Source: Acidobacteriota bacterium
GTDB taxonomy: Bacteria; Acidobacteriota; UBA6911; RPQK01; JAJDTT01
DNA: 64,000 bases
Direction: 5' to 3'
Assembly: GCA_965217775.1 (NCBI GenBank)
Contig: CBDCJH010000001.1
Location: forward strand, 1 to 64,000
Part shown: positions 1 through 64,000 of the stretch, in pieces
Layout: every line of letters begins with the position of its first letter
Numbering within the stretch: the stretch's first letter is position 1
Made by a program: the position numbers and the translations under genes
The notes under the pieces: model-generated
What the model saw: the letters and a program-made list of their open reading frames with translations, nothing else
What the model was told of the DNA's origin: nothing
Database searches by the model: none

Positions 1-31
1 ATCTGGCGGACGAGGCTTCGCCGTAATCTGA

Positions 32-1021
32 ATGGGGACAGTGACAATGAGAACCCTTATCAGGCTGACCTTGCTGTCGAGTTTTCTGATCCTTCTGGCT
101 TCCTGCGGCGGCCGCAAGGGCGCGGATCTTCAGGAGGGGGCCGTGGCGCCCGACAAGACCCTCTTCGAGAACGGGATGAAGTTCCTGGGCAAGAAGCACT
201 TCATCAAGTCGCGCCTCTCCTTCCAGACACTCATCAGCACCTATCCCGAGAGCGAGTACACCCCGACCTCGTTCCTCTCCATCGCCGACTCCTACTACGA
301 GGAAGGAGGCAAGGAGAACCTGCTCCAAGCGGAGGCCCAGTACAAGGACTTCATCATTTTCTACCCCACCCATGAAAGCGCGGACAACGCCCAGATGAGG
401 ATCGCCGCCATCAACTACCGGCTCATGAAGCCTCATGACCGGGACCCCACCTACACCCGCAAGGCGGAGATCGAACTGAAGAAGTTCCTGGAGGACTTCC
501 CGGACAGCGAGTATGTGCCGACGGCGGAAGAGTTTCTCCGGCAGGTGCGCGAGGAACTGGCCATGGGGGTCCACGGGGTCGGCGACTTCTACTTTGGGAA
601 GGAACGATACTCAGCCGCGGCCAACCGATTCGAAGAGGTGGTGGAGGAATACAACGAGTTCAGCCGGCTCGACGCGAGCCTGTTTCACCTGGCCGTGTCT
701 CTGGAGAATCTGGGACGGGTCGAGGAAGCGACGGTCTACTATTCCTTTGTGGCGCGAGAATATGAGTTCAGCCCCTACTTCGACAACGCCAGGGAGAAGC
801 TGATGCTTCTGGAAAGGCCGGTCCCGCAGTTGGACCAGGCCAAGGCCGCACGGAACCTGGCCCGCATGAAGCGATACGAGAAGGAAGGATTCTCCATCCT
901 CTCCCCCGTCCGAGGCGTCTTGGGGATCTTTACCGGACGCGAGGATCCCTACGAGGTGGCGCGCCGCCGCGCCGAGCAACGCCAGATGGAGGAGTCCGGG
1001 GGCGACGAATCGCTTCGTTGA
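32..1021 (+). CDS. bamD: Outer membrane protein assembly factor BamD (TPR lipoprotein)
   Basis: Lipobox LASC; TPR-like helices with YP-S-Y and FYPTHE motifs; RDPTYT resembling the BamD RDQ motif. Start could be ATG 47. Confidence 0.85.
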   Translation: MGTVTMRTLIRLTLLSSFLILLASCGGRKGADLQEGAVAPDKTLFENGMKFLGKKHFIKSRLSFQTLISTYPESEYTPTSFLSIADSYYEEGGKENLLQAEAQYKDFIIFYPTHESADNAQMRIAAINYRLMKPHDRDPTYTRKAEIELKKFLEDFPDSEYVPTAEEFLRQVREELAMGVHGVGDFYFGKERYSAAANRFEEVVEEYNEFSRLDASLFHLAVSLENLGRVEEATVYYSFVAREYEFSPYFDNAREKLMLLERPVPQLDQAKAARNLARMKRYEKEGFSILSPVRGVLGIFTGREDPYEVARRRAEQRQMEESGGDESLR

Positions 1022-1089
1022 CCGAGCGCCGATCAAGCCCCGACCATTCCAGGAACGGCCGTCGATCCGGGGTTGAATTCCCGGTTCCA

Positions 1090-1123
1090 TCGCGGAGGGG
1101 CCCCTCCGCGAGTCTGTTATAAT
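1090..1123 (+). promoter_or_regulatory. Extended -10 promoter (TGTTATAAT, 1115-1123) for valS, preceded by a perfect 22-bp palindrome (1090-1111)
   Basis: TCGCGGAGGGGCCCCTCCGCGA followed by TGnTATAAT about 48 nt upstream of the valS TTG. Confidence 0.55.
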
Positions 1124-1170
1124 CCCTCGTTCTTCTAGCCCGATCCATCGATTCAACCGGGGCATTCGGA

Positions 1171-3816
1171 TTGATCAACCTGCCCAAGACCTACGAGCCG
1201 AAACGAGTCGAACGGAAGTGGTACACCCACTGGGAAGAGAGGGGCTACTTCGAGGGCGGCACCGATTCCGGAAAGCCGGCCTATTCCATCGTGATTCCTC
1301 CGCCGAACGTCACCGGCTCCCTGCACATGGGCCACGCCCTCAACTGCACGCTCCAGGACATCCTGATCCGATGGAAGCGGATGAAGGGCTTCAACACCCT
1401 CTGGCTGCCGGGCACGGACCACGCGGGAATCGCCACCCAGAACGTGGTGGAACGCCAGTTGGCAGAGGAGGGGAAGACCCGTTCGGACCTGGGCCGGACC
1501 GCCTTCGAGAAGCGGGTCTGGAAGTGGAAGAAGATAGCGGAGGACAACATTCTCTCCCAGATCCGCAAGCTGGGATGCTCCTGCGACTGGAGCCGCCAGA
1601 GGTTCACCTTGGACGAGGGGCTGTCCCGGGCAGTGAGAGAAGTCTTCGTCCGCCTCTACGAAGAGGGGCTCATCTACAAGGGGGAGTATCTGGTCAACTG
1701 GTGTCCCCGTTGCCGCACGGCCATCTCGGATCTCGAGGTGGAGTTCGCCCCCACCCGGGGCCACCTGTGGCATATCCGTTATCCGGTCAAGTCTTCGGAC
1801 GAGTTTCTGGTGGTGGCCACCACTCGTCCCGAGACCATGCTGGGGGACACCGCCGTAGCGGTTCATCCCGATGACGGCCGCTACCACCACCTCCGGGGCC
1901 GAACCGCCGTCCTGCCCTTGATGGACCGGGAAATCCCCATCATCGAGGACACCTTCGTCGACCGCGAATTCGGGACCGGAGCCGTAAAGGTCACGCCGGG
2001 ACACGACCCCAACGATTTCGAAGCGGGCCGGCGCCATCAACTGCCCATCGTGAAGGTGATCGACGAGGACGGCCGGATGACGGCCGACGCGGGAGCTTTC
2101 GCCGGACTGGATCGCTACCAGGCCCGGCGGCGGGTCGCCGCCGAGTTGGAACGCCTGGGTTTGCTGGAGAGTGTCGAGACCCACGACCACAACGTGGGGC
2201 GGTGCCAGAGATGCTCGACGGTGGTGGAGCCTCTGGTTTCGACGCAGTGGTTCGTCCGGGTGAAGCCGCTGGCCCAGACCGCTCTCCAGGCCGTGGAGGA
2301 CGGTTCGACCGTTTTTGTGCCCGGCAATTACACGAAGATCTATGCCGACTGGATGACCAACATCCACGACTGGTGCATCAGCCGGCAACTCTGGTGGGGA
2401 CACCGCATCCCCGCCTGGACCTGCGAGGACTGCGGCCACTCGACCGTGGCCCGAACCGAGCCCGAATCCTGTTCCCGCTGCGGAAGTGCCCGGCCGGTTC
2501 AGGAATCGGATGTCCTGGATACCTGGTTCAGTTCCGGCCTCTGGCCCTTCTCGACCCTGGGTTGGCCGGACCGGACGCGGGACCTGGAGACCTTCTATCC
2601 CACCAGTGCTCTGGTCACGGGATTCGACATCATCTTCTTCTGGGTCGCCCGCATGATGATGCTCGGCCTCCGCTTCCGCGGTGACGTGCCCTTCAGGAAA
2701 GTGTTCATCACCGGACTGGTCCGGGACCAGCATGGGCAGAAGATGTCCAAGTCCAAGGGCAACATCATCGACCCGCTGGAGGTCATCGAGGAGTACGGGT
2801 GCGATGCGGTCCGTTTCACGCTGGCGGTCTCAGCGGCCCCCGGAGCCGACATCCCCTTCTCCATCAGCCGCATGGCCGGCTACCGGGCCTTCTGCAACAA
2901 GATCTGGAACGGCGCCCGTTATCTGCTGCTGAACCTGGACCAGGAACTGAGCGCCGATGAGGAGGATATCGGCCGGCTTTGGGAGAAGGGTTCCCTGCGG
3001 CTGGAGGACAGATGGATTCTGGGCCGGCTCCAGCAGATCAACCAGGACACGGAAAGGAACCTGGAGCGGTTCTTCATTCACAGCGCCAGCAACGATCTCT
3101 ACCACTTCTTCTGGCATGAGTTCTGCGACTGGTACGTCGAGTTGATCAAAGGGCGAATCAGCGCCGGCGACACCGTTGCCGGCCAGGTCGCTGCCCAGGT
3201 TCTGGAGCGCTCGCTCCGGCTGCTCCATCCCTTCGTGCCCTTCCTGACGGAGGAACTTTGGCAACGGCTCCCGCATTCGGGCGAAACCATCATGCTGGCC
3301 CCCTATCCGGAGGCCCGGCCGGAATGGATCGACCAGGATGACATTCACCACATGACCCAACTCCAGGAGTTGATCACGGCTCTGCGAACGGCTCGAGCCG
3401 AGAACAACATCGACCCCAGGAGGCGCCTTCCCGCCGAGTTCACCTGTTCGTTTCCGACCCGCAGTTTCCTGGAATCTCAGACTCACCACCTGAAGAATCT
3501 GGCCCGACTCAGCGAGATCGAATTCCCGGACGGACTGAGCCGGGAAGGACTGCGTATCACCGGCGTGGCCAACACGACTCAGTTCTCCCTGCGGCTGGAC
3601 GAGGCCATCGATCTGGCAGCGGAGAAAGACCGGCTGCAACGTCAGATCGGCCGGCTCGAGGAAGATCGGATTCGGCTCGACCGCAAACTGGACAACGAAA
3701 ACTTCGTTCGCAAGGCTCCGGCCCACATCGTGGACGGCGCTCGACGGCGCCGGCAGGAAGTCGGGACTCAGTTGAAACGGCTTCAGGATATGCTCCATGG
3801 ACTTCCTGAGCCTTGA
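1171..3816 (+). CDS. valS: Valine--tRNA ligase
   Basis: [14 protein letters not shown] (HIGH), [21 protein letters not shown]-terminal coiled coil. Confidence 0.98.
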
Positions 3817-4639
3817 TCCCCTGCTTCGCCAAGCCCTCCAGGAGGACCTGGGGCGAGGCGACATTACGACCGAGGCCATACTGCAGTCCAATCCCCATGC
3901 CGATGGGGTCCGGACGGCTCAGGTTCTGGCTCGCCAGCGTATGGTTCTGGCCGGTTGGCCGGTCTTCATCCGGGTTTTTCAGCTCCTGGGTCCTGTCACC
4001 GGCCGGATCCGATATGGCGAAGGGGACTGGGTCGAGACGGGCTGCATGGGAACCCTGGAGGGGTCCGTTTCCATCCTCCTGAAAGCTGAGAGAGTCGCTT
4101 TGAATTTCCTTCAGCGACTCTGCGGGATCGCCACCCGGACCCGCGGCTGCGTGGACCGGGTCGGTTCCAGCCGTGTCCGGGTGCTGGACACTCGCAAGAC
4201 CACGCCGCTCTGGCGCAGCCTGGAGAAATACGCGGTCAGAATGGGCGGCGGACAGAATCACCGGATGGGCTTGGACGACGGCGTTCTCATCAAGGAAAAC
4301 CACATCGCCGCCGCCGGGGGCGTCGCCGCGGCCGTGCGGGCGTGCCGGGAGCGCTGCGGTCATCTGCAGCGGATCCAGGTGGAGGTCACCCATCAGGGGG
4401 AACTTGCCGACGCTCTGGACGCCGGAGCGGACGCCGTCCTGCTGGACAACATGCCGGTGGAGGAAGTCCGGCGATCGGTCGCCGCCTGCGCGGGCCGGTG
4501 TCTGGTGGAGGTCTCAGGCAGCATCACCGGCCAGAACCTCCAAGCTTACGCTGAGACCGGCGTCGACTTCATTTCCATGGGTTCCCTGACCCACTCCGTC
4601 GCCTCCAGCGACATCAGTCTGATTCTGGACCGGGATTGA
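3797..4639 (+). CDS. nadC: Nicotinate-nucleotide pyrophosphorylase (carboxylating)
   Basis: [44 protein letters not shown]. Confidence 0.96.
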
Positions 4640-4658
4640 GGGAACTCTGAGTTCGAAT

Positions 4659-5270
4659 ATGCGTTTCGGGCAGTTGGACTACCTGGCCAGGGTCGACTCG
4701 ACCAGCGACTACCTGAAGGTGTTCACCGAATCGGGGAAGGCCCGCGTGGCCGTCGCCGAGGAGCAGACCGGGGGGCGCGGACGCTTCGGACGCTCCTGGC
4801 ATTCCCCGGCGGGCATGGGACTCTACGCGTCCTATCTCTGCTTTCCCGCCTCCGAAGTGCGCCGGGCCGAGGACCTGACCCGGGCCGCGGCCCTGGGTGT
4901 GGTGCGAGCCATTGCCACCTGGAGCGGCCCGGAGGCGGCCCTGTGCATCAAACTGCCCAACGACGTGCTGTTGGGCGGCAAGAAGTGCGCCGGCATCCTG
5001 ATCGAGATGGGCACCCAAACGGAACGAATCCAGTGGGCCATCGTCGGCATCGGAGTCAACCTCTTTCATCGGTCGTTCCCCGGTGAGTTGGCCTCCACGG
5101 CCACCTCGCTGTCTCGGGAAGGAATACGCGTGCCCAACCTGATGGCCTTCTGCCGGGAACTGACGCACCAACTGGAGCGGACCCTGTCGAGCCTGGAACA
5201 GGGTCACCGCCGACAGCTCAGGCGTGACTTCCAGGAATACGTCCTGGCCGGCAGCATCAACTCAAGATGA
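4659..5270 (+). CDS. birA: Biotin--[acetyl-CoA carboxylase] ligase without an N-terminal HTH (class I)
   Basis: VDSTS, QTGGRGRFGRSWHSP, KLPNDV, KCAGIL, GIGVN; short (203 aa), C-terminal SH3-like part apparently absent. Confidence 0.88.
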   Translation: MRFGQLDYLARVDSTSDYLKVFTESGKARVAVAEEQTGGRGRFGRSWHSPAGMGLYASYLCFPASEVRRAEDLTRAAALGVVRAIATWSGPEAALCIKLPNDVLLGGKKCAGILIEMGTQTERIQWAIVGIGVNLFHRSFPGELASTATSLSREGIRVPNLMAFCRELTHQLERTLSSLEQGHRRQLRRDFQEYVLAGSINSR

Positions 5271-6205
5271 GTCCCTCAATGTCAAAAGAACGACCCGGCT
5301 ATTTCGGACGATTGAAGAGAGCGCTTCAGGCGACCCGCCAGGAGCTGAGCCGAAGGGTGAACGAATTGCTGGGACCTCGGGAGAGCCCCATCTCACCGGA
5401 ACAACTGGAGGAGTTGGAGTATCTTCTCATCGGGGCCGACCTGGGAGTCGAGACCAGCGAAACCCTGGTGGAAAAGATCCGCCAGAGCAGCCGGGGAAAA
5501 CGGCCGATCAGTGCCGGGCAGGCTCGGAAGCTCCTGGCTTCCGAACTCCTCGACCTGTTCGAGGCTCCGGGTTGGCGGGAGGAATGGGTCCGGAAACCCC
5601 ACGTGGTCCTGGTGGTGGGAGTCAACGGTGTCGGCAAGACGACGACCATCGGCAAGCTGGCCCATCGTTACGCCCGGGCCGGCAAGAGCGCCATCGTCGC
5701 GGCGTCGGACACGTTTCGTGCCGCCGCGGTGGAACAACTGAGCGTCTGGTGCCGACGTAGCCGGGCCGACCTGATCATGCAGCGGGGCGGCACCGATCCC
5801 GCGGCGGTCTTGCACGACGCCTTGCAGGCGGCGAAGGCCCGTAACAAGGACGTCCTCATCGCCGATACGGCCGGCCGCTTGCACACCAAGCGAAATCTCA
5901 TGGAAGAGGTCAAGAAAATGGCCCGTGTCGCCGGCAGGCTGGTTCCCGGTGCGCCTCACGACGTCTACCTGGTTCTGGACGCGACGACCGGACAGAACGG
6001 TCTGATCCAGGCTCGGGAGTTCTTGACCGCCCTTGGCGTCACCGGAATCGTCGTCACCAAGCTGGACGGCACGGCCAAAGGGGGGATCATCGCCGCAATC
6101 GCCAGTCAGTTGAAGATTCCCATCCGTTTCGTCGGCACGGGAGAGGGGTTGGAGGACCTGACGCCCTTCGATCGCCAGACCTTCGTGGACTCTATCCTGT
6201 GCTGA
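5267..6205 (+). CDS. ftsY: Signal recognition particle receptor FtsY
   Basis: [37 protein letters not shown]. Confidence 0.97.
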
Positions 6206-6206
6206 A

Positions 6207-6364
6207 CAGCCGGTGGCAAAAGTCGTCACGGCATTCGACCGTCCCTGCATCCCGGCGGACTGCGTTGCGACTCGGTCACATACTCCCGGTATGCTCCCTC
6301 ATCGCGCCTTGTCCGGCGGGCGCAGGAACGGTCTCGGTGCTCGCGCGACTTTCACCACGGACTG
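6207..6364 (+). mobile_element. 158-bp MITE, copy 1
   Basis: Near-identical to 25191-25348 and to the reverse complement of 51754-51911; imperfect 19-bp TIRs; flanks TGAA/TTAA. Confidence 0.85.
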
Positions 6365-7511
6365 TTAAAATCGGCGTCACGGCTTCCTGCATCGCCGCCT
6401 TGATGCCGGCCCCCAGGTCGATACGGGAGCCCAGTTCCAGAAGACAGACCTCAATGGCCGAAATCACCGCGAAGACATCGACCAGATCGAAGTAGCCCAG
6501 GTGTCCGATACGAATGATCTTCCCCTTCAGTACGCCCTGCCCGCCCGCCACGACGATCCCGAAGCGCTCCTGAAGGATTTGGATCAGCCTGGCCGCGTCG
6601 ATCCCCGGAGGCGGAAAGCAGGCGGTCAAGGCGTTGGCGGGCGCGGAGGAGAGCTGTCTGAAACCGAGGGCTGCCAATCCTCGCCGCGTACAACGCGCCC
6701 GGACCTCGACCTGTTCCAGAATCCGGTCCAGACCCTGCTCGACCATTTCCCGGCTCGTCTTGTTCAGCGCCTGCACCAGAGCCACGGCCGGGGTCAGCCC
6801 CGTCTGCCCCCGGCGCTGTCCCTTCACCTCCTTGAGAAGGTCGAAGTAGAAACGCGGTCCGGGACAAGCCCGGATCGCGGTCAGCGCCCGGGAGCTCAGA
6901 GACAGAAAGGAGAGGCCGGGCGGGATCGCAAAAGCCTTCTGGGCGCCGCCGATGACCACGTCCAGGCCCCAGGCGTCCGTCTCCACCGGCTGACTCCCCA
7001 AAGCCGTGATCGCATCCACCACCACCAGGACGCCGGGGAAACGGCTGCGGACCATCCGGGCGATGGATTCCAGGTCGTGGATGGTGGCGGTGGAACTCTC
7101 GCAGCCCTGGATCAACAGGGCACGGATATCCGGGTTGGCCTCCAGAGCGCGTTGGATCTCCAGGGTCGAGGCCGCTTCGCCGTACGGTTTCTCCAGAACT
7201 TGGCAGGGCACGTTGAAGGCCCGGCAGATCCGGACCCAGCGATCACCGAACTTCCCGGCAGAGACCGCCAGGGCTCGGGTCTCGGAGGAGAGGAGGTTGC
7301 TCACCGAAGCTTCCATGGCTCCGGTCCCGGACGCAGTGAGGATGACGATGTCGTTGTTGGTCCTGAAGAGAGCCTGAAGGTGGGATCGAGTCTCGAGCAG
7401 CAGCTCCCGGAACTCGTCCTTGCGATGGTGGACCAGGGGACTGGCCATGGCCAGTTGTGCGGACGGTGAGACGGGAGTCGGTCCGGGTGTGAATATCCGG
7501 GTTCGCCTCAT
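6276..7511 (-). CDS. PLP-dependent class V aminotransferase (alanine-glyoxylate/serine-pyruvate family); last ~29 codons come from the MITE
   Basis: FTPGPT, SGTGAMEA, VDAIT, GAQKAFAIPPGL (PLP lysine), IRIGHLG. Confidence 0.92.
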   Translation of the reverse strand: MRRTRIFTPGPTPVSPSAQLAMASPLVHHRKDEFRELLLETRSHLQALFRTNNDIVILTASGTGAMEASVSNLLSSETRALAVSAGKFGDRWVRICRAFNVPCQVLEKPYGEAASTLEIQRALEANPDIRALLIQGCESSTATIHDLESIARMVRSRFPGVLVVVDAITALGSQPVETDAWGLDVVIGGAQKAFAIPPGLSFLSLSSRALTAIRACPGPRFYFDLLKEVKGQRRGQTGLTPAVALVQALNKTSREMVEQGLDRILEQVEVRARCTRRGLAALGFRQLSSAPANALTACFPPPGIDAARLIQILQERFGIVVAGGQGVLKGKIIRIGHLGYFDLVDVFAVISAIEVCLLELGSRIDLGAGIKAAMQEAVTPILTVRGESRASTETVPAPAGQGAMREHTGSM

Positions 7512-7605
7512 GCGCGCATGATACCACGGGGCCGGATCCGGCCCGCCGGGAAGAAGTGAGGTAACTCAGGCAATACCCCGCCTTCAGGCTGAATACGAGA
7601 CCACG

Positions 7606-8574
7606 TCAGATCCGCAACAGCGAGAGCCGGGGATCGACCCTGCATCCGATTTCGATCCCGGCCCAACCAGGCAATATCCCAGCGTAGACGCTACGGAAAT
7701 CCACAGTGTGAACCAGATCTCCGGACGGCGTCAGCTCTTCGCGAGACAGTCCGGGGTGGCGCCCGTGCAGCCCCGGGACCACGCCCTTGCCGATGATGAA
7801 CATGGGATTGGCGGTTCCGTGGTCGGTGCCGAAGGTCCCGTTCTCCGCCAGGCGGCGTCCGAACTCGCTGAAGATCACGACGACGACCTGCTTTTCCCGG
7901 CCGCGGCGGGTCAGATCGTCCAGGAAAGCGGTGACGGCGGTGGAAAGCGTGGAGAGGAGGCCGGCATGGATTCCCCGGGTCGGATTCCCCGGAACAACCT
8001 GGAAGGCATGGGTGTCGAAGCCGCCAATAGACGTGTAGAACACCCGGACTTCCGTCCCGGCTGCGATGATACGGGCGATGGCCGCCAGATTTGCGGCCAG
8101 AGCCCTATCCGTCACCCGCATTCCAAGTTCCGGCAGGCATCGGCGGTCCGGAATGCCGCCCTCAGCCCCGGTTTCCAGCCGGGCCGTATGCCAGATCTTT
8201 CGGGACCGAAAATGGGATCGATTCGGATCGGGATAGCCCACTCCTTGAACCAGAGCCATCTTCCCCGCGTCGAACAACCGCTTGAATCCTTCGAGCGCGG
8301 GATGGAATCCGACGGCGTGGTCCAGCTTCAGGACGTCCGCAGGAGGAATGGCCAGATTCGGGCGCTGCCGGTAGTAGTCATCTAAACCGTGCGGGACCTG
8401 CGAGTTGAGGCCATCGCAGCCGCCGGCCAACTCGATGAACACCACTACCCGCCGGGGGTCAGCCGGTCCCGCCGACGATGCCCGGGACGGTTCCAGATCT
8501 TGCGAAAGAAAGGCCGTTGCCAAAGAGGTACTGGAAAACAGGCACGACTTGCGAAGAAACTCCCGCCGCTTCAC
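7606..8574 (-). CDS. DUF1501 family protein with Tat signal, apparently shortened internally
   Basis: MKRREFL; LAGGCDGLN, GVGYPDPNRSHFRS, GGFDTH, SEFGRR, GTDHG, VDFRSVY. Confidence 0.85.
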   Translation of the reverse strand: MKRREFLRKSCLFSSTSLATAFLSQDLEPSRASSAGPADPRRVVVFIELAGGCDGLNSQVPHGLDDYYRQRPNLAIPPADVLKLDHAVGFHPALEGFKRLFDAGKMALVQGVGYPDPNRSHFRSRKIWHTARLETGAEGGIPDRRCLPELGMRVTDRALAANLAAIARIIAAGTEVRVFYTSIGGFDTHAFQVVPGNPTRGIHAGLLSTLSTAVTAFLDDLTRRGREKQVVVVIFSEFGRRLAENGTFGTDHGTANPMFIIGKGVVPGLHGRHPGLSREELTPSGDLVHTVDFRSVYAGILPGWAGIEIGCRVDPRLSLLRI

Positions 8575-8698
8575 CCGGCCCTCCAGTGTTTCCCAGTCTT
8601 CGGAGTTCCTCGCATCCCGTGGAGACTTTCGACAAGGGTTTCTATACTACAGCACAAGCATTCGGCGATTCGGCCGATGCGGGGACGGGAGTGGCGTC

Positions 8699-9541
8699 TT
8701 GCGACTGAAACATGCGATCTGCAGTGAAATCTTTGGGGAACAGGACTTAGCCCGGACCTGCCGGACCGTTCGCCAACTGGGGTACCGGGGCCTGGAGGTG
8801 GCCCCGTTCACACTGGCCGACTCGGTGGACGAGATCCCGCCCCGCCGTCGACGGCAGATTCGGGAAACCATCGAGGGAGAGGGAATGGTCTGCTCGGGGA
8901 TCCACTGGCTCCTGGTCAAGCCCAGGGGACTCCATCTGACGACCCGGGACCGGACCCTGAGGGAGAAGAGTTGGTCCTATCTCTCACGGCTCATCGACTT
9001 CTGCGCGGACCTGGGGGGGCATCTCATGATCCTCGGCTCGCCCCAACAGCGGAACACTCGGGACGGAATGACGGCCCAAGAAGCGCTGGGACGACTCGCC
9101 GAGGGACTGTCCGAGCTGGCCCCCGCAGCGAGGGACCGGGACGTGACGCTCCTGATGGAGGCCGTTTCAAGCGAGGAGACGGATGTGGTCTCCACTCTCG
9201 CCGAAGCGGTCGAAGTGGTGGACCGGGTCTCCCATGGTCACGTCCGGACCATGTTCGACTGTCACAACGCCGCCGATGAGGGGGGCGACTTCCTCAGTCT
9301 GGTCGAGCGTTACTGGTCCCGAATTCGCCACGTTCACGTGAACGAGATCGACGGCCGCCATCCCGGCACCGGAGACGTGGACTTCGAACGCCTTCTCCGA
9401 TTCCTTCGGGATCGGAACTATGGGGGCTGGGTCTCCTTGGAGGTCTTCGATTTCCGGGCCGGCGGCGAGCGAATTGCCCGAGAAAGCATCTCTTACCTCC
9501 GAGAGATTGAATCGAGGCTGGATTCGTCCTCGAACCATTGA
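8699..9541 (+). CDS. Sugar phosphate isomerase/epimerase (xylose isomerase-like TIM barrel)
   Basis: GYRGLEVAPF, MFDCHN, HVHVNE, WVSLEVF; TTG start chosen because the upstream part of the ORF overlaps the opposite-strand gene. Confidence 0.85.
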   Translation: MRLKHAICSEIFGEQDLARTCRTVRQLGYRGLEVAPFTLADSVDEIPPRRRRQIRETIEGEGMVCSGIHWLLVKPRGLHLTTRDRTLREKSWSYLSRLIDFCADLGGHLMILGSPQQRNTRDGMTAQEALGRLAEGLSELAPAARDRDVTLLMEAVSSEETDVVSTLAEAVEVVDRVSHGHVRTMFDCHNAADEGGDFLSLVERYWSRIRHVHVNEIDGRHPGTGDVDFERLLRFLRDRNYGGWVSLEVFDFRAGGERIARESISYLREIESRLDSSSNH

Positions 9542-9548
9542 CACCACC

Positions 9549-10871
9549 ATGCTCCCATGCCGAGCGGATGGCCTGGACCGTCGTGATTTCCTGATCGCCA
9601 CGGCGGGCCTCGGATCGTCGGCCGGTGCCCTTTTTGCGTCCACACCGAGGCCACAGGAGCCTCCCAGGCGGAGAAGAACAGGACCCATGAAAATCACCGG
9701 AATAAAGACCTACATGTTCAACGTGCCGACTGGAAGTGCTCCTCCCAAGAAGGGGGTCCGAAGGAGCATCGCCAGCAGCTTCAAGACTTGGCTGTTTCTC
9801 AAGATCGAGACCGATACGGAGCTCTCGGGATGGGGGGAGGCCAGTATCGAATGGCTCTCGCCGGCGGTGAAGACGACGCTGGAGGGCTGGCGGGAACTCC
9901 TGGTAGGACAAGATCCTCTGAACGTGGTCGCTCTTTGCGACGACATCTCGGACCGGCTTCCCTGGAAGGGCGGACCGGTTCTGGGTTCGGCCCTGGCGGC
10001 GGTGAACATGGCCTTGTATGACATCGCCGGCAAGGCTTGGGGTGTCCCCGTCTACCAGATCCTGGGAGGCCGGAAGCGAGATCGAATCCGCGTCTACCAT
10101 GGCGGGATCAGCTTCGAATCGATCCAGGAGGCCGTGGCCCGGGCTCGCACCGCAGTCGCCTCGGGAGTTCGAGGCCTCAAGGGGAATCCACTGGAAATGC
10201 GGACCTGGCCCATGGACCGGGGAGCCTTGGACGAGTGCGTCCGGATCGTGGCGGCCGTTCGGGAGGAGGTGGGACCGGAGATCGACCTGATGCTGGACAC
10301 CCACGGCAGTCCCACTCCGGCCCTGGCCATCGCCTTCGCCGAGGCCGTGGCTCCCTACAAGCCTCTCTTCCTGGAGGAGCCCTGCAAGGTGGGATCCATC
10401 GCGGCGCTCAAGGAGATCTCGGCGCGCAGCCCGGTTCCCATCGCTACGGGGGAAAAGCTCTTCTCCTACCGGGAGTTCAAGGAAGTCATCGATGCCCGAG
10501 CCTGCGCTTTTCTCCAGCCTGATCTGAGCCACAGCTTCGGCATCACCCAGTTCCTGGCCGTTTCACGCCTGGCCGAAGAGGCCCAGATCCTGATGGCGCC
10601 CCACAACGCGTCGGGGCCCATCCACTTGGCGGCCCTGTTTCAGGCGGATGCCGTCATCTCCAACTTCCTGGTCCAGGAAGCCTGGGGATTGGAGCGGATG
10701 GACCGGTACGTGGAGCATGATCTCTCCCTGGTCGACGGCCACGTCCGGCTGAGCGACCGTCCCGGTCTCGGGATCCGGGTCAAGGAAGCCGACATCGCCA
10801 AACTTCGCTATGACGCCGAAATGTCCTACCGCCAGTACCGGCACGCGGATGGCAGTTGGAAGGGCTGGTGA
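9549..10871 (+). CDS. Mandelate racemase/muconate lactonizing (galactonate dehydratase-like) enzyme with Tat signal
   Basis: LDRRDFL; MALYDIAGK..GVPVYQILGG, LMLDTHG, FLEEP, IATGE, APHN, PGLG. Confidence 0.9.
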   Translation: MLPCRADGLDRRDFLIATAGLGSSAGALFASTPRPQEPPRRRRTGPMKITGIKTYMFNVPTGSAPPKKGVRRSIASSFKTWLFLKIETDTELSGWGEASIEWLSPAVKTTLEGWRELLVGQDPLNVVALCDDISDRLPWKGGPVLGSALAAVNMALYDIAGKAWGVPVYQILGGRKRDRIRVYHGGISFESIQEAVARARTAVASGVRGLKGNPLEMRTWPMDRGALDECVRIVAAVREEVGPEIDLMLDTHGSPTPALAIAFAEAVAPYKPLFLEEPCKVGSIAALKEISARSPVPIATGEKLFSYREFKEVIDARACAFLQPDLSHSFGITQFLAVSRLAEEAQILMAPHNASGPIHLAALFQADAVISNFLVQEAWGLERMDRYVEHDLSLVDGHVRLSDRPGLGIRVKEADIAKLRYDAEMSYRQYRHADGSWKGW

Positions 10872-10886
10872 GGACGACGACGAGGC

Positions 10887-10911
10887 GTAGGGGCGCCCCT
10901 TGTGGGCGCCC
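10887..10911 (+). repeat. GTAG-family REP-like palindrome
   Basis: GTAGGGGCGCCCCTTGTGGGCGCCC; relatives at 54305-54329 (-) and 55486-55510 (+). Confidence 0.75.
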
Positions 10912-10984
10912 TCTTCGGTCCAAACCGCAACAAGACGGGACCAGACGAAGAGTCGGCGACCCATGCGGCATGTTGCCGCGGAAG

Positions 10985-11917
10985 TCAATCGTCGTCGGCC
11001 TGCTCCGCGAACTCGAGGACGATGGGCCAATGATCGGAGAGCTGGCGGCGGAAGCGTCTTTGGGCCGCGGGCGGCGGCGCGGCGATCCGAACCTGGGTGA
11101 CACCGGCGAATTCGTTCTCCCGCTGGGTCCTTGGGATGTAGCACCGGTCAAAGGGAAGATCGGCGATATGGGTGGATCGATCGGAATAATTCAAATCGAA
11201 AAGACCTCCCTTCCTCCGGTACACCCGGCCGGCTGGTTCAGTGCGCCGAAGCATGTTGAAGTCGCCGATGAGAATGATGTCCTGGTCCTGAAAATGATCT
11301 TGGATCTCCGATAACTCCCGGACCAGCGCCTCCGCTTCACTCCGCCTCTGCTTCACGGCCGCCTCATTTCGTCCCGCCTTCATGTGGATGGGAATCACCA
11401 CGAAATCGGTGCGGCCTCTTCCCCGGGTGAACTTCATGGCGTGGGGATGCCGGTCCCACTCGAAGAACCGGCGTGAGGTGACGTCGGTGACAGGCACCCG
11501 GAAACGCCGGCCCACGGCTCGAATGCGCCGACGGTTCCAGGCCAGACCCGTGTGTTGGGAGCTATGCCGGCGGATCCGTTTGGGGAACAACCGATACGTC
11601 CAGTCGTTGCCGTCACGACGATTCAGAAACCCGAAGGCCTCATCCAGTACCCGGTTCGTCGCCGTGCCGTCCCCGGCTTTGGTGTCGTCGATCTCGGAAA
11701 GGGCGAGCACGTCGAGCCGCAGAGCTTCGATCAGATCCGCCAGTTCCCGCGGCTTTCGAGCCACGCCGTAACCGTTGGAGGGAGACTTCCGCAGATAGTC
11801 GCGACTGTCGGGCGATCCCAGGGTCTCGATGTTCCAGGCGCCGACGCGGATTCTATCCTGGCCCAGGACCGAAGAAGCCGTAAAGGCCAGGAAACAGGCC
11901 ATCAACCACAGGTTCAT
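10985..11917 (-). CDS. Secreted endonuclease/exonuclease/phosphatase (DNase I-like)
   Basis: Signal peptide; GAWNIE, DVLALSEI, IHMKA, IGDFN, LSDHWPI. Confidence 0.85.
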   Translation of the reverse strand: MNLWLMACFLAFTASSVLGQDRIRVGAWNIETLGSPDSRDYLRKSPSNGYGVARKPRELADLIEALRLDVLALSEIDDTKAGDGTATNRVLDEAFGFLNRRDGNDWTYRLFPKRIRRHSSQHTGLAWNRRRIRAVGRRFRVPVTDVTSRRFFEWDRHPHAMKFTRGRGRTDFVVIPIHMKAGRNEAAVKQRRSEAEALVRELSEIQDHFQDQDIILIGDFNMLRRTEPAGRVYRRKGGLFDLNYSDRSTHIADLPFDRCYIPRTQRENEFAGVTQVRIAAPPPAAQRRFRRQLSDHWPIVLEFAEQADDD

Positions 11918-11999
11918 GGTGGAATCCTACACTCCACCTGTGGCGACAGCTCTGTGGCAGTCCAATGCCGGACCCATCCCCGGAATTCGGCGACACGAA

Positions 12000-12830
12000 C
12001 TAAGGGATTCGAGTTTCAGGGTGCTCCACCATGTACCGTCCCTGGCGAACCCCGAAATTCTCCTGAAGCTGAATCGAGAGTCCACCGTCGATGACCAGAG
12101 CGTGGCCGGTGATGAAGGAGGCTTCTTCCGAACACAGGAAGACCGCGCCCTGAGCAATATCCTCGGTGGTGCCCAAGCGCCGGAGGGGGTACTGATTCTC
12201 GAAGTAGGCGTGTCCGGATGGATTCTCGTCCCACATGGGCTGAAGTCGCTCCGTCACCATGTGACCGGGCAGAATCGAGTTGACGCGAATCCCGTCGGGG
12301 CCGTACTCGCAGGCCATCTGCCGAGTCATGCCGATGACTGCGGCTTTGGCGGTCTCATACACGAGAAAACCGGGAGCCGTCAGCAAGCCGTGGACCGAAG
12401 AGATGTTGACGATGCTCCCGGCGCCGCTCTTGATCATCTCGGGCATCGCAAGCTTGACCGCCCGGTAGATGGCCTTGACCATGACGTTCATGCCGGCGTC
12501 CCAGTCCGCTTCCGAAACCTGAACGGCTCCACCGGTCCCGGCGGTGGAAACGTCGAAGGCGTTGTTGACCAGGATGTCCAGCCTTCCCCATTCTCGAACT
12601 ACCCGCTCCACGGCCGCCTGCAGTTCTTCCCTTCGGCTGACGTCGGTCCGCAGCGCCAGCGCAGTATTGCCGGCCGCCTGAATCCTCCGGACGTTCCTGC
12701 GGGACCCTTCCAGATCGATGTCGGCGATCAGAACCGAGGCTCCCTCGGCGGCGATGCCCCGGGCAATGGCGCCTCCCAGACCCTGGGCGCCTCCGGTGAC
12801 GATGGCCACCTGATCCTGCAGTCTCGGCAT
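12000..12830 (-). CDS. Short-chain dehydrogenase/reductase
   Basis: TGGAQGLG, LVNNA, NISS, YETAK, IRVNSILPG. Confidence 0.93.
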   Translation of the reverse strand: MPRLQDQVAIVTGGAQGLGGAIARGIAAEGASVLIADIDLEGSRRNVRRIQAAGNTALALRTDVSRREELQAAVERVVREWGRLDILVNNAFDVSTAGTGGAVQVSEADWDAGMNVMVKAIYRAVKLAMPEMIKSGAGSIVNISSVHGLLTAPGFLVYETAKAAVIGMTRQMACEYGPDGIRVNSILPGHMVTERLQPMWDENPSGHAYFENQYPLRRLGTTEDIAQGAVFLCSEEASFITGHALVIDGGLSIQLQENFGVRQGRYMVEHPETRIP

Positions 12831-12861
12831 CTTCCGGTCCTCGATTCCTACCTCTCGCGAC

Positions 12862-13440
12862 TCACGAGGCGTCACCGATACTCGCGGCGCGCCGGCAGCA
12901 AAAGTCGAAGAGAAGTTCCCATTCCAGACGCTGGATCCGGCGACAGAGTGCCTCGCGGTCCGAGCGGCCTGAGACGCAGTCCTGGCACAGATCGACGAAG
13001 GCGTACGGGTCCCAACGCTCTCCGGAGGTCAGCCGTTCGGCATCGGCTCCGGAACCTGCCGTCAACCGGGCTGCGCTCCGAGCCAGGTCCGGAAAGACCG
13101 GGTGCTCCCCGGTCCGGCGAAACCAGTACTTGGCGTTGGGGTAGTCTCCCTCCCGCCGATGCATGATCCCGTGCCAGTAGCTTCCGGTAGCCGAGTGAAT
13201 CGTCTGGCTGACGGCGTGAGAGCGGTCCAGATGGTCATGGTGGAGCCAAAGACCGGCCAGACAGGCACGGGCCATTTCCCGGTCCACGAGAATCGTGTGG
13301 GCAAAAGCCTTGTCCGGCGTCACCGCATCCATCAAACCCCGGACCTTCGGGTCGGGCCGGCCCGGTCCCAACTCCGGAAGATGTCCCGGGTCCAGCAACG
13401 TGGCCAGAATCGGTCCGTAGTCGGCAGGGTGGAAGGTCAT
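12862..13440 (-). CDS. Conserved hypothetical protein
   Basis: AGLWL...SHAVSQ...SYWHGIMHRREGDYPNAKYWFRR, recognisable as a conserved uncharacterised family; sits between the AKR and SDR genes. Confidence 0.75.
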   Translation of the reverse strand: MTFHPADYGPILATLLDPGHLPELGPGRPDPKVRGLMDAVTPDKAFAHTILVDREMARACLAGLWLHHDHLDRSHAVSQTIHSATGSYWHGIMHRREGDYPNAKYWFRRTGEHPVFPDLARSAARLTAGSGADAERLTSGERWDPYAFVDLCQDCVSGRSDREALCRRIQRLEWELLFDFCCRRAASIGDAS

Positions 13441-13445
13441 GAGTT

Positions 13446-14378
13446 TCAGGTCAAACCCGGCCAGACCTCGCCCGACTTGGACTGTGCGGAGTGAAAGGCC
13501 CGGCGAATTTTTCGGACGACCGGATCGGCCAGCGGACCCTGACCGGCGGCCCGGAGATTGGCCCTGGCGTTGTGAATGCTGGTGGTGCCTGCGATGGCGC
13601 AATGAACTCCCGGCTGAGACAGGGTGAAGCGCAGCGCAATGCCGGGCCATACCCGAGCCGGATCGCCCTCGAATCCCAGATCGGCCAGCGTAAAACCCAT
13701 GGACTGCAAGCGTGCCATATAGGACCTGGCGTAATTCTGGTAAATGCCCCGCTGGGCCGACACGTCCTTCCACGCGGCGTTGGCCAGCGGCCGTTTCGCC
13801 AACACGCCCTGTCCCCCTTCCCGTGTGCGGGGAAGCACCGAATCGATATTGGACTGGTCACAGATGCTTACGGAGGTCTGGACCACCGCCACATCCGTCA
13901 GACCGGCGGCGTAGGCGGCGGCTTCGTTGTCCCCCGAATAGCCCACGAAGCGGAGCTTTCCCTGGTCCCGGGCCCGCACCAGGGCAGCCAGCGCGTCTCC
14001 TTTTTGCAGCACCGAAAGAGGGCAGGAGTGAAGCAGCATCACGTCGAGGCAATCCGTGCGGAGGCGCCTCAGAGCCCGGTCCACGGTGTTGGTCACGAGC
14101 CGGGGAGACCACTCACGTCCGGCGGCCCCCTCCACTTCGTGGCCGCACTTCGTAACCAGGGCATATTCGCCGCGCCGATGACTCACCGCCGCGCCGATGA
14201 GTCTCTCCGATCCAGGGTAGCAGGCCGCGGTATCGATCAGGTTCAACCCTTCGTCCAACAGCGTGTTGAGGAGGCGGGAAACGTCCTTGAGTTCCTCTCC
14301 CAGGAAACCGACCGGAGCTCCTCCGAAACCAAGCGGGGAGACCATAAGACCCGTGTTGCCAAAGGGATGGAGTTGCAT
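13446..14378 (-). CDS. Aldo/keto reductase
   Basis: GNTGLMVSPLGFG, IDTAACY, TKCG, LRTDCLDVMLLH, GKLRFVGYS. Confidence 0.92.
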   Translation of the reverse strand: MQLHPFGNTGLMVSPLGFGGAPVGFLGEELKDVSRLLNTLLDEGLNLIDTAACYPGSERLIGAAVSHRRGEYALVTKCGHEVEGAAGREWSPRLVTNTVDRALRRLRTDCLDVMLLHSCPLSVLQKGDALAALVRARDQGKLRFVGYSGDNEAAAYAAGLTDVAVVQTSVSICDQSNIDSVLPRTREGGQGVLAKRPLANAAWKDVSAQRGIYQNYARSYMARLQSMGFTLADLGFEGDPARVWPGIALRFTLSQPGVHCAIAGTTSIHNARANLRAAGQGPLADPVVRKIRRAFHSAQSKSGEVWPGLT

Positions 14379-14587
14379 GGCCGCGTTCCTTCGCTGCCGG
14401 CCCGGAGCCCCGAAACCCTTGGCGGCTCCACCAGCAAGCGGACCGATTCTATATGCGGCACCGTAAGCCAGGCAACAAAGAGGAGGGGTGAGACTCCAGG
14501 AATGGTGCTTCTGGGCTGTCAGCCGCGTGCGCACCGTCGCTCCGGTTTAATACAATGCGATGGAATCGCCCAGAAACCATCAGCCTC

Positions 14588-15382
14588 ATGCAAGCTTATC
14601 TGGATCTGCTCCGGCACATTTTCGAAGACGGCGTCGAGAAGAGCGACCGCACCGGGACCGGAACCCGGAGCGTCTTCGGGTATCAGATGCGCGTCGATCT
14701 GGCCGACGGCTTCCCGCTGCTCACCACCAAGAAGCTGCATCTCCGGTCGGTGATCCATGAGCTCCTCTGGTTTCTGGCGGGTGACACCAACATCGCCTAC
14801 CTGAATGAAAACGGGGTGAGCATCTGGGACGAGTGGGCCGACCGGGACGGGGATCTGGGTCCCATCTACGGCTACCAGTGGCGCTCCTGGCCGACTCCCG
14901 GCGGCCGCCACATCGACCAGATCACCGGCGTCATCGAGGCCATCCGCACGAATCCCGATTCGCGCCGCCATATCGTGAGTGCGTGGAACGTCGCCGACCT
15001 GGACCGGATGAACCTTCCGCCGTGTCACACGCTGTTCCAGTTCTACGTGGCCGAGGGCCAACTCTCCTGCCAGCTCTACCAGCGGAGCGCCGACGTCTTT
15101 CTGGGCGTCCCTTTCAACCTGGCCAGCTATGCCCTCCTGACCCGGATGATGGCTCAGGTCTGCGAACTGGAGCCGGGTGAATTCGTTCATACCTTCGGGG
15201 ATGCCCACCTCTATCTGAATCACCTGGAGCAGGCCCGCTTGCAACTCTCCCGGCGGCCCCGGCCACTGCCCCGCATCCTCCTGAACCCGCGGATCACTTC
15301 GCTTCTCGACTTCCGATACGAAGACTTCGTGCTGGAAGCCTACGATCCCCATCCCCACATCAGGGCCCCCATATCGGTATGA
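14588..15382 (+). CDS. thyA: Thymidylate synthase
   Basis: [48 protein letters not shown]. Confidence 0.98.
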
Positions 15383-15888
15383 GGCTGTCCATCATCGCGG
15401 CCATGGCCCGAAACCGTGTGATCGGCCGCGACAATCGGTTGCCCTGGCGGCTCCCGGCTGATTGGCGGCGATTCAAGCGGCTGACCATGGGCCACCACCT
15501 GATCATGGGTAGAAAGACCTTCGAGTCCATCGGCAGGCCGTTGCCGGGCCGGATTTCCATCGTTCTCAGCGGACAGCGTTCCTATGCTCCCCCTGGAGTC
15601 CAAGTGGCTCCCTCCCTGGAAGACGCCCTTCTCCTGGCTCGTGGCGACGACGAGATCTTCGTCGGAGGCGGAGCCGGTGTCTACCGCCAGACCCTGGGCC
15701 GGGCCGACCGCATGTACCTGACCCTGCTTCCGCACGACTTCGAAGGCGACACCTACTTCCCTCGCTATGACGAGTCGCTCTGGGAGGTCCGCTGGAGGGA
15801 TGTCCATGAACCGGAGGAGACGGACCCCAACCGCTATACCTTTCTGACCCTGGACCGAATCCGAAGCGGGGGCATTCGACGATCATGA
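15379..15888 (+). CDS. folA: Dihydrofolate reductase
   Basis: [33 protein letters not shown]; ATGA overlap with thyA. Confidence 0.97.
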
Positions 15889-16550
15889 AGCGAGAGCCCG
15901 AGCCGGAGCTGATGGAGGGGCAGGAACAGGCCCGGGCCTACGCCCACGCGGACTTCGAAGAACCGCACAGCCGTTTTCTGAGTCTCATGCAGGACACGTT
16001 CCAGGTCCGGGAAGTCGGACCCTGGCTGGTCGACCTGGGCTGCGGCGCCGCTGACATCAGCCTCCGGGTCGCCAGAGCCTTCCCGGACTGCCGGGTACAC
16101 GGCGTCGACGCCTCCCAGGCCATGCTCGACTACGGCCGGCAAGCCATCCAGGAGGCCGGCGTGGAGGATCGGGTAAAACTCCATTTGGGATATCTGCCGG
16201 GAGTCACCCTCCCCCGCCCCTCCTACGACACCATCGTCAGTAACAGCCTGCTCCACCATCTGCCCGACCCGCTGATCCTGTGGCGGGAAGTCCACCGCTG
16301 GTCCCGTCCCGGTAGCGGTGTCTTCATCATGGACCTTTTCCGGCCCGACGACCGCCGCCGCGCGCAAGAGTTGGTCCGGACCTACTGCGGCGACGAGCCG
16401 GAGATCCTCCAGCGGGACTTCTATCATTCGCTGTTGGCAGCCTATCGCCCCGACGAAGTTTCGGATCAGCTTCGGGAAGCGGACTTGGCACATCTGGAAG
16501 TGAGGACTGTGAGCGACCGGCACTTGCTGGTCTGCGGCCGCATCCCATGA
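15885..16550 (+). CDS. Class I SAM-dependent methyltransferase
   Basis: VDLGCGAAD, GVDASQAML, SNSLLHHL; ATGA overlap with folA. Confidence 0.9.
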   Translation: MKREPEPELMEGQEQARAYAHADFEEPHSRFLSLMQDTFQVREVGPWLVDLGCGAADISLRVARAFPDCRVHGVDASQAMLDYGRQAIQEAGVEDRVKLHLGYLPGVTLPRPSYDTIVSNSLLHHLPDPLILWREVHRWSRPGSGVFIMDLFRPDDRRRAQELVRTYCGDEPEILQRDFYHSLLAAYRPDEVSDQLREADLAHLEVRTVSDRHLLVCGRIP

Positions 16551-16728
16551 CTGGGTTAGGTGTTAATGCGTCTGGAATCCAACTGCTCTGCGAGTTGGTC
16601 GTAATAGTCGGCTACGAGACCGTTTCTCGACTCGATTTCGGTCTGCATCCGGGTGCGGATGTCACTGGGTTGGACGCGTTGGCCCCGGATGATGATCGGA
16701 ATCCAAGGGTCCCCCAGGAAATGTGCGA

Positions 16729-17397
16729 TCACTTGAGCGTCGCTGTTCTCAGCCGTGATGACCGGATGGAGTTCTTCCAGGGTGCCGACGATGAATCCAC
16801 GAGATCACTCACGCTGAGTTGATCGCCTTTGCAGTCGACGAAAACCGAGTAGGAGGGTTCGGGGCCGACGAGCCAGTCGTCGATTTCGGGGAAGGCCCGG
16901 ATGATGGTTTCCCACATCTGGTTGCGCACCTCGATCAGCCGGCGGTACTCCTCACTGTCGAGGGCCGGAATGCACAGGAGCCGGGCCTCGGGCACTTTAA
17001 CGCCGATGATATCGAAATGCTCCCCGAAGCTGGGCTGCAGAGCGGCTTGTACAAAGGAGGGGAAGACCCACGCCGGCAGGGTACCGATCGTCGTGATCCC
17101 TGAATTGGGATCGTCTTGGATCTCCGATCGGCGCCGGTTGACCGAAGACTGGTTCAAACGGCCAGCATCGTCCTGATCGCAAAAGAGTTCCTGTACGGAA
17201 AAGGTCTGGATTCAGTGCTGGACTTTCTTCTGCGCCCGCACGGTCGAGCACTCAAGAAGAAGTCCCAAAGTGACAATAATCCGCTCACGGGCCGCTTGCT
17301 CGTGCCCGTTCCGGGCCACTTCGAGGTCTCTCTTGTACTCCTCGTAAGTCGGACCCGTCCCGTACATCTCCCGCCTCTGTTCCACCTGCTTCCACAT
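16729..17397 (-). pseudogene. Fragmented ORF(s) of unknown function
   Basis: Short protein-like ORFs 17212-17397 and 16729-17157 on the same strand; no recognisable family. Confidence 0.3.
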
Positions 17398-17701
17398 TAA
17401 TCTGAATCACGATGAGCCGAGCTGCATTCGCCAGAACAGATCTGATCTCAGCGGTCCGGTAACGGATGCGTTTGTCTTTCGTGAGCGCAACCCAGCCCCT
17501 CTCTCCAACAAGGGCGATCCATTCTTCATCTGGTGCAGTATTTGGAAGGTAGTCGTCATGCACCTCGACTTTGATCCCCTCTCGACGAAGTCTGTCTGCA
17601 ATGATGTGTTTTCCCAGACTGCGGTCTGGAAAGAGGGTGGGCTCCTCACGCTGCCAGTGGGATCTCACATCGGATGGCTTCGTCGATTTCCGACTCTGCA
17701 C
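17285..17701 (-). CDS. PIN-domain toxin (VapC45-like), probably truncated at its 3' end
   Basis: DRSLG, APDEEWI, GWVALTKDKRIRY; similarity appears to end near 17398. Confidence 0.7.
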   Translation of the reverse strand: MQSRKSTKPSDVRSHWQREEPTLFPDRSLGKHIIADRLRREGIKVEVHDDYLPNTAPDEEWIALVGERGWVALTKDKRIRYRTAEIRSVLANAARLIVIQINVEAGGTEAGDVRDGSDLRGVQERPRSGPERARASGP

Positions 17702-18341
17702 GCTCGTAGTCTGCTGCTAACTGGCTTACTGATTCACCTGCCTTATAGCGCTCGGCAATAATTTGGGTGGCAAGGCCAGTTCCATCGATCACGGGGCGGC
17801 CGGCAGCCAGCCATGGGTCAATGACAATCGTGGTGGGTGCGTCGTGCACGTCAGTTCGGGTGAATGGATACAGCTTGATGGGTACCCTGTGGACGTCGCG
17901 AACGATCCGATGCAAGGTGGCTTCGAGGACTTCTCGCATAGCCAACTGACCCGACCGACTGATATTGACCAGGCGGCCATAGCGCTCGATGAACAGATCC
18001 AAGCCGTTTGTTTCCAGTTCGTGACTGATCAACGGATGACGTTGCGCCGTTACGGATGGATCAATCTCTTTCAAGTACCTGATAGCCTGGCGGACCTTTG
18101 GCATGGTTACACGATGCGTGCGTCTGATGGCCGCGAGAACGTGAAGCTCCACGAGGTTAATGAACGAGAGTAGTGTCGGTCGTGTCAGGGACCGCTCGGG
18201 AAGCTCAATGAGTGGCCTGTACGGGCGTCGACCCACTGACCAATACCGGATAGTCGCGGGCGGGACGGTGAGGTAGTGTGCTACCTCCGAAACCGTGTAA
18301 CCAGGGAGTTCACGGAGATCTTCTGTTACGCGATCGAACAT
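17646..18341 (-). CDS. HTH + DUF433 antitoxin (VapB45-like)
   Basis: YTVSEVAHYL..PPATIRYW, LSFINLVELHV, IDPWLAAGRPVI, IAERYKAGES. Confidence 0.88.
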   Translation of the reverse strand: MFDRVTEDLRELPGYTVSEVAHYLTVPPATIRYWSVGRRPYRPLIELPERSLTRPTLLSFINLVELHVLAAIRRTHRVTMPKVRQAIRYLKEIDPSVTAQRHPLISHELETNGLDLFIERYGRLVNISRSGQLAMREVLEATLHRIVRDVHRVPIKLYPFTRTDVHDAPTTIVIDPWLAAGRPVIDGTGLATQIIAERYKAGESVSQLAADYERAESEIDEAIRCEIPLAA

Positions 18342-18452
18342 CTGTTCTCCTCCTTGGTAAGGCAGCCAATTTCACGGAACTCACCTTGGCTCATATTTAG
18401 CTTACCTGAAGACCCCCACAAGCGAACAGTTCTTGGGTTATTACTGGAGAAG

Positions 18453-18498
18453 GTACAGCATGAGTCACCCCCCATGCTGTACAAGAGAGCCATCCTAC
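18453..18498 (+). other. Putative oriT (10-bp inverted repeat plus MOB-P-like nic sequence)
   Basis: GTACAGCATG-N10-CATGCTGTAC, then 8 nt later CATCCTAC, resembling the YATCCTG nic core; upstream of a mobC-like remnant. Confidence 0.5.
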
Positions 18499-18595
18499 TC
18501 TTTGGGGCCACGCTGAGGCGTGCCCCCGGCAGAGACTGGCCAGGAGGGCCAAGAGCCGCCCCCCTGGAACCCCCGGCCCGGAGGAACCCCCGCCG

Positions 18596-18676
18596 ATGAG
18601 CCCGCCGAGACGATCCGTCCGGATCAAGATCCGCGCCCGGTAGGAAGAGCGCGCCGAGTGGCACCGGAAGGCGCGG
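18596..18676 (+). pseudogene. MobC/ribbon-helix-helix relaxosome accessory protein remnant
   Basis: GGAGG RBS; MSPPRRSVRIKIRAR*EERAEWHRKAR with in-frame TAG at 18641; similarity lost afterwards. Confidence 0.5.
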
Positions 18677-18694
18677 GGGATCGAAAAGGGCGAA

Positions 18695-18714
18695 AAGGGG
18701 ACAGCCACGTTCTC
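18695..18714 (+). repeat. 20-bp motif, inverted partner of 25708-25727
   Basis: AAGGGGACAGCCACGTTCTC vs AAGGGGACAGTCACCTTCTC (18/20). Confidence 0.6.
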
Positions 18715-18848
18715 GCGCGTGTGTGCCATAAACAGTTGTCTGCTCGCACCAATGTTCAAGCTTCAGTCTGCCTTTCGCTCCAATCTTCGCCCCCCAGGGA
18801 ACCGCAGACAGCCTACCCCCCACGATGGCAGATGCCGCAACTTCGCCG

Positions 18849-20084
18849 TCAAGAGGCTATTCTCCAAGATGTGATCTGAATGCATGTCACGTCGTTGTTC
18901 TCGTCCCTTCCGTAGTAGGCGGTCAGGAGGGTGCCGTCATCCAACTGCGTGGTGGTCGGATATCCCAGATCTCTGTTCTTGAGATCATCCCGGAGTACAA
19001 TCTCACTCTCAATATTCCAGCTTCTACCGTCATCTGAGCTCAGGCAGGCCCGGATCCCAAAAGGCTCTCGCCGGTGGCCGTAGGTGGCCAGAAGTCTCCC
19101 ATCCTGGAGCTGCCGGAGATGGGCCGGATACCCCCACATCGGGGTCCTGGCCGGTGTGCTCCAGGTTTGCCCCAGATCGTGCGAATCGCTCTGGTAAAGC
19201 CATCCGGCCGGCCCGGTCCTGAGAAGAGCGATCATCCGACCGCTGGGCAGGTGTATCAGAGCCGGCTCGTTGTAGCCTATGCCATGAACCCCGTGTTCCC
19301 CGATCACGGACGGCTCACCCCAACTCCTCCCCCGATCACGAGATCGGAGGACATAGGCCGTCCAGGTCATCGCCGACTCCGAAGTCGATGGCCGATGGAA
19401 CTCCTCGTAGCAAGGCAGAAGCAGAGTTCCATCCGGCAGTTCGATGATCGCCCGGAGTTGACATCCTGCTTTGAAGGGGGAGACATCCACGCGGACCGGC
19501 TCCAACCAGGTGCGAGCATTGTCCAACGAGTGAAAAACATAGGTCATATCGTCGCTGTAGCCTGTCGCCCACTGATAAGGCTCCACCCGAGCCAAGCGAA
19601 CATCTGTTCTGCTGTCCACCGAGGCCGCCGGGGCAAAGGAACGGCGGAAGGCGTTGACCAGGATCTTTCCGTCGGAAAGCTGCGTGATACCCGGATCATC
19701 CATTCCGTAGTACTCATAGCCGCCGATGACTTCGGGATGCTCCGACCAGCTTTCACCCTGATCGCCGGAGCGAATGATCATGCCGTAGAAAGAGGGATCC
19801 GCGTGGGTCAATCGGGCGGTCCGGCGCATGGCTTCACAGAACGCAATCAGCATTTCTCCATCCCGGCACTTCAAGATGGTGGGCCATGCCGAGTATCCGT
19901 AAGGGTCCCAGAAGACAACTCTGTGCCTGAGGATGCCCGGGTAGGACTTGACCTCAGGAGGAGCAGGAGGCTTCGAAGGAGCCACTTCCGACGCTGCCGA
20001 CAGAGGGCGGACGCTCAGTGGCAGCGCTCCAAGGATGGCCAAGTGTTTCGCGAATTGCCGACGGGAGAAGTTCTTCCAGGTCAT
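18849..20084 (-). CDS. Sialidase-like BNR/Asp-box beta-propeller protein with Tat signal
   Basis: SRRQF; Asp boxes SGDQGESW, SLDNARTW, SRDRGRSW, SHDLGQTW, SSDDGRSW; DLGYP. Confidence 0.85.
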   Translation of the reverse strand: MTWKNFSRRQFAKHLAILGALPLSVRPLSAASEVAPSKPPAPPEVKSYPGILRHRVVFWDPYGYSAWPTILKCRDGEMLIAFCEAMRRTARLTHADPSFYGMIIRSGDQGESWSEHPEVIGGYEYYGMDDPGITQLSDGKILVNAFRRSFAPAASVDSRTDVRLARVEPYQWATGYSDDMTYVFHSLDNARTWLEPVRVDVSPFKAGCQLRAIIELPDGTLLLPCYEEFHRPSTSESAMTWTAYVLRSRDRGRSWGEPSVIGEHGVHGIGYNEPALIHLPSGRMIALLRTGPAGWLYQSDSHDLGQTWSTPARTPMWGYPAHLRQLQDGRLLATYGHRREPFGIRACLSSDDGRSWNIESEIVLRDDLKNRDLGYPTTTQLDDGTLLTAYYGRDENNDVTCIQITSWRIAS

Positions 20085-20327
20085 GGGAGCCCTCCGTGTT
20101 CGATCGAATCTCAGGCTGAAACTTCAACACGCAAGATACAGGAAACGAAGAGAAGAAGGTCGGATGTCCAGTGGGGAGTCGTTTGGGCTATTTCGAGGTC
20201 AGGGGCTGAGATCCGTCTTCTCCGAGGGTCTTTGGGGATTCGCAACGAGAATGGTGTGGGCTGTGAAACTCAAGTTTTCCTGAAGAAGAACCCCGGCAGG
20301 CCTCTTCCGAGGGCTGAGACTACGGCT

Positions 20328-22535
20328 ATGCATGCCATCTCCAACATTGCATCGGCGCTCCTGACCTGGACATTGCTCCTCAGCTCCGGTCAACTGACGG
20401 CACAGGACTTCACCCAGCCTTTCAAACCCGACCCCAACACCGTCGTCCTCTATCACTTCGATGAAGGCCAGGGTGACGAGACCCGCGATGCCTGTGGTGA
20501 TCCCGAACTGACCCTGCGGGCTCACCAGGAGGCATTGCGGGGCAGCCGGGCTGGCTTCGGAGCCACGGCCCGCTTCCTCCGCCGTGAGGACGATGCCAAC
20601 GTCCTGGTCGGTCCCGTCGACAACCCCAAGCTGGAGCTTCGGGGCTGCACCCGGGAGTGGACCATCGAGGCGTGGGTCCGCCACACGGGGGGATCGGAAC
20701 AGAATGGGTACCGGAACATCTGCGGGAGCGACGATGAGGGAGTCGGACTGACCGATGGGATCCGGGGGGGATGGAATTTCTTTCTGATCGCTCCCAGGAT
20801 CGACAGGGCCTGGGTCCTCGACCGGGGGATCGGTCCCCACGCCCGGTTCTTTGGATCCTACGCCCGAGCCCCCGGCCACGACGTCAATCAGATCGGCAGG
20901 TCCAACTCTACTTTCCTCATCACCGATGATGAGTGGCACCATGTGGCGTGGCAGTTCCGGTACCAAGATCAGATGCATTTCCTGTTCCTGGACGGGAAGC
21001 TGGTTTATCGGGAAAGCCGTCCTGGGGGAAGGTCCGTGAGCAACGACGCTGCCCGGTGTGATCTTCCCTTCGTCGTAGGAGGTTTCCTCCACGCGCAGGA
21101 GGCGCCCAGCCATTTCGACCCCGCCGGCCGCATGCCGTTTCCCAACTACGGAAACTTCGAGGGGGAGATCGACGAGCTGCGCATCTCCGACATCATGCGC
21201 TACCCGGTGGCCCAGCAGCTTCGTCTGATCCACCGAGTCCTGCCCGAGGCCGGTCTGAAGCTGCCTTACTCGGCAACTTTGTCTACGGATCCGGCCCGGG
21301 GCAAGGTCAGGTGGGAGCTGGCCGGCGGCAAGCTGCCGTCGGGTCTGGTCCTGGACCGGGCGAGTGGTCTCATCCATGGCACCCCGATTGAACTCGCCAG
21401 CGAAGCACGGCTTACGATTCGGGCAAGCGATGAGATTGGCCACAGTGACCAGCACCTGTTCACGCTCTCGGTGCGTCCGGGCCACATCACCACCGAGTCG
21501 CTCCCTCTGGCCTTGACAGGGCATTCTTATCGGCATCGTCTGGAGTCGGCGTATATGAGGACGCCGGTGAGGTGGAGGATCCGAAGGGACACTCTGCCCG
21601 AAGGGCTCGGGTTCGACAGGGCCAGCGGTGTGTTTTCGGGCACGCCTACGTCGGTGATCCGGACCCCTTTGACATTCGAGGCAGTGGATGGGCTCGGTGC
21701 TGTAGACACACAGGAGCTGATCTTCCGGGTGGTACCGGAAGCACTGCGACAGATTGCGCCGGATAAACACACCGTAGCCCTCTGGAACTGGCAGGGTCCC
21801 GGAAGCAGGCGCGTCGCCGACCTCAGGGGCGACGAGGAGCTGGCGCCGACCTGGATCAATCTGAAGGGCGAAACACGGATACCCCGGCCAAACTGGGGCC
21901 GGTATCCATACTTCATCGGCGGCGGCGAAGGAGGCTTCGTCGGACCCCGGAACAACGAGAAGCTGGACCTCAGGACCTGCAAGAGGGCCTGGACCGTTGA
22001 GGCCTGGGTCCGGCCAGGTGGACCCGTCGACGGTTATGGCCGCAAAGTCGACTTCGGACACATCTGTGGGACCTACGACAACAGCGAGCCCGGTGTCTGG
22101 GAGTTCTACCTTTCGAACCACAACTCACCCAACGGCAGCTTTTCGCCTGGGGTGCACTTTCTGGGCGCGGAGCCCGAACAATCTCTCAAGGATCTGCACC
22201 CCTGGTCCCGGCCCGAGGGCATCGTGGCCGACCCCAAGGAGGTGGGCATCCAGGACACCCGCTGGCACCACGTCGCCTGGCAATACAGTTACGTGGAAGA
22301 CCTCCATCAGCTCTTCCTGGACGGCCGGCTCATCTGGCAGATGAAGAGCCCCAATGGGCGCAACCTCGTCAACAATCGCCGCCACAATGCCCAGTTCAGC
22401 GTCGGGTCTCGTCTCACCGGCTATGCCCGCCTTGGCGGCAATTTCAACTGGTTGGGCAAGGGCAACTTCTTCGGTCAGATCGGGGAGATAAGGATCTCCG
22501 ATGTCCGCCGCTATGGCGGCGAGGCGGAAGACTGA
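20328..22535 (+). CDS. Secreted protein: LamG-like domain, putative Ig (He_PIG) repeats, second LamG-like domain
   Basis: Signal peptide; TVVLYHFDEG, WTIEAWV, WHHVAW, GEIDELRISD twice; LPSGLVLD..SGLIHGTP and LPEGLGFD..SGVFSGTP. Confidence 0.8.
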   Translation: MHAISNIASALLTWTLLLSSGQLTAQDFTQPFKPDPNTVVLYHFDEGQGDETRDACGDPELTLRAHQEALRGSRAGFGATARFLRREDDANVLVGPVDNPKLELRGCTREWTIEAWVRHTGGSEQNGYRNICGSDDEGVGLTDGIRGGWNFFLIAPRIDRAWVLDRGIGPHARFFGSYARAPGHDVNQIGRSNSTFLITDDEWHHVAWQFRYQDQMHFLFLDGKLVYRESRPGGRSVSNDAARCDLPFVVGGFLHAQEAPSHFDPAGRMPFPNYGNFEGEIDELRISDIMRYPVAQQLRLIHRVLPEAGLKLPYSATLSTDPARGKVRWELAGGKLPSGLVLDRASGLIHGTPIELASEARLTIRASDEIGHSDQHLFTLSVRPGHITTESLPLALTGHSYRHRLESAYMRTPVRWRIRRDTLPEGLGFDRASGVFSGTPTSVIRTPLTFEAVDGLGAVDTQELIFRVVPEALRQIAPDKHTVALWNWQGPGSRRVADLRGDEELAPTWINLKGETRIPRPNWGRYPYFIGGGEGGFVGPRNNEKLDLRTCKRAWTVEAWVRPGGPVDGYGRKVDFGHICGTYDNSEPGVWEFYLSNHNSPNGSFSPGVHFLGAEPEQSLKDLHPWSRPEGIVADPKEVGIQDTRWHHVAWQYSYVEDLHQLFLDGRLIWQMKSPNGRNLVNNRRHNAQFSVGSRLTGYARLGGNFNWLGKGNFFGQIGEIRISDVRRYGGEAED

Positions 22536-22574
22536 TTCAACCAGCCCAGCCAGAACTCTTTAGGTGATGAGAAA

Positions 22575-23818
22575 GGGGATTATATACGTAAGTGCCGAGA
22601 ATTCAGGCTGATGGGTTACAATTCCGACCATGAAAGGCCACGCAACTATCCAGTGCCGAGCCAAGCTGTCCAAGGGTGGAATCCGGCGGTTGGACCGGGT
22701 GAGGTCCATCCTGAATCGGCTGTACAACGCTGCACTGGAGGAACGCAGGACGGCCTGGGAATCCGAGCAACGCGGCGTGACCCTGTACGATCAGATGAAG
22801 GGGTTGACCTCCCAGAGGAAGGACGATCCGGAGGGGCTCGAGTCGGTGGCGGTCAAGGCGGAGCGTGGGATGTTGATGCGGTTGGACCGGGCCTTCAAGG
22901 CGTTCTTCCGTCGCTGCAAGGCGGGGGAGAAGCCGGGGTATCCTCGATTCCGGCCCATTGCGAGGATGGAGACCATCGACGTCGTCGACCCCAAAGCGAC
23001 CCTGGTGAAGAAGCGCGCTCGGGGCTACGCCATCCAGCCCAAGGGCTTCCCGACGATCCGGATATTTCCGTCCCGGCCGTTGCCGGACGGATGCCCGTTG
23101 AAGGCGTTGCGGATCGTCCGCAAGCCGAACCGGGTGTATGTGGACCTGACGTACGAGGTGGAGAAGCCGCCGCTACCGAAATGCGAGTCTTCGGTAGGGA
23201 TCGACCTGGGCGTCCGCAAGCGAGCGGTGCTGTCCACGGGTGAGAGGATCGAACGGAATAGACGGGACTGGGCGGGGATCCGAAAGCAGCAGAGAAAGGT
23301 CTCCAGGTGCACGAAGACTTCCAAGACCAGACGGAAGCGGATCCTACATCTATCTCGGCTCCGTCAGCGGGAAGCGGTCCGAAACCGTAATGCCTGCCAT
23401 CGTCTCTCCACCAGGATCATTCGTGAGCACGGTCTGATCGCTGTGGAGAAGCTGAACATCCAAGGGATGGTAACGAAGGGCTCGAAGAAGAAGGGGCTGA
23501 ATCGAGAAATAATGACGCAATCATGGGGGCTTCTGCGGAATCAACTCCAGTACAAGGCAGAATGGGCCGGTCGGGAGTTCGTAGAAGTGAATCCCGCATA
23601 TACATCGCAGGACTGCCACCGGTGCGGCGCCCGCCACGATCCAGGGCGGAGAGAAACCTTCCGGTGCAGGGCCTGCGGACTTGGAATGGACAGGGACCAC
23701 AATGCCGCCCTGAACATTCTCAGGGCTGGGGTTCTTGCCCTGGGCACCGGAACGTATCTCGTTGGGGAAAGCGTGGTGCCAGAACTGTATGCCAAGGGCA
23801 CTTAGGTATATAAGCCCC
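22575..23818 (+). mobile_element. Non-autonomous TIR/TSD-bounded element carrying only tnpB (IS1595-like ends)
   Basis: TIRs GGGGATTATATACGTAAGTGCC (22575-22596) and GGCACTTAGGTATATAAGCCCC (23797-23818), 20/22; ATGAGAAA duplicated at 22567-22574 and 23819-23826. Confidence 0.9.
22630..23805 (+). CDS. tnpB: RNA-guided endonuclease TnpB
   Basis: YNAALEERR, PGYPRFR, RuvC VGIDLG / IAVEKL / DRDHNAALNI, Zn finger CHRC...CRAC, VNPAYTSQ. Confidence 0.95.
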   Translation: MKGHATIQCRAKLSKGGIRRLDRVRSILNRLYNAALEERRTAWESEQRGVTLYDQMKGLTSQRKDDPEGLESVAVKAERGMLMRLDRAFKAFFRRCKAGEKPGYPRFRPIARMETIDVVDPKATLVKKRARGYAIQPKGFPTIRIFPSRPLPDGCPLKALRIVRKPNRVYVDLTYEVEKPPLPKCESSVGIDLGVRKRAVLSTGERIERNRRDWAGIRKQQRKVSRCTKTSKTRRKRILHLSRLRQREAVRNRNACHRLSTRIIREHGLIAVEKLNIQGMVTKGSKKKGLNREIMTQSWGLLRNQLQYKAEWAGREFVEVNPAYTSQDCHRCGARHDPGRRETFRCRACGLGMDRDHNAALNILRAGVLALGTGTYLVGESVVPELYAKGT

Positions 23819-23873
23819 ATGAGAAACCTGGGTTGATCGCGTTTCGACGCGAGATTCGAACAGAGGATCGACT

Positions 23874-25166
23874 ATGCCAAGAACGAGCCTATTGGTTTTC
23901 GGGTTGGCTTGCCTGGTGCTCACCCTGGCGGTGGCAGCGCAAGAGGCACGCCCGGCACCAGAAAGCGAAGCGTGGGAGCGGCAGGCCCAAGCCTACTTGA
24001 AAAGTATTCTGTACCCGCGGGAGCAGGTGGAGGACTGGATCTCGGGCAGGGCAACGCTGGGTGAATCCTACGACAGCCAACTGGGGTGGCTGTTTGCCGA
24101 CAGACGGGTCAAACACGGGGTCGATGGATCGATATCGACCTATCGGTACGCGGGCGCCCGCCGAACCATCATGTACGGCGGCAACCCTTGCCGGATCAAC
24201 ACCTACGGAAACAGTTTCACTCACTGCGACCAGGTCAGTGACGGCGAAACCTGGCAGGAAGTGCTCGCCGCCCACCTGTGTGAACCTCTGCGCAACTTCG
24301 GAGTCGGGGGGTACTCCGTCTACCAGGCCTACCTGAGAATGCTGCGGGAGGAAACTCGTACCCCCGCCCGGTACATCATCTTCAACATCTACGACGACGA
24401 TCACTATCGAAACCTGCATGGCTGGCGCAACATTCGATTGGGCTATACGACCGGGATGTGGCCGGCCGTGCTCGGCTCCACCATGCCCTACGTCGTTGTG
24501 AATCCCGCAACCAAGCAATTTACCGAGTTCAAAAACCCCTGTCCTACTCCCGAATCGGTTCGTAACCTCAGCGACCCCGACTGGGTGTTCGAGCGATTCA
24601 AGGACGACTTCGTGCTGAAGATCGTGCTGGCCCAAAGGGATCCAGGGACGAGCTCCCCCCAGCCGAGCTACGACGTGATTGAGGAGCTGGCTCGGGAACA
24701 CGGCCTCCGGATCAGCATCGGGACTCCGGAAGAGCTGAAACGAACCGCAGAGGAGCTTTACACCAGAGCCGCGCTGTTCGCCACCATGAGGATCGTCGAG
24801 AAGATCGAGCACTTTGCATCGGCTCAGGGAAAACAAGTCCTCTTCGTGCTCTCCTATGGGCAACGGAACGCAGCGCAGGTGCTGAAAACAGGGGAACGTT
24901 TCGACCAGAGCCTGCTTGATTTTCTAGAAGAGAAGAGGCTGCCTTATGTCGATCTGATGGAAGCGCACAGGAGGGATTTTGCCCAGTTCAACCTGACTGT
25001 GGACGAGTACATCAGGCGTTATTGGATCGGCCACTACAATCCCCGGGGCAACTTTTTTCAGGCATTTGCCATCAAGGACAAGTTGGTCGAGCTGCTCGAC
25101 CCGAAGCCCATCAGCTACTCCACCGATCCATCGACGTACATCGAAATGAAGCCCAACAGGCCCTAA
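23874..25166 (+). CDS. Secreted SGNH-hydrolase-like protein
   Basis: Signal peptide; YGNSFT, NFGVGGYSVYQ, GHYNPRGN. Confidence 0.65.
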   Translation: MPRTSLLVFGLACLVLTLAVAAQEARPAPESEAWERQAQAYLKSILYPREQVEDWISGRATLGESYDSQLGWLFADRRVKHGVDGSISTYRYAGARRTIMYGGNPCRINTYGNSFTHCDQVSDGETWQEVLAAHLCEPLRNFGVGGYSVYQAYLRMLREETRTPARYIIFNIYDDDHYRNLHGWRNIRLGYTTGMWPAVLGSTMPYVVVNPATKQFTEFKNPCPTPESVRNLSDPDWVFERFKDDFVLKIVLAQRDPGTSSPQPSYDVIEELAREHGLRISIGTPEELKRTAEELYTRAALFATMRIVEKIEHFASAQGKQVLFVLSYGQRNAAQVLKTGERFDQSLLDFLEEKRLPYVDLMEAHRRDFAQFNLTVDEYIRRYWIGHYNPRGNFFQAFAIKDKLVELLDPKPISYSTDPSTYIEMKPNRP

Positions 25167-25190
25167 GATTCCAGCCTGCGCCAGCCCTAG

Positions 25191-25348
25191 CAGCCCGTGG
25201 CAAAAGTCGTCACGGCATTCGACCGTCCCTGCATCCCGGCGGACTGCGTTGCGACTCGGTCACATACTCCCGGTATGCTCCCTCATCGCGCCTTGTCCGG
25301 CGGGCGCAGGAACGGTCTCGGTGCTCGCGCGACTTTTACCACGGACTG
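25191..25348 (+). mobile_element. 158-bp MITE, copy 2, with CTAG target duplication
   Basis: TIR CAGCCCGTGGCAAAAGTCG / CGACTTTTACCACGGACTG (17/19); CTAG at 25187-25190 and 25349-25352. Confidence 0.9.
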
Positions 25349-25707
25349 CTAGCCCGAATTCTCATCACCGACCCGATAATCGGTTTGTTAAACAGCATTT
25401 CAGTGGTTTTCTCAGCCATATGAATTCGAGAGCCGTCCTACCTACTCGAATGCGGTGACAAAAGCCGAAATCCGGCGATGTCCAGGGGCATCTGACCTTC
25501 CACGGGCACTCGTGAGCGATGGTTTTCCCCCAAGAGCTGGCTCCAGGGCAGAGTTCGTCCCGCACGTCCCGCAGACTTCCAACTTGGCGTCTTCCCAACA
25601 GCGGGTTCGCGTTTACGGCGAAGCGGAGGGGGTTGCACTCGGGACAGAACCGTCCGCAACCATGCCGCGTACGCGTAGCTCTCGGAAAACGACAACCAAA
25701 CCTCAGA

Positions 25708-25727
25708 GAGAAGGTGACTGTCCCCTT
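25708..25727 (-). repeat. 20-bp motif within a hairpin (AGAGAGAAGG-N9-CCTTCTCTCT), inverted partner of 18695-18714
   Basis: Direct sequence comparison. Confidence 0.6.
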
Positions 25728-25744
25728 CTCTCTCGCGCGCGCGT

Positions 25745-25963
25745 GCGCACTACGCCTGCATCTTCGCACTAGGTGAGGAACCGTCCCACCTGGTGGGCGT
25801 AAGCCGTCCGTGTGTTCGGGTTCGAGATCCGCGCCGAGAAGAACTCATCGGCCGCGAAGCAGGCCGCCTTGCCGGCTCTCACGAGGATGGCCGGGAAGTC
25901 CCCCTGGAGGTCATTTGTCGCCGGCGAATCTCCGGTTCTGGGCGCGAGTTCCCGGTCCGCCAT
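25745..25963 (-). pseudogene. N-terminal fragment of a Xer-like tyrosine recombinase/integrase
   Basis: PAILVRAG..A.FAADEFFSARISNPNTRTAY...VGRFLT*CED; TAG replaces the expected Trp; no catalytic domain follows. Confidence 0.7.
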
Positions 25964-26135
25964 ATTAGGTAAGTATAATGTACTTTTTCGTATTCTAATC
26001 TACGGACCTGACTCCCCTATTCTCCGCCGGCCGGGGCGCTCGATCTCCTCTTTCTTCCCAACCGGGTGAGCCCATCCCGGAGAGAAAATCACATTTATCA
26101 GTGACCGGACGATCCACACTGGGGAGGCAAACGCC

Positions 26136-26705
26136 ATGAGAAATTGGACGAGCACGAATGGAGGATGGCTCAGGAACACGACGGCGACGGGACTCGTTCC
26201 CCTGTTGCTTCTTGTGAGCATGCCCGGCTGCACGGCCAGACACATGCCGGACTGGTCCACGGTTCAGGCTGTGAAGCCCGGCACCAAGATGGAGGTGCAG
26301 CTCTACGAGGACGAACTCTTGCTGGGACATGGCGAGAAGATCAACGGTCGGATCCGATCGACCACAGACGAGTCCGTCACATTGGATCTCAAAGATCGCA
26401 TGGAAGCCCTCACCTTGCAGAAGTCGCAGGTGCGCAAGGTGTCGACTCACCGTCCCTTCTGGAAGCGTCCGGCGGGATGGCTGACCCTTGTGGGGGCCTC
26501 CACATTTACGGCCATTTATGGCAGCGGTAAAGACGTCGATTTATACCCGGCATGGTGGCTCCTCTTTATCGGCCCGCCCACTCTCCTTGGCTTTATTAGC
26601 TCACCCAACGAGCGAATCTACGAAGTCCCACCCCAGCACAGGGATTCAGAGTGGTGGGATGGCGCGCCAGCGATCGAGACGAAGACGCCCAACCCTTCCA
26701 AGTGA
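26136..26705 (+). CDS. Hypothetical exported/membrane protein (possible lipoprotein)
   Basis: GGAGG RBS; hydrophobic signal ending in GC; small beta domain plus two hydrophobic segments. Confidence 0.65.
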   Translation: MRNWTSTNGGWLRNTTATGLVPLLLLVSMPGCTARHMPDWSTVQAVKPGTKMEVQLYEDELLLGHGEKINGRIRSTTDESVTLDLKDRMEALTLQKSQVRKVSTHRPFWKRPAGWLTLVGASTFTAIYGSGKDVDLYPAWWLLFIGPPTLLGFISSPNERIYEVPPQHRDSEWWDGAPAIETKTPNPSK

Positions 26706-26848
26706 TTCGGCCCTCCAGAATCCGTGGCCACTCCTGGCCTTCGTGAGCCCCTTCTCAAGCAGAAATCACATTTCCTGATGCGTACCTCCTGCCCGCTGTG
26801 GGGATGTCCCATGGGAGGCAGGAGTCCAAGGCAGAAGGAGGTGCCGCG

Positions 26849-27355
26849 ATGAGATTCCCAACAATGAAGTCATGCCGGATCCAAATCGTCTCTTTAATCC
26901 TCGCTGTATTGATCTTCATACCAGCACATGCCGAGGTGATCCCTGGACGCTGGGAGAAGGTCTCGACCTTGGAAATGACGTCGCCCATCATGGCGGAACT
27001 GAAAAACGGGGATCGGATCCAGGGCCAGTTCCAACATCTGTCGCCATCAGCCCTGGAACTCCGGAGCCTCGCCGGTCGGGCAGTGATCCCAAAATCGGAC
27101 ATCCGGACGATTACCACTCCCTCAAAGGATGGTCTGGGCAACGGAGCCGGAATTGGCGCCGCGATTGGGGCTGGACTTGCACTCGGGACCTTCATCTTGG
27201 CGGTTCGTACTCGAGGTGGGTTGGATGGTGATACACAGTCTTTGTTGGTGATGGGAGGCATGGGAGCCGGCATCGGAGCCGGAATTGGCGCCGCTGCCGA
27301 TGCCGCCACGAAGGGCGATCCCATCGTGGTCTACAAAGCGCCCGAAACTCCTTAG
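26849..27355 (+). CDS. Hypothetical exported protein with glycine-zipper segments
   Basis: AAGGAGGT RBS; signal peptide; GAGIGAAIGAG and GMGAGIGAGIGA. Confidence 0.7.
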   Translation: MRFPTMKSCRIQIVSLILAVLIFIPAHAEVIPGRWEKVSTLEMTSPIMAELKNGDRIQGQFQHLSPSALELRSLAGRAVIPKSDIRTITTPSKDGLGNGAGIGAAIGAGLALGTFILAVRTRGGLDGDTQSLLVMGGMGAGIGAGIGAAADAATKGDPIVVYKAPETP

Positions 27356-27394
27356 AGTCCCAAGCACAGAGATCCGGAAGGGAAGCAAAAATAA

Positions 27395-27420
27395 GGTCCG
27401 TTAACTGAAATTAACGGACC
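27395..27420. terminator. Perfect 10-bp hairpin between convergent genes
   Basis: GGTCCGTTAA-CTGAAA-TTAACGGACC; T-rich tail on the minus strand. Confidence 0.45.
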
Positions 27421-27525
27421 CTCTCCGGAAATAGGGCCGTTGCCCCGCGTTTCGTAGTGGGGCAACCCCTCCCGACGAACAGCAACCCGCGCGCGCCACC
27501 AGGAGTTTCCGTTTCGCCGGCAGGA

Positions 27526-28032
27526 TCAGGTGGCGACCGGAAGCGGAAAGACCCGGGCGTGCCAAGCCTCTCCGTAGGGAAGTTCGAAGCGGCCGGATCT
27601 CACCTGCCCCAGGTTCTGAATCATGGTATCGAACACCGGGGTGTCGGGCTTGAGCCGACCCGACTCGGCCACGTCACGGAACTCCATATGGTCTATGGAC
27701 CGGACCCGGCCGTTTTCATCACGGAAGAAGATAAGATTCCCGGCGGGAGGCGCGACACCGACAGCCGCGTAGAGATGCCGGATGTTTCTCATCATGCCGT
27801 CGATGGAGCAACCGGATACGGACCCCGGAGTACACGCGGCGATCACCAGAAAGCGATCGTGAACGATCTCGAAAGCGGACTCGACCGGGACCTGGTGTGA
27901 AGCCCAGCCGGCTGAGAAACGCGCCATTCCCGCGCGGACCGTCTCCTGCTCGGCCGGACCGAGCGGGCGATCGAAACCACTGATCCAGACCCGGGCGTCA
28001 TCGGGAAGTCGGCGGAAGGTGTCCCAATTCAT
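27526..28032 (-). CDS. Conserved hypothetical protein
   Basis: LPDDARVWI, WASHQ, SGCSID, VFDTMI; matches a widespread uncharacterised family; no Walker motif. Confidence 0.75.
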   Translation of the reverse strand: MNWDTFRRLPDDARVWISGFDRPLGPAEQETVRAGMARFSAGWASHQVPVESAFEIVHDRFLVIAACTPGSVSGCSIDGMMRNIRHLYAAVGVAPPAGNLIFFRDENGRVRSIDHMEFRDVAESGRLKPDTPVFDTMIQNLGQVRSGRFELPYGEAWHARVFPLPVAT

Positions 28033-28132
28033 AGTGTCAGCCTCGATTCGGAGATCTCTGCTCTATTCGATGCCGAGATTATACATTAGAGTCTAGGCAT
28101 CGTAGCGAAGCCCAGCCCAGGAGTCTTGGCCA

Positions 28133-29503
28133 ATGAAAATGAACAGACGCAAGTTCGTGGTATCGGCAGCAGCAGTCGCGGGGGCTCCCGCCCTCCAGAC
28201 CAGCAAGGGAGGTCCGCTCGGCGCCAATGACCGGGCGATCTGCGCCTTCGTCGGAACCGGCGGCATGGGCCGCAGCAATCTGAGGGACTTTCTCAGATCG
28301 GAGCAGGTCCGGGTGGCGGCCGTCTGTGACGTGTGGGACCACAACCGAGACCTGAGTCTGCAGATGACCGACGACCAGGAGGGCGGCAGAGCGGCCGGCT
28401 ACAAGGACTTCCGCCAGGTCCTGGATCTGAAGGAGGTGGACGTGGTCGTCGTCTCCACGCCCGATCACTGGCATGCCCTGCCCACCGTCATGGCCTGCGA
28501 CGCCGGGAAGGACGTCTACGTCGAGAAACCCCTTTCCCTGACCATTTATGAAGGACGAAAAATGGTGGAGGCGGCACGGCGCAACGGACGCATCGTCCAA
28601 ATGGGGACGCAGCAGCGTTCAGGAGTACACTTCCAGAAAGCTGTGAAGCTGGTCCAAGACGGAGCCATCGGCAAGGTGAGCCGAGTCAAAACCTGGAATT
28701 TCGGCAACGAGAGTCCGGCCGGGATGGGCCGGCCGCGGGACACGGAACCTCCGCCGGGTCTGGACTGGGATTTCTGGCTGGGTCCGGCACCCAAGGCCCC
28801 CTTCAACGGCAACCGCTTCATCCACACTTTCCGGTGGTTCTGGGACTATTCGGGAGGAATGATCACCGACTGGGGAACCCATCATCTGGACATCGTCCAG
28901 TGGGCCATGCAGGTGGACGCCCCGCTGGCCGCGACCGCTGTCGGGGGCAACTTCTGCATTGACGACAACCGGGAGACCCCGGACACGCTGGAGGTTCTCT
29001 ACGAGTATCCGGGATTCATCGCCTCCTTCTCCCACCGGGTCGGAAACGCCCATGGTCCGGCGGGACGAGGCTACGGCATCGAGTTCTTCGGCACCGACGG
29101 GACCCTCTATCTGAACCGGGGCGGTTTCGAAATCCGGCCCGAGACCGGGGGGACTCCAGTTGCCCCGCGGCCCCGCTACCTGAGGATTCTGGATCAGAAA
29201 ACGCCCGATCGGCGCAGGCGGGAGTGGAGTTCCGGAGAGGGACGATCCAAGTTTCGGACGGCTCCCGGATCCGACCAGCACTTTGTCCACGTCCTGAATT
29301 TCCTGGATTGCGTGCGGAGTCGAAAGAAGCCCAACTCGGACGTGGAGATCGGCCACCGTTCCACCTCGACTCCCCATCTGGGGAACATCGCCCTCCGGCT
29401 GGGACGGCGGATCCGGTGGGATGCAAAGAAGGAACGGGTGCTGGGAGACGAAGAGGCGAACGGGCTCGTGCGCCGGGAGTATCGAAAGCCGTGGGTGCTA
29501 TGA
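28133..29503 (+). CDS. Gfo/Idh/MocA family oxidoreductase with Tat signal
   Basis: MNRRKF; GTGGMG, STPDHWH, KDVYVEKP, QMGTQQRS, DWGTHHLD. Confidence 0.93.
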   Translation: MKMNRRKFVVSAAAVAGAPALQTSKGGPLGANDRAICAFVGTGGMGRSNLRDFLRSEQVRVAAVCDVWDHNRDLSLQMTDDQEGGRAAGYKDFRQVLDLKEVDVVVVSTPDHWHALPTVMACDAGKDVYVEKPLSLTIYEGRKMVEAARRNGRIVQMGTQQRSGVHFQKAVKLVQDGAIGKVSRVKTWNFGNESPAGMGRPRDTEPPPGLDWDFWLGPAPKAPFNGNRFIHTFRWFWDYSGGMITDWGTHHLDIVQWAMQVDAPLAATAVGGNFCIDDNRETPDTLEVLYEYPGFIASFSHRVGNAHGPAGRGYGIEFFGTDGTLYLNRGGFEIRPETGGTPVAPRPRYLRILDQKTPDRRRREWSSGEGRSKFRTAPGSDQHFVHVLNFLDCVRSRKKPNSDVEIGHRSTSTPHLGNIALRLGRRIRWDAKKERVLGDEEANGLVRREYRKPWVL

Positions 29504-30973
29504 GGGGTCTGTTGGAATCGGCGTGACGTCGAAGCAGGCCATCTGGGTCTGGTTCCTCACCAGGAGCCGGCCCCCGACGATGACAGGATAATTCCAGGTC
29601 TTTCCAGTCAGTGCCGAAAATCGAGCCAGTTCACGGTGATCCTGCGCGTTGGCCTCGACCAGAACCAGATCGCCCCGCTCGGTCAGCACCACGAGATGGT
29701 CCGAGGCCAGAAGGATCTGGCCGTAACCATAACGGCCTCCCTTCCACTTCCTCTCTCCCGTGGCCACGTCCACGCAAGCCAGGATGCCCTCATCCAGTCC
29801 GTAGACGTGACCCTCATGGAGGACCGAGCCGTTGAACTTGTTCTTCATCTCCTTGTTTTTCCAGACGGTCCTTACAGTGTAGCCGTCCTTGCCCCGTCCG
29901 ATCTCCAAAACTGCTGCCCCGTGGCCGTAACCGGAGGAGATGAAGAACCGATCGCTTCCCAGCAACAGAGGTTCCACGGAATTGACGTCGTAGGACGTTA
30001 CCCATGGATACTCCCAGAGCAGGTCCCCGCCTTCCGGGTCCAACCCCACGACTCGCTCAGCCGTCACGACCAACAGCTGCTCCCGCCCGGCCAACTCGGA
30101 TTGGATCGGCGCGGCGTAGGCCTGTTTGTCGCTGAGCGACCCCCAGAGGAACTCGCCGGTGAGTCGATGATAGGCGACGACGGATCTGTCGGAAGGACCG
30201 CCGGGCAGGAGAATGACCTGATCACCCGTGATCAGGGGTGAGGCGGACATGCCCCATTCCAGATTCCGGGCTCCATTGTCCGAGATGATGTTCAGACCCC
30301 ACTGGACTTTTCCGCTGGCGGCGTCGAAGCAGCGGAACTCGCCCGTGGCCCCCAGGACGTAAAGACGGCCCTCGTGCCACAGGGGAGTCGCCCTGGGCCC
30401 GTCTCCCCCCATGACCTCCTGGAACTCGGCGTCCCAGCCAAGTTTCCAGACTTCGGCGCCCGTGTCCGGATCATAGGCAGCCACGACTTCCTGGCGCCCC
30501 CGTTGTTCGATGGTGAAGAGGAGCCCCGAACCGGCGACAATGGAAGCGTATCCGCCTCCCACTGACCGCCGCCAGAGCAGCGGGAGTCCGTCACTGGGCC
30601 AGATGGTCCGGATCTCTCCCTCCAGATAACGGCTGTCCCGGTCCGCCCCCCGAAACCCGTTCCAGTCTCGGACTTCCGACGAAGGAGAACGGTGAGCCGC
30701 GCTTGAAGCGGATGCTCCCTCGATCGTGGCGTACCGGGACCAGATCGGTGTAATGGCAACCAGCGGACGCCAACCGGTGCCGTCACGTTCGATGCTCAGG
30801 CCCACTCCTTGAAACACGTAGACCCACGTCAATGCCAGAAGCGCGAGGCTTGCCAGCAACCGGTTCCGCGTCCTCCAGCCGGACCCCGCCCAGACCAGAA
30901 TCAGGCCCAGCGGAGGCAACAACAGGGAAAGGGCAATCAGGATCCAGGGAGTCACGGCGCGTCCCTTGGTCAT
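29498..30973 (-). CDS. PQQ-binding-like beta-propeller repeat protein (membrane anchored)
   Basis: WNGFRG, GPRATP, SASPLI, repeated D..TG...W motifs, KTWNYPV. Confidence 0.85.
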   Translation of the reverse strand: MTKGRAVTPWILIALSLLLPPLGLILVWAGSGWRTRNRLLASLALLALTWVYVFQGVGLSIERDGTGWRPLVAITPIWSRYATIEGASASSAAHRSPSSEVRDWNGFRGADRDSRYLEGEIRTIWPSDGLPLLWRRSVGGGYASIVAGSGLLFTIEQRGRQEVVAAYDPDTGAEVWKLGWDAEFQEVMGGDGPRATPLWHEGRLYVLGATGEFRCFDAASGKVQWGLNIISDNGARNLEWGMSASPLITGDQVILLPGGPSDRSVVAYHRLTGEFLWGSLSDKQAYAAPIQSELAGREQLLVVTAERVVGLDPEGGDLLWEYPWVTSYDVNSVEPLLLGSDRFFISSGYGHGAAVLEIGRGKDGYTVRTVWKNKEMKNKFNGSVLHEGHVYGLDEGILACVDVATGERKWKGGRYGYGQILLASDHLVVLTERGDLVLVEANAQDHRELARFSALTGKTWNYPVIVGGRLLVRNQTQMACFDVTPIPTDPS

Positions 30974-30982
30974 CGGGGAGGC

Positions 30983-31285
30983 TTACTTGTACCGGTAGGT
31001 GAGACGGCCCCGGGTCAAATCGTAGGGTGAAAGCTCGACCATGACCCGGTCGCCACGGAGGATTCGGATGAAATGACGACGCATCTTGCCGGAAATGTGG
31101 GCCAGGACCACGTGACCGTTCTCCAGTTCGACCCGAAACATGGCGTTGGGAAGCGGCTCCGTTACGGTTCCGGTGACCTCGATGGCGTCCGACTTCTTTT
31201 CTTTGGGCTCGTCCCGTCTCTGGGGAGGCCTCTTCTTTCGCCTCCGCCGTCTACGGCGAAAAGGTCTTGGTCGAAGTCTAGCCAT
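30983..31285 (-). CDS. infA: Translation initiation factor IF-1 with Arg/Lys-rich N-terminal extension
   Basis: [36 protein letters not shown]...[18 protein letters not shown]; GGAGG RBS before ATG 31285. Confidence 0.95.
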
Positions 31286-31414
31286 CTCCCTCCAATAGTC
31301 GGCAACGCACGGTTGTGAAACCGCAACCAGGAATGGAGGCTAGCACAGCCACAAATCGGAAAGCAACCAGACCGCAGGCATGTGCGCTGACAGGACAGGC
31401 GGAGAAAGGGCCCC

Positions 31415-32743
31415 TCAACCTTGAACGATGGAGACCAGGACCTCCTCGATGACGTCGAAGGCCCGGTGGACTTCCCGATCCTCGATGACGTATGGGGGAA
31501 GGAAATAAAGGACGTTTCCCAGAGGCCGTAGCAGAAGACCCCTCTCCAGAAAGGCTTGGATCAACCGGGGTGATCGAGAGTCGAGGTAGCCTGCCTCCCC
31601 CTCGGCTTCCAGTTCCACCACTGCCAGCGCTCCGATGCCTCGAACCTCTGCCACGCCCGGCAACCGGCCGATGCGCGCCAGACGCTCGGAGAAGAGTTGC
31701 TCCAATCGGGCCACCCGCTCCAATCGCCTTTCCTGATCGAACAGCAGCAGGCTTTCCAGGGCGACGGCGCATCCCAGGGGGTTGGCGGTGTAGGAATGTC
31801 CGTGCAGAAACCCGCGCCCCCGATCCTCGCTGAGGAACGCCTGGTACAGGGGCTCGGTCACCAAGGTGGCGGCCAGGGGAAGATACCCGCCCGTGAGGGC
31901 TTTGGAGAGGCACATGAGATCGGGCGTCACCGGTCCATGTTCGCAGGCAAACATCTTTCCGGTCCTGCCGAAGCCGGTGAAGACCTCGTCGGCAATGAGC
32001 AACGTCCCGTGCCGGCGGGTCAGGTCCCGGACCAGGTTCAGGAACTCCACCGGCCAGATGATCATTCCACCGGCCCCCTGAACCATGGGTTCCACGATGA
32101 CCGCCGCCACCCGGTGACCCGACTCCCGCAGGAGATCCTCAAGCCGGCCGCTGCACTCGATCCGGCAGGTGGCGCGGATGCGTCCCACCGGGCAGGTTCG
32201 GCAGGTGGGGGAGTGGGTCTGGAGCTGCTGAACCAGAAGGTCCGCGAACTGGGCATGGAAGGCATCGACTCCCCCCACTCCCATGGCCCCCAGCGTGTCG
32301 CCATGGTAGGCATGTTTCAGAGAGATGAAGAGATCCCGGGTCTCGCCCCGGTTCTTCCAGTACTGGTAGGACATCTTCAGAGCCACTTCCACCGAAGTGG
32401 ATCCGTTGTCCGAGAAGAAGACCCGGGTCAACCCCGGCGGCGCCCGCCGGACCAGCTCGGAGGCCAACCGTGCCGCCGGTTCATGTGTGCAACCGGCAAA
32501 CAGCACGTGCCCCAGCCGCGAAGCCTGTTCCTCCAACGCGCGGTTGAGACGGGGATGGTTGTGTCCGTGGATATTGACCCACCAGGAGGAGATGCCGTCC
32601 AATAGGCACCGGCCGTCCGCCGTATGGAGATAGATCCCCTGGGCCCGCTCTATGGGAATCGGAGGAGGCGCGGTCTGCATCTGGGTAAACGGATGCCAGA
32701 CGTATTTCCGATCCTGGGACACCCAGCCGCCGAAATCTCCCAT
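31415..32743 (-). CDS. bioA: Adenosylmethionine-8-amino-7-oxononanoate transaminase
   Basis: VWHPFTQM, SSWWVNIHGH, DNGSTSVEVALKM, YHGDT, IADEVFTGFGRTG, SKALTGG. Confidence 0.96.
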   Translation of the reverse strand: MGDFGGWVSQDRKYVWHPFTQMQTAPPPIPIERAQGIYLHTADGRCLLDGISSWWVNIHGHNHPRLNRALEEQASRLGHVLFAGCTHEPAARLASELVRRAPPGLTRVFFSDNGSTSVEVALKMSYQYWKNRGETRDLFISLKHAYHGDTLGAMGVGGVDAFHAQFADLLVQQLQTHSPTCRTCPVGRIRATCRIECSGRLEDLLRESGHRVAAVIVEPMVQGAGGMIIWPVEFLNLVRDLTRRHGTLLIADEVFTGFGRTGKMFACEHGPVTPDLMCLSKALTGGYLPLAATLVTEPLYQAFLSEDRGRGFLHGHSYTANPLGCAVALESLLLFDQERRLERVARLEQLFSERLARIGRLPGVAEVRGIGALAVVELEAEGEAGYLDSRSPRLIQAFLERGLLLRPLGNVLYFLPPYVIEDREVHRAFDVIEEVLVSIVQG

Positions 32744-32759
32744 TGCTGACTACTCTAAC

Positions 32760-33455
32760 CTACTGCATCCCGTCGTCCGGCCGGGACCTCAGGAGATAGC
32801 GTTCCAGCACCCCGTCCCGGTCGAATTCGGAAGCCGCCCGGGTGACGGTTTCCCGGCAAAGGGGACTGAGGGGTTCCAACTCCGCCACGACACGGGTGCG
32901 ACCGAACCTCTCGATGGCCCGTCGATTCTCCAGGTTGAGGGGACCGTTCAGGACCACTCCCGCCAGACTCAGGCCTCTGGAACGGAGCGCTTCGAGGGTC
33001 AGGAGAGTGTGGTTGATGGTCCCGAGCCGGCTCGACGAGACCACGAGGCAGGGCAGGTCCAGGGCGCTCAGGAGATCGGCCAAGAGATATCCGCGATCGG
33101 TCAGGGGCACCAGGAGCCCGCCGATCCCCTCCACGACCAGAAGACCGTTTCCCGAGGACTCCCGATGACGCCGGTAAGCGGAAACGATGCGTTCCGGTTC
33201 GATTTCGACTCCAGCCAGACGGGCTGCCAAGTGAGGCGATAGGGGCGGCGCAAACCGGTAACACTCCTCCAGAACTCGCAGCTCCGGCCCCACCAGGGAA
33301 GCCACTTCCCGGCTGTCGCTTCCCTCCTCTGCCCCCGTGGCAACCGGTTTCCAATAGGCTACTCCCATTCTCCCCATCCAACGGGCCAGGAGAACGGCGG
33401 AAACGACCGTCTTCCCGATCTCGGTTCCGGTTCCGGTGACCACGATTTCCATCAA
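32760..33455 (-). CDS. bioD: Dethiobiotin synthase
   Basis: VTGTGTEIGKT, YWKPV, SPHLAA, VEGIGG, LGTINHTLL. Confidence 0.95.
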   Translation of the reverse strand: MMEIVVTGTGTEIGKTVVSAVLLARWMGRMGVAYWKPVATGAEEGSDSREVASLVGPELRVLEECYRFAPPLSPHLAARLAGVEIEPERIVSAYRRHRESSGNGLLVVEGIGGLLVPLTDRGYLLADLLSALDLPCLVVSSSRLGTINHTLLTLEALRSRGLSLAGVVLNGPLNLENRRAIERFGRTRVVAELEPLSPLCRETVTRAASEFDRDGVLERYLLRSRPDDGMQ

Positions 33456-34603
33456 ACGGTCTCCAGCGCGTCAGCCAGAGCCCGGCAAAGACGATCCAAC
33501 TGCTCGGGAGTATGGTTGGCGTGAACCGAGATCCGGAGCCGTGCGGTTCCGGCCGGCACCGTGGGGGGACGAAGCGCCCTCACGTCCAAGCCCTCCTCTC
33601 GAAGCCGCTGGGCGACGGCCAGAGCACGGCGGTTGTCCCCCAGGATGACCGGCACGATGGGACCCGCGCTGTCCAAGGTGTCCAGTCCCTGTGCTCTCAG
33701 TTGCCGGCGCAGGAGGTGGGAGAGCTCCAGGACCCGTTCCCGGCGTTCCGGGTCGCTCCGGATGATGTCCAGTGCCGCCTCCAACGCGTAGAGGAGAAGC
33801 GGCGGCGTGGAGGTCGTGAAGATGAAGCTGCGGCAAGCGTTGATCAGGTATTCGATGACGGTTCGGGGGCCGGCCACGAAGGCGCCGGCCACTCCCAGAC
33901 CTTTACCGCACCCCGAGACGATGGCCGCGGCTCGTTTCTCGATTCCGAAATGCTCCGTGAGACCCGACCCTCGACCGTCGCCGAAGAGACCGGTGGCATG
34001 GGAGTCATCCACGATCAGATCGGCTCCCCACTCCTCGGCCAAGTCGGCGTACTGGTCCAATGGGGCGATGTCTCCATCCATGCTGAAAAGGGACTCGGTG
34101 ACCAGAAAGGTTCGGCCCCGCGGATGGGGAGACGAGAGAGCGGTTCGCATCGCCCCCAGATCCCGGTGTGGGTGGATGACCTTCCGCGCCCCGCTCAAGC
34201 GAATTCCGTCGATGATGCTGGCATGGTTGAGCCGGTCCGAAACCACTCGGTCCCGGGGGCCCATGAGGGCAGAGAGGAGGCCCAGGTTGGCCTGGTAGCC
34301 GCTGGGAAAGATGAGAGCGGCCTCGGTCCCCTTGAAGCGGGCCAGCTTCTCTTCCAGGAGGCGGTGTTGCGGCGTGTTTCCCCGCAGTAGCCGGGAGGAG
34401 GGGGCAGAGACGGGACGGGACCCGGCCTCTTCTTGCAGACGTTCGATCAGGAACGCCCTCAGCCGGGGATCGCGGGACAGATCAAGGTAGTCGTTGGAGC
34501 AGAAGTCCTCTAGCTGGGGGGACGCTTCCTCAAGGGACCGGTAGAGACCGGACGAGCGGATCCGCTCGAGGCGGTGCTCCAATTCCCGACCGAGAGTTCT
34601 CAT
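33452..34603 (-). CDS. bioF: 8-amino-7-oxononanoate synthase
   Basis: FCSNDYL, SGYQANLG, NHASIIDG, ESLFSMDGD, DDSHATG, RPPTVP..TARLR. Confidence 0.95.
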   Translation of the reverse strand: MRTLGRELEHRLERIRSSGLYRSLEEASPQLEDFCSNDYLDLSRDPRLRAFLIERLQEEAGSRPVSAPSSRLLRGNTPQHRLLEEKLARFKGTEAALIFPSGYQANLGLLSALMGPRDRVVSDRLNHASIIDGIRLSGARKVIHPHRDLGAMRTALSSPHPRGRTFLVTESLFSMDGDIAPLDQYADLAEEWGADLIVDDSHATGLFGDGRGSGLTEHFGIEKRAAAIVSGCGKGLGVAGAFVAGPRTVIEYLINACRSFIFTTSTPPLLLYALEAALDIIRSDPERRERVLELSHLLRRQLRAQGLDTLDSAGPIVPVILGDNRRALAVAQRLREEGLDVRALRPPTVPAGTARLRISVHANHTPEQLDRLCRALADALETV

Positions 34604-34687
34604 GGAGTCCCCGCCGGCATGGGGTACAAGCTATTGGAAATACCGCAACCGGTCAAGAATCCTTCCGAGTCTCGGCATCTCGTAGAT

Positions 34688-34717
34688 TTGAGTTCCAATT
34701 CCGGCGTTTCCTATAAT
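34688..34717 (+). promoter_or_regulatory. Sigma70-type promoter for tRNA-Cys
   Basis: TTGAGT-N18-TATAAT, 13 nt upstream of the tRNA. Confidence 0.55.
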
Positions 34718-34730
34718 GGACGGAATCGGT

Positions 34731-34806
34731 GGCGGCGTACCCAAGTGGCTAAGGGAGAGGTCTGCAAAACCTCCATTCACCGGTTCGAATCCGGTCGCCG
34801 CCTCCA
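34731..34806 (+). tRNA. tRNA-Cys(GCA)
   Basis: Acceptor GGCGGCG/CGCCGCC, anticodon arm GAGGT-CTGCAAA-ACCTC, T arm with GGTTCGAATCC, discriminator U and encoded CCA. Confidence 0.97.
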
Positions 34807-34837
34807 CGCCCTCTGAAGCACCGCCTGGAGACGAGAC

Positions 34838-36559
34838 ATGGGCAGGTCCCGTCGATTCCTGCTGCTCCCACTGGCGATGATCCTGGTTTTCCTGCTTCTC
34901 CGCGACGGCGGTCCGGATCCGGAGTCCGTGTCGACTCCCCACTCCAGTTCCCAGATCCAGACGCCTCGAGACGAGGACGGAGTGCGGCGGCCTTCGCCGT
35001 ACGGCGCCGGCGAGAAAAGACCTCAAGAGCTTCCGAAGGTCGGTACGGCGAAGAGAGCCGGGGAATGGAACGATGCTCCAACCCGGCTTGAGGTCCTGGT
35101 GATCGATGAAGAAACTCGAGCTCCGCTGCCGGAGGCCACGGTTCACGTCGCGGATTTGTGGTCGTGGTCCAGGAATTTTTCAGGGGAGACCGGACCAGAT
35201 GGACGGACCACTTTGGAACTGGACCGCGGGCATTACTGGCTGTTTGCGCTGCATCCGGACTACCTCTCCCACCACGTCAGCCTTGCAGCAGAGGGGCTTG
35301 AGGCTCGGCGCACGATACCCCTGCTCTCGAGAGACCCCGAGACCCTGGTGACCGGATCGGTCCGGGACCGGACCGGTCAGGGAGTCCCGGAGGTTCCCAT
35401 TTCCTTCCGGGCCGAACCTGAGTCGAAGGAGCGAACGCGTCTGCGTCACAAAAAACCCGCCGATGTCCCGGTCCAGGTTTGGAACCGAATTCTGAGAAGA
35501 GCAGAACAGCCTCGATGGGCCAAGACGGACCGGAACGGATTCTTCTCGCTGGAAGCCCCGAAGGGGAGATACGCGATCAACGTGCTCACATTGAGGTTTC
35601 GACCCTATGTAGGAGTGGTCCATGTCCCTCCTCCGGGACCCCTCGAGATAGTCCTGACCGAACCGGACGAAATGGTCCGGCTGTCGGGTTGGATCTCCGG
35701 TGAGGAGGGAGGCCCCCTGGCTGCGGCGAAGGTCAACCTGGACCTGCGGATGGAGTCCGGCAGGACGGGATTTGACCATGCCACCACCGACTCGGAAGGC
35801 TACTTCGAATTCGATCTGCCGCCGGGTCTCGCCACGGTGAGAGCTCAACTCGACGGCTACCAGAAGTTCCGGGAAGTATATGAAGTGATCCGGGACACCG
35901 AGATCGTTCCGGTCCTCAAGGCTTACCGGAGCTTCACGGTGCGAGTCTACGATAGCAACGGAAGGACCGTCGCGGATCCCTTCGTGATCGGGACCGCCCT
36001 GGAGAGCGGCAAGGGCATCGTCTCCCCGGTCGCCGGGGAGGCCGGCGGGTCGAAGCAGACGCAAACCTATCACGCCACCGAGTACCCCTTTCGCATCTAT
36101 GCCACGGCCCTTCACCTGGGACGCGGCATCACGGAGGCCAAGGTGATCCGGTCCTACCAGGCCAACATCGATCTACGGGTCAAGGGTGGGGGGCGGATCG
36201 AGGGCAACGTCGCTGATTCCGACGGGAATCCCGTACGGGATTTCACCATCGTATTGAGAAAGGACGGTTTTGACCTGGGTATCTTCAGGAGCTTTTCCCA
36301 AGAGGGGCGTTTCAGCCTGGAAGGGATCCCGCCGGGCCTCTACTCCTTGAGCTTCCACTCGCGCCCGGAACTGGACTGGACTCAGGAGCCGAGAAGGACC
36401 CAATCGGAACTGGCGACGGTTCGGCCCAAACTGGTGTCAATTCAGAAGGATCGAACCAGTTTCCTGGATGTCGTGCTCCGACCGCAGGGATGGGTCAAGA
36501 CCGCCGGCCAAAGGAGCGAACCACCGGACTCTCACCCTGAAACGCGGCTGGAATATTGA
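34838..36559 (+). CDS. Carboxypeptidase regulatory-like (beta-sandwich) repeat protein
   Basis: N-terminal anchor; repeated TGPDGR / TDRNGFF / TDSEGYF and G.V.D..G.PV motifs. Confidence 0.75.
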   Translation: MGRSRRFLLLPLAMILVFLLLRDGGPDPESVSTPHSSSQIQTPRDEDGVRRPSPYGAGEKRPQELPKVGTAKRAGEWNDAPTRLEVLVIDEETRAPLPEATVHVADLWSWSRNFSGETGPDGRTTLELDRGHYWLFALHPDYLSHHVSLAAEGLEARRTIPLLSRDPETLVTGSVRDRTGQGVPEVPISFRAEPESKERTRLRHKKPADVPVQVWNRILRRAEQPRWAKTDRNGFFSLEAPKGRYAINVLTLRFRPYVGVVHVPPPGPLEIVLTEPDEMVRLSGWISGEEGGPLAAAKVNLDLRMESGRTGFDHATTDSEGYFEFDLPPGLATVRAQLDGYQKFREVYEVIRDTEIVPVLKAYRSFTVRVYDSNGRTVADPFVIGTALESGKGIVSPVAGEAGGSKQTQTYHATEYPFRIYATALHLGRGITEAKVIRSYQANIDLRVKGGGRIEGNVADSDGNPVRDFTIVLRKDGFDLGIFRSFSQEGRFSLEGIPPGLYSLSFHSRPELDWTQEPRRTQSELATVRPKLVSIQKDRTSFLDVVLRPQGWVKTAGQRSEPPDSHPETRLEY

Positions 36560-36631
36560 TACGAACTGTCGTATTCCGTATCTTCCACATCGATTCGGAC
36601 CAGTGACGTCCCGTGGTCCAGGAGGTGATCC

Positions 36632-37675
36632 ATGTTGAGTTCTCGAGGTGACGGCGCTCAGACTCGCCGCGGTTTTCTTCACCGATCCGCACAGGCCCTG
36701 GGGACCGCCGCCGCCGCCCATCTCGTCGGAGCCGAGGCGCGAAGCGCGCGTATCTCTGGCCCAAACAGGAAGGACGACCGGCCCCTGAAGATCGATGCCC
36801 ATGGCCACATCAGCCAAGTTGAGATTCAAGACCTGGATGGAGAGTACAGAAAGAACTGGAAGTACGGGATGTCCCACCGGGACAACCTCTACCTGATGGA
36901 TGCCGTCGGCATCGAAATGCAGGTGCTCCAATGCGCCTTCTACCTGCACCGATACCACCGCCGCGTGATGAAGGAACATCCGGGCCGATTCGTCGCCATC
37001 AGCAAGATCGACGAACGGCTGCTCCCCGGTGACCGCGGGCTGAAGCTGATCCAGCAACACATCGAGGAATGGGGGTTCAAGGGCTGGTACTACGACTGCT
37101 GGCCACCGGAGCAGAGGGTGAAAATGGGGATGGACCCCAAGGAGTGGGGCACCCCCGACCCCTTCTACCACTTCGACCATCCCCGCTACGACCCTCAATG
37201 GGAACTGGTCCAGTCACTGGGCGTCCCCGTCTGCATCACGTCTTATTCGTACAACTTCCAGACCCTGGGACCGGCTCTTTTGAACGTGGTCAAACGGTTT
37301 CCGGATCTGAAGGTGGTCGTCATCCACGGCTATTGGCCGCCGAGCTGTCTCCAGGACGACGGCTCCGTCCGAATTCCTGAAGCGGTCGTCGAGTTGGTCA
37401 GAAACTACAACGTGGTCTTGGAGCTCCTCACCGGACTCCAGCACAGGTCCGACATGTACGGTCCCGGCGAAGTGGTGCTCAAGGTGTTCTACGAAACCTT
37501 CGGCCCGGCCAAGCTGATGTGGGGCTCCGAGTACACCCACGTCAACCTTCCGACCGTCGAGCAGTACCGGCACCAGTTCGACTACATCAAGGAGCGGTGC
37601 CCGTACATGAGCGAAAGCGACGTCGCCCAGATCCGGGGCGGCACCGCCATGGAGACGTATGGCATCCAGGCCTGA
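36632..37675 (+). CDS. Amidohydrolase_2 family protein with Tat signal
   Basis: TRRGFL; IDAHGH, RFPDLKVVVIH, KLMWGSEY, IRGGTA. Confidence 0.82.
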   Translation: MLSSRGDGAQTRRGFLHRSAQALGTAAAAHLVGAEARSARISGPNRKDDRPLKIDAHGHISQVEIQDLDGEYRKNWKYGMSHRDNLYLMDAVGIEMQVLQCAFYLHRYHRRVMKEHPGRFVAISKIDERLLPGDRGLKLIQQHIEEWGFKGWYYDCWPPEQRVKMGMDPKEWGTPDPFYHFDHPRYDPQWELVQSLGVPVCITSYSYNFQTLGPALLNVVKRFPDLKVVVIHGYWPPSCLQDDGSVRIPEAVVELVRNYNVVLELLTGLQHRSDMYGPGEVVLKVFYETFGPAKLMWGSEYTHVNLPTVEQYRHQFDYIKERCPYMSESDVAQIRGGTAMETYGIQA

Positions 37676-37777
37676 CGCGGATTGCGGCTTTTCCTTCCTA
37701 CACACGATCCGATGGTCCGATATTCGCCAAAGGCGTGCTGATCACACCGGTCCGCACCCGTCGTCACTCGATGGGCC

Positions 37778-37814
37778 TTGATTGTAAGACTATAGTCAGT
37801 AATACTCTTACAAT
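37778..37814 (+). promoter_or_regulatory. TA operon promoter with overlapping operator inverted repeat
   Basis: TTGATT-N17-AATACT ending 6 nt before the ATG; ATTGTAAGA (37781-37789) / TCTTACAAT (37806-37814); inner palindrome GACTATAGTC. Confidence 0.6.
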
Positions 37815-38043
37815 GAGAATTACCTCTAAGGGTCAGGTGACAATCCCCCAGCGACTCAGGCTGAAGTTCGGACTGCTCCCCAATACGGAGGCGGCCTTCG
37901 AAGAGTCCGACGGTGGAGTGTTGATCCGTCCCGTGTTGACCAAACGAGCGCTCATAGAGCAGCGCCTCCGCGACGCACGCGGCGTCGCGGACAGTGGGCT
38001 CGGCACCGATGACGTGATGCGGCTCACGCGCGGGGACGACTGA
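37813..38043 (+). CDS. AbrB/MazE/SpoVT family antitoxin
   Basis: MRITSKGQVTIPQRLR..GL.P...TDDVMRLTRG. Confidence 0.9.
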   Translation: MRITSKGQVTIPQRLRLKFGLLPNTEAAFEESDGGVLIRPVLTKRALIEQRLRDARGVADSGLGTDDVMRLTRGDD

Positions 38044-38451
38044 GTGTTTCTGGTCGACACCAACGTATTGCTCGACATCTTCTCGGACGACCCGGTCTGG
38101 CGTCCCTGGTCCGAGCGTTCAATACGTGATTCACTGGTCTCTGGAGTAGTCGGAATCAACCCGATCATCTACGCCGAGACGTCACTTTCTTTCACCGACC
38201 CCAGAGAATTGGACCATCACCTGAATGCCTTTATGCTGGTACGTTTTCAGCTACCGTACGAGGCTGGGTTTCTCGCGGCGAGAGCCTTTCTCCGGTACCG
38301 CCGCGCCGGAGGTGTGCGGTCATCGCCGCTACCGGATTTCTACATCGGCGCGCACGCCGAGACGCAAGGACTGACACTTCTCACGAGGGACATGAGGCGA
38401 TACCAGACCTACTTCCCTGCAGTGAAACTGGTGACGCCACAAACCGGGTAA
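38044..38451 (+). CDS. vapC: VapC family PIN-domain toxin
   Basis: LVDTNVLLD, INPIIYAE, PLPDFYIGAHA, LLTRD..RY.TYFP. Confidence 0.9.
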   Translation: MFLVDTNVLLDIFSDDPVWRPWSERSIRDSLVSGVVGINPIIYAETSLSFTDPRELDHHLNAFMLVRFQLPYEAGFLAARAFLRYRRAGGVRSSPLPDFYIGAHAETQGLTLLTRDMRRYQTYFPAVKLVTPQTG

Positions 38452-38550
38452 AAGCTACATGGGTAGCGAGGTTCCGTGGAGAACGAGTCCCGCCGTCTCC
38501 GGATGGAAACGGTAGAGTCTCCCCGGTTGCAGATGCCGGGAGCGAATTCC

Positions 38551-41406
38551 CTACCGGAACAGCACGACCACTTCTTCCAGGATCGGCGATACGACTCCGG
38601 TGGGAGCGGGATGAAGAGTCGCACGGTATTGAATCACCGAGTGCGACGGATCCGTATACGGGATTTCGGCGGGATGCTCGAAGAATGTCGCCGGACCGCC
38701 GGGTCCCCGCCACACGGCTCCGTCCAATTCTGCTTCCGACTCGGCCGTCCTGATCTGGAAACGCACTCGGCTGCCCAGGGGAGTCTGGGCTTTCCAGGTC
38801 AGGGTCGCCGGACGGCCCTTCGTGAACGAGTGGACCGAAGAGACGTAGTCGAACTCGAATCGGCGGTCGTAGATGTTGCCCAGGTCCACTCCAGAATCTC
38901 CATGGGGACCGCGGACCGGGATCTCCAGCCGGCGGTCCGCCCGGAATCCGTCGACGCCTCCCCAGTAGAGAAAGGAGTTGGTGACGTGATCGCCGAAGGA
39001 GCCGATCCGGTTGGCGTCCCCCTCGGAACGGTGGCAGACGAAGAGAATGTCGGCGTATCCGTCCTGGTTGAAGTCTGCCACCATGCTTCCGGCCCCGGAG
39101 TTGGTGGGCAGCTTGAACATCCGATTCGGGTCGAACCCGTCAGGTCCGCCCAGATGCACCCGTGAGAGAGTCGCCCGGCTCGATCCGGTGTTGTAATTGG
39201 GGCACACCAGGTCCAGCCATCCGTCCTGGTTCACGTCCGCCACCGTGACCAGGTTGGTCCCCTCGATCTCGAATACGGTGCGCCGGCCGGCCGAGTATTC
39301 TCCCTCTCCCGCACCCCAATAGACGAACCCCGTGGTCAACCGGGAGCCCCCCTCGATGCCACGGCTCAAGACCAGATCGAGCACTCCGTCCCGATTCAGG
39401 TCGGCGACCTCCACGCCCCGGAGGCCGGACGACCCGGGAACGATGCCACGGCGCGACGAGGAGTAACCACGGCTTCCGTCGCCCCAATAGATGGGGACAC
39501 CCTCCGGATTGGCCGAGAAAACGAGGTCCAGGTGTCCGTCCCGGTTGAGATCGGCAATGGCGGGGATGCCCGTCGGTCCGTTGTCCAACTCCAGCCGCTC
39601 GGTGACCACGAACCCTTCGCCGCCACCCCAGTAGACGAACGCTCCCGTCTCCGCCAACTCCTGACTGGGGACGTTGGACAGGACCACGTCCAGCCATCCG
39701 TCCCGGTCCAGATCGGCAATGCTCACGCCGGCGCTGCCGCGTCCCATCAGGGCGGACCGGTTGTCGACCTGGAACCCCTCTCGATCACCCCAGTAGACGT
39801 GGCTCTCCTGCCGCCACCGAACCGTCTCTCCAAAGTTGGAGACCACCAGATCGGTCCAGCCGTCGTCGTCCAGGTCCGCCGATCCCCATTCATAAGGGTC
39901 CACGGCGGGCAACGAGATTCGCCGTTCGGCGCTGTACTGGCCCTGGGCGTCTCCCCAGTAGACGAAAATGGGACTGTCTCCACCCCGGCTGCGCGACACC
40001 GTGTTGTTGAAGAGGATGTCCGGATGGCCGTCGCCGTCGAAGTCGGTCACCAGGTTTCCCACCGCGCCCTGGGTGAAGAGGGAGGTGCGCCGGGTGGGAG
40101 CGAATCCCTCTTCGGAGTTCCATTGGATATAGGAGGGGACCTCGAAAGAGAAGTGCTCCTTGTAATTGGAGATAACCAGGTCCACGTGCCCGTCCCGATT
40201 CAGATCGGCCGCCGAGACACCCCAGGCCCCCACCGTCTCGAATTCCTGGCGCCGCTCATTGGAGAAGCCTTCCGCAGAGCCCCAGTACAGAAAGGAGTGG
40301 GTGAGAGGGTTGCCGTGGGACTGATGATTGGTGAAGAAGATGTCCTGGTGGCCGTCGCCGTTGAAATCGGCGACGGCGGTGTCGCGGGCATTACTGGTGG
40401 AAAGCTCCAGCCGTCTCTCGGCCGAGAAGCCTTCCTCACTGTTGAGATAGACGAAAGAAGCCGGGCCCTTCCCGTTGGCGATCACGAGATCCGTGCGGCC
40501 GTCGCCATTCACGTCGGCCGCCTCCACGGCGAAGGCCTGATGGGTCGGAAGATCCACCTTGCGCTGGGGACTGAAACCCTCCTCACCGCCCCACAGAACA
40601 TAGGAATCGATGTCCTGGTTCCCCTTGTCTTCCTGGTTGGCCAGGATGAGATCGGGCCATCCATCCCGGTTCAAATCAGCGACGGCCGCGTCCGAGGCCC
40701 CCAACGCCGGGACGTCCACGTAGCGCTCCCGGTCGGGACCTTGGGCGGAACCCCAGAAGACTCGGGACGGCGAATCGTAACCCCCTCCCCGGAAACCGAC
40801 ACGGTACTCCCAGAATCCGGCGGACAGAGCCAGAACTACGTCGGGGTGCCCGTCACGGTTCAGATCAGCCACGGTGGCTCCCTGGGCCGCCCGCGAAGGA
40901 AGGGTGATCTTCCTGGAAAAGGGGTGGAATCCCCACGCCGAATCGTCCCGGCGGTTCTTCAACTCCTCGATCCCACCAAAATAGATGAACGAGTCCATGC
41001 CGTCCCAGGTGCCGTTGGTGTAGTTGGGGAAGACCACGTCCATCCGGCCGTCCCCGTTCAGATCGCCGGCCGCCGCCCATTGGGCGCCATCGTTGGGGAT
41101 GAAGGAACGGCGGGAGACGTCGAAGTCCCTGCCGTTTCCCCAATAGATGGCCGCGTCCATCTTCTCCTTGTGGGGATGGGTGTTGGAAAAGACCAGGTCG
41201 ATGAACCCATCCTGATTGAGGTCCCATCGATTCACCAATTGGATGCGGCCCCGTCTGGAAACGTAGGTGTTGGCACCGCCGTCGCCAAACCTGCCGTCAA
41301 CGAAATCCTCGAAGCTGGATTCCTTCCAGACCTTCGTCTCCGTCTGGCCCCAGGCCGCAACGGCGCAAGGCAGAAAAAGCAAGGTCAGCCCCAGATTCCA
41401 GCGCAT
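38551..41406 (-). CDS. Secreted FG-GAP/VCBS repeat protein
   Basis: Signal peptide; many AD(L/F)N.DG..D(L/I)V repeats, each followed by S.(V/I)YWG. Confidence 0.88.
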   Translation of the reverse strand: MRWNLGLTLLFLPCAVAAWGQTETKVWKESSFEDFVDGRFGDGGANTYVSRRGRIQLVNRWDLNQDGFIDLVFSNTHPHKEKMDAAIYWGNGRDFDVSRRSFIPNDGAQWAAAGDLNGDGRMDVVFPNYTNGTWDGMDSFIYFGGIEELKNRRDDSAWGFHPFSRKITLPSRAAQGATVADLNRDGHPDVVLALSAGFWEYRVGFRGGGYDSPSRVFWGSAQGPDRERYVDVPALGASDAAVADLNRDGWPDLILANQEDKGNQDIDSYVLWGGEEGFSPQRKVDLPTHQAFAVEAADVNGDGRTDLVIANGKGPASFVYLNSEEGFSAERRLELSTSNARDTAVADFNGDGHQDIFFTNHQSHGNPLTHSFLYWGSAEGFSNERRQEFETVGAWGVSAADLNRDGHVDLVISNYKEHFSFEVPSYIQWNSEEGFAPTRRTSLFTQGAVGNLVTDFDGDGHPDILFNNTVSRSRGGDSPIFVYWGDAQGQYSAERRISLPAVDPYEWGSADLDDDGWTDLVVSNFGETVRWRQESHVYWGDREGFQVDNRSALMGRGSAGVSIADLDRDGWLDVVLSNVPSQELAETGAFVYWGGGEGFVVTERLELDNGPTGIPAIADLNRDGHLDLVFSANPEGVPIYWGDGSRGYSSSRRGIVPGSSGLRGVEVADLNRDGVLDLVLSRGIEGGSRLTTGFVYWGAGEGEYSAGRRTVFEIEGTNLVTVADVNQDGWLDLVCPNYNTGSSRATLSRVHLGGPDGFDPNRMFKLPTNSGAGSMVADFNQDGYADILFVCHRSEGDANRIGSFGDHVTNSFLYWGGVDGFRADRRLEIPVRGPHGDSGVDLGNIYDRRFEFDYVSSVHSFTKGRPATLTWKAQTPLGSRVRFQIRTAESEAELDGAVWRGPGGPATFFEHPAEIPYTDPSHSVIQYRATLHPAPTGVVSPILEEVVVLFR

Positions 41407-41424
41407 ATCAGACCTCCCGGGTAT

Positions 41425-41949
41425 TCAGTGGCCAGCTTGTTCGAGGTACTTCCTGGCGAACTCGAGCAACTTCCTGGATCGCAGGCCGATCTTCCGGGCC
41501 TCTTTCTCCGCCTTCGCCAGACTCCAGCCATGGTTGACCACCCGGTGAAGAATCCAGAACGCTCCGACCCGATTGGCGCTGGCGCAATGAATGAAGAGGG
41601 GCCGGTTCGACTCATCCGAGACGATCCGCAGAAACTCGTCTCCCAGCTTCGGAGTCAGGTGATTCGAGTCCACCGGAAGATGGAAATACTTGAGTCCAAG
41701 CGCCTGCACGGCAGCTCCCTCTTTCAAAACGCCGGGGTCCTCGGCGGCGGTCCGCAGGTTCAAGACCGAGTGGACCCCTCGCTGCTTGAGCCGGATCAGG
41801 TCCTGGTGGGCCGGTTGGCCGCCGGTACAGTAGTCCCGGTTGATCCAGAGGAAGTTACGAGCCGAGACCGGCGCGTCGGAATCCTGCGCCAGCACAAATC
41901 CAGGCAGAAAGACCACCCAGAGAAGAGCGGCCGGAATGATGAATCTCAC
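41425..41949 (-). CDS. Exported protein-tyrosine-phosphatase-like / DUF442 protein
   Basis: GGQP, VLNLRT, HCASANRVG (CX5R); GTG start inferred. Confidence 0.82.
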   Translation of the reverse strand: MRFIIPAALLWVVFLPGFVLAQDSDAPVSARNFLWINRDYCTGGQPAHQDLIRLKQRGVHSVLNLRTAAEDPGVLKEGAAVQALGLKYFHLPVDSNHLTPKLGDEFLRIVSDESNRPLFIHCASANRVGAFWILHRVVNHGWSLAKAEKEARKIGLRSRKLLEFARKYLEQAGH

Positions 41950-42029
41950 GGCCCGAGTATACCGGAGCTTGCCCGGAAAGGCGGACCCTGGAAAGATCCC
42001 GGCATCATCCAAAGACGGGGGCTGATAGA

Positions 42030-43856
42030 ATGTTTCGTCTGTATTCCGTGAGCGGACTCGAAGTCCTTTCTGTCGTCGCCATGCGATTTCGCCGCCTGTC
42101 GTGGGCCGCCGGCCTCTTGGGGTTCACCCTGATGCCGCTCGACGCCCAACAGGAACTCGTTCCGTCTTTCCGAGCCCATTCCGAGGTCGTCCTGGTCGAC
42201 CTGGTAGTCACCGACAAGCGAGACCGATTCGTCCCCGACCTGAAGCTTGAAGAGATTCAGGTTTTCGAGGACGGCAAGCTCCAGAGACTGACCTTCTTCG
42301 ACCTGCGCATACGGGCCGGGTCCGAGGAACAACTGGTATCGGACGTCAGAACGGGCGCCGTTCCGGCACCCGCCCTCGCCGTCAGGTCCCTCCCCACGAC
42401 CCCACAGGACAGGGGTTATTTCGTCTTTCTGTTCGACCTGCAGGCCATGTCCTTTCATGGGCTGGAACGAGCCAAGGAATCCATACGACGGTTCGCCCGC
42501 TCCGAACTGGCTCCCACCGACCGGGTGATGGTGGCCAGCATACGGCCGCAGTTTCGAGTCGAAATGCCCTTCACCAGCGACATTTCTCGATTGAACGCCA
42601 CCCTCGACCAACTGGTCGCGAGAGATTTTGAAGAGACCAGCATCGCCCGGTTCATAGAGCAGATGGACCATTCGTTCGCCCGAATGGAGGCGGGAGCCCT
42701 GGATACCTTCGATCCCGGCCAGACCGGGGCCGGAGAGCAGAGACTCGATCCAAATCTGGATGGAGCCATCTCTCAAGCAGCGGACCACGGCCGCGATCTC
42801 CTGGTGAAGGTCGAACTGCAGTTGGACTTCACCTGCGCCGCCATCGGCGCGCTCTCCCGGCATCTGGGCTCCCTGCCCGGACGAAAACAGCTGATCTACT
42901 TCTCCAAGGGCTATCCTCTGGATGCCAAGCGCACCGTCACTCACCTGATCTCCCAACGAGCCGTTACCTACTCTCCGGGACAGGTCACGCTGATCCATCT
43001 GGCGGCCAACAACTACATGGCGGGAGCCTCCCAAGCCTCGCACCTGCTCAACCGGCTTGGATCGGCGGTACGCCAGGCCAATCGAGCCCAGGTTTCGGTG
43101 TACAGTATCGATCCTCGAGGTCTGATGGTCCCCGCGATCAGCAACCCTGAAACCAGAGGTTCGGGCAATTACCTCTACCCGACCTACTCCACCGAGGACA
43201 TCACGGCCCCGCAACAGTTTCTGGCCTCCCTCTCGATGGAGACCGGTGGGCTCTGGTTCGCCGACGACAACGACCTGGAACGCCCGATCCGCAGTGCCTA
43301 CCGGGACGGCAGTCAATACTACCTTTTGGGATACGTCCCGTCCTCGATCCGGAAGCAGGGCAAGTTCCACAAGATCAAGGTGAAGGTCAGAAGAAAGGGC
43401 ATCCGGTTGCGGTACCGGGAAGGTTACGTCGAAGAGGACCCGCGGGAAGCCGAAACCGTTGATCTGGCCAACGCCTTCAAGTTCCCCGACCTGTTCCGGG
43501 ACTTTCCCGTCGACACTCAGATCCTGAACCGAAAGGGGCAGGTGCAGGTCCAGGCCCGAATTCCCACCGGCTCCTTCATCTTCAGATCCCAGGGCGGACA
43601 GAACCGGTGCGTCATCGAGATGTTCGGCGCACTCTTCGACGACGGCGGGAAATGGGTTGGGGAGAACTTCTACTTCGTCGAGAAGATCGACCTGGACTTC
43701 AACCAGCAGGATCTGGCCAAGTTCCTCCGCTACGAACACTTCGTCCCCATGGCGGCGGGGGTCGCGCCGGACGGGCCCCACGACCTGGTGGTCGTGGTTC
43801 GCCAGAGTCTCACCGGAAGGATGGCAACGTCGACCCATCGGATCGTGCCGAACTGA
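42030..43856 (+). CDS. VWA domain protein (acidobacterial VWFA-related)
   Basis: F...SEVVLVDLVVTDK, VFEDGK.Q, LPGRKQLIYFSKG, VSVYSIDPRGL, ETGG, YYLLGY; start may be 42081. Confidence 0.85.
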   Translation: MFRLYSVSGLEVLSVVAMRFRRLSWAAGLLGFTLMPLDAQQELVPSFRAHSEVVLVDLVVTDKRDRFVPDLKLEEIQVFEDGKLQRLTFFDLRIRAGSEEQLVSDVRTGAVPAPALAVRSLPTTPQDRGYFVFLFDLQAMSFHGLERAKESIRRFARSELAPTDRVMVASIRPQFRVEMPFTSDISRLNATLDQLVARDFEETSIARFIEQMDHSFARMEAGALDTFDPGQTGAGEQRLDPNLDGAISQAADHGRDLLVKVELQLDFTCAAIGALSRHLGSLPGRKQLIYFSKGYPLDAKRTVTHLISQRAVTYSPGQVTLIHLAANNYMAGASQASHLLNRLGSAVRQANRAQVSVYSIDPRGLMVPAISNPETRGSGNYLYPTYSTEDITAPQQFLASLSMETGGLWFADDNDLERPIRSAYRDGSQYYLLGYVPSSIRKQGKFHKIKVKVRRKGIRLRYREGYVEEDPREAETVDLANAFKFPDLFRDFPVDTQILNRKGQVQVQARIPTGSFIFRSQGGQNRCVIEMFGALFDDGGKWVGENFYFVEKIDLDFNQQDLAKFLRYEHFVPMAAGVAPDGPHDLVVVVRQSLTGRMATSTHRIVPN

Positions 43857-43900
43857 GGGGAAGATCACAGGATCGGCAGAGTCCACTCGAGTTGAGGACG

Positions 43901-45316
43901 ATGGACAAGCCCAACCTCGTCTACATCACCGCCGATCAACTCAAGGCCTCGGCGGCGCCCATTCTGGGGAACTCGCTGATCTCCTGCCCCTTCATGGAAG
44001 GCCTGGCCGCGGAAGGAATCACTTTTCCCGAGACTTATGCCGCCAGCACCATCTGCACCCCCAGCCGCGCCTCCGTCTTCACCGGCGTTCATCCCCTGGT
44101 CCACCAGGTCACCTGTTGGCAGAACAAGGCGCCCCTGAACTTGCCGCAGATGTCCGAGCTCTTCGCCTCAGCCGGTTACTACACGGCGGTGTCGGGTCAT
44201 TTCGAACAAGGGAGGAACCTGAGCCGCGGCTGGTACGAGCAGGTGGATCTGCGCGAGCCGGGTCCGCTGGCTCGAGCCTTGGAGACCAAGTACTCCCATG
44301 GCCGCAGAGACGTGGGCTGGTCCTGCGGAGCCATCGATTGCGCTCCCGAGGAGGGACATTCGGCGCTGCTGGCAGATCGGTCGATCCGCATGATCGACAC
44401 GGCACGGCGATCCCGAATGCCTTTCTTTCTCCACTTCTCCTTCAACGACCCTCATCCCTCCTATTTCGTGCCTCCCCCCTACGATTCCATGGTGGACCCC
44501 GGCCAAGTCGATCTGCCGGTGATGGACCACGACGGGGCGAGGCCCGCCTGGCAAACCCAGGCCCTCAAGGAAGTCAGGACCGATGAGGCTTCCGAACGCG
44601 AACTCAAGAAGGTGGTGGCCGTCTACCACGGAATGATTCGCTACGTGGACGACCAGATGAATCGGGTGTTCCAGGCCCTGGCCGAACGGGACCTGCTGGA
44701 GGACACCTGGGTGGTCTTCGCCTCCGACCACGGCGATTTCATGGGGGAGAAGGGACTCTTCGAGAAGTGCGAGGTTCCCTATGAGTGCCTGACCCACGTC
44801 CCGCTGGTGATCCGCCCGCCCACGAATCTGGCGGCTCACCGGGGAACCCGGATCCCCGGTCTGGTGGATCTGGTGGATCTTTTCCCCACCTTCCTCTCAC
44901 TGGCCGGCATTCCGGTTCCCGACTATGCTCAGGGACGGGATCTGATGGCCTGGGTGGGCCGGGGAGCGAGACGGCCGTTGCGCCGTGTCGTCTTCGCTCA
45001 GGTCGGCGACTACCATGGGCACCTCAAGTCCACCTTTCCCACCGGAACCTTCAATTCGGGGCGGCGAAACGCCCTGGTTCGCGGCGGACGGAGCCGGGAC
45101 TTCTCCTACATCCGGGATCCGCAGTACGGGGACGAAGCCTACGATCTCACGCAGGATCCCCGCGAACTGGACAACCTCCTGCAGCGGGGGTCGGTCCCGG
45201 ATGACGTCACTCAGTTCAGGGATGATCTCGACGGCTGGGAGGAGGCCTGTCTCGACCTGCGGAGACAGTTGAACGTCATCCCCGGAGACCGGGGTTTCGA
45301 ACCGGGTTGGGAGTAG
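43901..45316 (+). CDS. Cys-type sulfatase
   Basis: KPNLVYITADQ, CTPSRAS, PFFLHFSF.DPH, SDHGD, HVPLVI. Confidence 0.92.
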   Translation: MDKPNLVYITADQLKASAAPILGNSLISCPFMEGLAAEGITFPETYAASTICTPSRASVFTGVHPLVHQVTCWQNKAPLNLPQMSELFASAGYYTAVSGHFEQGRNLSRGWYEQVDLREPGPLARALETKYSHGRRDVGWSCGAIDCAPEEGHSALLADRSIRMIDTARRSRMPFFLHFSFNDPHPSYFVPPPYDSMVDPGQVDLPVMDHDGARPAWQTQALKEVRTDEASERELKKVVAVYHGMIRYVDDQMNRVFQALAERDLLEDTWVVFASDHGDFMGEKGLFEKCEVPYECLTHVPLVIRPPTNLAAHRGTRIPGLVDLVDLFPTFLSLAGIPVPDYAQGRDLMAWVGRGARRPLRRVVFAQVGDYHGHLKSTFPTGTFNSGRRNALVRGGRSRDFSYIRDPQYGDEAYDLTQDPRELDNLLQRGSVPDDVTQFRDDLDGWEEACLDLRRQLNVIPGDRGFEPGWE

Positions 45317-45327
45317 TGGGGCGGCAT

Positions 45328-45385
45328 GGAATCGGGGGTTTGTAACCCCCGATTCCGGGGTGTGGGGGGGACAAGAATGTCCCCT
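45328..45385. repeat. Two tandem hairpins between convergent genes (terminator or REP-like)
   Basis: GGAATCGGGGG-TTTGTAA-CCCCCGATTCC and GGGGACA-AGAA-TGTCCCC. Confidence 0.5.
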
Positions 45386-45396
45386 CCCAGGCGCCC

Positions 45397-46170
45397 CTAC
45401 CTGGTGGCGCCGGCCTCTTGTAGATAACGGACGACCTCGGTGTGCCGGTTGGAAGCTGCAGCCCCAAGGGCGGTGAGACCCTTCTGGTCCTTGATGTCCA
45501 GTCGAGCTCCCGCGTTCACCAGCGCCTGGACCACTGGCAGATGGCCCTCGGTCGCCGCGCCGATGAGTGCCGTCTTGCCTTCGTTCTCGCGGGCATCGAC
45601 GGCGGCCCCGGCCGCCAGCAGGGCTTGGGCGGTTTCCAGGCGGCCGCTCCAGGCGGCCCACATCAGGGCGGTGGCGCCGGTGTAATCGCGTGATTCCAAC
45701 TGGGCTCCGGCGGCAAGCAACATCCCCACGATCACCGTGCGCCCCTCCCACGCGGCCCCCATGAGCCCGCCCCGGTCGTTCTTGTCCTTGATGTTCACGT
45801 CGGCTCCGGCTTCCAGAAGAATGCCGACGGTGTCGCCATATCCCTTCCAGCAGGCCCAGATGAGGGGTGTCATTCCGGCCAGTTCATCCCGGGGATCGAT
45901 TTCGGAGCCTCGTTCCAAAAGGATCTTGACCACTTCGGTCTGACCCCTCCAAGCGGCGGCGGTCAGAGCCGTGGTGCCCTGCTCGTCCCTCCCGTTGACG
46001 TCCACGCCGAGGTCCAGCAGGTACTTCACCGCGTCCACGTCTCCCCGTTCGGCAGCCTCGATGAGATGGATCGGTTTCTCCTGCTGCCGGATCGCACCCG
46101 ACACGGGTCCCGCTACCAGGAGCGACGCGGCCAGCACCAAAACCACCGGCTTTCTGATTCTCAATCTCAT
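45397..46170 (-). CDS. Secreted ankyrin repeat protein
   Basis: Signal peptide; about 7 repeats of G.TAL..AA..G...V..LL..GA.V; ATG overlaps the batE stop (ATGA). Confidence 0.92.
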   Translation of the reverse strand: MRLRIRKPVVLVLAASLLVAGPVSGAIRQQEKPIHLIEAAERGDVDAVKYLLDLGVDVNGRDEQGTTALTAAAWRGQTEVVKILLERGSEIDPRDELAGMTPLIWACWKGYGDTVGILLEAGADVNIKDKNDRGGLMGAAWEGRTVIVGMLLAAGAQLESRDYTGATALMWAAWSGRLETAQALLAAGAAVDARENEGKTALIGAATEGHLPVVQALVNAGARLDIKDQKGLTALGAAASNRHTEVVRYLQEAGATR

Positions 46171-46928
46171 TGCTGAGCGATCCTGGCCATGGAGTCGGCC
46201 TTCAGCCATCCTACATTACCGTCGGCGAGAAGGACTTCGACCCACGATCCCGAAACTTCCTGAATTCGCACCTTGGTCCCCTCGTGGAGCGTGAAGACGT
46301 GGATGCCCTCTTCTCCCGGAGCACTCACGGCCCTGGCCTCATTGGCCAGAATGATGGCCTCGGAGGACTCTCGTTCCTGGCGAATCTGACCGGCAAGGCA
46401 TAGGGAGGACACGATCAGCAGGAGAGCTCCGGCCCCGATGATCTTGCCGGTGAACCTGCGGCCCCGACTCCAAAGAAGCCTGAGGATCCAGGCAGCCACC
46501 AGAACGGCGTAGGAACTCCACATCAGGATCCATAGAGCGCTACGGGGAAGAAAGAACACGAAGCGCTCCAAGAGGACCAGGGGCCTGAACCGGGGCAGCT
46601 CAGGAATTTGATCGACCACCTTGAGCCGCGCCAGTGACAGGTTCACCTCCAGATCCTCATCTCCGGGGATCAGTCGAGCCGCGCGCTCATAGTGAAGAAT
46701 CGCCTGCCCCGTCTCGCCGAGCTTGTAGTAGCAATTCCCCATGTTGAAATAGAGTGGGCCCGACTCGTAACCCATGGCGGCGACGCTGGCGTAGCTCTCC
46801 AAGGCCTTCCGGTATTCACCAGCCTCGTAATTTCGGTTGCCCTGTTGGAAGAGACCCTCCCGAGAGTCCCCCCAAACCGGAGCGAAGATCAAAGTCAGCG
46901 AGAGCAGAGCGATCGCCCGTGGGTTCAC
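46167..46928 (-). CDS. batE: BatE-like TPR + SH3 protein
   Basis: LYFNMGNCYYKLG..G.AILHYERA; FTLHEGTKV...GW. Confidence 0.85.
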   Translation of the reverse strand: MNPRAIALLSLTLIFAPVWGDSREGLFQQGNRNYEAGEYRKALESYASVAAMGYESGPLYFNMGNCYYKLGETGQAILHYERAARLIPGDEDLEVNLSLARLKVVDQIPELPRFRPLVLLERFVFFLPRSALWILMWSSYAVLVAAWILRLLWSRGRRFTGKIIGAGALLLIVSSLCLAGQIRQERESSEAIILANEARAVSAPGEEGIHVFTLHEGTKVRIQEVSGSWVEVLLADGNVGWLKADSMARIAQQ

Positions 46929-48757
46929 TGAGAATACCTCCTTTCCGGGCGGGAGGCGAACTCCTGCTCCATCCGGGTCACGGCGTCCCGGGCGCTGGCC
47001 ATCAGGTCCTGCATTTCCTGCTCGGCGGAGGAAGAGGGCGCGAACTGCTTCAGGTCACAGATCTGAAGACAATCGAAATAGCCCGCGAGGGATTCTTCCG
47101 AGACTCCTCTCGCCCGCAAGGACTCCTTGACCTCCTGACTGACCATTCCGGCTTGGGCCAGGTTGAGCTTGTCGGCAAGATAGCCCGTGAGCGCCTGTCC
47201 CACGGCCTGATAGAACTTCTTCTCGGCGCCCCCATCCAGATGGGCCTGGGCTTGGGCCAGTCTCTTCCGGGAGACGCGGCGAGCCCGCCGGGCCCGCGCG
47301 TAGGCTACGTCTCCCTTGAGCCGCATCAGATGCCGCCTGTAACCGACGGCGCCCAGAAGGCAAAACAGGGGCAAAGAGAAGGGAATCCAGAACCGCTGGG
47401 CCGTCAGCAAGGACTCCCCGGTCTTGCGGAATGGACCGGACCCGATCTTGATGAACCGGATATCCTGTCCCAGCAGCTTCACCTCCTGGCGGGAGAGCCC
47501 TCCTTCCGCCGCTTCCGCCAAGTGATCTCCTGGCGCCACATGGACCGACAACTCGGGAGCGCGGCTGATCCGGTAGGCGCCCTCGACCGGGTCGAAGTAC
47601 GCCAGCTTCACCGGCTCCAACCGCACCGGACCGGGACGGCGGGGAATGAGCACGTATTCGTAGGTCTTCTCTCCCGAGATCCCGCTCGGATCCCGTCGGA
47701 TCTGCTGCTCCATCTTCGGCGGGTAGACTTCGAAGCTGGAAGGGAAGGAGATTTGGGGTTCGCTCAGTCCGGAAAGATTGCCGCTGCCGGAAATCCGAAC
47801 CTTGTAGGTCAGAGCCTTGTTGACCTTGACCTGAGACTTGTCCAATTGACCAGCAATGGAGAAACTTCCCACGGCGCCCTGGAATTCCGGGGGCCTGCCC
47901 TCCTGGGGCAAGGGCAGGACTTGCACCCGAAGCGAATCGGAAGCCAGTTGCCGGGTCACCTCCCGGCCGAAGAGATCACCGCTGAAAAAGCCTCGGAAGG
48001 GGTCCCGGGAGACGCCTCGGGACCGGACCCGGCATTCTAGGACCAGGGGGCCGACCTCCTTTTCCCCAGCGCCGGTGGGGAAAAGCGCCATCCTCTTGAT
48101 CAGCGCCACCCTATATCGCCGTCCGTCGATCACTTCCTCGGTATGTGGCTGCCGGGTCTGCGGATAGTCTTCCACCCAGAATCCAGCCGTCTCCGGCTGC
48201 TTGGAGATCCCGTACGAGGAAACGCTGACACGCGTATAGATCTTGTAAGTCACCACCAGGGCCTGGTTCTCGTAGATGCGCTCCCGGTCGGCCGTTGCAC
48301 GCACAAAGAGATCGGATTGGGCAGCCGTGCCCGCCGGCCGGCGGTCGCCACGAGGAGTGGGCGCCGGTCGACCGGTGCCGCCGATCCGGATCCGAAGAGG
48401 GGCCGTTTTATGGACCCTGCCGTCCAGTTGCACTTGGACCGCGCCGATCTCGAACTCCCCTTCCCGGGTCGCCTGAAAATGGAAGCTGAAGGTCCTGGAC
48501 GTGGACATGCGTCCGTTCACCAAGCGAAACTGCTGTGAACTCCTACGTCCCAGGAACGCGGCAAACTTCTCCATCGGGGGCAAGCGCGGTTCTCCGGATC
48601 CGGAGGCGCCCCTGCCCGAAACTTCCACCGAAAGCGTGAACTGCTGGCCCACAAAGACGGAGGTACGGTCCAGAAACGCCCGGACGGCCGGGTCCTGACC
48701 GCCTGCCGGTCCGCAAAGCAGGACCGCCGCCAGAAGTGTTCCGCAAAACTTTCTCAC
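46925..48757 (-). CDS. batD: BatD family protein
   Basis: SSQQFRLVNG, F.GAVG.F, SG.GNL, FEVYPP, EYVLIPR, YFDP. Confidence 0.88.
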   Translation of the reverse strand: MRKFCGTLLAAVLLCGPAGGQDPAVRAFLDRTSVFVGQQFTLSVEVSGRGASGSGEPRLPPMEKFAAFLGRRSSQQFRLVNGRMSTSRTFSFHFQATREGEFEIGAVQVQLDGRVHKTAPLRIRIGGTGRPAPTPRGDRRPAGTAAQSDLFVRATADRERIYENQALVVTYKIYTRVSVSSYGISKQPETAGFWVEDYPQTRQPHTEEVIDGRRYRVALIKRMALFPTGAGEKEVGPLVLECRVRSRGVSRDPFRGFFSGDLFGREVTRQLASDSLRVQVLPLPQEGRPPEFQGAVGSFSIAGQLDKSQVKVNKALTYKVRISGSGNLSGLSEPQISFPSSFEVYPPKMEQQIRRDPSGISGEKTYEYVLIPRRPGPVRLEPVKLAYFDPVEGAYRISRAPELSVHVAPGDHLAEAAEGGLSRQEVKLLGQDIRFIKIGSGPFRKTGESLLTAQRFWIPFSLPLFCLLGAVGYRRHLMRLKGDVAYARARRARRVSRKRLAQAQAHLDGGAEKKFYQAVGQALTGYLADKLNLAQAGMVSQEVKESLRARGVSEESLAGYFDCLQICDLKQFAPSSSAEQEMQDLMASARDAVTRMEQEFASRPERRYSQ

Positions 48758-49638
48758 CAGTCCTTCTCTACCTTCACGGTTCCCGGGCGCAATTCGAGTT
48801 TCTTTTTGATTCCCGCCTGAGCCTGAGCCAGGGCCTCCAGCAGTCGCTCGGCCTCTTCCCGAGACATGGGCTGAGAGCCCTCGGGAGAGGCCTGGGTCTG
48901 ATCCTCCCGGGGAGGTTCCTGTTGCTGGTCGCCGGAGGCGCGAGATTTCTCGTCCCTGTTTTCCTGCGGGTCCCCAGGGCGCTGTTGAGGCTCTTCGGAA
49001 TCCTGCCGGTCATTCTGATCCCGGGACTGCTGCCCCTCTTCCTGCGGGTCCCGGCCCTCCTGATCTTCCGGCCGGTCCTGCCGGCCCTGCTCTGACTGAT
49101 CCTCGCCGTCGGACTGACCCTCGTCCTGGTTCTTATCCTTGTCCTTTTCCTGATCTCCGTCTCCCTGCTGGTTCTGGTTCTTCTGCTGCTGTTGCTGCTC
49201 CTGCAACTGCTTGAGTACGAATTCCAGATTGTGCTTGGCGTCCCGGTCCCCGGGAGCCACCTTCAGAGCTTCCCGGTAGGCACTCAGGCTCTCTTGGAGC
49301 TTGCCCTGGCGATAGAGCGAGTTGCCCAGATTATACTGGGCCCGGGACTTGATCTCGGGATCCTCCGACTGCAGCGCCTGGGAGAAGGAATCGGCGGCAT
49401 CCTCCATCTCTTCTTTCTTGAAGTGCGCATCCCCCAGATTGAAACGGATGGCCGGGGAATCCGGGCTCTCTTCCAGTGCCTCCCGGTACAGCTCCAGAGC
49501 CTTGTCGTAGTCTCCTTCCGAGAAATTCCGGTTCCCCTCCAGAACTTTCTCCCTGCCGGCCTGACTCCAGAGAGGCTGGGAGCCGGACAGCAGTCCCGCC
49601 AGCAACAGTCCCGCGAACAGACGACGAAACCCGATCAC
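48754..49638 (-). CDS. batC: BatC-like TPR protein with Gln-rich linker
   Basis: FNLGDA, YNLGNSLY, DAKHNLE, Q/E/D-rich tract, AERLL, EKDW end. Confidence 0.85.
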   Translation of the reverse strand: MIGFRRLFAGLLLAGLLSGSQPLWSQAGREKVLEGNRNFSEGDYDKALELYREALEESPDSPAIRFNLGDAHFKKEEMEDAADSFSQALQSEDPEIKSRAQYNLGNSLYRQGKLQESLSAYREALKVAPGDRDAKHNLEFVLKQLQEQQQQQKNQNQQGDGDQEKDKDKNQDEGQSDGEDQSEQGRQDRPEDQEGRDPQEEGQQSRDQNDRQDSEEPQQRPGDPQENRDEKSRASGDQQQEPPREDQTQASPEGSQPMSREEAERLLEALAQAQAGIKKKLELRPGTVKVEKDW

Positions 49639-50666
49639 CGAAAACGCCCTCTCCAGACTCTGTCGACTCGCCGCCGCTCGGCCAACAGGACATCGGCCAG
49701 CAACAGCACCAGACCCAGCAGGACCGGAATCTGAAACCGCTCCTCATATTGGGCCACCTGGATGGAGGCGAGCTGCTTCTTGTCCATGGCGGCCACTTCT
49801 CCGTAGATCCCCTCCAATTCCGACTCGCCGGGGGAGGCCCGGTGATAGGTGCCTCCCGTCTCCTCGGCCAGTTCTCGAAGCGTGCTCTCGTCCAGCCGCG
49901 TCATCACCACTTCGCCTGACCTGTTCTTCTTGAAACCCTGGGCGCGGCCTTCGGAATCGAAGACCGGTATGGGAGTTCCCTGCATCGACCCGATTCCGAC
50001 GGCGTGGATGACCACTCCCTGGCCGGCCGCCTCCCGGGCCACCTCCAGGGGCCGTCCCAGGTGGTCTTCGCCGTCGGTGATCAGAATCATCACCTTGTGC
50101 TTCTTCTCCTCGGCCGAGAAGAGCTCCATCCCCTTGCGCAGGGCTTCGCCCAACGCCGTTCCCGGCACCGGTATCGACTCCGGACCCATGGAAACCAGCA
50201 GCGTCCTGGCCGCTCCGTAGTCGAGGGTCAGGGGACATTGGACGAACGCTTCTCCGGCGAACCCCACAAGCCCGATGCGGTCCCCCTCCAGCAGGCCGAT
50301 GAGCGTTCCGATGGCGTGCTTGGCCTTTTCCAGGCGGTTCGGCTGGATGTCCCGGGCCAGCATGGAGGCGGACAGATCCAGGACCACCACCAGATCCTGT
50401 CCCTCTCTTTCCACCGTCTCCAGACGGGTCCCGAACTGGGGCCGGGCCAGACCGCCCAACAGCAGGCCGGCGGCGGCCACCACCAGAAGCCCCTTCGACC
50501 ACTGCCGCCGGCTGCTGGAGTTCCCGGTGAGCCGGGGCGCCATGTGGGGGCCCACCAGGACCTGGATCCCGCGCCGCTTGCGCCGGATTACCCAGAACAG
50601 AAAAGCCAGCAGCAGCGGCAACAGAACCAGCAAATGCAGTAACTGCGGTTCACCGAACCGAAACAA
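49635..50666 (-). CDS. batB: BatB-like VWA protein
   Basis: LARPQFG, DLSASM, PNRLEKAK, CPLTLDY, ITDGEDH. Confidence 0.88.
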   Translation of the reverse strand: MFRFGEPQLLHLLVLLPLLLAFLFWVIRRKRRGIQVLVGPHMAPRLTGNSSSRRQWSKGLLVVAAAGLLLGGLARPQFGTRLETVEREGQDLVVVLDLSASMLARDIQPNRLEKAKHAIGTLIGLLEGDRIGLVGFAGEAFVQCPLTLDYGAARTLLVSMGPESIPVPGTALGEALRKGMELFSAEEKKHKVMILITDGEDHLGRPLEVAREAAGQGVVIHAVGIGSMQGTPIPVFDSEGRAQGFKKNRSGEVVMTRLDESTLRELAEETGGTYHRASPGESELEGIYGEVAAMDKKQLASIQVAQYEERFQIPVLLGLVLLLADVLLAERRRVDRVWRGRFR

Positions 50667-50693
50667 GATCCCTTCCCTCTGGTCTGTCTGGTT

Positions 50694-51686
50694 TCACGGT
50701 ATCTTGCGAAACCAGGTTCCGGAGAGTCCCAGCTCGCCCAACAGAATCACGACGGCCAGGGCCAGCGGATAGGGGAACAGCTCTCCGTATTGAGTGTATT
50801 GGTTCACCTTGATCTCGCTCTTTTCCAATTCGTCGATCTCACGGTAGATCTCCTCCAGGCTCTCACGATCCGTGGCCCGAAAATATCGCCCGCCCGTGGT
50901 GTCGGCGGCTTGTCGGAGAGCCTCTTCGTCGATGTCGACCCGGATCCGGGTCTGGCGCCGGCCGAAGACGGGGTCGTCCACAGGATAGGGGGCCGCGCCC
51001 CGGGTTCCGGCTCCGATGGAATAGATGCGGATTTCGAAGGCCTGAGCCATCTGGGCCGCGGTGGCGGGGTCGATCTCTCCAGCGTTGTTGCGGCCGTCGG
51101 TGAGCAGGATCAACACCTTGGACTCGGCTTCGCTCTCCTTGAGCCGGCCGACGGCGGTGGCGATGCCCATGCCCAGGGCGGTCCCGTCGTCCAGCAGGCC
51201 CACCTTCAGCTCGTCCAGAAAATCCAGAAGGATCCCGTAGTCCAGGGTCAAGGGACACTGGACGAACCCGTGACTGGCGAAAACCACCAGCCCGATACGG
51301 TCGTTGGTCCGGCGGCGGATGAAGTCGGCAGCGACCTGCTTCGCCGCCTCGATCCGGTCCGGCTCGATGTCCTGCGCCAGCATGGAACTGGACAGATCCA
51401 ATGCCAGCACGATGTCGATCCCTTCCGCCGTCACCTCCTCACGGGTGGCGCCACTCTGGGGCCGCGCCGCCGCGAGAACCAGAAGCCCCAGGGCGATCAA
51501 CCGAAGGGCGAAAAGAAAATGGCGGGAACGGGCCGCCATGGGCTTGTAGGCCTTCTTGAGAGATCCCACGTGCGGAAACCGCAGACTGGAGTTCCGGCGG
51601 CCCGCCCGCCTCAGGGTCCAGACCAGGATCAGGGGAAGGATCAGCAGCAGGCTGAGAAACCAGGGATCCGCGAAACGGTACGACAT
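50694..51686 (-). CDS. batA: BatA-like VWA protein
   Basis: ARPQ, DLSSSM, DRIGLVVF, DGTALG, LTDGRNNAG, YFRA. Confidence 0.9.
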   Translation of the reverse strand: MSYRFADPWFLSLLLILPLILVWTLRRAGRRNSSLRFPHVGSLKKAYKPMAARSRHFLFALRLIALGLLVLAAARPQSGATREEVTAEGIDIVLALDLSSSMLAQDIEPDRIEAAKQVAADFIRRRTNDRIGLVVFASHGFVQCPLTLDYGILLDFLDELKVGLLDDGTALGMGIATAVGRLKESEAESKVLILLTDGRNNAGEIDPATAAQMAQAFEIRIYSIGAGTRGAAPYPVDDPVFGRRQTRIRVDIDEEALRQAADTTGGRYFRATDRESLEEIYREIDELEKSEIKVNQYTQYGELFPYPLALAVVILLGELGLSGTWFRKIP

Positions 51687-51753
51687 GGTCAAATCTCGGG
51701 GCAAAGCGAAATCAGGTCGTCGATCCCCAATTGTCCGAATCGAGGTTCTCTAT

Positions 51754-51911
51754 CAGTCCGTGGTGAAAGTCCCGCGAGCACCGAGACCGTTCCTGCGCCC
51801 GCCGGACAAGGCGCGATTCGGGTGCATACCGGGAGTATGTGCCCGAATCGCAACGCAGTCCGCCGGGATGCAGGGACGGTCGAATGCCGTGGCGACTTTT
51901 GCCACGGGCTG
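51754..51911 (-). mobile_element. 158-bp MITE, copy 3, with CTAT target duplication
   Basis: Reverse complement of copies 1 and 2 with a few substitutions; CTAT at 51750-51753 and 51912-51915. Confidence 0.9.
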
Positions 51912-52017
51912 CTATGGCCCCAGGGGTCCACTCTACCGGTTTCGGACCCGCCGGCGGTCAGCTTTGAACTCCCACTCGGTGGGAGAATCCGTGCGGCCGT
52001 GATCCTGCACACGATCC

Positions 52018-52338
52018 TCATCCGAGAACCCACAGGAGGGCCGCAACTATCCCCACGATGCCGGCGGCTTGTATTGCCAGGGCTCGATAGATCCGAGATT
52101 CCAGATCGCGGATGGTCGATTCCAGGGCCTCGCTCGTGGGACGCGACGCAATAGCCTCCCGGATCTGAGCCAGGTCGTCGTGCAGGGTCGTCGTGGCCTC
52201 ATCGAATGCTTGGCGCACAGCTGCCGCATCGATGCCGGACCCTGTGTCTTTGCCCATTCGCTTGTCAATGACTTTCGTAACGGCCGTGACAACAGCGTCG
52301 ATCAGAGCCCCAAGCAAAATCGGGGGAACAAGAACCAT
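52018..52338 (-). CDS. Small coiled-coil protein with C-terminal TM helix (DUF1640-like)
   Basis: GGAGG RBS; ...IRDLESRIYRALAIQAAGIVGIVAALLWVLG. Confidence 0.5.
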   Translation of the reverse strand: MVLVPPILLGALIDAVVTAVTKVIDKRMGKDTGSGIDAAAVRQAFDEATTTLHDDLAQIREAIASRPTSEALESTIRDLESRIYRALAIQAAGIVGIVAALLWVLG

Positions 52339-52349
52339 GATGACCTCCT

Positions 52350-53345
52350 CTAATGTGTATCGTCTTGCCCGTAGCGGCGATCCCCTGGCTGACGATCACC
52401 GGTCTCCGGCGCGGACTGCGGGGCGGCCGATAGGACCGGTTCCGCCGGGCGGGTGACCTCCAGAATCCGGAAGGCCAGCTTCGTCACTCGCTCCTGCTCC
52501 GGGACCGGGGGGACATATTTGGCGAATTTGACCAGGTCACAGCAAGGGAAGAAGTCCCGAAACAGTTGCAGCTCATCCAGGGCGAGAGCCATCTTCCGCA
52601 GTTGGTCCAGGACCTGCGTGGTCGTCGATTCCATGGCTTGAATCGGATACCGCCGTTCCAGGTAGCGGCGGATGATCTCCGAGAGCCGGGTGAAATAGGG
52701 CTTGAGCCGACCCTCTTCCAGAAGTCCCGAATCCCGCAGGCGGCAGAGCGCCTGATACGCCTCGTCATACGGCGAGAGCCGGGGTTTGCGGGATACCGCT
52801 GATGGAGCCTCTCCGCCCCTCCGGCGAAGATACAGGAGGATCAGGGCCGCCAGGCCCAGGGCGGCGGCGAACCAGGGCCACAGCGACCAGAGGCTTCGCG
52901 GAATCTCCAGCGGTCCCTTGATGTCGAGGATGTCCTTGGAATCGTCCGACAGAGTGCTCTCGACCCGAATCGAATGCTCCTGGGTCCGGACCGAGCCGGC
53001 TTGGATCCCGTCGCCACGGTAGGTCACCGGGACCGGCGGAATCTCGAAACTGCCCGGTTCATAGAGAGCCAGAGTGTAGGCCACGGTCCAGGTCCGATTT
53101 CCTTCCTCCTCGACCGGACCCGCGACCTCCTGGCCGAGGACCTCGAACTCGCCCAAGTCAGGGTCCGCTTCCGGCAGATCCACTTCCACGCCGGGGACCG
53201 CCGTCACCGTCAGGGTGAAGCGAATCGGATCCCCCACCGTGACCTGGGTCAGATCCACCTGGGAATCCAACTGGACGGGGGGTTGTCCCCGCAGCACCAG
53301 CAGGCAGCAGATCAGGATCGCAATTGAGATGGCATTGTGTCTCAT
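52350..53345 (-). CDS. BatD-related membrane protein of the MoxR/Bat operon
   Basis: VTVGDPI, DILDIKGP, TM helix, LSEIIRRYLE, E.TT, DLVKFAK. Confidence 0.8.
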   Translation of the reverse strand: MRHNAISIAILICCLLVLRGQPPVQLDSQVDLTQVTVGDPIRFTLTVTAVPGVEVDLPEADPDLGEFEVLGQEVAGPVEEEGNRTWTVAYTLALYEPGSFEIPPVPVTYRGDGIQAGSVRTQEHSIRVESTLSDDSKDILDIKGPLEIPRSLWSLWPWFAAALGLAALILLYLRRRGGEAPSAVSRKPRLSPYDEAYQALCRLRDSGLLEEGRLKPYFTRLSEIIRRYLERRYPIQAMESTTTQVLDQLRKMALALDELQLFRDFFPCCDLVKFAKYVPPVPEQERVTKLAFRILEVTRPAEPVLSAAPQSAPETGDRQPGDRRYGQDDTH

Positions 53346-54223
53346 CGCCGCAGTCGCCGGCTCCGGGTCCGGAAGAACCGGATCAACAACTCCAGATAGC
53401 TCCGGTTGGAATCCACCTCGATGCTGTCGACGCTGATGGAGTTGAGAAAGCTCCTGAGCTCCTCGTCCTCCCGGAGAACCTGGGCCTTGAAAGCCTCTCG
53501 AACCTCGGGGTCATTGGTGTTGAGGATCAGTTGCTCTCCCGTCTCGGCATCCTCGAACTCGACGAAACCCACTCGCGGAAGTTCCCGTTCCCTGGGGTCC
53601 CGGACCCGGATGGCCACCACGTCATGCCTCCGGTTGGCGACCCGGAGCCCGCGCCGGAAACCGTCCGCGAGGAAGTCCGACACCAGGAACACGATGCTTC
53701 TTCGGCGGATCACCCGCATCAGGTACTCGAGGGCCAGACCGATGTCGGTGGCGTGATGCCGGGGCTGGAAATACAGCAACTCCCGCAGGACCCGGAGCAC
53801 GTGGGAGCGGCCCTTGCGGGGGGGCACGAATTTCTCGATCCGGTCGGTGAAGATGATCAGGCCCACCTTGTCGTTGTTCTTGATGGCGGAAAACGCCAGC
53901 AGAGCGCAGATCTCGACGGCGACCTCTCCCTTCATTCGCTCCCCGGACCCGAACTCTCCCGAGAGGCTGGCGTCGACCAGGAGCATCACCGTCAGGTCCC
54001 TCTCCTCGTCGAACAGCTTGACGTAGGGACGATCCATCCGGGCCGTCACGTTCCAGTCGATGGTCCGGACGTCATCCCCGATCTGGTACTCGCGGACCTC
54101 GGCAAAGCTCATGCCTCGTCCCTTGAACACTGAATGGTATTCGCCCGAAAAGACATTGTTGACCAGACCTCGAGTGGCGATCTCGAGACGGCGAACCTTG
54201 CGCAGGATCTCTCGTGGAATCAT
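53342..54223 (-). CDS. DUF58 domain protein
   Basis: SVFKGRGMSFAEVREYQ.GDDVR.IDWNVTAR, LVDAS.S, SDF. Confidence 0.93.
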   Translation of the reverse strand: MIPREILRKVRRLEIATRGLVNNVFSGEYHSVFKGRGMSFAEVREYQIGDDVRTIDWNVTARMDRPYVKLFDEERDLTVMLLVDASLSGEFGSGERMKGEVAVEICALLAFSAIKNNDKVGLIIFTDRIEKFVPPRKGRSHVLRVLRELLYFQPRHHATDIGLALEYLMRVIRRRSIVFLVSDFLADGFRRGLRVANRRHDVVAIRVRDPRERELPRVGFVEFEDAETGEQLILNTNDPEVREAFKAQVLREDEELRSFLNSISVDSIEVDSNRSYLELLIRFFRTRSRRLRR

Positions 54224-54304
54224 CTCAGCATGAATTCAATAGACCGATTCCGCATTCCGGAAACGGCGATACGTGCCATAGACATCGGACAAAAGGGTCG
54301 AAGA

Positions 54305-54329
54305 GGGCACCCACAAGGGGTACCCCTAC
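54305..54329 (-). repeat. GTAG-family REP-like palindrome
   Basis: Reverse complement GTAGGGGTACCCCTTGTGGGTGCCC. Confidence 0.7.
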
Positions 54330-54384
54330 GCTGCCACCAATTTATTTCCGGCATTCGCTGGTCCTCGCCCCGGGGGGGACGTTC

Positions 54385-55374
54385 CTATGGTACTTCTACG
54401 TTGTTCAGGACCTTCCGGACCACGTCCTCGGCCGTCACCTCTTCGGCTTCCGCCTCGTAGGTCAGAATGACCCGGTGCCTGAGGACGTCCATGCCGATAG
54501 CCCGAACGTCTTCCGGAGTCACGTAGGCGCGATGGTCCAGGAAGGCGTGGGCCCGGGCCGCCCGAGCCAGAAAGATGGAGGCTCTGGGAGAAGCCCCGAA
54601 ATTGACGAGATCGACCAGCTCGTCCATTCCGCACTCCCCGGGCGTTCGTGTCGCGAAGACGATGTCGACGATATACCGTTGAATCTTGGTGTCCATGTAG
54701 ATTTCCTGCACCGCGGCCCGGGCGCGTCGGACCTCCTCCGGCGACACGACGGGTCCGGCCTCGGGAACGACGCTTCCGGACATGCGGCGCATGATCTCCA
54801 ACTCTTCCATTCGCGACGGATACCCCACCGACAACTTCAACATGAAGCGGTCGACTTGTGCCTCGGGAAGGGGGTAAGTGCCCTCCTGCTCGATGGGATT
54901 CTGGGTCGCCAGAACCAGGAACGGGTCATCCAGGGGATAAGTGGTCTCGCCGATGGTCACGGTCCGCTCCTGCATGGCCTCCAGCAGAGCCGACTGGACC
55001 TTGGCCGGTGAGCGATTGATCTCGTCAGCCAGAATCAGGTTGGAGAAGATGGGTCCCTTCTTGGTCTTGAAGGTCCCGTCGCTCTGATCGTAGACCAGCG
55101 TGCCGATCAGATCCGCGGGGAGCAGGTCGGGCGTGAACTGAACCCGTTGAAACCCGGTGTCGATGGTCTGGGAGAGGGTCTTGACCGTCAGGGTCTTGGC
55201 CAGACCGGGCACCCCCTCCAGCAGCACGTGCCCATTGGTGAGAAGCCCGATGAGCAGGCGCCGGACCATATATTCCTGGCCCACGATCACCTTGGAAACC
55301 TCGTCGAGGATTCGCTCCACCACGACACTCTCGGCATCGATTCTTCGCTGGATTTCTCGGATCTCGATGTTCAT
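54385..55374 (-). CDS. moxR: MoxR family AAA+ ATPase
   Basis: GVPGLAKT, QFTPDLLPAD, LADEINR, ATQNPIEQEGTYPLPEAQVDRF. Confidence 0.96.
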   Translation of the reverse strand: MNIEIREIQRRIDAESVVVERILDEVSKVIVGQEYMVRRLLIGLLTNGHVLLEGVPGLAKTLTVKTLSQTIDTGFQRVQFTPDLLPADLIGTLVYDQSDGTFKTKKGPIFSNLILADEINRSPAKVQSALLEAMQERTVTIGETTYPLDDPFLVLATQNPIEQEGTYPLPEAQVDRFMLKLSVGYPSRMEELEIMRRMSGSVVPEAGPVVSPEEVRRARAAVQEIYMDTKIQRYIVDIVFATRTPGECGMDELVDLVNFGASPRASIFLARAARAHAFLDHRAYVTPEDVRAIGMDVLRHRVILTYEAEAEEVTAEDVVRKVLNNVEVP

Positions 55375-55485
55375 CTTGGATGGTTCCGCTTTCTTTACTT
55401 CTCGAGGGAAAATGGGATTCTCAGACTTCAAAATATTTCACGACGGCCTCTGGAGGCGAGTTCCACTAAACCGGGAAAACGATGC

Positions 55486-55510
55486 GTAGGGGCGGCCCTT
55501 GTGGCCGCCC
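55486..55510 (+). repeat. GTAG-family REP-like palindrome
   Basis: GTAGGGGCGGCCCTTGTGGCCGCCC. Confidence 0.7.
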
Positions 55511-55547
55511 GTTTCAACAGGTGGTATGCGAGGAGGCAACAACAGCG

Positions 55548-56591
55548 TCAGCCCACAGAAGCCACGGCCTCTCGAACCAGCCGCTTGAGGGTGGCCAGAT
55601 CCTTACCGATGGACTCCAGAACCCGATCCCGGTCCATGGTGAGTCGACGGCTGCCACGCTCGGCGCCGCCGAGGGAGTATTCGCAGTGAAGGCTGATTGG
55701 ACCTGCGAAACCCGATTTCAGCAATAGGGCCAGAAAGGGACGGATGGGAACCATGCCCTCGCCCAGGGGACAGTTTTCCACCCGCCACCCCTCGGATGTT
55801 TCCTTCCATCTGAAGTCTTTCACCACCACGGTGTGGATTCGGTCGGCCAGAGCCCTGAAGTTGGTGGGCCAGGCGAGCCCCCCTTCCACGGTGGCGTGAC
55901 GAATGTCGAACTGGCAACCGAGCCAGCGCCGGGGGAATCCCTCCAACGCTTGACGCAGGTCCCACAATGCCGCTCCAAAATGGGAAGCGCCGGCGTGGTT
56001 CTGATAGTCGCCGCAGATCTCGAACCTGCGATTTAGATCGGCCAAGCCGGCGAGATTTCTTCTGATCTGCGCCAGCGTCTCCGACATGTCCTTGTCTTCC
56101 GGGTAGCGATAGTACCCCAGCCGATAGTAAGGGATCCCCAGTCCACTGGCGGTCTCCAGGATCTCCCGCGTGCCCGCTCCTTCCGGGTCGGTAATGGCCG
56201 TCGTTATCGTGGACACGCGGACACCCGATTCCGCAACAGCCGACACGGCCCGGGGAAGATCCGTTGTCACCTTCCCGGGCAGAACATGCCCTGAAGGACG
56301 GACGGTGAGGTCGACTCCGTCAAAGCCCAACTGGGACACGGCCACGCCCAATTCCGGGTAGTCCAGCCACTGCAGGTGCTTGGAGAAGATGCAGTACGTC
56401 CACTCGGGGACGGCGGGACTCCGGCCGCGAGCGAAAGGATTGCCTCGGACCGACTTCCCGGAGACCGCCAGAAGACCGGTTCCCAGGCCGGCAAGGAATT
56501 CCCGTCGTCCGGTTCGTTCAGTCTTAACTCGACCGCAGCTCATCGACGCCTCGCGTTCTTCATTTGGAGCACTACCATCTGGAAACACCAT
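55548..56591 (-). CDS. Sugar phosphate isomerase/epimerase with Tat signal
   Basis: GRREFL; FSKHLQ, GFDGVDLTVR, YQNH, FDIRHATVEGG, VKDF, SLHCEY; start uncertain. Confidence 0.85.
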   Translation of the reverse strand: MVFPDGSAPNEEREASMSCGRVKTERTGRREFLAGLGTGLLAVSGKSVRGNPFARGRSPAVPEWTYCIFSKHLQWLDYPELGVAVSQLGFDGVDLTVRPSGHVLPGKVTTDLPRAVSAVAESGVRVSTITTAITDPEGAGTREILETASGLGIPYYRLGYYRYPEDKDMSETLAQIRRNLAGLADLNRRFEICGDYQNHAGASHFGAALWDLRQALEGFPRRWLGCQFDIRHATVEGGLAWPTNFRALADRIHTVVVKDFRWKETSEGWRVENCPLGEGMVPIRPFLALLLKSGFAGPISLHCEYSLGGAERGSRRLTMDRDRVLESIGKDLATLKRLVREAVASVG

Positions 56592-56678
56592 GATAGGCTA
56601 TCGGGCCATTTCGACCGTTGCCGTCCGATTCTACACTGGACCGGCCGCGGACAAGGAAGGATTTCGACGGAGGAGAAC

Positions 56679-57374
56679 ATGTCCCTGCTTCAGACCTTGA
56701 ACCGTCTCGTCGAATACGACACGGCATTGCTCGCCAACACCATCGGATACATCGATCCGTCTCCGCCTGAGGAGTTTTACATGTCGGGCGCCATTCAATC
56801 GGTCACCCCTTCCTTGGGACCCAGCGTCGGAGTGGCCGTCACCTGCAAGCTGGACAGCAGCACGCCGGGAAGGCAATCGGACCTGAGCGGGTTCTGGGAG
56901 ATGGTGGACCGGATCGACAAGATGGAAGAGCCCGTGGTGTGGGTGTGCGAGGCGGTCGGCTCCAGGCCGGAACACGAGTGCGTGTTCGGCGACGGAATGG
57001 CCAAAGCGCTGCACACTGCCGGTTGCAGCGCCCTCGTCACCAACGGCGGGGTCAGAGACATTCCCGGACTGATGAGCATTCCCTTCGCAGCCTATGCGCG
57101 AGGCCTCACCATCCACCACTGCGCGCTGACGGTCTCGGGGGTGAACGAGCCGGTTCAGGTCGGCGGGATTCAGGTGACCCCGGGCGACGTCATCCACGCC
57201 AACAACGAGGGGGTCATCAAGATCCCCGCGAGCTGCCTCCAGGTTCTGCCTGAGAAAGCGGGACAGATGCTCGTCTTCGAGAAGGAGGCGCACGAGATCA
57301 TGCGCCGGCCCGATCTACCTCCTCTGGAGAAACCGAAACAGACCGCCCAACTGTTGAAGAAGTTCGGATTCTGA
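56679..57374 (+). CDS. RraA/HMG aldolase family protein
   Basis: GVAVT, FGDGMA, VTNGGVRD, VTPGDVIHANNEGV; GGAGGAG RBS. Confidence 0.88.
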   Translation: MSLLQTLNRLVEYDTALLANTIGYIDPSPPEEFYMSGAIQSVTPSLGPSVGVAVTCKLDSSTPGRQSDLSGFWEMVDRIDKMEEPVVWVCEAVGSRPEHECVFGDGMAKALHTAGCSALVTNGGVRDIPGLMSIPFAAYARGLTIHHCALTVSGVNEPVQVGGIQVTPGDVIHANNEGVIKIPASCLQVLPEKAGQMLVFEKEAHEIMRRPDLPPLEKPKQTAQLLKKFGF

Positions 57375-57420
57375 CGCGGCGAATATCGCCTGCCTGCGGC
57401 AGACGCCTCGAACGACTCCA

Positions 57421-59028
57421 TCACAGATACCCCACCAGGCTCAGCGTGGTGACGATCGCCAGCAGGGTGAAGAAGGATCCGGCCAGGAACATTCCGATGC
57501 GCATGGGCCAGCCGGGGCGAAGTTCCGGGGGCAGCAGGATGACGTTGACGGCCAGCGTGTGGAAACAGCTCACGCCCAAAGCGTAATTGAAGATGTTGGT
57601 GGCGAACTTCAAGAGTTCCAGCGGCGGCGCCAATGAGAGCATGATGAGTCCGAACCCGGCGTAGCCGGCCAGCACCTTGAAATAGACGATCCGGATCCGG
57701 CTGGGTTCCAGCTTCCGCAGGCGTGCGCTGGAGGTCCAGAACACGTCCACCCACCGGCGGATCACTCCGTCCGCCGACGTCGCCATGGTCGGAGCCAGGA
57801 CCAGAAAACCGCAGCACATGGTGAGGTACCAGAAGAGCACGCCGGCATCCAGGCCCCAGGCCGCCCCCACGTGATCCCGTACGCCGGAGGCCGTCATGCC
57901 GGCTGCGACCCAGCTGCTGGCTTCCGTACCCCGGGGCAGAAACTGCACCGAGAGCATGCTGGGCAGGGCCAGGCCCAGGAAGCAGGCCGGCATCCAGACG
58001 GCCAATTGGTCGCGGGCAACATGCCGGTACCAGCGGCGAAATCTGCCCAGGGAGCTGCGCGTCACCTCGAAGACCATCCCCACGTGGGACAGGCTCAGGT
58101 TGTGCCCTCCGATGACGCTGGGGATGGCTCCGACGTGACGCCCCATTCCCCAACCCTGATCCCTCGTGTAGTTGCTGATGGGAGCATTGGAGAGCCCCCC
58201 GCTGCCGGCGATGGCGGCGAATGCCGCCAAGAGGGAGATGGTGCTGAAATCGATCTCGGGCAGTGTACCCTTGTCCATCAGGGAGATGAAGATGTTCTCG
58301 GTCTCGGTTCCACCGACGGGAACCGACCCGAACTTGAGGAAGCCGCTGAAGATCTCGAACCAGGTGGAGAGGCTGGAGTGGAAGATTCCCAGGATTGAGA
58401 GAAACCCCAGGACGACCACGATCTTGAAGGTCATCACCGCCCGGAGCGAGTTGTAGATCTTGCCGCCGATCAGCAGCGGTATCAGGGCCGCCAGAAAAAT
58501 CACGTAGCCCAGGATCTTCAGGAGCCACCAGTGGGCATCGTTGTTGAGGGGGTCGGGAAGGACTCCTCCCAGCAGCACGGCGGCCAGAGGGGTGGCCGCA
58601 TTGGCCGCCAGATAGGGAAAGACGGCTCCAAAATCCAGGAAAATGTAGGCGATAAGCCAGAACCTGGGTCCGGGCAGAGTCCGGAACTTGCCGGTGAAGA
58701 TCGGTTCTCCCGTGTAGAGTGCGTACCGGCTGATCTCGATGTTGTAGAGAACCTGACTCATGATGCTCAGGGTGGCGAGCCACATGAGAGCGCCGCCGTA
58801 CTTGGCCGTTACGGCCGGTCCCATCAGCCATTCGCCGCCGCCGATGGCGCCTCCTCCCAGGAGCAGGCCGGGACCCAGCAAGCCGAACCAGTTTCGAGTC
58901 GTGAAGACAGGCGCCTTCACCAGCTCACCGGTCTGCCACCGCGGCATCTCCTTGGAACCGGGATGGGGCGCCTGAAAGCCACGGCTTCCCGAGCCAGGAG
59001 ATGAGTTTTCCGGTCTCGTGTCTTGCAT
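57421..59028 (-). CDS. Nramp-like (APC superfamily) transporter
   Basis: LGPGLLLGGGAIGGGEWLMGP, RYALYTGEP, about 11 TM segments; start uncertain. Confidence 0.8.
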   Translation of the reverse strand: MQDTRPENSSPGSGSRGFQAPHPGSKEMPRWQTGELVKAPVFTTRNWFGLLGPGLLLGGGAIGGGEWLMGPAVTAKYGGALMWLATLSIMSQVLYNIEISRYALYTGEPIFTGKFRTLPGPRFWLIAYIFLDFGAVFPYLAANAATPLAAVLLGGVLPDPLNNDAHWWLLKILGYVIFLAALIPLLIGGKIYNSLRAVMTFKIVVVLGFLSILGIFHSSLSTWFEIFSGFLKFGSVPVGGTETENIFISLMDKGTLPEIDFSTISLLAAFAAIAGSGGLSNAPISNYTRDQGWGMGRHVGAIPSVIGGHNLSLSHVGMVFEVTRSSLGRFRRWYRHVARDQLAVWMPACFLGLALPSMLSVQFLPRGTEASSWVAAGMTASGVRDHVGAAWGLDAGVLFWYLTMCCGFLVLAPTMATSADGVIRRWVDVFWTSSARLRKLEPSRIRIVYFKVLAGYAGFGLIMLSLAPPLELLKFATNIFNYALGVSCFHTLAVNVILLPPELRPGWPMRIGMFLAGSFFTLLAIVTTLSLVGYL

Positions 59029-59108
59029 TCCTGAAACCTTTCTGCTGGGGCTCCCGCTACGGGCCATTGAGGGCTGCTATGCTAGACTGCGCTCCGGAAC
59101 TCCGCAAC

Positions 59109-60626
59109 ATGCAGGTCCTTTCCAAACCGGTACCGGCGAGTCCGATGGGGGCAGTGATTCTCCTGCTGTTGACGCTGGCGAACCTTACGGCAGCGCCGAT
59201 CAAGGGCGTCGGCGAGCTCCCCGCGCAGGGCGAGATCCCGTCTCCGCCGGTGCCGGGACAGCCGGCGCGGGCGGATCTGGATCGAGCCATCACCCGGGGC
59301 ACCCGATCCTTCATCCGGGACTTCGTCGAGCCCTCCTACGCCGCCATCTCCAACGGCGGCTACGTCGACTACAAGAACGCCGACGGCGCCGTCAAACGCT
59401 ACGGACCCAAGGCCTACGTGGCCTACCAGCTCTACCTGCTGACCCATTTCCTCATGTACTATCAGGACTTCGGCGTCGATCCGCAGAGCGAGCTCTTCCG
59501 GAAGGTCAGAACTTGGTTCGTGGAGGAATTCGATCGCCGGACCGGGAACTGGCTCTGGTCCCACGAGGGCTGCCTCCACGCCAAGGGAATGATCGCTCTG
59601 GCCAATCTGGGCCGTTCCTCCCTGGTGCGGAAGGGGTACGAATGGGCGCTCAGGTCGCCGCTCTCCCTGCCCTATCTGCCCCCCAGTTCCCTGCCGGTCG
59701 CCGACCGGGTCTTCACCATCATGCAATCGGGCAACATCATCCAGACCCTGGGCAACGCCCGGAGTTCGCTCACCGGAAAGCACGGCTGGGAGCACGGCAG
59801 TCCGGTTCCCGACCTGGAGAACAGCGCCAAGCTCCTCTATGCCCTCTTGCAGGCCGGGTTCCCGTCCACGGACGCTCGCCTGACCGACCTCCGCCGGGGA
59901 CTGGCGAACCGGCTTCTGGCCCTGGGTCCCCGCCTGATCGCAGCGGACTACGTGGGACTGGCCTGGTACGTCTTCCTGACCCACGACTTCGACCTGGAAC
60001 CCGACCTGGCCTACCAGCGGTGTCTTCAGATTATGGAGGCGACCATCGACGGTGAATGGAAGTCGCATTTCGCCCTGATGGAATTTCCGGGCTTCCGCAG
60101 CCTCCTGGTGCGGGCGCTCATGACCGCCGGCAGGAGATCGCCTCAGGTGGATGCCGCCGTGAACGGGTACGTCGCGTCGCAAAGTGAAACTGGGGCCTGG
60201 CCGCTACCCCGCGCCCTCAGTCTATGGGGACTGGACAAGCCGCCGGTCGCCGGGATCAAACTGGGCACCATGGACGGCGCCAACACCTACCTGTTGACGC
60301 TGACGCTGATCCACTACCGGGACAGGATCTCCAGTGACAACTCCGCGTTCGCCGTCCCGTCCCTTTCCCTGAAACACCGTCTCGCGCCGGCCGCCGTACG
60401 AGACGACTCTCCAGGAGCGAAGGCGGTGGAGCGGGCCTGTACCGGTTGCCATGCCCGGCCTCACCCCGATGCCTATGGCCGCGAGGATTGGCCGGGCGTC
60501 ACCCGGAAAATGGAAGAGTACATGTTCGAGAAGGGGATGAACGTCGCTCCCCGGGATCTCACCCTGGTTCTCGACTACCTGATGGAGAAAGCTTCGTCCC
60601 GGTCGGGGACCAACGAGCCAAGGTGA
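59109..60626 (+). CDS. Exported helical-domain protein with C-terminal c-type cytochrome domain
   Basis: Signal-like segment; QSETGAW (QW-like motif); CTGCH followed by W....KM; start may be 59145. Confidence 0.65.
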   Translation: MQVLSKPVPASPMGAVILLLLTLANLTAAPIKGVGELPAQGEIPSPPVPGQPARADLDRAITRGTRSFIRDFVEPSYAAISNGGYVDYKNADGAVKRYGPKAYVAYQLYLLTHFLMYYQDFGVDPQSELFRKVRTWFVEEFDRRTGNWLWSHEGCLHAKGMIALANLGRSSLVRKGYEWALRSPLSLPYLPPSSLPVADRVFTIMQSGNIIQTLGNARSSLTGKHGWEHGSPVPDLENSAKLLYALLQAGFPSTDARLTDLRRGLANRLLALGPRLIAADYVGLAWYVFLTHDFDLEPDLAYQRCLQIMEATIDGEWKSHFALMEFPGFRSLLVRALMTAGRRSPQVDAAVNGYVASQSETGAWPLPRALSLWGLDKPPVAGIKLGTMDGANTYLLTLTLIHYRDRISSDNSAFAVPSLSLKHRLAPAAVRDDSPGAKAVERACTGCHARPHPDAYGREDWPGVTRKMEEYMFEKGMNVAPRDLTLVLDYLMEKASSRSGTNEPR

Positions 60627-60767
60627 AGCGACATCAGTAGCCTGCGCCCTGCTACAGTTTCGAAGCCGGATAATCTGAGATTCCACCGACGCACCGCAGA
60701 CGGACCGCTTTGGGCAGCGCCCCTCCCCCACTGCTGCGGGGCAAGAGGGGCGCCGTCCCGGTCTTCA

Positions 60768-62039
60768 TCATGACCGTCCCTGGACGCTCGTGGGCGCGCC
60801 CGGTCTCCCCGTAGGGACTCCGGCTCCGGCTTGCGAGCGTACGGGCCACCCGGAACGCGATTTTGTTGTTCCGGTTCGCGGTGGTGTTCCTGTTGCGGTT
60901 CGCGGAGCGCAGGTTCCTAGGGTTGTTGTTCCAGGAGCCGCCGCGCAAAACGCGCCGGGGGGACGGTCAGGCCTCCGGACGGGGCCGAAACGCACCGCCC
61001 GGAAGATCGCTTGGCGCAAGCGCCAGGTGTTCGCATGCTCGGCATGCGCGATCCAGGCGCGCACGTGCCGAGTCATCTGTTCCAGGTCCACCGTGCCCGC
61101 GTGCCAGCGGTCGCGCAGCCCCCGCAGGCGATTGCGGAACCGGCGCACGTTCGCTTCCGGCAATCGGCGGTAACCGCCCGGAAGTAGGACCAGGCCCAGG
61201 AACGGAGTCGGTTGAGCAGTTTCCAGCACCACCGTCTTGCGTGGGTGCAGCCGCAGGCGCCGGCCCTTGAGATACGTCGCGATTCGATTCCGCCAGTCCT
61301 CGAGCCGCCCGCGGTCGTCGTGAAACAGCGCGAAGTCGTCCACGTACCTGAGATATCCCTTCGCCCGCAGCACTTCCTTGCAGAAGTGGTCGAGACCGTT
61401 CAGATAGAGATTGGCGAAGAACTGGCTCGTCAGGTTGCCGATGGGCAAACCTCGCCGGCGTTCGAACGGGGTGAAGAGATTGTCGCCGGGATAGTAGAGG
61501 TTCACCGGTTCCTGCGGGTTGGACCCCTCGATGAGGCGTTCCGCTAACGCCAGGGTGCGCCGGCAGGCGATCCGCCGCCGCAGGTCCGCCTTGAGGATCT
61601 CGTGGTCGATGGCCGGGAAGTAGCGGTAGACGTCACAACGCAGCACCCAACGGTGCCGGTCGCGAAATCGTTCGTAGCGCGCGATGGCCCGGTGGGTTCC
61701 CTTGCCCTTCCGGTTGGCGTAGCTGTCGTGGATGAAGCCGCGTTCGAAGATGGGTTCCACCACGCGGCAGAAGGCATGGTGGACGACCCGGTCCCGAAAG
61801 GGCGCCGCCGAGACCATGCGGCGTTTGGGGTCCCGGATCTCGATCACGGTGTAGCGTCCGGGACGGTAGCGCCCGCTCCTCAGTTCCCGCTCCAGGCGCA
61901 GAACCTGAGGCTCCAGATTGGCCAGGAACGACGCCACGCCCGGCTTGGCCCGTTTGCCCTTACAGGCGATCCGGGCCGCCTCCAGCAGGGCCGAAAACGA
62001 GGCGATCCGGTCAAAGAGGTCACGCGCTTTCGCGGGCAT
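60768..62039 (-). CDS. DGR reverse transcriptase
   Basis: PKRRMVSAAPFRDRVVHH, SYANRKGKGTH, DVYRYFPAIDH, GLPIGNLTSQFFAN (DGR-type SQ motif), RYVDDF, FLG. Confidence 0.95.
   Translation of the reverse strand: MPAKARDLFDRIASFSALLEAARIACKGKRAKPGVASFLANLEPQVLRLERELRSGRYRPGRYTVIEIRDPKRRMVSAAPFRDRVVHHAFCRVVEPIFERGFIHDSYANRKGKGTHRAIARYERFRDRHRWVLRCDVYRYFPAIDHEILKADLRRRIACRRTLALAERLIEGSNPQEPVNLYYPGDNLFTPFERRRGLPIGNLTSQFFANLYLNGLDHFCKEVLRAKGYLRYVDDFALFHDDRGRLEDWRNRIATYLKGRRLRLHPRKTVVLETAQPTPFLGLVLLPGGYRRLPEANVRRFRNRLRGLRDRWHAGTVDLEQMTRHVRAWIAHAEHANTWRLRQAIFRAVRFGPVRRPDRPPGAFCAAAPGTTTLGTCAPRTATGTPPRTGTTKSRSGWPVRSQAGAGVPTGRPGAPTSVQGRS
60847..60959 (-). ncRNA. DGR template repeat (TR)
   Basis: AAC-rich 113-nt copy of VR; 18 of 21 TR/VR substitutions are at TR adenines. 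Confidence 0.93.
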
Positions 62040-62415
62040 GATGCGCTTTCCGCCAGCCGCCGACCAGACGGCCGGTCTCGTCGAGTTGTCGGGCCGCGTG
62101 TTCGTAACGGCGCGGGTCCAGGTAACGCAGCTCGCGGGCCAGACGGCATAGGCACCGGAGCTTCTCCAGACCCAGGTTGGCGGCGGCCAGGGCGGGACCG
62201 CGGTGCCGGGTGTAGGTCGCCTCGATCAGCCGCTCCAGAACGTCCAGAGCCGAGGTCTGGATCCGGTCCCCCAGCAGAAACTTCTGCCGGCGCGGAAAGC
62301 GCTCCACCGTCGGGATCAACCAGGCGAGGAATCGATAGTGCGACTCCAATGCGGGGCCAGTTTCACGCGAACGGTCGCCACTCCGGACACGCCGCCGCTG
62401 GGATTCATTCCTCAA
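62020..62415 (-). CDS. avd: DGR accessory variability determinant Avd
   Basis: WLIPTVERFPRRQKFLLGDRI, LEKLR.L.RLA, ETGRLVGGWRK; overlaps the RT start. Confidence 0.92.
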   Translation of the reverse strand: MRNESQRRRVRSGDRSRETGPALESHYRFLAWLIPTVERFPRRQKFLLGDRIQTSALDVLERLIEATYTRHRGPALAAANLGLEKLRCLCRLARELRYLDPRRYEHAARQLDETGRLVGGWRKAHHARESA

Positions 62416-62441
62416 ATTTGCCGATCAACCTCAAGAAAAAA

Positions 62442-62460
62442 CCAGGGCGTTGCCCCCTGG
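62442..62460 (-). other. Hairpin downstream of VR (DGR target-recognition hairpin and/or terminator)
   Basis: CCAGGG-GGCAACG-CCCTGG then TTTTTT, about 30 nt after the target stop. Confidence 0.6.
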
Positions 62461-62489
62461 CCCCCCGCAGGAGATAAAGATTTAAGGAT

Positions 62490-63759
62490 TCAAGGGGTAA
62501 CGGTCCGGGGCACCCGGAACGCGATTCCGAGGTCACCGAATTCACATGAGCCGGTTCGCGGAGGCGGACCCGCTGCGGTACGCGGAGCGCAGGAGCCCGG
62601 GGAAATTGCTCCGGGAGCCGCCGCGCAAAACGCGCCGGGAACATTTCCCGCTCTCCCACGCCGAGCCGTTTGTCGGCGCTCCTTGGTAATTCTCGTTCCA
62701 ACAATCCTGCACCCACTCATACACGTTCCCGTGCATGTCGTGCAGGCCCCAGCCGTTGGGACCGAACGATCCCACCGGCGCCGTCTGTGCCTTGTCCCAC
62801 TTACTCCCGCAGCCAACACAGTTGGCCCGGTTGCGACCGATCCCGTTCCCCCAACTGTAGACCGTCTCCGTCCCCGCCCGAGACGCACCCCATCCGGAAG
62901 CTCCCCCCGGGGATCACCACCATCTCCGGCCGAATCGGGTCCGCCTGGCTGCAGTCGTAAGTGCTGCTGCGGTCATAGGTGACCGACCTCTCGTTTTCTC
63001 CTCCCGGATCAAGGGTCCAAGTCCCGTCCCGTTTGTCCTCCACATACGACCCTTGTTCTACGATCTGCCCGTCATCGTTGCGCCTCACCCAGCGGCCGTG
63101 TTTCTTGCCTTCGACGTAGGAGATTTCCCATGTGTCGCCGTCCGCGTCTCGGCCGGTCAGTTGGCCGTGTCTTTTGCCGTCTACGTACGGCCTTTTCTCT
63201 ATGGATCCGTCTGGCCACCGAGCAGTCCAAAGGCCCTGCATATTGCCTTCCACGAAGGGTCCTTCTGTCTTGTTCCCGGACAGGTCACCGTCTGCTCCGG
63301 CAAGAGATATTCGTCCCACACGTGGCATCCCGGCTGGTTGGCCAGTTCCTTCCAACATTCGGAACCCTTCGCTTTGCCTGAGCAGGTCTGGACGGCATTG
63401 AACGTGTCCGCTTCGGCGGCGTTCAACAATTCCAGGGCTTCGATGTAGTGGTCCCCGTCGCGTCCAGCCATCTCCAAATAGCGCGTCACCATCTGGACCG
63501 CCCGGGCGGGACGGCCCGTCCGCTACGCCACTTGGGCACTTCGAAAATAGAATTCTTCCGGAAGCTTTAGACCCTGTTCCGTCTCTAACGTACTCATCTT
63601 GTCGAGCGCGGTTTGAGCACCAGCGAAGTCTTGCCGCTCGATCGCTTGCCGCGCGGAAAGTAGGTAGCGGTCCGCTTGGATCTCGGGTGGCAGCTGGGCG
63701 ACCGTCGCGGGAGCGCCCAAGAATACGAAAACGACAACGCTCCGGATTCTTTTTTCCAT
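62490..63759 (-). pseudogene. DGR target gene (signal peptide, TPR-like, MORN-like repeats, FGE-sulfatase/CLec domain), disrupted
   Basis: In-frame TAG 63523-63525; frameshifts near 63281 and 62878; EMVVIPGGSFRMG...PNGWGLHDMHGNVYEWVQD...RVLRGGS; 16-nt insertion in VR. Confidence 0.85.
62511..62639 (-). repeat. DGR variable repeat (VR)
   Basis: Aligns to TR 60847-60959 with A-specific changes and a 16-nt insertion. Confidence 0.92.
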
Positions 63760-63895
63760 TGATTCTCTCCCGGTCTTCAGTGCATGCAGGTGAGGTGTGA
63801 ATGCAGCCTATTCTAAAGGACCATCGGGCCATCTATCTTTTTGCTCCGCGGCAACCATTCTCCTGCTCCACTGATCGCTCTTCCCACCCTTCGCG

Positions 63896-64000
63896 TCACT
63901 TCACTAGGGCACCAAAAAGGTCCTCCAGATTTCGTGAGACGCCAAAGATGAATCGTAAGTCGTCAATCCCTTCGCCGTTGTTCAAATCAAATCCGAAGTG
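63896..64000 (-). CDS. 3' end of an unidentified ORF running off the window
   Basis: Open frame HFGFDLNNGEGIDDLRFIFGVSRNLEDLFGALVK*. Confidence 0.35.
   Translation of the reverse strand, partial: HFGFDLNNGEGIDDLRFIFGVSRNLEDLFGALVK

What the first reader, a model, noticed from the sequence alone, without database searches (positions are those of the whole stretch)
22567..23826. TnpB carried by a TIR/TSD (DDE-type, IS1595-like) mini-transposon rather than IS200/IS605/IS607 ends
Seen: a 1,244-bp element with 22-bp TIRs (20/22) and an exact 8-bp direct repeat, ATGAGAAA, on both sides. tnpB fills it: only 33 bp separate the left TIR from the ATG (TACAAT 7 nt upstream, leaderless-like), and the TAG lies inside the right TIR. 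The RuvC D-E-D residues and Zn finger are intact. Known: bacterial tnpB normally travels with HUH (IS200/IS605) or serine (IS607) transposases, which use no TIRs and make no TSD. 8-bp TSDs with GGnnATTAT-type ends match my recollection of the IS1595 ISNwi1 subgroup (verify in ISfinder). Inference: a non-autonomous RNA-guided nuclease cassette mobilised in trans by a DDE transposase, a bacterial parallel to Fanzor capture by DDE transposons. This is the best candidate for an undescribed system here.
Basis: partly seen in the sequence, partly recalled or inferred. Interest (0 to 1): 0.92.

Follow-up and report, generated by a model that had tools for sequence, protein, structure and literature searches.

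The report
TnpB cassette riding IS1595 transposon ends
This is a small, multi-copy mobile element that carries only an RNA-guided nuclease gene (tnpB) but has the ends of a classical IS1595 cut-and-insert transposon found in the same genome, so it most likely borrows that transposon's enzyme to move; the general idea is published, but not with this transposon family.

Summary
Window 22575-23818 is a 1,244-bp element with 22-nt inverted ends (20/22), an exact 8-bp duplication (ATGAGAAA), and a 391-aa TnpB filling it.

It is a real, active insertion sequence:
- The genome holds 12 full-length copies; 10 have exact, different 8-bp duplications.
- Two related genomes carry the empty site with ATGAGAAA once.

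The same genome has 5 copies of a 1,762-bp IS1595-family element. Its ends match the tnpB element's left end at 21/22, and it also makes 8-bp duplications. No tnpB locus contains a transposase, so trans-mobilisation by the IS1595 DDE transposase is strongly supported.

Added here:
- Diverged tnpB-only subfamilies (72-95% aa) in sister genomes keep the same layout, with dN/dS 0.14-0.35.
- The last ~100 nt, running into the right inverted end, form three covarying stems, a likely omega-RNA scaffold.
- Insertions are orientation-biased (G before the duplication in 22/23, against 4/12 for the IS1595 itself), which looks like a TAM footprint.

Altae-Tran et al. 2023 (PNAS) already describe DDE-associated TnpBs with inverted ends and solo TnpBs moved in trans. 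IS1595 is not named in what I could read. I rate it a new variant of a known kind.

The parts
22567..22574 (.). left copy of the 8-bp target-site duplication ATGAGAAA
   Evidence: The sequence is present once in the empty alleles of two sister genomes.
22575..22596 (+). left terminal inverted repeat GGGGATTATATACGTAAGTGCC
   Evidence: inverted repeat I1. All 12 genomic copies begin here. It matches the ends of the 1,762-bp IS1595 element at 21/22.
22617..22622 (+). TACAAT hexamer 7 nt before the ATG; a possible -10 box, not shown to be one
   Evidence: Read from the sequence. The promoter scan found no + strand site here. RNA-library contigs begin at 22616 and 22645, which is only a weak hint.
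22630..23805 (+). tnpB, 391 aa, an RNA-guided endonuclease of the ISDra2-like type
   Evidence: dN/dS is 0.14-0.35 between subfamilies. The frame is intact in 10 of 12 copies.
23721..23812 (+). three covarying stems (23721-23742, 23743-23780, 23786-23812); the inferred 3' part of the omega-RNA scaffold. The last stem spans the stop codon and the inner half of the right TIR.
   Evidence: 97.5% of cells are paired and 13 of 31 pairs carry compensatory changes. 0 of 500 shuffles reach this; slid controls give 33-49% paired.
23797..23818 (-). right terminal inverted repeat (read inward: GGGGCTTATATACCTAAGTGCC)
23819..23826 (.). right copy of the 8-bp target-site duplication ATGAGAAA
23819..23838 (+). 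flank that would supply the omega-RNA guide if transcription reads through the right end (inferred; length assumed by analogy with known TnpBs)
   Evidence: Inference. RNA-library contigs run from tnpB through 23818 into four different flanks (table 7).
22564..22567 (+). left-flank GTG plus the first duplicated base A: this copy's instance of the orientation-specific D-D-G|A motif, a candidate TAM
   Evidence: (19 sites), plus two sites and two. G at -1 in 22/23 and A at +1 in 23/23. Contrast with the partner IS.

Best explanation
The element is a non-autonomous insertion sequence. It is a tnpB gene with its own guide-RNA scaffold, packed between the terminal inverted repeats of an IS1595-family transposon.

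Shown:
- It is multi-copy.
- It inserts with 8-bp target duplications into AT-rich octamers.
- It has no transposase of its own.
- It shares its ends with a co-resident IS1595 element that encodes a DDE transposase.

Inferred:
- That transposase binds the shared ends and moves the cassette in trans.
- tnpB is transcribed from just inside the left end. Transcription reads through the right end, and the last ~100+ nt fold into the omega-RNA scaffold. The scaffold's last stem overlaps the right inverted repeat.
- The duplicated octamer plus the downstream flank then becomes the guide.
- TnpB would cut the matching empty site on a sister chromosome, or the site re-formed after excision. It would do so only where the left flank supplies a G-rich, C-free motif (D-D-G just before the duplication, possibly extending to the first A). 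Recombinational repair would then restore the element.
- The filled site is protected because the right end reads ...GCCCC at that position.
- This would explain why surviving copies sit in one orientation relative to that motif, while the autonomous IS1595 does not.
For: Mobility and ends
- 12 copies end at the TIRs; 10 of 12 have exact, different 8-bp TSDs.
- Empty sites exist in two sister genomes.

Partner element
- 5 copies of a 1,762-bp IS have TIR GGGGATTATATACGAAAGTGCC, a 21/22 match to the left TIR and 19/22 to the right. All 5 have exact 8-bp TSDs.
- Its 334-aa ORF is an IS1595-family transposase.
- The same IS is present in G006, which also holds the 95%-identical tnpB element. At least 7 copies there have exact TSDs.
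- tblastn with the transposase hit none of the tnpB loci fetched up.
- All 6 tnpB-positive genomes of the genus have PF12762.

Conservation
- tnpB-only elements of 72-95% aa identity in sister genomes and in G000 keep GGGG[A/C]TTATA ends and 8-bp TSDs. Of 14 examined, 10 TSDs are exact, 2 are 7/8 and 2 are absent.
- dN/dS is 0.14-0.35.
- D/E/D and the zinc finger are intact.

RNA
- Three stems carry 13 compensatory pairs and beat all controls.
- RNA-library contigs run from about 22616 through the right TIR into four different flanks; none cross the left TIR.

TAM-like footprint
- G at -1 in 22/23 and A at +1 in 23/23.
- Only 1 C among 57 cells at -3..-1, in a genome that is 31% C.
- For 12 partner IS copies the figures are 4/12 and 6/12. 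Fisher p = 1.6e-4 and 5.7e-4.
- The bias also holds in subfamilies B and C, whose two TIRs are nearly identical.
Against: - No experiment or read-level RNA data: transposition in trans, the omega-RNA ends, the guide and the TAM are all inferred.
- The right TIR differs from the partner's at 3 of 22 positions.
- Only subfamily A has a close TIR partner among the IS1595 loci fetched. Subfamilies B-F share just the terminal ~10 nt with any IS1595 found.
- G005 has 5 intact B-family copies but only one PF12762 match, and that one is interrupted by a stop.
- IS1595 transposases also occur in tnpB-free sister genomes (G002 12 matches, G001 1), so co-occurrence is only a weak test.
- The RNA libraries may contain DNA, and contigs cannot show starts, ends or strand.
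- The covarying stems lie partly in coding sequence. The structure was derived from the same alignment on which it was counted.
- The footprint rests on 23 and 12 sites. Many are related copies, so the p-values overstate the case.
- A cut-and-paste DDE element already leaves a break on excision, so the benefit of TnpB homing is less obvious than for IS605. The review PMC13565253 (passages read) makes this point.
Confidence: 0.8

Rival explanations
1. Trans-mobilisation by IS1595 is right, but TnpB is only cargo. It may serve the host or some other function (for example defence or regulation) and play no part in the element's own retention. On this view the left-flank G|A bias is a target preference of the transposase or a sampling effect, not a TAM.
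For: - 6 of 12 partner IS copies have a G|A half-site on one side or the other (read), so the transposase itself may weakly prefer G|A...T|C.
- IS1595 elements are known to carry passengers (recalled).
- The partner IS here carries about 700 bp of extra DNA with a restriction-endonuclease-like ORF fragment.
Against: - The bias is orientation-specific relative to tnpB (22/23 on the left) even where both TIRs are nearly identical. In the partner IS the half-site is split 3 left and 3 right.
- The scaffold-like stems end 6 nt from the element boundary. That placement is what a flank-derived guide requires.
- The catalytic residues are intact.
Confidence: 0.15
2. This is a nested insertion: an IS200/IS605-type (IS1341-like) tnpB element that landed inside an IS1595-derived MITE. 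Its true ends would then be hairpins inside the TIRs.
For: - The nearest annotated and structurally solved relatives are Y1-associated ISDra2/Thermus-type TnpBs at 33-39% identity.
- Hairpins exist near the right end.
- The genome has 3 weak Y1_Tnp matches (22-39 bits).
Against: - All 12 copies and all diverged subfamilies begin and end at the TIRs with TSDs. No copy was found without TIRs.
- Only 33 bp lie between the left TIR and the ATG, and the stop codon is inside the right TIR. That leaves no room for separate IS605 ends.
- The empty site shows TIR-to-TIR insertion.
- The Y1_Tnp matches lie in 225-316-aa frames, far from any copy.
- An ancient nesting followed by fusion is possible as history, but it is not how the element moves now.
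Confidence: 0.03
3. The element is mobilised by a different transposase than the 1,762-bp IS, either another IS1595 variant or an unrelated enzyme, and the near-identity of the ends is shared ancestry only.
For: - Several IS1595 variants with GGGGATTATAT... ends co-reside: 1,627-bp and 1,531-bp elements with transposases 59-65% identical to the 1,762-bp one.
- Subfamilies B-F lack a close partner.
Against: - The 1,762-bp IS is by far the closest match: 1 mismatch in 22, against 3 to 5 for the other variants.
- It is multi-copy with perfect TIRs and intact ORFs in both genomes that hold subfamily A.
Confidence: 0.1

Closest known systems
DDE-transposase-associated TnpB branches (DDE-1 to DDE-6) and trans-mobilised solo TnpBs, Altae-Tran et al. 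2023 PNAS (PMC10691335; section 9 read in full, other passages via search)
   Same: - A prokaryotic TnpB flanked by inverted terminal repeats.
- The TnpB 3' end lies close to the transposon end (here 13 bp).
- A solo TnpB whose ends are nearly identical to those of a transposase-bearing element, implying mobilisation in trans.
   Different: - The partner here is IS1595. That name occurs 0 times in the paper's main text. The 2026 review PMC13565253 lists only ISL2, IS630 and IS1031 as DDE partners (passages read).
- Here tnpB was never found in cis with the transposase in any locus examined.
IS200/IS605 family, IS1341 group (tnpB-only elements) and ISDra2 TnpB
   Same: - The protein is an ISDra2-like TnpB (phmmer E 4e-32 to 8bf8/8exa, aligned over residues 26-375).
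- It is a tnpB-only element.
- The structured RNA region overlaps the 3' end of the gene.
   Different: IS200/IS605 elements have no TIRs and make no TSD (PMC13565253, passage read). This element has 22-nt TIRs and 8-bp TSDs. It should not be filed in that family despite the automatic name.
IS1595 family insertion sequences and their non-autonomous derivatives
   Same: TIRs, 8-bp TSDs, AT-rich targets and shared terminal sequence.
   Different: The element carries no DDE transposase. Its single gene is an RNA-guided nuclease whose RNA scaffold overlaps one TIR.
Fanzor1/Fanzor2* in eukaryotic cut-and-paste transposons (Yoon et al. 2023 NAR, PMC10711439; passages read)
   Same: - A TnpB-type nuclease inside a TIR/TSD transposon, often non-autonomous.
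- The TIR forms part of the guide-RNA scaffold.
- The RNA extends beyond the transposon end.
   Different: This case is bacterial, with an ordinary-length TnpB. The TSD here is a variable 8-mer, so it cannot be a fixed scaffold element as proposed for Fanzors.

Membership tests
TnpB (RNA-guided endonuclease, OrfB_IS605 superfamily) | Profile match over curated cut-offs | tested here: met
   NCBIfam NF040570 guided_TnpB 219 bits (cut-off 100). Pfam PF01385 66.6 bits (cut-off 30.5) and PF07282 91 bits (cut-off 26.3).
TnpB (RNA-guided endonuclease, OrfB_IS605 superfamily) | RuvC D-E-D catalytic triad and CxxC...CxxC zinc finger | tested here: met
   GIDLG, AVEKL and MDRDHNAA align with the GVDVG, GTEHL and HDRDENAA motifs of ISDra2 TnpB. 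CHRCG and CRACG are present. Which ISDra2 residues are catalytic is recalled.
TnpB (RNA-guided endonuclease, OrfB_IS605 superfamily) | Cognate omega/reRNA encoded at the 3' end of the gene and reaching the element boundary | tested here: inconclusive
   Covarying stems at 23721-23812 end 6 nt from the boundary. There is no Rfam match and no read-level RNA ends.
IS200/IS605 family (IS1341 group) | No terminal inverted repeats and no target-site duplication; subterminal hairpin ends; insertion 3' of a short fixed motif | tested here: not met
   22-nt TIRs and 8-bp TSDs in 10 of 12 copies. The empty site holds the octamer once.
IS1595 family (the partner element) | DDE_Tnp_IS1595 catalytic domain | tested here: met
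   PF12762 132 bits (cut-off 27). NF033547 transpos_IS1595 177 bits (cut-off 75).
IS1595 family (the partner element) | N-terminal zinc ribbon | tested here: inconclusive
   PF12760 24.5 bits against a cut-off of 25.4. NF050000 19.5 bits against 28.
IS1595 family (the partner element) | TIRs and 8-bp TSD | tested here: met
   12 of 12 copies of the 1,762-bp IS in G000 and G006 have exact 8-bp TSDs. 9 of 12 have perfect 24-nt TIRs and the other 3 have 22-23 of 24.
IS1595 family, ISNwi1 subgroup | Subgroup-specific end sequence and transposase clade (ISfinder definition) | not tested
No ISfinder data are available, and the literature search gave nothing usable.
DDE-associated TnpB branches of Altae-Tran et al. 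2023 | Inverted terminal repeats around tnpB, with the 3' end of tnpB within 250 bp of the end | tested here: met
   The stop codon is 13 bp from the right boundary.
DDE-associated TnpB branches of Altae-Tran et al. 2023 | Phylogenetic placement in one of branches DDE-1 to DDE-6 | not testable with these tools

The most novel reading that the evidence does not exclude
A bacterial TnpB lineage has been re-fitted to a classical DDE (IS1595) transposon.

- Its omega-RNA scaffold has absorbed the transposase-binding inverted repeat.
- Its guide starts with the variable 8-bp target duplication.
- A G-rich, C-free TAM just left of the duplication decides which insertions persist. That leaves a visible orientation footprint in the genome.

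If so, this is a natural, multi-copy bacterial counterpart of Fanzor-in-DDE-transposons. It comes with an identified helper transposase, and it makes the question of what an RNA-guided nuclease does for a TSD-making transposon directly testable.
Probability: 0.4. Interest if true: 0.72.

Novelty: new variant of a known kind. Interest (0 to 1): 0.55.

Why it matters
TnpB biology has been worked out almost entirely for IS200/IS605 and IS607, which excise without scars and make no duplications. How the nuclease serves a DDE transposon is an open point, raised explicitly in the 2026 review (PMC13565253). Such transposons make target duplications and leave a break when they excise.

This locus offers a compact natural system to study it:
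- a defined 1.24-kb cassette;
- an identified helper transposase in the same genome;
- many insertion sites and empty alleles;
- several diverged subfamilies that give RNA covariation;
- a candidate TAM readable from the genome.

It also shows that automatic annotation as an 'IS200/IS605 family TnpB' mislabels the element type. In addition, it adds IS1595 to the short list of DDE families reported to carry or mobilise TnpB.

Tried and rejected
- **Rfam.** The search of 22300-24100 at E <= 1 gave no family.
- **Promoter.** The consensus scan gave no + strand site upstream of tnpB.
- **Phylum-wide search.** Searching 400 genomes with a 50%-identical relative (P0059) found matches only in the same genus: 3 of 401 genomes including G000, at E <= 1e-60. 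It therefore gave no new outgroup loci.
- **Metagenome scan.**
  - It returned 80 loci; 68 had at least 120 bp on both sides of the match.
  - My TIR finder required at least 15 of 18 matches within 250 bp of the ORF. It recovered 3 of 3 positive controls.
  - Among the 68 it found a strong TIR only in L161 (50% aa identity).
  - Six others reached 15/18, with TSD <= 2 bp. I treat those as chance or hairpins.
  - An earlier version of the finder missed the positive control and crashed once.
- **Partner TIRs for subfamilies B-F.** None within 5 mismatches, except two weak one-sided hits.
- **Y1 transposase.** Only 3 weak Y1_Tnp matches, none near a copy.
- **Literature.** Searches for TnpB+IS1595, IS1595+RNA-guided, TnpB+TSD+inverted repeats+in trans, IS1341+inverted repeat and ISNwi1+IS1595 found no paper linking TnpB to IS1595. 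PMC9956272 (passages read) has nothing on TIR-bounded TnpB.
- **RNA-library contigs.** The high depth of short contigs at 23533-23582 in run X17 I attribute to collapse of several tnpB subfamilies on a conserved motif, not to a small RNA. Parts of the stretch without cover in those RNA contigs are not evidence of silence.
- **Earlier findings.** The search of earlier findings was not open.
Full report
**1.

Window 22575-23818 is bounded by the longest inverted repeat in the region: 22 nt, 20/22 complementary. It is flanked on both sides by ATGAGAAA. One ORF, 22630-23805, fills it.
- The ATG lies 33 bp from the left repeat.
- The TAG lies inside the right repeat.

The protein is a TnpB.
- NCBIfam guided_TnpB scores 219 bits against a cut-off of 100. 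Pfam OrfB_IS605 and Cas12f1-like_TNB also hit.
- Its best solved natural relative is ISDra2 TnpB (8bf8/8exa, E 4e-32).
- The GIDLG, AVEKL and DRDHNAA motifs and both CxxC pairs align with it. Which ISDra2 residues are catalytic is my recollection.

**2. It is a real, recently active insertion sequence**

The window's genome has two contigs totalling 6.43 Mb. It holds 12 full-length copies at 93-100% identity, all aligned end to end with the inverted repeats.
- Ten have exact 8-bp duplications, all different from one another. One has 7/8, and one has unrelated flanks, as expected after recombination between copies.
- Ten of the 12 keep an open 391-aa frame. One has a TGA, and one is split by a 158-bp MITE.
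- Two sister genomes carry the unoccupied site. L116 reads TAGGTG-ATGAGAAA-CCTGGG with flanks 96% identical. L115 reads CAGGTA-ATGAGAAT-CCCGGG. The octamer is present once there, so the insertion duplicated it.

**3. The helper transposon**

A fuzzy search for the terminal repeat found five copies of a 1,762-bp element.
- Both of its ends read GGGGATTATATACGAAAGTGCC. That is one mismatch from the tnpB element's left end and three from its right end.
- Each copy has its own exact 8-bp duplication.
- It encodes a 334-aa IS1595-family transposase. NF033547 scores 177 bits against a cut-off of 75, and PF12762 scores 132 bits. The zinc ribbon is just under its cut-off.
- Similarity between the two element types is confined to the terminal 22-24 bp.
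- tblastn with the transposase found it in none of the tnpB loci held at that point, so the cassette is non-autonomous.
- The same 1,762-bp IS occurs in sister genome G006, with at least 7 copies having exact duplications. G006 also has the 95%-identical tnpB element.
- More distant IS1595 variants (1,627 bp and 1,531 bp) share only the first 11-13 nt of the end.

**4. The architecture is old within this lineage**

Record titles of the relatives say Acidobacteriota MAGs. tnpB relatives at E <= 1e-30 were found in 5 of 8 other genomes of the genus and in 0 of 52 genomes outside it among those searched.

At least five further tnpB-only subfamilies exist at 72-86% aa identity.
- Their own inverted repeats all begin GGGG[A/C]TTATA. 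Examples are GGGGATTATAAAGAGTGTTTGACAC and GGGGCTTATATATCTAACTTGA.
- They also make 8-bp duplications.
- dN/dS between subfamilies is 0.14-0.35, so the protein has stayed under selection while living between inverted repeats.

Further out:
- A 50%-identical metagenomic relative (L161) still has GGGGC[C/A]TATATAC... repeats, about 29/31 by eye.
- A 45%-identical SAR202 relative (L075) has different repeats and a 7-bp duplication.
- Among 67 more distant metagenomic relatives (33-41% identity) with adequate flanks, none showed repeats plus a duplication. The finder recovered 3 of 3 positive controls.
- The nearest annotated plasmid relatives (33-39%) are Deinococcus/Thermus TnpBs, some next to an IS200/IS605 tnpA.

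The picture is an ISDra2-like TnpB lineage that moved into TIR/TSD transposons.

**5. A guide-RNA scaffold that overlaps the right repeat**

I aligned the last 170 nt of 13 elements from six subfamilies. RNAalifold gives three stems at window 23721-23742, 23743-23780 and 23786-23812. Counted explicitly:
- 97.5% of 396 cells pair.
- 13 of 31 pairs carry compensatory double changes.
- 0 of 500 shuffles reach any of the five measures.
- Sliding the partners by 1-3 columns drops pairing to 33-49% and compensatory pairs to 1-3.

The third stem spans the stop codon and the inner half of the right repeat, leaving AGCCCC before the boundary.

This is where a TnpB omega-RNA scaffold should sit. It implies a guide taken from the flank, that is, the duplicated octamer plus downstream bases.

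Caveats:
- The structure was derived from the same alignment on which it was counted.
- Part of it is coding sequence.
- Rfam has no match.

Contigs from four RNA libraries of two studies cover tnpB from 22616 or 22645 onward. They run through 23818 into four different flanks, and none crosses the left repeat. This fits a start just inside the left end with read-through. However, contigs cannot show ends or strand, and DNA carry-over is not excluded.

**6. An orientation footprint that looks like a TAM**

I oriented the insertion sites by tnpB.
- The base before the duplication is G in 22 of 23 sites. That is 19 sites, two, and L063 and L067.
- The first duplicated base is A in 23 of 23.
- In the 19-site table, positions -3 to -1 hold one C among 57 cells, in a genome that is 31% C.
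- The right side shows no mirror-image signal: T|C in 5 of 19.

The autonomous 1,762-bp IS, oriented by its transposase, has G at -1 in 4 of 12 and A at +1 in 6 of 12. Its G|A half-site falls on either side equally, 3 and 3. Fisher p is 1.6e-4 and 5.7e-4. Related copies make these p-values optimistic.

The bias also holds in subfamilies whose two repeats are nearly identical, so it is not due to asymmetric ends.

The simplest reading is selection by TnpB.
- Only insertions whose left flank supplies the TAM can be restored by cutting the empty site.
- The occupied site is protected because ...GCCCC replaces the motif there.

This is inference, not measurement.

**7. What is known, and novelty**

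- IS200/IS605 elements have no TIRs and make no TSDs (PMC13565253, passage read). The element therefore fails a defining feature of the family under which its protein is automatically named.
- The concept itself is not new. Altae-Tran et al. 2023 (PMC10691335, section 9 read in full) report six DDE-associated TnpB branches, all with inverted terminal repeats. [quoted passage not shown]
- The 2026 review names ISL2, IS630 and IS1031 as the DDE partners.
- IS1595 appears in neither main text.
- Five literature searches found no paper linking TnpB and IS1595.
- Supplementary tables that might list this clade were closed.
- Yoon et al. 2023 (PMC10711439, passages read) describe the analogous inclusion of TIR and TSD in Fanzor RNAs.

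**Verdict.** Novelty is downgraded from 'undescribed system' to a new variant of a known kind: a new DDE partner family and an exclusively solo arrangement. What this analysis adds is the identified helper, the empty sites, RNA covariation and a candidate TAM.

Noticed in passing
G000 contig C2:4647530-4647687 (inside a tnpB copy); not in the window: A 158-bp MITE-like repeat (CAGTCCGTGG...CCACGGGCTG, inverted ends) interrupts one tnpB copy. It gives 269 blastn hits in the genome at E <= 1e-5, many at 98-100% identity.
   Followed up: partly
L024:2023-2737 (the 1,762-bp IS1595 element, downstream of its transposase): The helper IS carries about 700 bp beyond its transposase gene. This includes a 110-aa ORF with a marginal restriction-endonuclease-like match (PF22722 NA-iREase1, 27.6 bits against a cut-off of 27; Mrr_cat below its cut-off). 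It may be a passenger or a remnant.
   Followed up: partly
L075:2881-4262 (SAR202 MAG contig): A 45%-identical TnpB is bounded by different inverted repeats (GAGACGATTTCACAAAT...) with a 7-bp direct repeat TGTGTAT. This suggests a second TIR/TSD transposon type carrying this TnpB lineage in another phylum. No transposase partner was sought.
   Followed up: partly
G005 (sister genome), loci L062, L064, L065, L071: Subfamily B tnpB elements (one search lists five places in G005, four of them fetched here) are intact. Yet the genome shows only one PF12762 match, and that one is interrupted by a stop. No IS1595 with matching ends was found, so these may be orphaned cassettes or have an unidentified helper.
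   Followed up: partly
window 22465-22566: Only the last 58-109 bp before the insertion site are syntenic (92-96% identical) with the sister genomes that hold the empty site. The body of the upstream 1,153-aa ORF (19074-22535) matches elsewhere in those genomes at 71-73%. This suggests a rearranged or variable large gene ending at a conserved tail.
   Followed up: no
G000 C2:1186780-1188023: One full-length tnpB copy has unrelated octamers on its two sides (AATGGATT and AAACATAT). This is consistent with recombination between two copies, that is, a rearrangement breakpoint.
   Followed up: no

Follow-up and report, generated by a model that had tools for sequence, protein, structure and literature searches.

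Of what use could a TnpB nuclease be to a transposon that is moved by a DDE transposase, and from which DNA would its guide be taken? TnpB is currently tied to the scarless-excision transposons IS605 and IS607 (PMC13565253). DDE cut-and-paste elements have been deemed poor partners because their target-site duplications constrain the guide and because their excision already leaves a break, so that the benefit of TnpB to such elements is unclear (Kojima 2026, PMC13565253). In the window, by which we mean the whole analysed stretch of 64,000 nucleotides, a tnpB gene lies between ends of the IS1595 type, and the hosts of this family of cassettes are Acidobacteriota MAGs. The family is a concrete and testable bacterial case of TnpB on a DDE element and allows the question of what the nuclease does for such a transposon to be asked. 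We consider it fairly probable that the element is an IS1595-type cassette with an ISDra2-like TnpB, that its omegaRNA is built from the right inverted repeat, that the guide comes from the duplicated target and the adjoining flank, and that a G|A step at the left junction is the footprint of the TAM. The mechanism put forward in a preliminary description of this DNA is, overall, largely supported by inference from the observations described below.

A tnpB cassette with IS1595-type ends

An element of 1244 bp occupies positions 22575-23818 of the window; its inverted ends measure 22 nt and show 91% complementarity. The left terminal inverted repeat (22575..22596, + strand), which was identified by an inverted-repeat search and matches the ends of resident insertion sequences (ISs), is of the IS1595 type and starts with GGGG; the right repeat occupies 23797..23818 (+ strand). 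The sole gene is an intact ISDra2-like tnpB (22630..23805, + strand), whose stop codon sits within the right repeat, and the element encodes no transposase. The same 8 bp are found on either side, at 22567..22574 and 23819..23826, and the base preceding the left copy (22566) is a conserved G.

The 8-bp target duplication is proven and not a matter of chance. The genome of this bacterium contains at least 12 near-identical copies of the element, among them multiple recent ones with 93-98% identity. An 8-bp duplication of its own was found at 10 of the 11 copies examined (L005 is without one), a twelfth copy (L007) has a duplication matching at 8/8 positions, and genome-wide 16 of 18 end-pairs are bordered by an 8-bp duplication at 7/8 positions or better. 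Moreover, a natural empty allele exists on a second contig (C2, at about 5,280,832), in which the 8 bp are present once and the flanks are about 97% identical to those of the filled allele over 1 kb per side; 3 of the first 10 target positions differ between the two alleles. The right flank quoted in the preliminary description is indeed present at 23819-23838, the CCAT noted there at the right junction reads CCCC|AT, and the left-junction match, given as 6-8 nt, is exactly 8 nt and thus at the upper end of that range. The empty site that had been reconstructed is correct in its form; its split as TGAT|GAG represents one possible register, which the sequence does not fix.

The left end of the cassette matches the ends of a resident 1762-bp IS1595-family IS, which are perfect and 26 nt long, at 24 of 26 positions. 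This IS also generates 8-bp duplications, and four copies of it encode identical transposases. IS1595-family transposases account for nine PF12762 matches in the genome; the transposase of the 1762-bp IS scores above the PF12762 cut-off and reaches 177 bits on NF033547 (cut-off 75). From the ISfinder end consensus, the cassette presumably belongs to the ISNwi1 subgroup. Because its ends hardly differ from those of IS1595-family ISs in the same genome, and because shared ends coincide with an equal duplication length and multiple recent copies, the cassette is probably a transposase-less, non-autonomous IS1595-family derivative that is mobilised in trans by the transposase of the 1762-bp IS. 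The 8-bp duplication and inverted ends starting with GG, which are features of the IS1595 family (PMC8101967), are both found in the cassette. In the literature library searched, no paper was found that links IS1595 with TnpB mechanistically. Among more distant relatives on viral contigs (33-41% identity), none of the 67 loci with two flanks had ends of at least 16/18 together with an 8-bp duplication of at least 7/8, in a search that recovered only one of three positive controls.

The TnpB protein

The tnpB product of 391 aa matches the Pfam families OrfB_IS605 (PF01385) and Cas12f1-like_TNB (PF07282) above their cut-offs and the NCBIfam model guided_TnpB (NF040570) with 219 bits (cut-off 100). 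The closest natural solved structure is that of ISDra2 TnpB (E = 4e-32 over residues 26-375). An alignment of relatives indicates that the catalytic residues are intact: D192, E273 and D356, corresponding to the RuvC-like D-E-D triad, are invariant across seven aligned relatives. Judged from a dN/dS of 0.13-0.25 between subfamilies, the protein is under purifying selection. On the IS200_TnpB model (NF038281), the protein scores 169 bits, under the cut-off of 425 bits. Membership of IS200/IS605 (as an IS1341-type solo tnpB), for which the absence of inverted repeats and duplication, subterminal hairpins and insertion directly after an invariant 4- or 5-nt sequence on its 3' side were taken as criteria, was ruled out by the 22-nt inverted ends, the 8-bp duplications and the NF038281 score below cut-off. 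A metagenome scan for relatives yielded only 22, of which two (L131 and L141) were informative, and searches of the family and the phylum added a single new site (L158).

A conserved RNA fold that includes the right inverted repeat

The predicted core of the omegaRNA scaffold extends over 23694..23818 (+ strand; match to covariance model R1 with 131.9 bits), and all elements of the fold lie on the + strand. Stem a (23721..23742) is a hairpin in which 23721-23726 pairs with 23737-23742 and whose loop (23728-23733) provides the 5' strand of a pseudoknot. In stem b (23743..23780), 23743-23748 pairs with 23775-23780; inside the stem are a helix of 3 bp and a hairpin (23757-23760/23765-23768). Stem c (23786..23812; 23786-23791 paired with 23807-23812 by RNAalifold) is formed by sequence upstream of the right repeat and the TATATA portion of that repeat; within it lies an inner repeat that is subfamily-specific. 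The last 6 nt of the repeat (23813-23818) are the predicted 3' strand of the pseudoknot and pair with the loop of stem a.

The last approximately 125 nt share this one fold in 15 elements from seven end-subfamilies, with 98.6% of the cells in the alignment paired and compensatory changes in 14 of 31 pairs. In an alignment of 14 sequences, 98.9% of the cells are paired and 11 of 25 pairs are compensatory, which was reached by none of 500 shuffles; slid controls on the same alignment gave 32-48% pairing. Changes on both sides occur in 3/6 pairs of stem a (100% of cells paired), in 4/6 pairs of stem b and 3/4 pairs of its hairpin, and in 3/6 pairs of the pseudoknot helix, while stem c is paired in 96% of the cells with one compensatory pair. 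Stems a, b and c were recovered independently by RNAalifold. Subfamily E (L040, L158) and L131 provide covariation in the pseudoknot, and a SAR202 element with unrelated ends has a perfect 7-nt pseudoknot complement (about 0.007 expected per register), its last base being unpaired. These comparisons support an RNA structure that is conserved at the tnpB 3' end and continues across the right repeat as far as the final nucleotide of the element, as predicted when a guide RNA was proposed to run through this repeat with the duplication as its seed. The covariance model has 16 matches in the genome, each of them at the 3' end of a tnpB; one is in an internally deleted copy of 466 bp, and none is a free-standing omegaRNA element. 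The hairpins are confined to the right end.

It could be argued that the cassette is a passenger in decay or one put to another use, whose conserved 3' end merely reflects coding and transposase-binding constraints and which takes no guide from its flank. Indeed, the structured region overlaps both coding sequence and repeat, and some copies are broken, either by a 162-bp insertion or by an internal deletion down to 466 bp. We regard this reading as highly improbable. The compensatory double changes preserve the pairs and yet alter codons (14 of 31 pairs, with none of 500 shuffles reaching this), the left end lacks the hairpins, the protein is under purifying selection with its catalytic residues intact, and 10 copies in the genome retain the full 391-aa frame without a stop.

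In ISDra2, the pseudoknot occupies positions -6 to -2 and is followed by an unpaired A at -1 and a 16-nt guide (PMC10097598). The omegaRNA predicted here likewise overlaps the 3' end of tnpB and has a guide-adjacent pseudoknot, and since the conserved structure extends to the last base of the element, any guide of the ISDra2 type would begin at or just inside the 8-bp duplication. The right duplication copy (23819..23826) is thus the predicted guide start, its first base (A) possibly being the last nucleotide of the scaffold, and the unique flank at 23827..23838 (+ strand) would supply the rest of a putative guide of about 16 nt, a length taken from ISDra2. The pseudoknot ends in three G-C pairs that are invariant, and the guide may start at duplication position 1 or at position 2, depending on whether the last base of the element is paired.

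A scaffold starting at 23650, as given in the preliminary description, may gain one more 5' stem. A 17-nt inverted repeat (23651-23667/23744-23760) was dropped, as it competes with stem b and is absent from the RNAalifold consensus. The minimum free energy structure of the single sequence 23650-23838 is unlike the consensus structure (z = -2.5), Rfam gave no match over 22300-24200 at E values up to 10, and a scan for sigma-70 promoters and terminators over 22450-23950 returned nothing useful on the + strand.

In contigs assembled from RNA libraries (four runs from two studies), the sequence continues from tnpB across the right end and extends 17-67 nt into the DNA flanking other copies; being assemblies, these contigs cannot show RNA ends or strand, and DNA carry-over is possible. 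One low-depth contig also spans a left junction. RNA-library cover of the flanks of the copy in the window is absent beyond 23857, to which we give no weight since the samples may lack this insertion.

An orientation-specific motif at the insertion sites

A logo of left flanks and duplications across copies had been suggested as a check of the proposed mechanism. The flank bias was counted at 25 independent insertions, with the mirror side of the same sites and 17 transposase-bearing IS1595 copies (34 half-sites) as controls. G is present at position -1 in 24/25 sites, compared to 11/25 on the mirror side and 11/34 of the IS1595 half-sites; A is present at duplication position 1 in 24/25 sites, compared to 8/25 and 15/34, respectively. 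The G|A step occurs on the left only in 18 sites and on the right only in none (sign test, 7.6e-6), and the bias is confined to the side upstream of tnpB. It is also seen in the six sites of subfamilies D and E, in which both ends are alike over at least the outer 13 nt. These counts point to an orientation-specific, TAM-like constraint, and they agree with a condition set earlier, that TAM-adjacent sites be chosen for insertion. The proposed resemblance of TGAT to the TTGAT TAM of ISDra2 does not hold in general, as position -2 is G in 15/25 sites and what the sites have in common is G|A-W-(A/W). Few positions are strongly constrained (-1, 1 and 3) or more weakly so (-2 and -5), and whichever register is chosen, these positions do not add up to a clean TAM of 4-5 nt.

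The RNA and the nuclease might work as proposed while the left G|A originates from the transposition machinery or from another selection at the left junction, for instance on tnpB expression. The IS1595 transposase itself favours W-rich duplication ends flanked by G or C, and some of the signal at positions 1-3 is due to this preference. Moreover, the control comprises only 17 autonomous sites, and the elements are related to each other, even though each site represents a separate event. We nevertheless consider a non-TAM origin unlikely. The mirror half of the same 25 sites is without the bias, the autonomous ISs have G|A on the left only at four sites and on the right only at three, the bias persists in the subfamilies with ends alike over the outer 13 nt or more, and promoter prediction gave no sigma-70-like promoter for the left junction.

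A second alternative concerns the register. By analogy to Fanzor RNAs, the whole 8-bp duplication might belong to the scaffold, so that the guide would begin at 23827 and the left duplication copy would act as the TAM. The study of Yoon et al. can be counted in favour of such a register, the 5' duplication is described as part of the TAM in the Kojima review (PMC13565253), and within the duplication 23/23 sites have W at position 7, while 14/23 have A at position 6. However, duplication positions 4, 5 and 8 vary freely and cannot be part of a TAM read by the protein or of a fixed scaffold segment; as regards this register, only positions 1-3 are constrained. In addition, a 4-5-nt TAM located wholly inside the duplication would recur at the filled right junction and cause self-cutting, and the strongest constraint, the G at -1, falls outside the duplication. 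Taken together, a Fanzor-like register appears very unlikely.

Proposed mechanism

According to the reading that we favour, the omegaRNA scaffold would overlap the 3' end of tnpB and the entire right inverted repeat. Within this repeat, the TATATA segment would form a stem with upstream sequence, and the last 6 nt would base-pair with the loop of a hairpin some 90 nt upstream, giving the pseudoknot that in ISDra2 sits one nucleotide ahead of the guide. Transcription would continue into the flank, and the guide would therefore start within the 8-bp duplication, at position 1 or 2 (at most 4), and run on into unique flank. TnpB would recognise empty alleles, which consist of a left flank ending in G, then A-W-W and the remaining target, with the duplicated 8 bp as the TAM-proximal seed. 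The filled allele would be spared because the right junction has the C of the repeat in place of the near-invariant G and because the left junction matches over 8 nt only; the suggestion that self and non-self can be discriminated despite the duplication is thus plausible. The near-invariance of G|A would be a TAM footprint, either because only such insertions yield a working pair of nuclease and guide or because only those persist.

It is also possible, although we would hesitate to call it probable, that in this bacterial TnpB lineage the guide-RNA pseudoknot and the tip of a DDE transposon end of the IS1595/Merlin type have evolved together, that the seed is taken from a long and variable duplication, and that the near-absolute, orientation-specific G|A is a population-level footprint of TnpB activity. 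This footprint could stem from homing into empty alleles or from the killing of precise-excision products; in a bolder variant, TnpB bound to the motif would help to choose the insertion site or the orientation. If true, prokaryotes would have their own equivalent of the Fanzor solution, one in which the pseudoknot has been retained, and the footprint would be notable on a cut-and-paste element, for which a need for a nuclease is not expected.

A single 22-nt sequence appears to serve both as a transposase-binding end and as guide-RNA scaffold, and the putative seed is the freshly duplicated target. The natural insertions bear a directional flank motif, whereas their transposase-only relatives are without it. 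The family offers a TAM hypothesis, natural filled and empty alleles, at least six variants of the end and the pseudoknot, and a compact nuclease (391 aa) whose scaffold measures about 125-170 nt.

Comparison with known systems

Earlier publications have described TnpB in DDE transposons as well as Fanzor RNAs comprising the terminal inverted repeat and the duplication. Altae-Tran et al. (2023, PNAS) reported inverted terminal repeats in all six DDE-associated TnpB groups; as in the cassette, no more than 250 bp separate the TnpB 3' end from the end of the transposon, and the ends of solo TnpBs are near-identical to those of transposase-bearing elements, implying mobilisation in trans (PMC10691335). 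The term IS1595 is absent from the main text of that paper and appears in one supplementary file only as a search profile, and in the parts of the paper considered here no statement was found on how a long and variable duplication relates to guide or TAM (PMC10691335). The DDE families listed in the corresponding part of the Kojima review are ISL2, IS630 and IS1031 (PMC13565253).

With IS1595-family ISs and their derivatives that carry passenger genes, the cassette has the duplication length and the GG ends in common, and its partner IS has the DDE_Tnp_IS1595 transposase with an N-terminal zinc finger (PMC8101967). It differs from them in lacking a transposase and in that the predicted RNA of its cargo is fused to one end. 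With the ISDra2 TnpB-omegaRNA, it shares a protein that can be aligned over residues 26-375, an omegaRNA that overlaps the 3' end of tnpB and takes its guide from the right flank, and a pseudoknot between the last scaffold nucleotides and a loop about 100 nt upstream, just before the guide (PMC10097598). The predicted 3' strand of the pseudoknot in the cassette, in contrast to ISDra2, doubles as part of the end on which the transposase acts. IS200/IS605 elements have neither inverted ends nor a duplication, and their Y1 TnpA inserts beside the TAM (PMC13565253), whereas the cassette has IS1595-type ends and an 8-bp duplication, and its predicted first guide bases are the duplicated target.

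The reRNAs of Fanzor1 and Fanzor2* likewise contain the inverted repeat in the scaffold, and bases from the flank or the duplication enter scaffold and TAM (PMC10711439, PMC13565253). A repeat within the scaffold is also found in the predicted structure of the cassette, in which stem c and the pseudoknot use 23807-23818, and Fanzor cassettes with terminal inverted repeats are non-autonomous and nuclease-only as well. Unlike Fanzor1, which has no pseudoknot and for which the duplication has been described as part of the scaffold, the cassette would keep a pseudoknot and form it from the tip of the repeat. Moreover, its 8-bp duplication is variable, so that at most the first 1-3 bases would belong to scaffold or TAM, and its hosts are bacteria, whereas those of Fanzor are eukaryotes.

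Organisation of the element and its probable partner IS

The element spans 1244 bp (window 22575-23818), lies in a short intergenic gap with a + strand gene on either side and terminates on both sides in 22-nt inverted repeats with 91% complementarity. Identical 8-bp sequences are found on each side, at 22567-22574 and 23819-23826. The sole long ORF (22630-23805), whose stop codon lies within the right repeat, encodes a 391-aa TnpB with matches to OrfB_IS605 and Cas12f1-like_TNB. The protein scores 219 bits against the NCBIfam RNA-guided TnpB model (cut-off 100) and falls under the cut-offs of both the IS200- and the IS607-specific NCBIfam models. Among natural proteins of solved structure, ISDra2 TnpB is the closest (E = 4e-32, residues 26-375), and the catalytic residues D192, E273 and D356 do not vary among seven relatives.

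The genome contains nine DDE_Tnp_IS1595 matches and at least five copies of a 1762-bp autonomous IS, of which four have an identical transposase (177 bits against NF033547, cut-off 75). The perfect 26-nt ends of this IS equal the left end of the cassette at 24 of 26 positions, and its insertions likewise give 8-bp duplications. From the ISfinder end consensus, the cassette ends presumably belong to the ISNwi1 subgroup. The IS1595 family is described as producing 8-bp duplications, having ends that begin with GG and encoding a transposase with a zinc finger and a DDE_Tnp_IS1595 domain (PMC8101967). Thus, the cassette is a transposase-less IS1595-type element that has most likely been moved in trans. 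The 1762-bp IS (L024:696-2457, corresponding to C2:445385-447146 on the second contig of the genome) contains, besides the ORF of its 334-aa transposase, about 700 bp with small ORFs (104 and 127 aa) in the same orientation as the transposase gene.

Copies, empty allele and relatives

The genome (G+C 62%, contamination estimate 7.47%) is assembled in two contigs (144 kb and 6.29 Mb). The smaller one, C1 (144,268 bp), is collinear with C2 at 5.15-5.30 Mb with 92-97% identity and is probably a co-assembled strain-variant haplotig and not a separate replicon, so that both the filled and the empty allele of the insertion are present in the assembly. The C2 counterpart of window 22567-22576 (L019, about 5,280,825-5,280,840) is a natural empty allele, in which the 8 bp are present once and 1 kb of flank on either side shows about 97% identity. 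This allele settles the element boundaries and the 8-bp duplication. The empty and the filled allele differ at three of the ten bases with which the would-be target begins, the surrounding 2 kb being about 3% divergent; these differences could be due to chance in an AT-rich spacer or to escape from targeting.

At least 12 copies of the element with 93-98% identity are present in the genome, besides diverged and truncated ones. An 8-bp duplication of its own was found at 10 of 11 examined copies, the exception being L005, and copy L007 separately showed 8/8. A genome-wide search for end pairs yielded 18 pairs, with a duplication matching at 8/8 positions in 15, at 7/8 in one and none in two. 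With duplications recurring across copies and an empty allele on C2, the flanks and junctions reported in the preliminary description are real and repeatable. Three full-length copies, L005 (C2:1186780-1188023) and L039 and L043 from related genomes, have flanks without a common duplication; at L005, the only such copy checked, either flank alone still fits the G|A or A-start pattern of the insertion sites. These features suggest recombination between copies at different sites. A 466-bp internally deleted copy (L183, C2:4150407-4150872), which occupies the same site as L043, retains both ends and the whole RNA module and is a candidate nuclease-less guide-RNA element. In a 1406-bp copy (L012/L015, C2:4647309-4648714), the tnpB match is interrupted by about 160 bp of inserted sequence close to element position 1060.

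Four further Acidobacteriota MAGs from the same genus encode TnpBs with 69-95% identity. The clade is present in 6 of 15 genomes of the family, all of one genus, and, across the phylum, in 3 of the 401 genomes sampled. The relatives form at least six end-subfamilies, in which the inner repeat differs from one subfamily to another and agrees between both ends of one element. The dN/dS of TnpB among subfamilies is 0.13-0.25, indicating that the protein is kept by selection within the cassettes. In a metagenomic relative (L131, TnpB 52% identical), the repeat is 46 nt long and of the cassette type. A SAR202 MAG carries a 1382-bp element (L141:1081-2462, identical to L047) with a 45% identical TnpB, a 7-bp duplication and a perfect 17-nt inverted repeat unrelated to the cassette ends; thus, more than one type of TIR element carries this TnpB lineage.

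A conserved RNA structure reaching the end of the element

One structure fits all members of two alignments, which cover the terminal ~225 nt of 14 elements (A1) and the terminal 125 nt of 15 elements, among them L131 (A3). It consists of a hairpin (stem a), a stem containing an inner helix and hairpin (stem b), a stem in which the TATATA part of the right repeat pairs with sequence upstream of the repeat (stem c), and a pseudoknot in which the stem a loop pairs with the final six bases of the right repeat. In A1, 98.9% of the cells pair, with changes on both sides in 11 of 25 pairs; in A3, pairing amounts to 98.6%, with compensatory changes in 14 of 31 pairs. None of 500 shuffles of A1 attained any of the measures, and partners shifted by 1-3 columns pair in 32-48% of cells, a contrast that is inflated because the structure was derived from the same, related sequences. 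RNAalifold independently recovered stems a, b and c, and a covariance model gave 16 matches in the genome, all of which coincide with the 3' ends of tnpB copies or fragments.

The pseudoknot, on which the guide reading chiefly depends, has support from three sides. Two positions of the repeat tip are altered in subfamily E (L040, and L158 of a different genome), with corresponding alterations in the loop. In L131, a U-A pair is replaced by A-U. The SAR202 element carries, 128 nt upstream and within the loop of the equivalent stem, a perfect 7-nt complement to its positions -8 to -2, with about 0.007 matches expected per register. Furthermore, the right repeat differs from the left at the fifth base in most TnpB subfamilies, which turns a U-U mismatch into a G-U pseudoknot pair; both ends of the autonomous IS are alike at this base.

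The ISDra2 pseudoknot spans positions -6 to -2, after which come a lone A at -1 and the 16-nt guide (PMC10097598). By analogy, the scaffold would end at 23818, or at 23819 if the invariant A is counted, and the guide would start at duplication position 1 or 2. Six RNA-labelled runs contain part of the stretch, and contigs from four of them, from two studies, were compared. These contigs extend from inside tnpB across the right repeat and stop 50, 67, 46 and 17 nt into the flanks, carry no end or strand information and may derive from DNA; the flanks are those of other copies, two being assignable to L006 and L032 and one to no known copy, and one low-depth contig also spans a left junction. 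They fit read-through into the flank, if weakly. In two size-fractionated runs, short contigs (31-44 nt, depth 50-220) pile up at window 23533-23582; this segment codes for the best-conserved peptide of the family, and the depth may be summed over subfamilies.

An orientation-specific motif at the insertion sites

Flanking bases were counted at 25 independent insertion sites from six genomes, oriented by tnpB; L005, L039, L043 and L131, which lack a matching duplication and are probably recombinants between copies, were left out. The mirror side of the same sites and the pooled half-sites of 17 autonomous IS1595 insertions (n=34) served as controls. On the tnpB-upstream side, the base before the duplication (-1) is G at 24/25 sites (mirror 11/25, autonomous 11/34) and duplication position 1 is A at 24/25 (8/25 and 15/34, respectively). 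Further biases are A at duplication position 3 (17/25; 3/25; 14/34), G at -2 (15/25; 5/25; 8/34) and A at -5 (13/25; 5/25; 4/34). A/T (W) at duplication position 2 is found in all classes (25/25; 25/25; 33/34) and is thus a preference of the transposase itself. The G|A motif occurs on the left only at 18 TnpB sites, on the right only at none, on both sides at five and on neither at two (sign test, 7.6e-6), compared with four, three, one and nine autonomous sites.

An asymmetry of the element ends could be invoked to explain this bias. In subfamilies D and E, all six sites are biased and the two ends agree over the outer 13 nt or more, so that end asymmetry is not the cause. A two-fold symmetric transpososome should be indifferent to the orientation of its cargo, and a signal confined to one orientation, at the tnpB-upstream junction, is, as far as site comparison can tell, what a TAM would leave.

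Proposed mechanism of self/non-self discrimination

The guide would consist of the remainder of the duplication and the unique flank, with the duplicated bases acting as the TAM-proximal seed. Empty alleles would present G, and probably also A-W, directly before the target. At the right junction of the filled allele, the C of the repeat would stand where the empty allele has G, and at the left junction the match would be limited to 8 nt. As TnpBs require a seed of about 12 nt, such a match would be too short. The most plausible reading gives the invariant A at duplication position 1 a double role: in the left copy it would be the final base of the TAM, and in the right copy the -1 scaffold nucleotide. 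The guide register probably lies between duplication positions 1 and 4.

The preliminary description had proposed a guide RNA that runs through the right TIR with the duplication as seed. Comparative evidence largely supports this mechanism, as the scaffold structure extends to the element end and the flank bias resembles a TAM. The suggested split, with the guide starting at position 3 after a TAM ending in G-A-T, is among the allowed registers. The argument that TGAT resembles TTGAT is not supported as worded; it depends on a T at -2, which is absent from most sites.

Comparison with known systems

DDE-associated TnpBs, all with inverted terminal repeats, and solo TnpBs with ends common to transposase-bearing elements have been described (Altae-Tran et al. 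2023, PMC10691335). The name IS1595 is absent from the main text of that study and occurs in one supplement only as a search profile. A recent review lists ISL2, IS630 and IS1031 as DDE partners of TnpB and sees little gain from OMEGA systems for DDE elements (Kojima 2026, PMC13565253). Our literature search found no bacterial TnpB with a pseudoknot built from an IS1595 end, no long variable duplication acting as a seed and no directional flank motif set against transposase-only relatives.

Fanzor reRNAs including the TIR and the TSD have been published (PMC10711439), and the entire duplication might likewise belong to the scaffold here. This is unlikely because duplication positions 4, 5 and 8 are variable and because a TAM inside the duplication would leave the filled allele open to its own nuclease. 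For the reading in which only the invariant A is shared between TAM and scaffold, the double role of this base is similar to that of the right-flanking nucleotide of IS607 TnpBs and of the TSD of Fanzors (PMC10711439).
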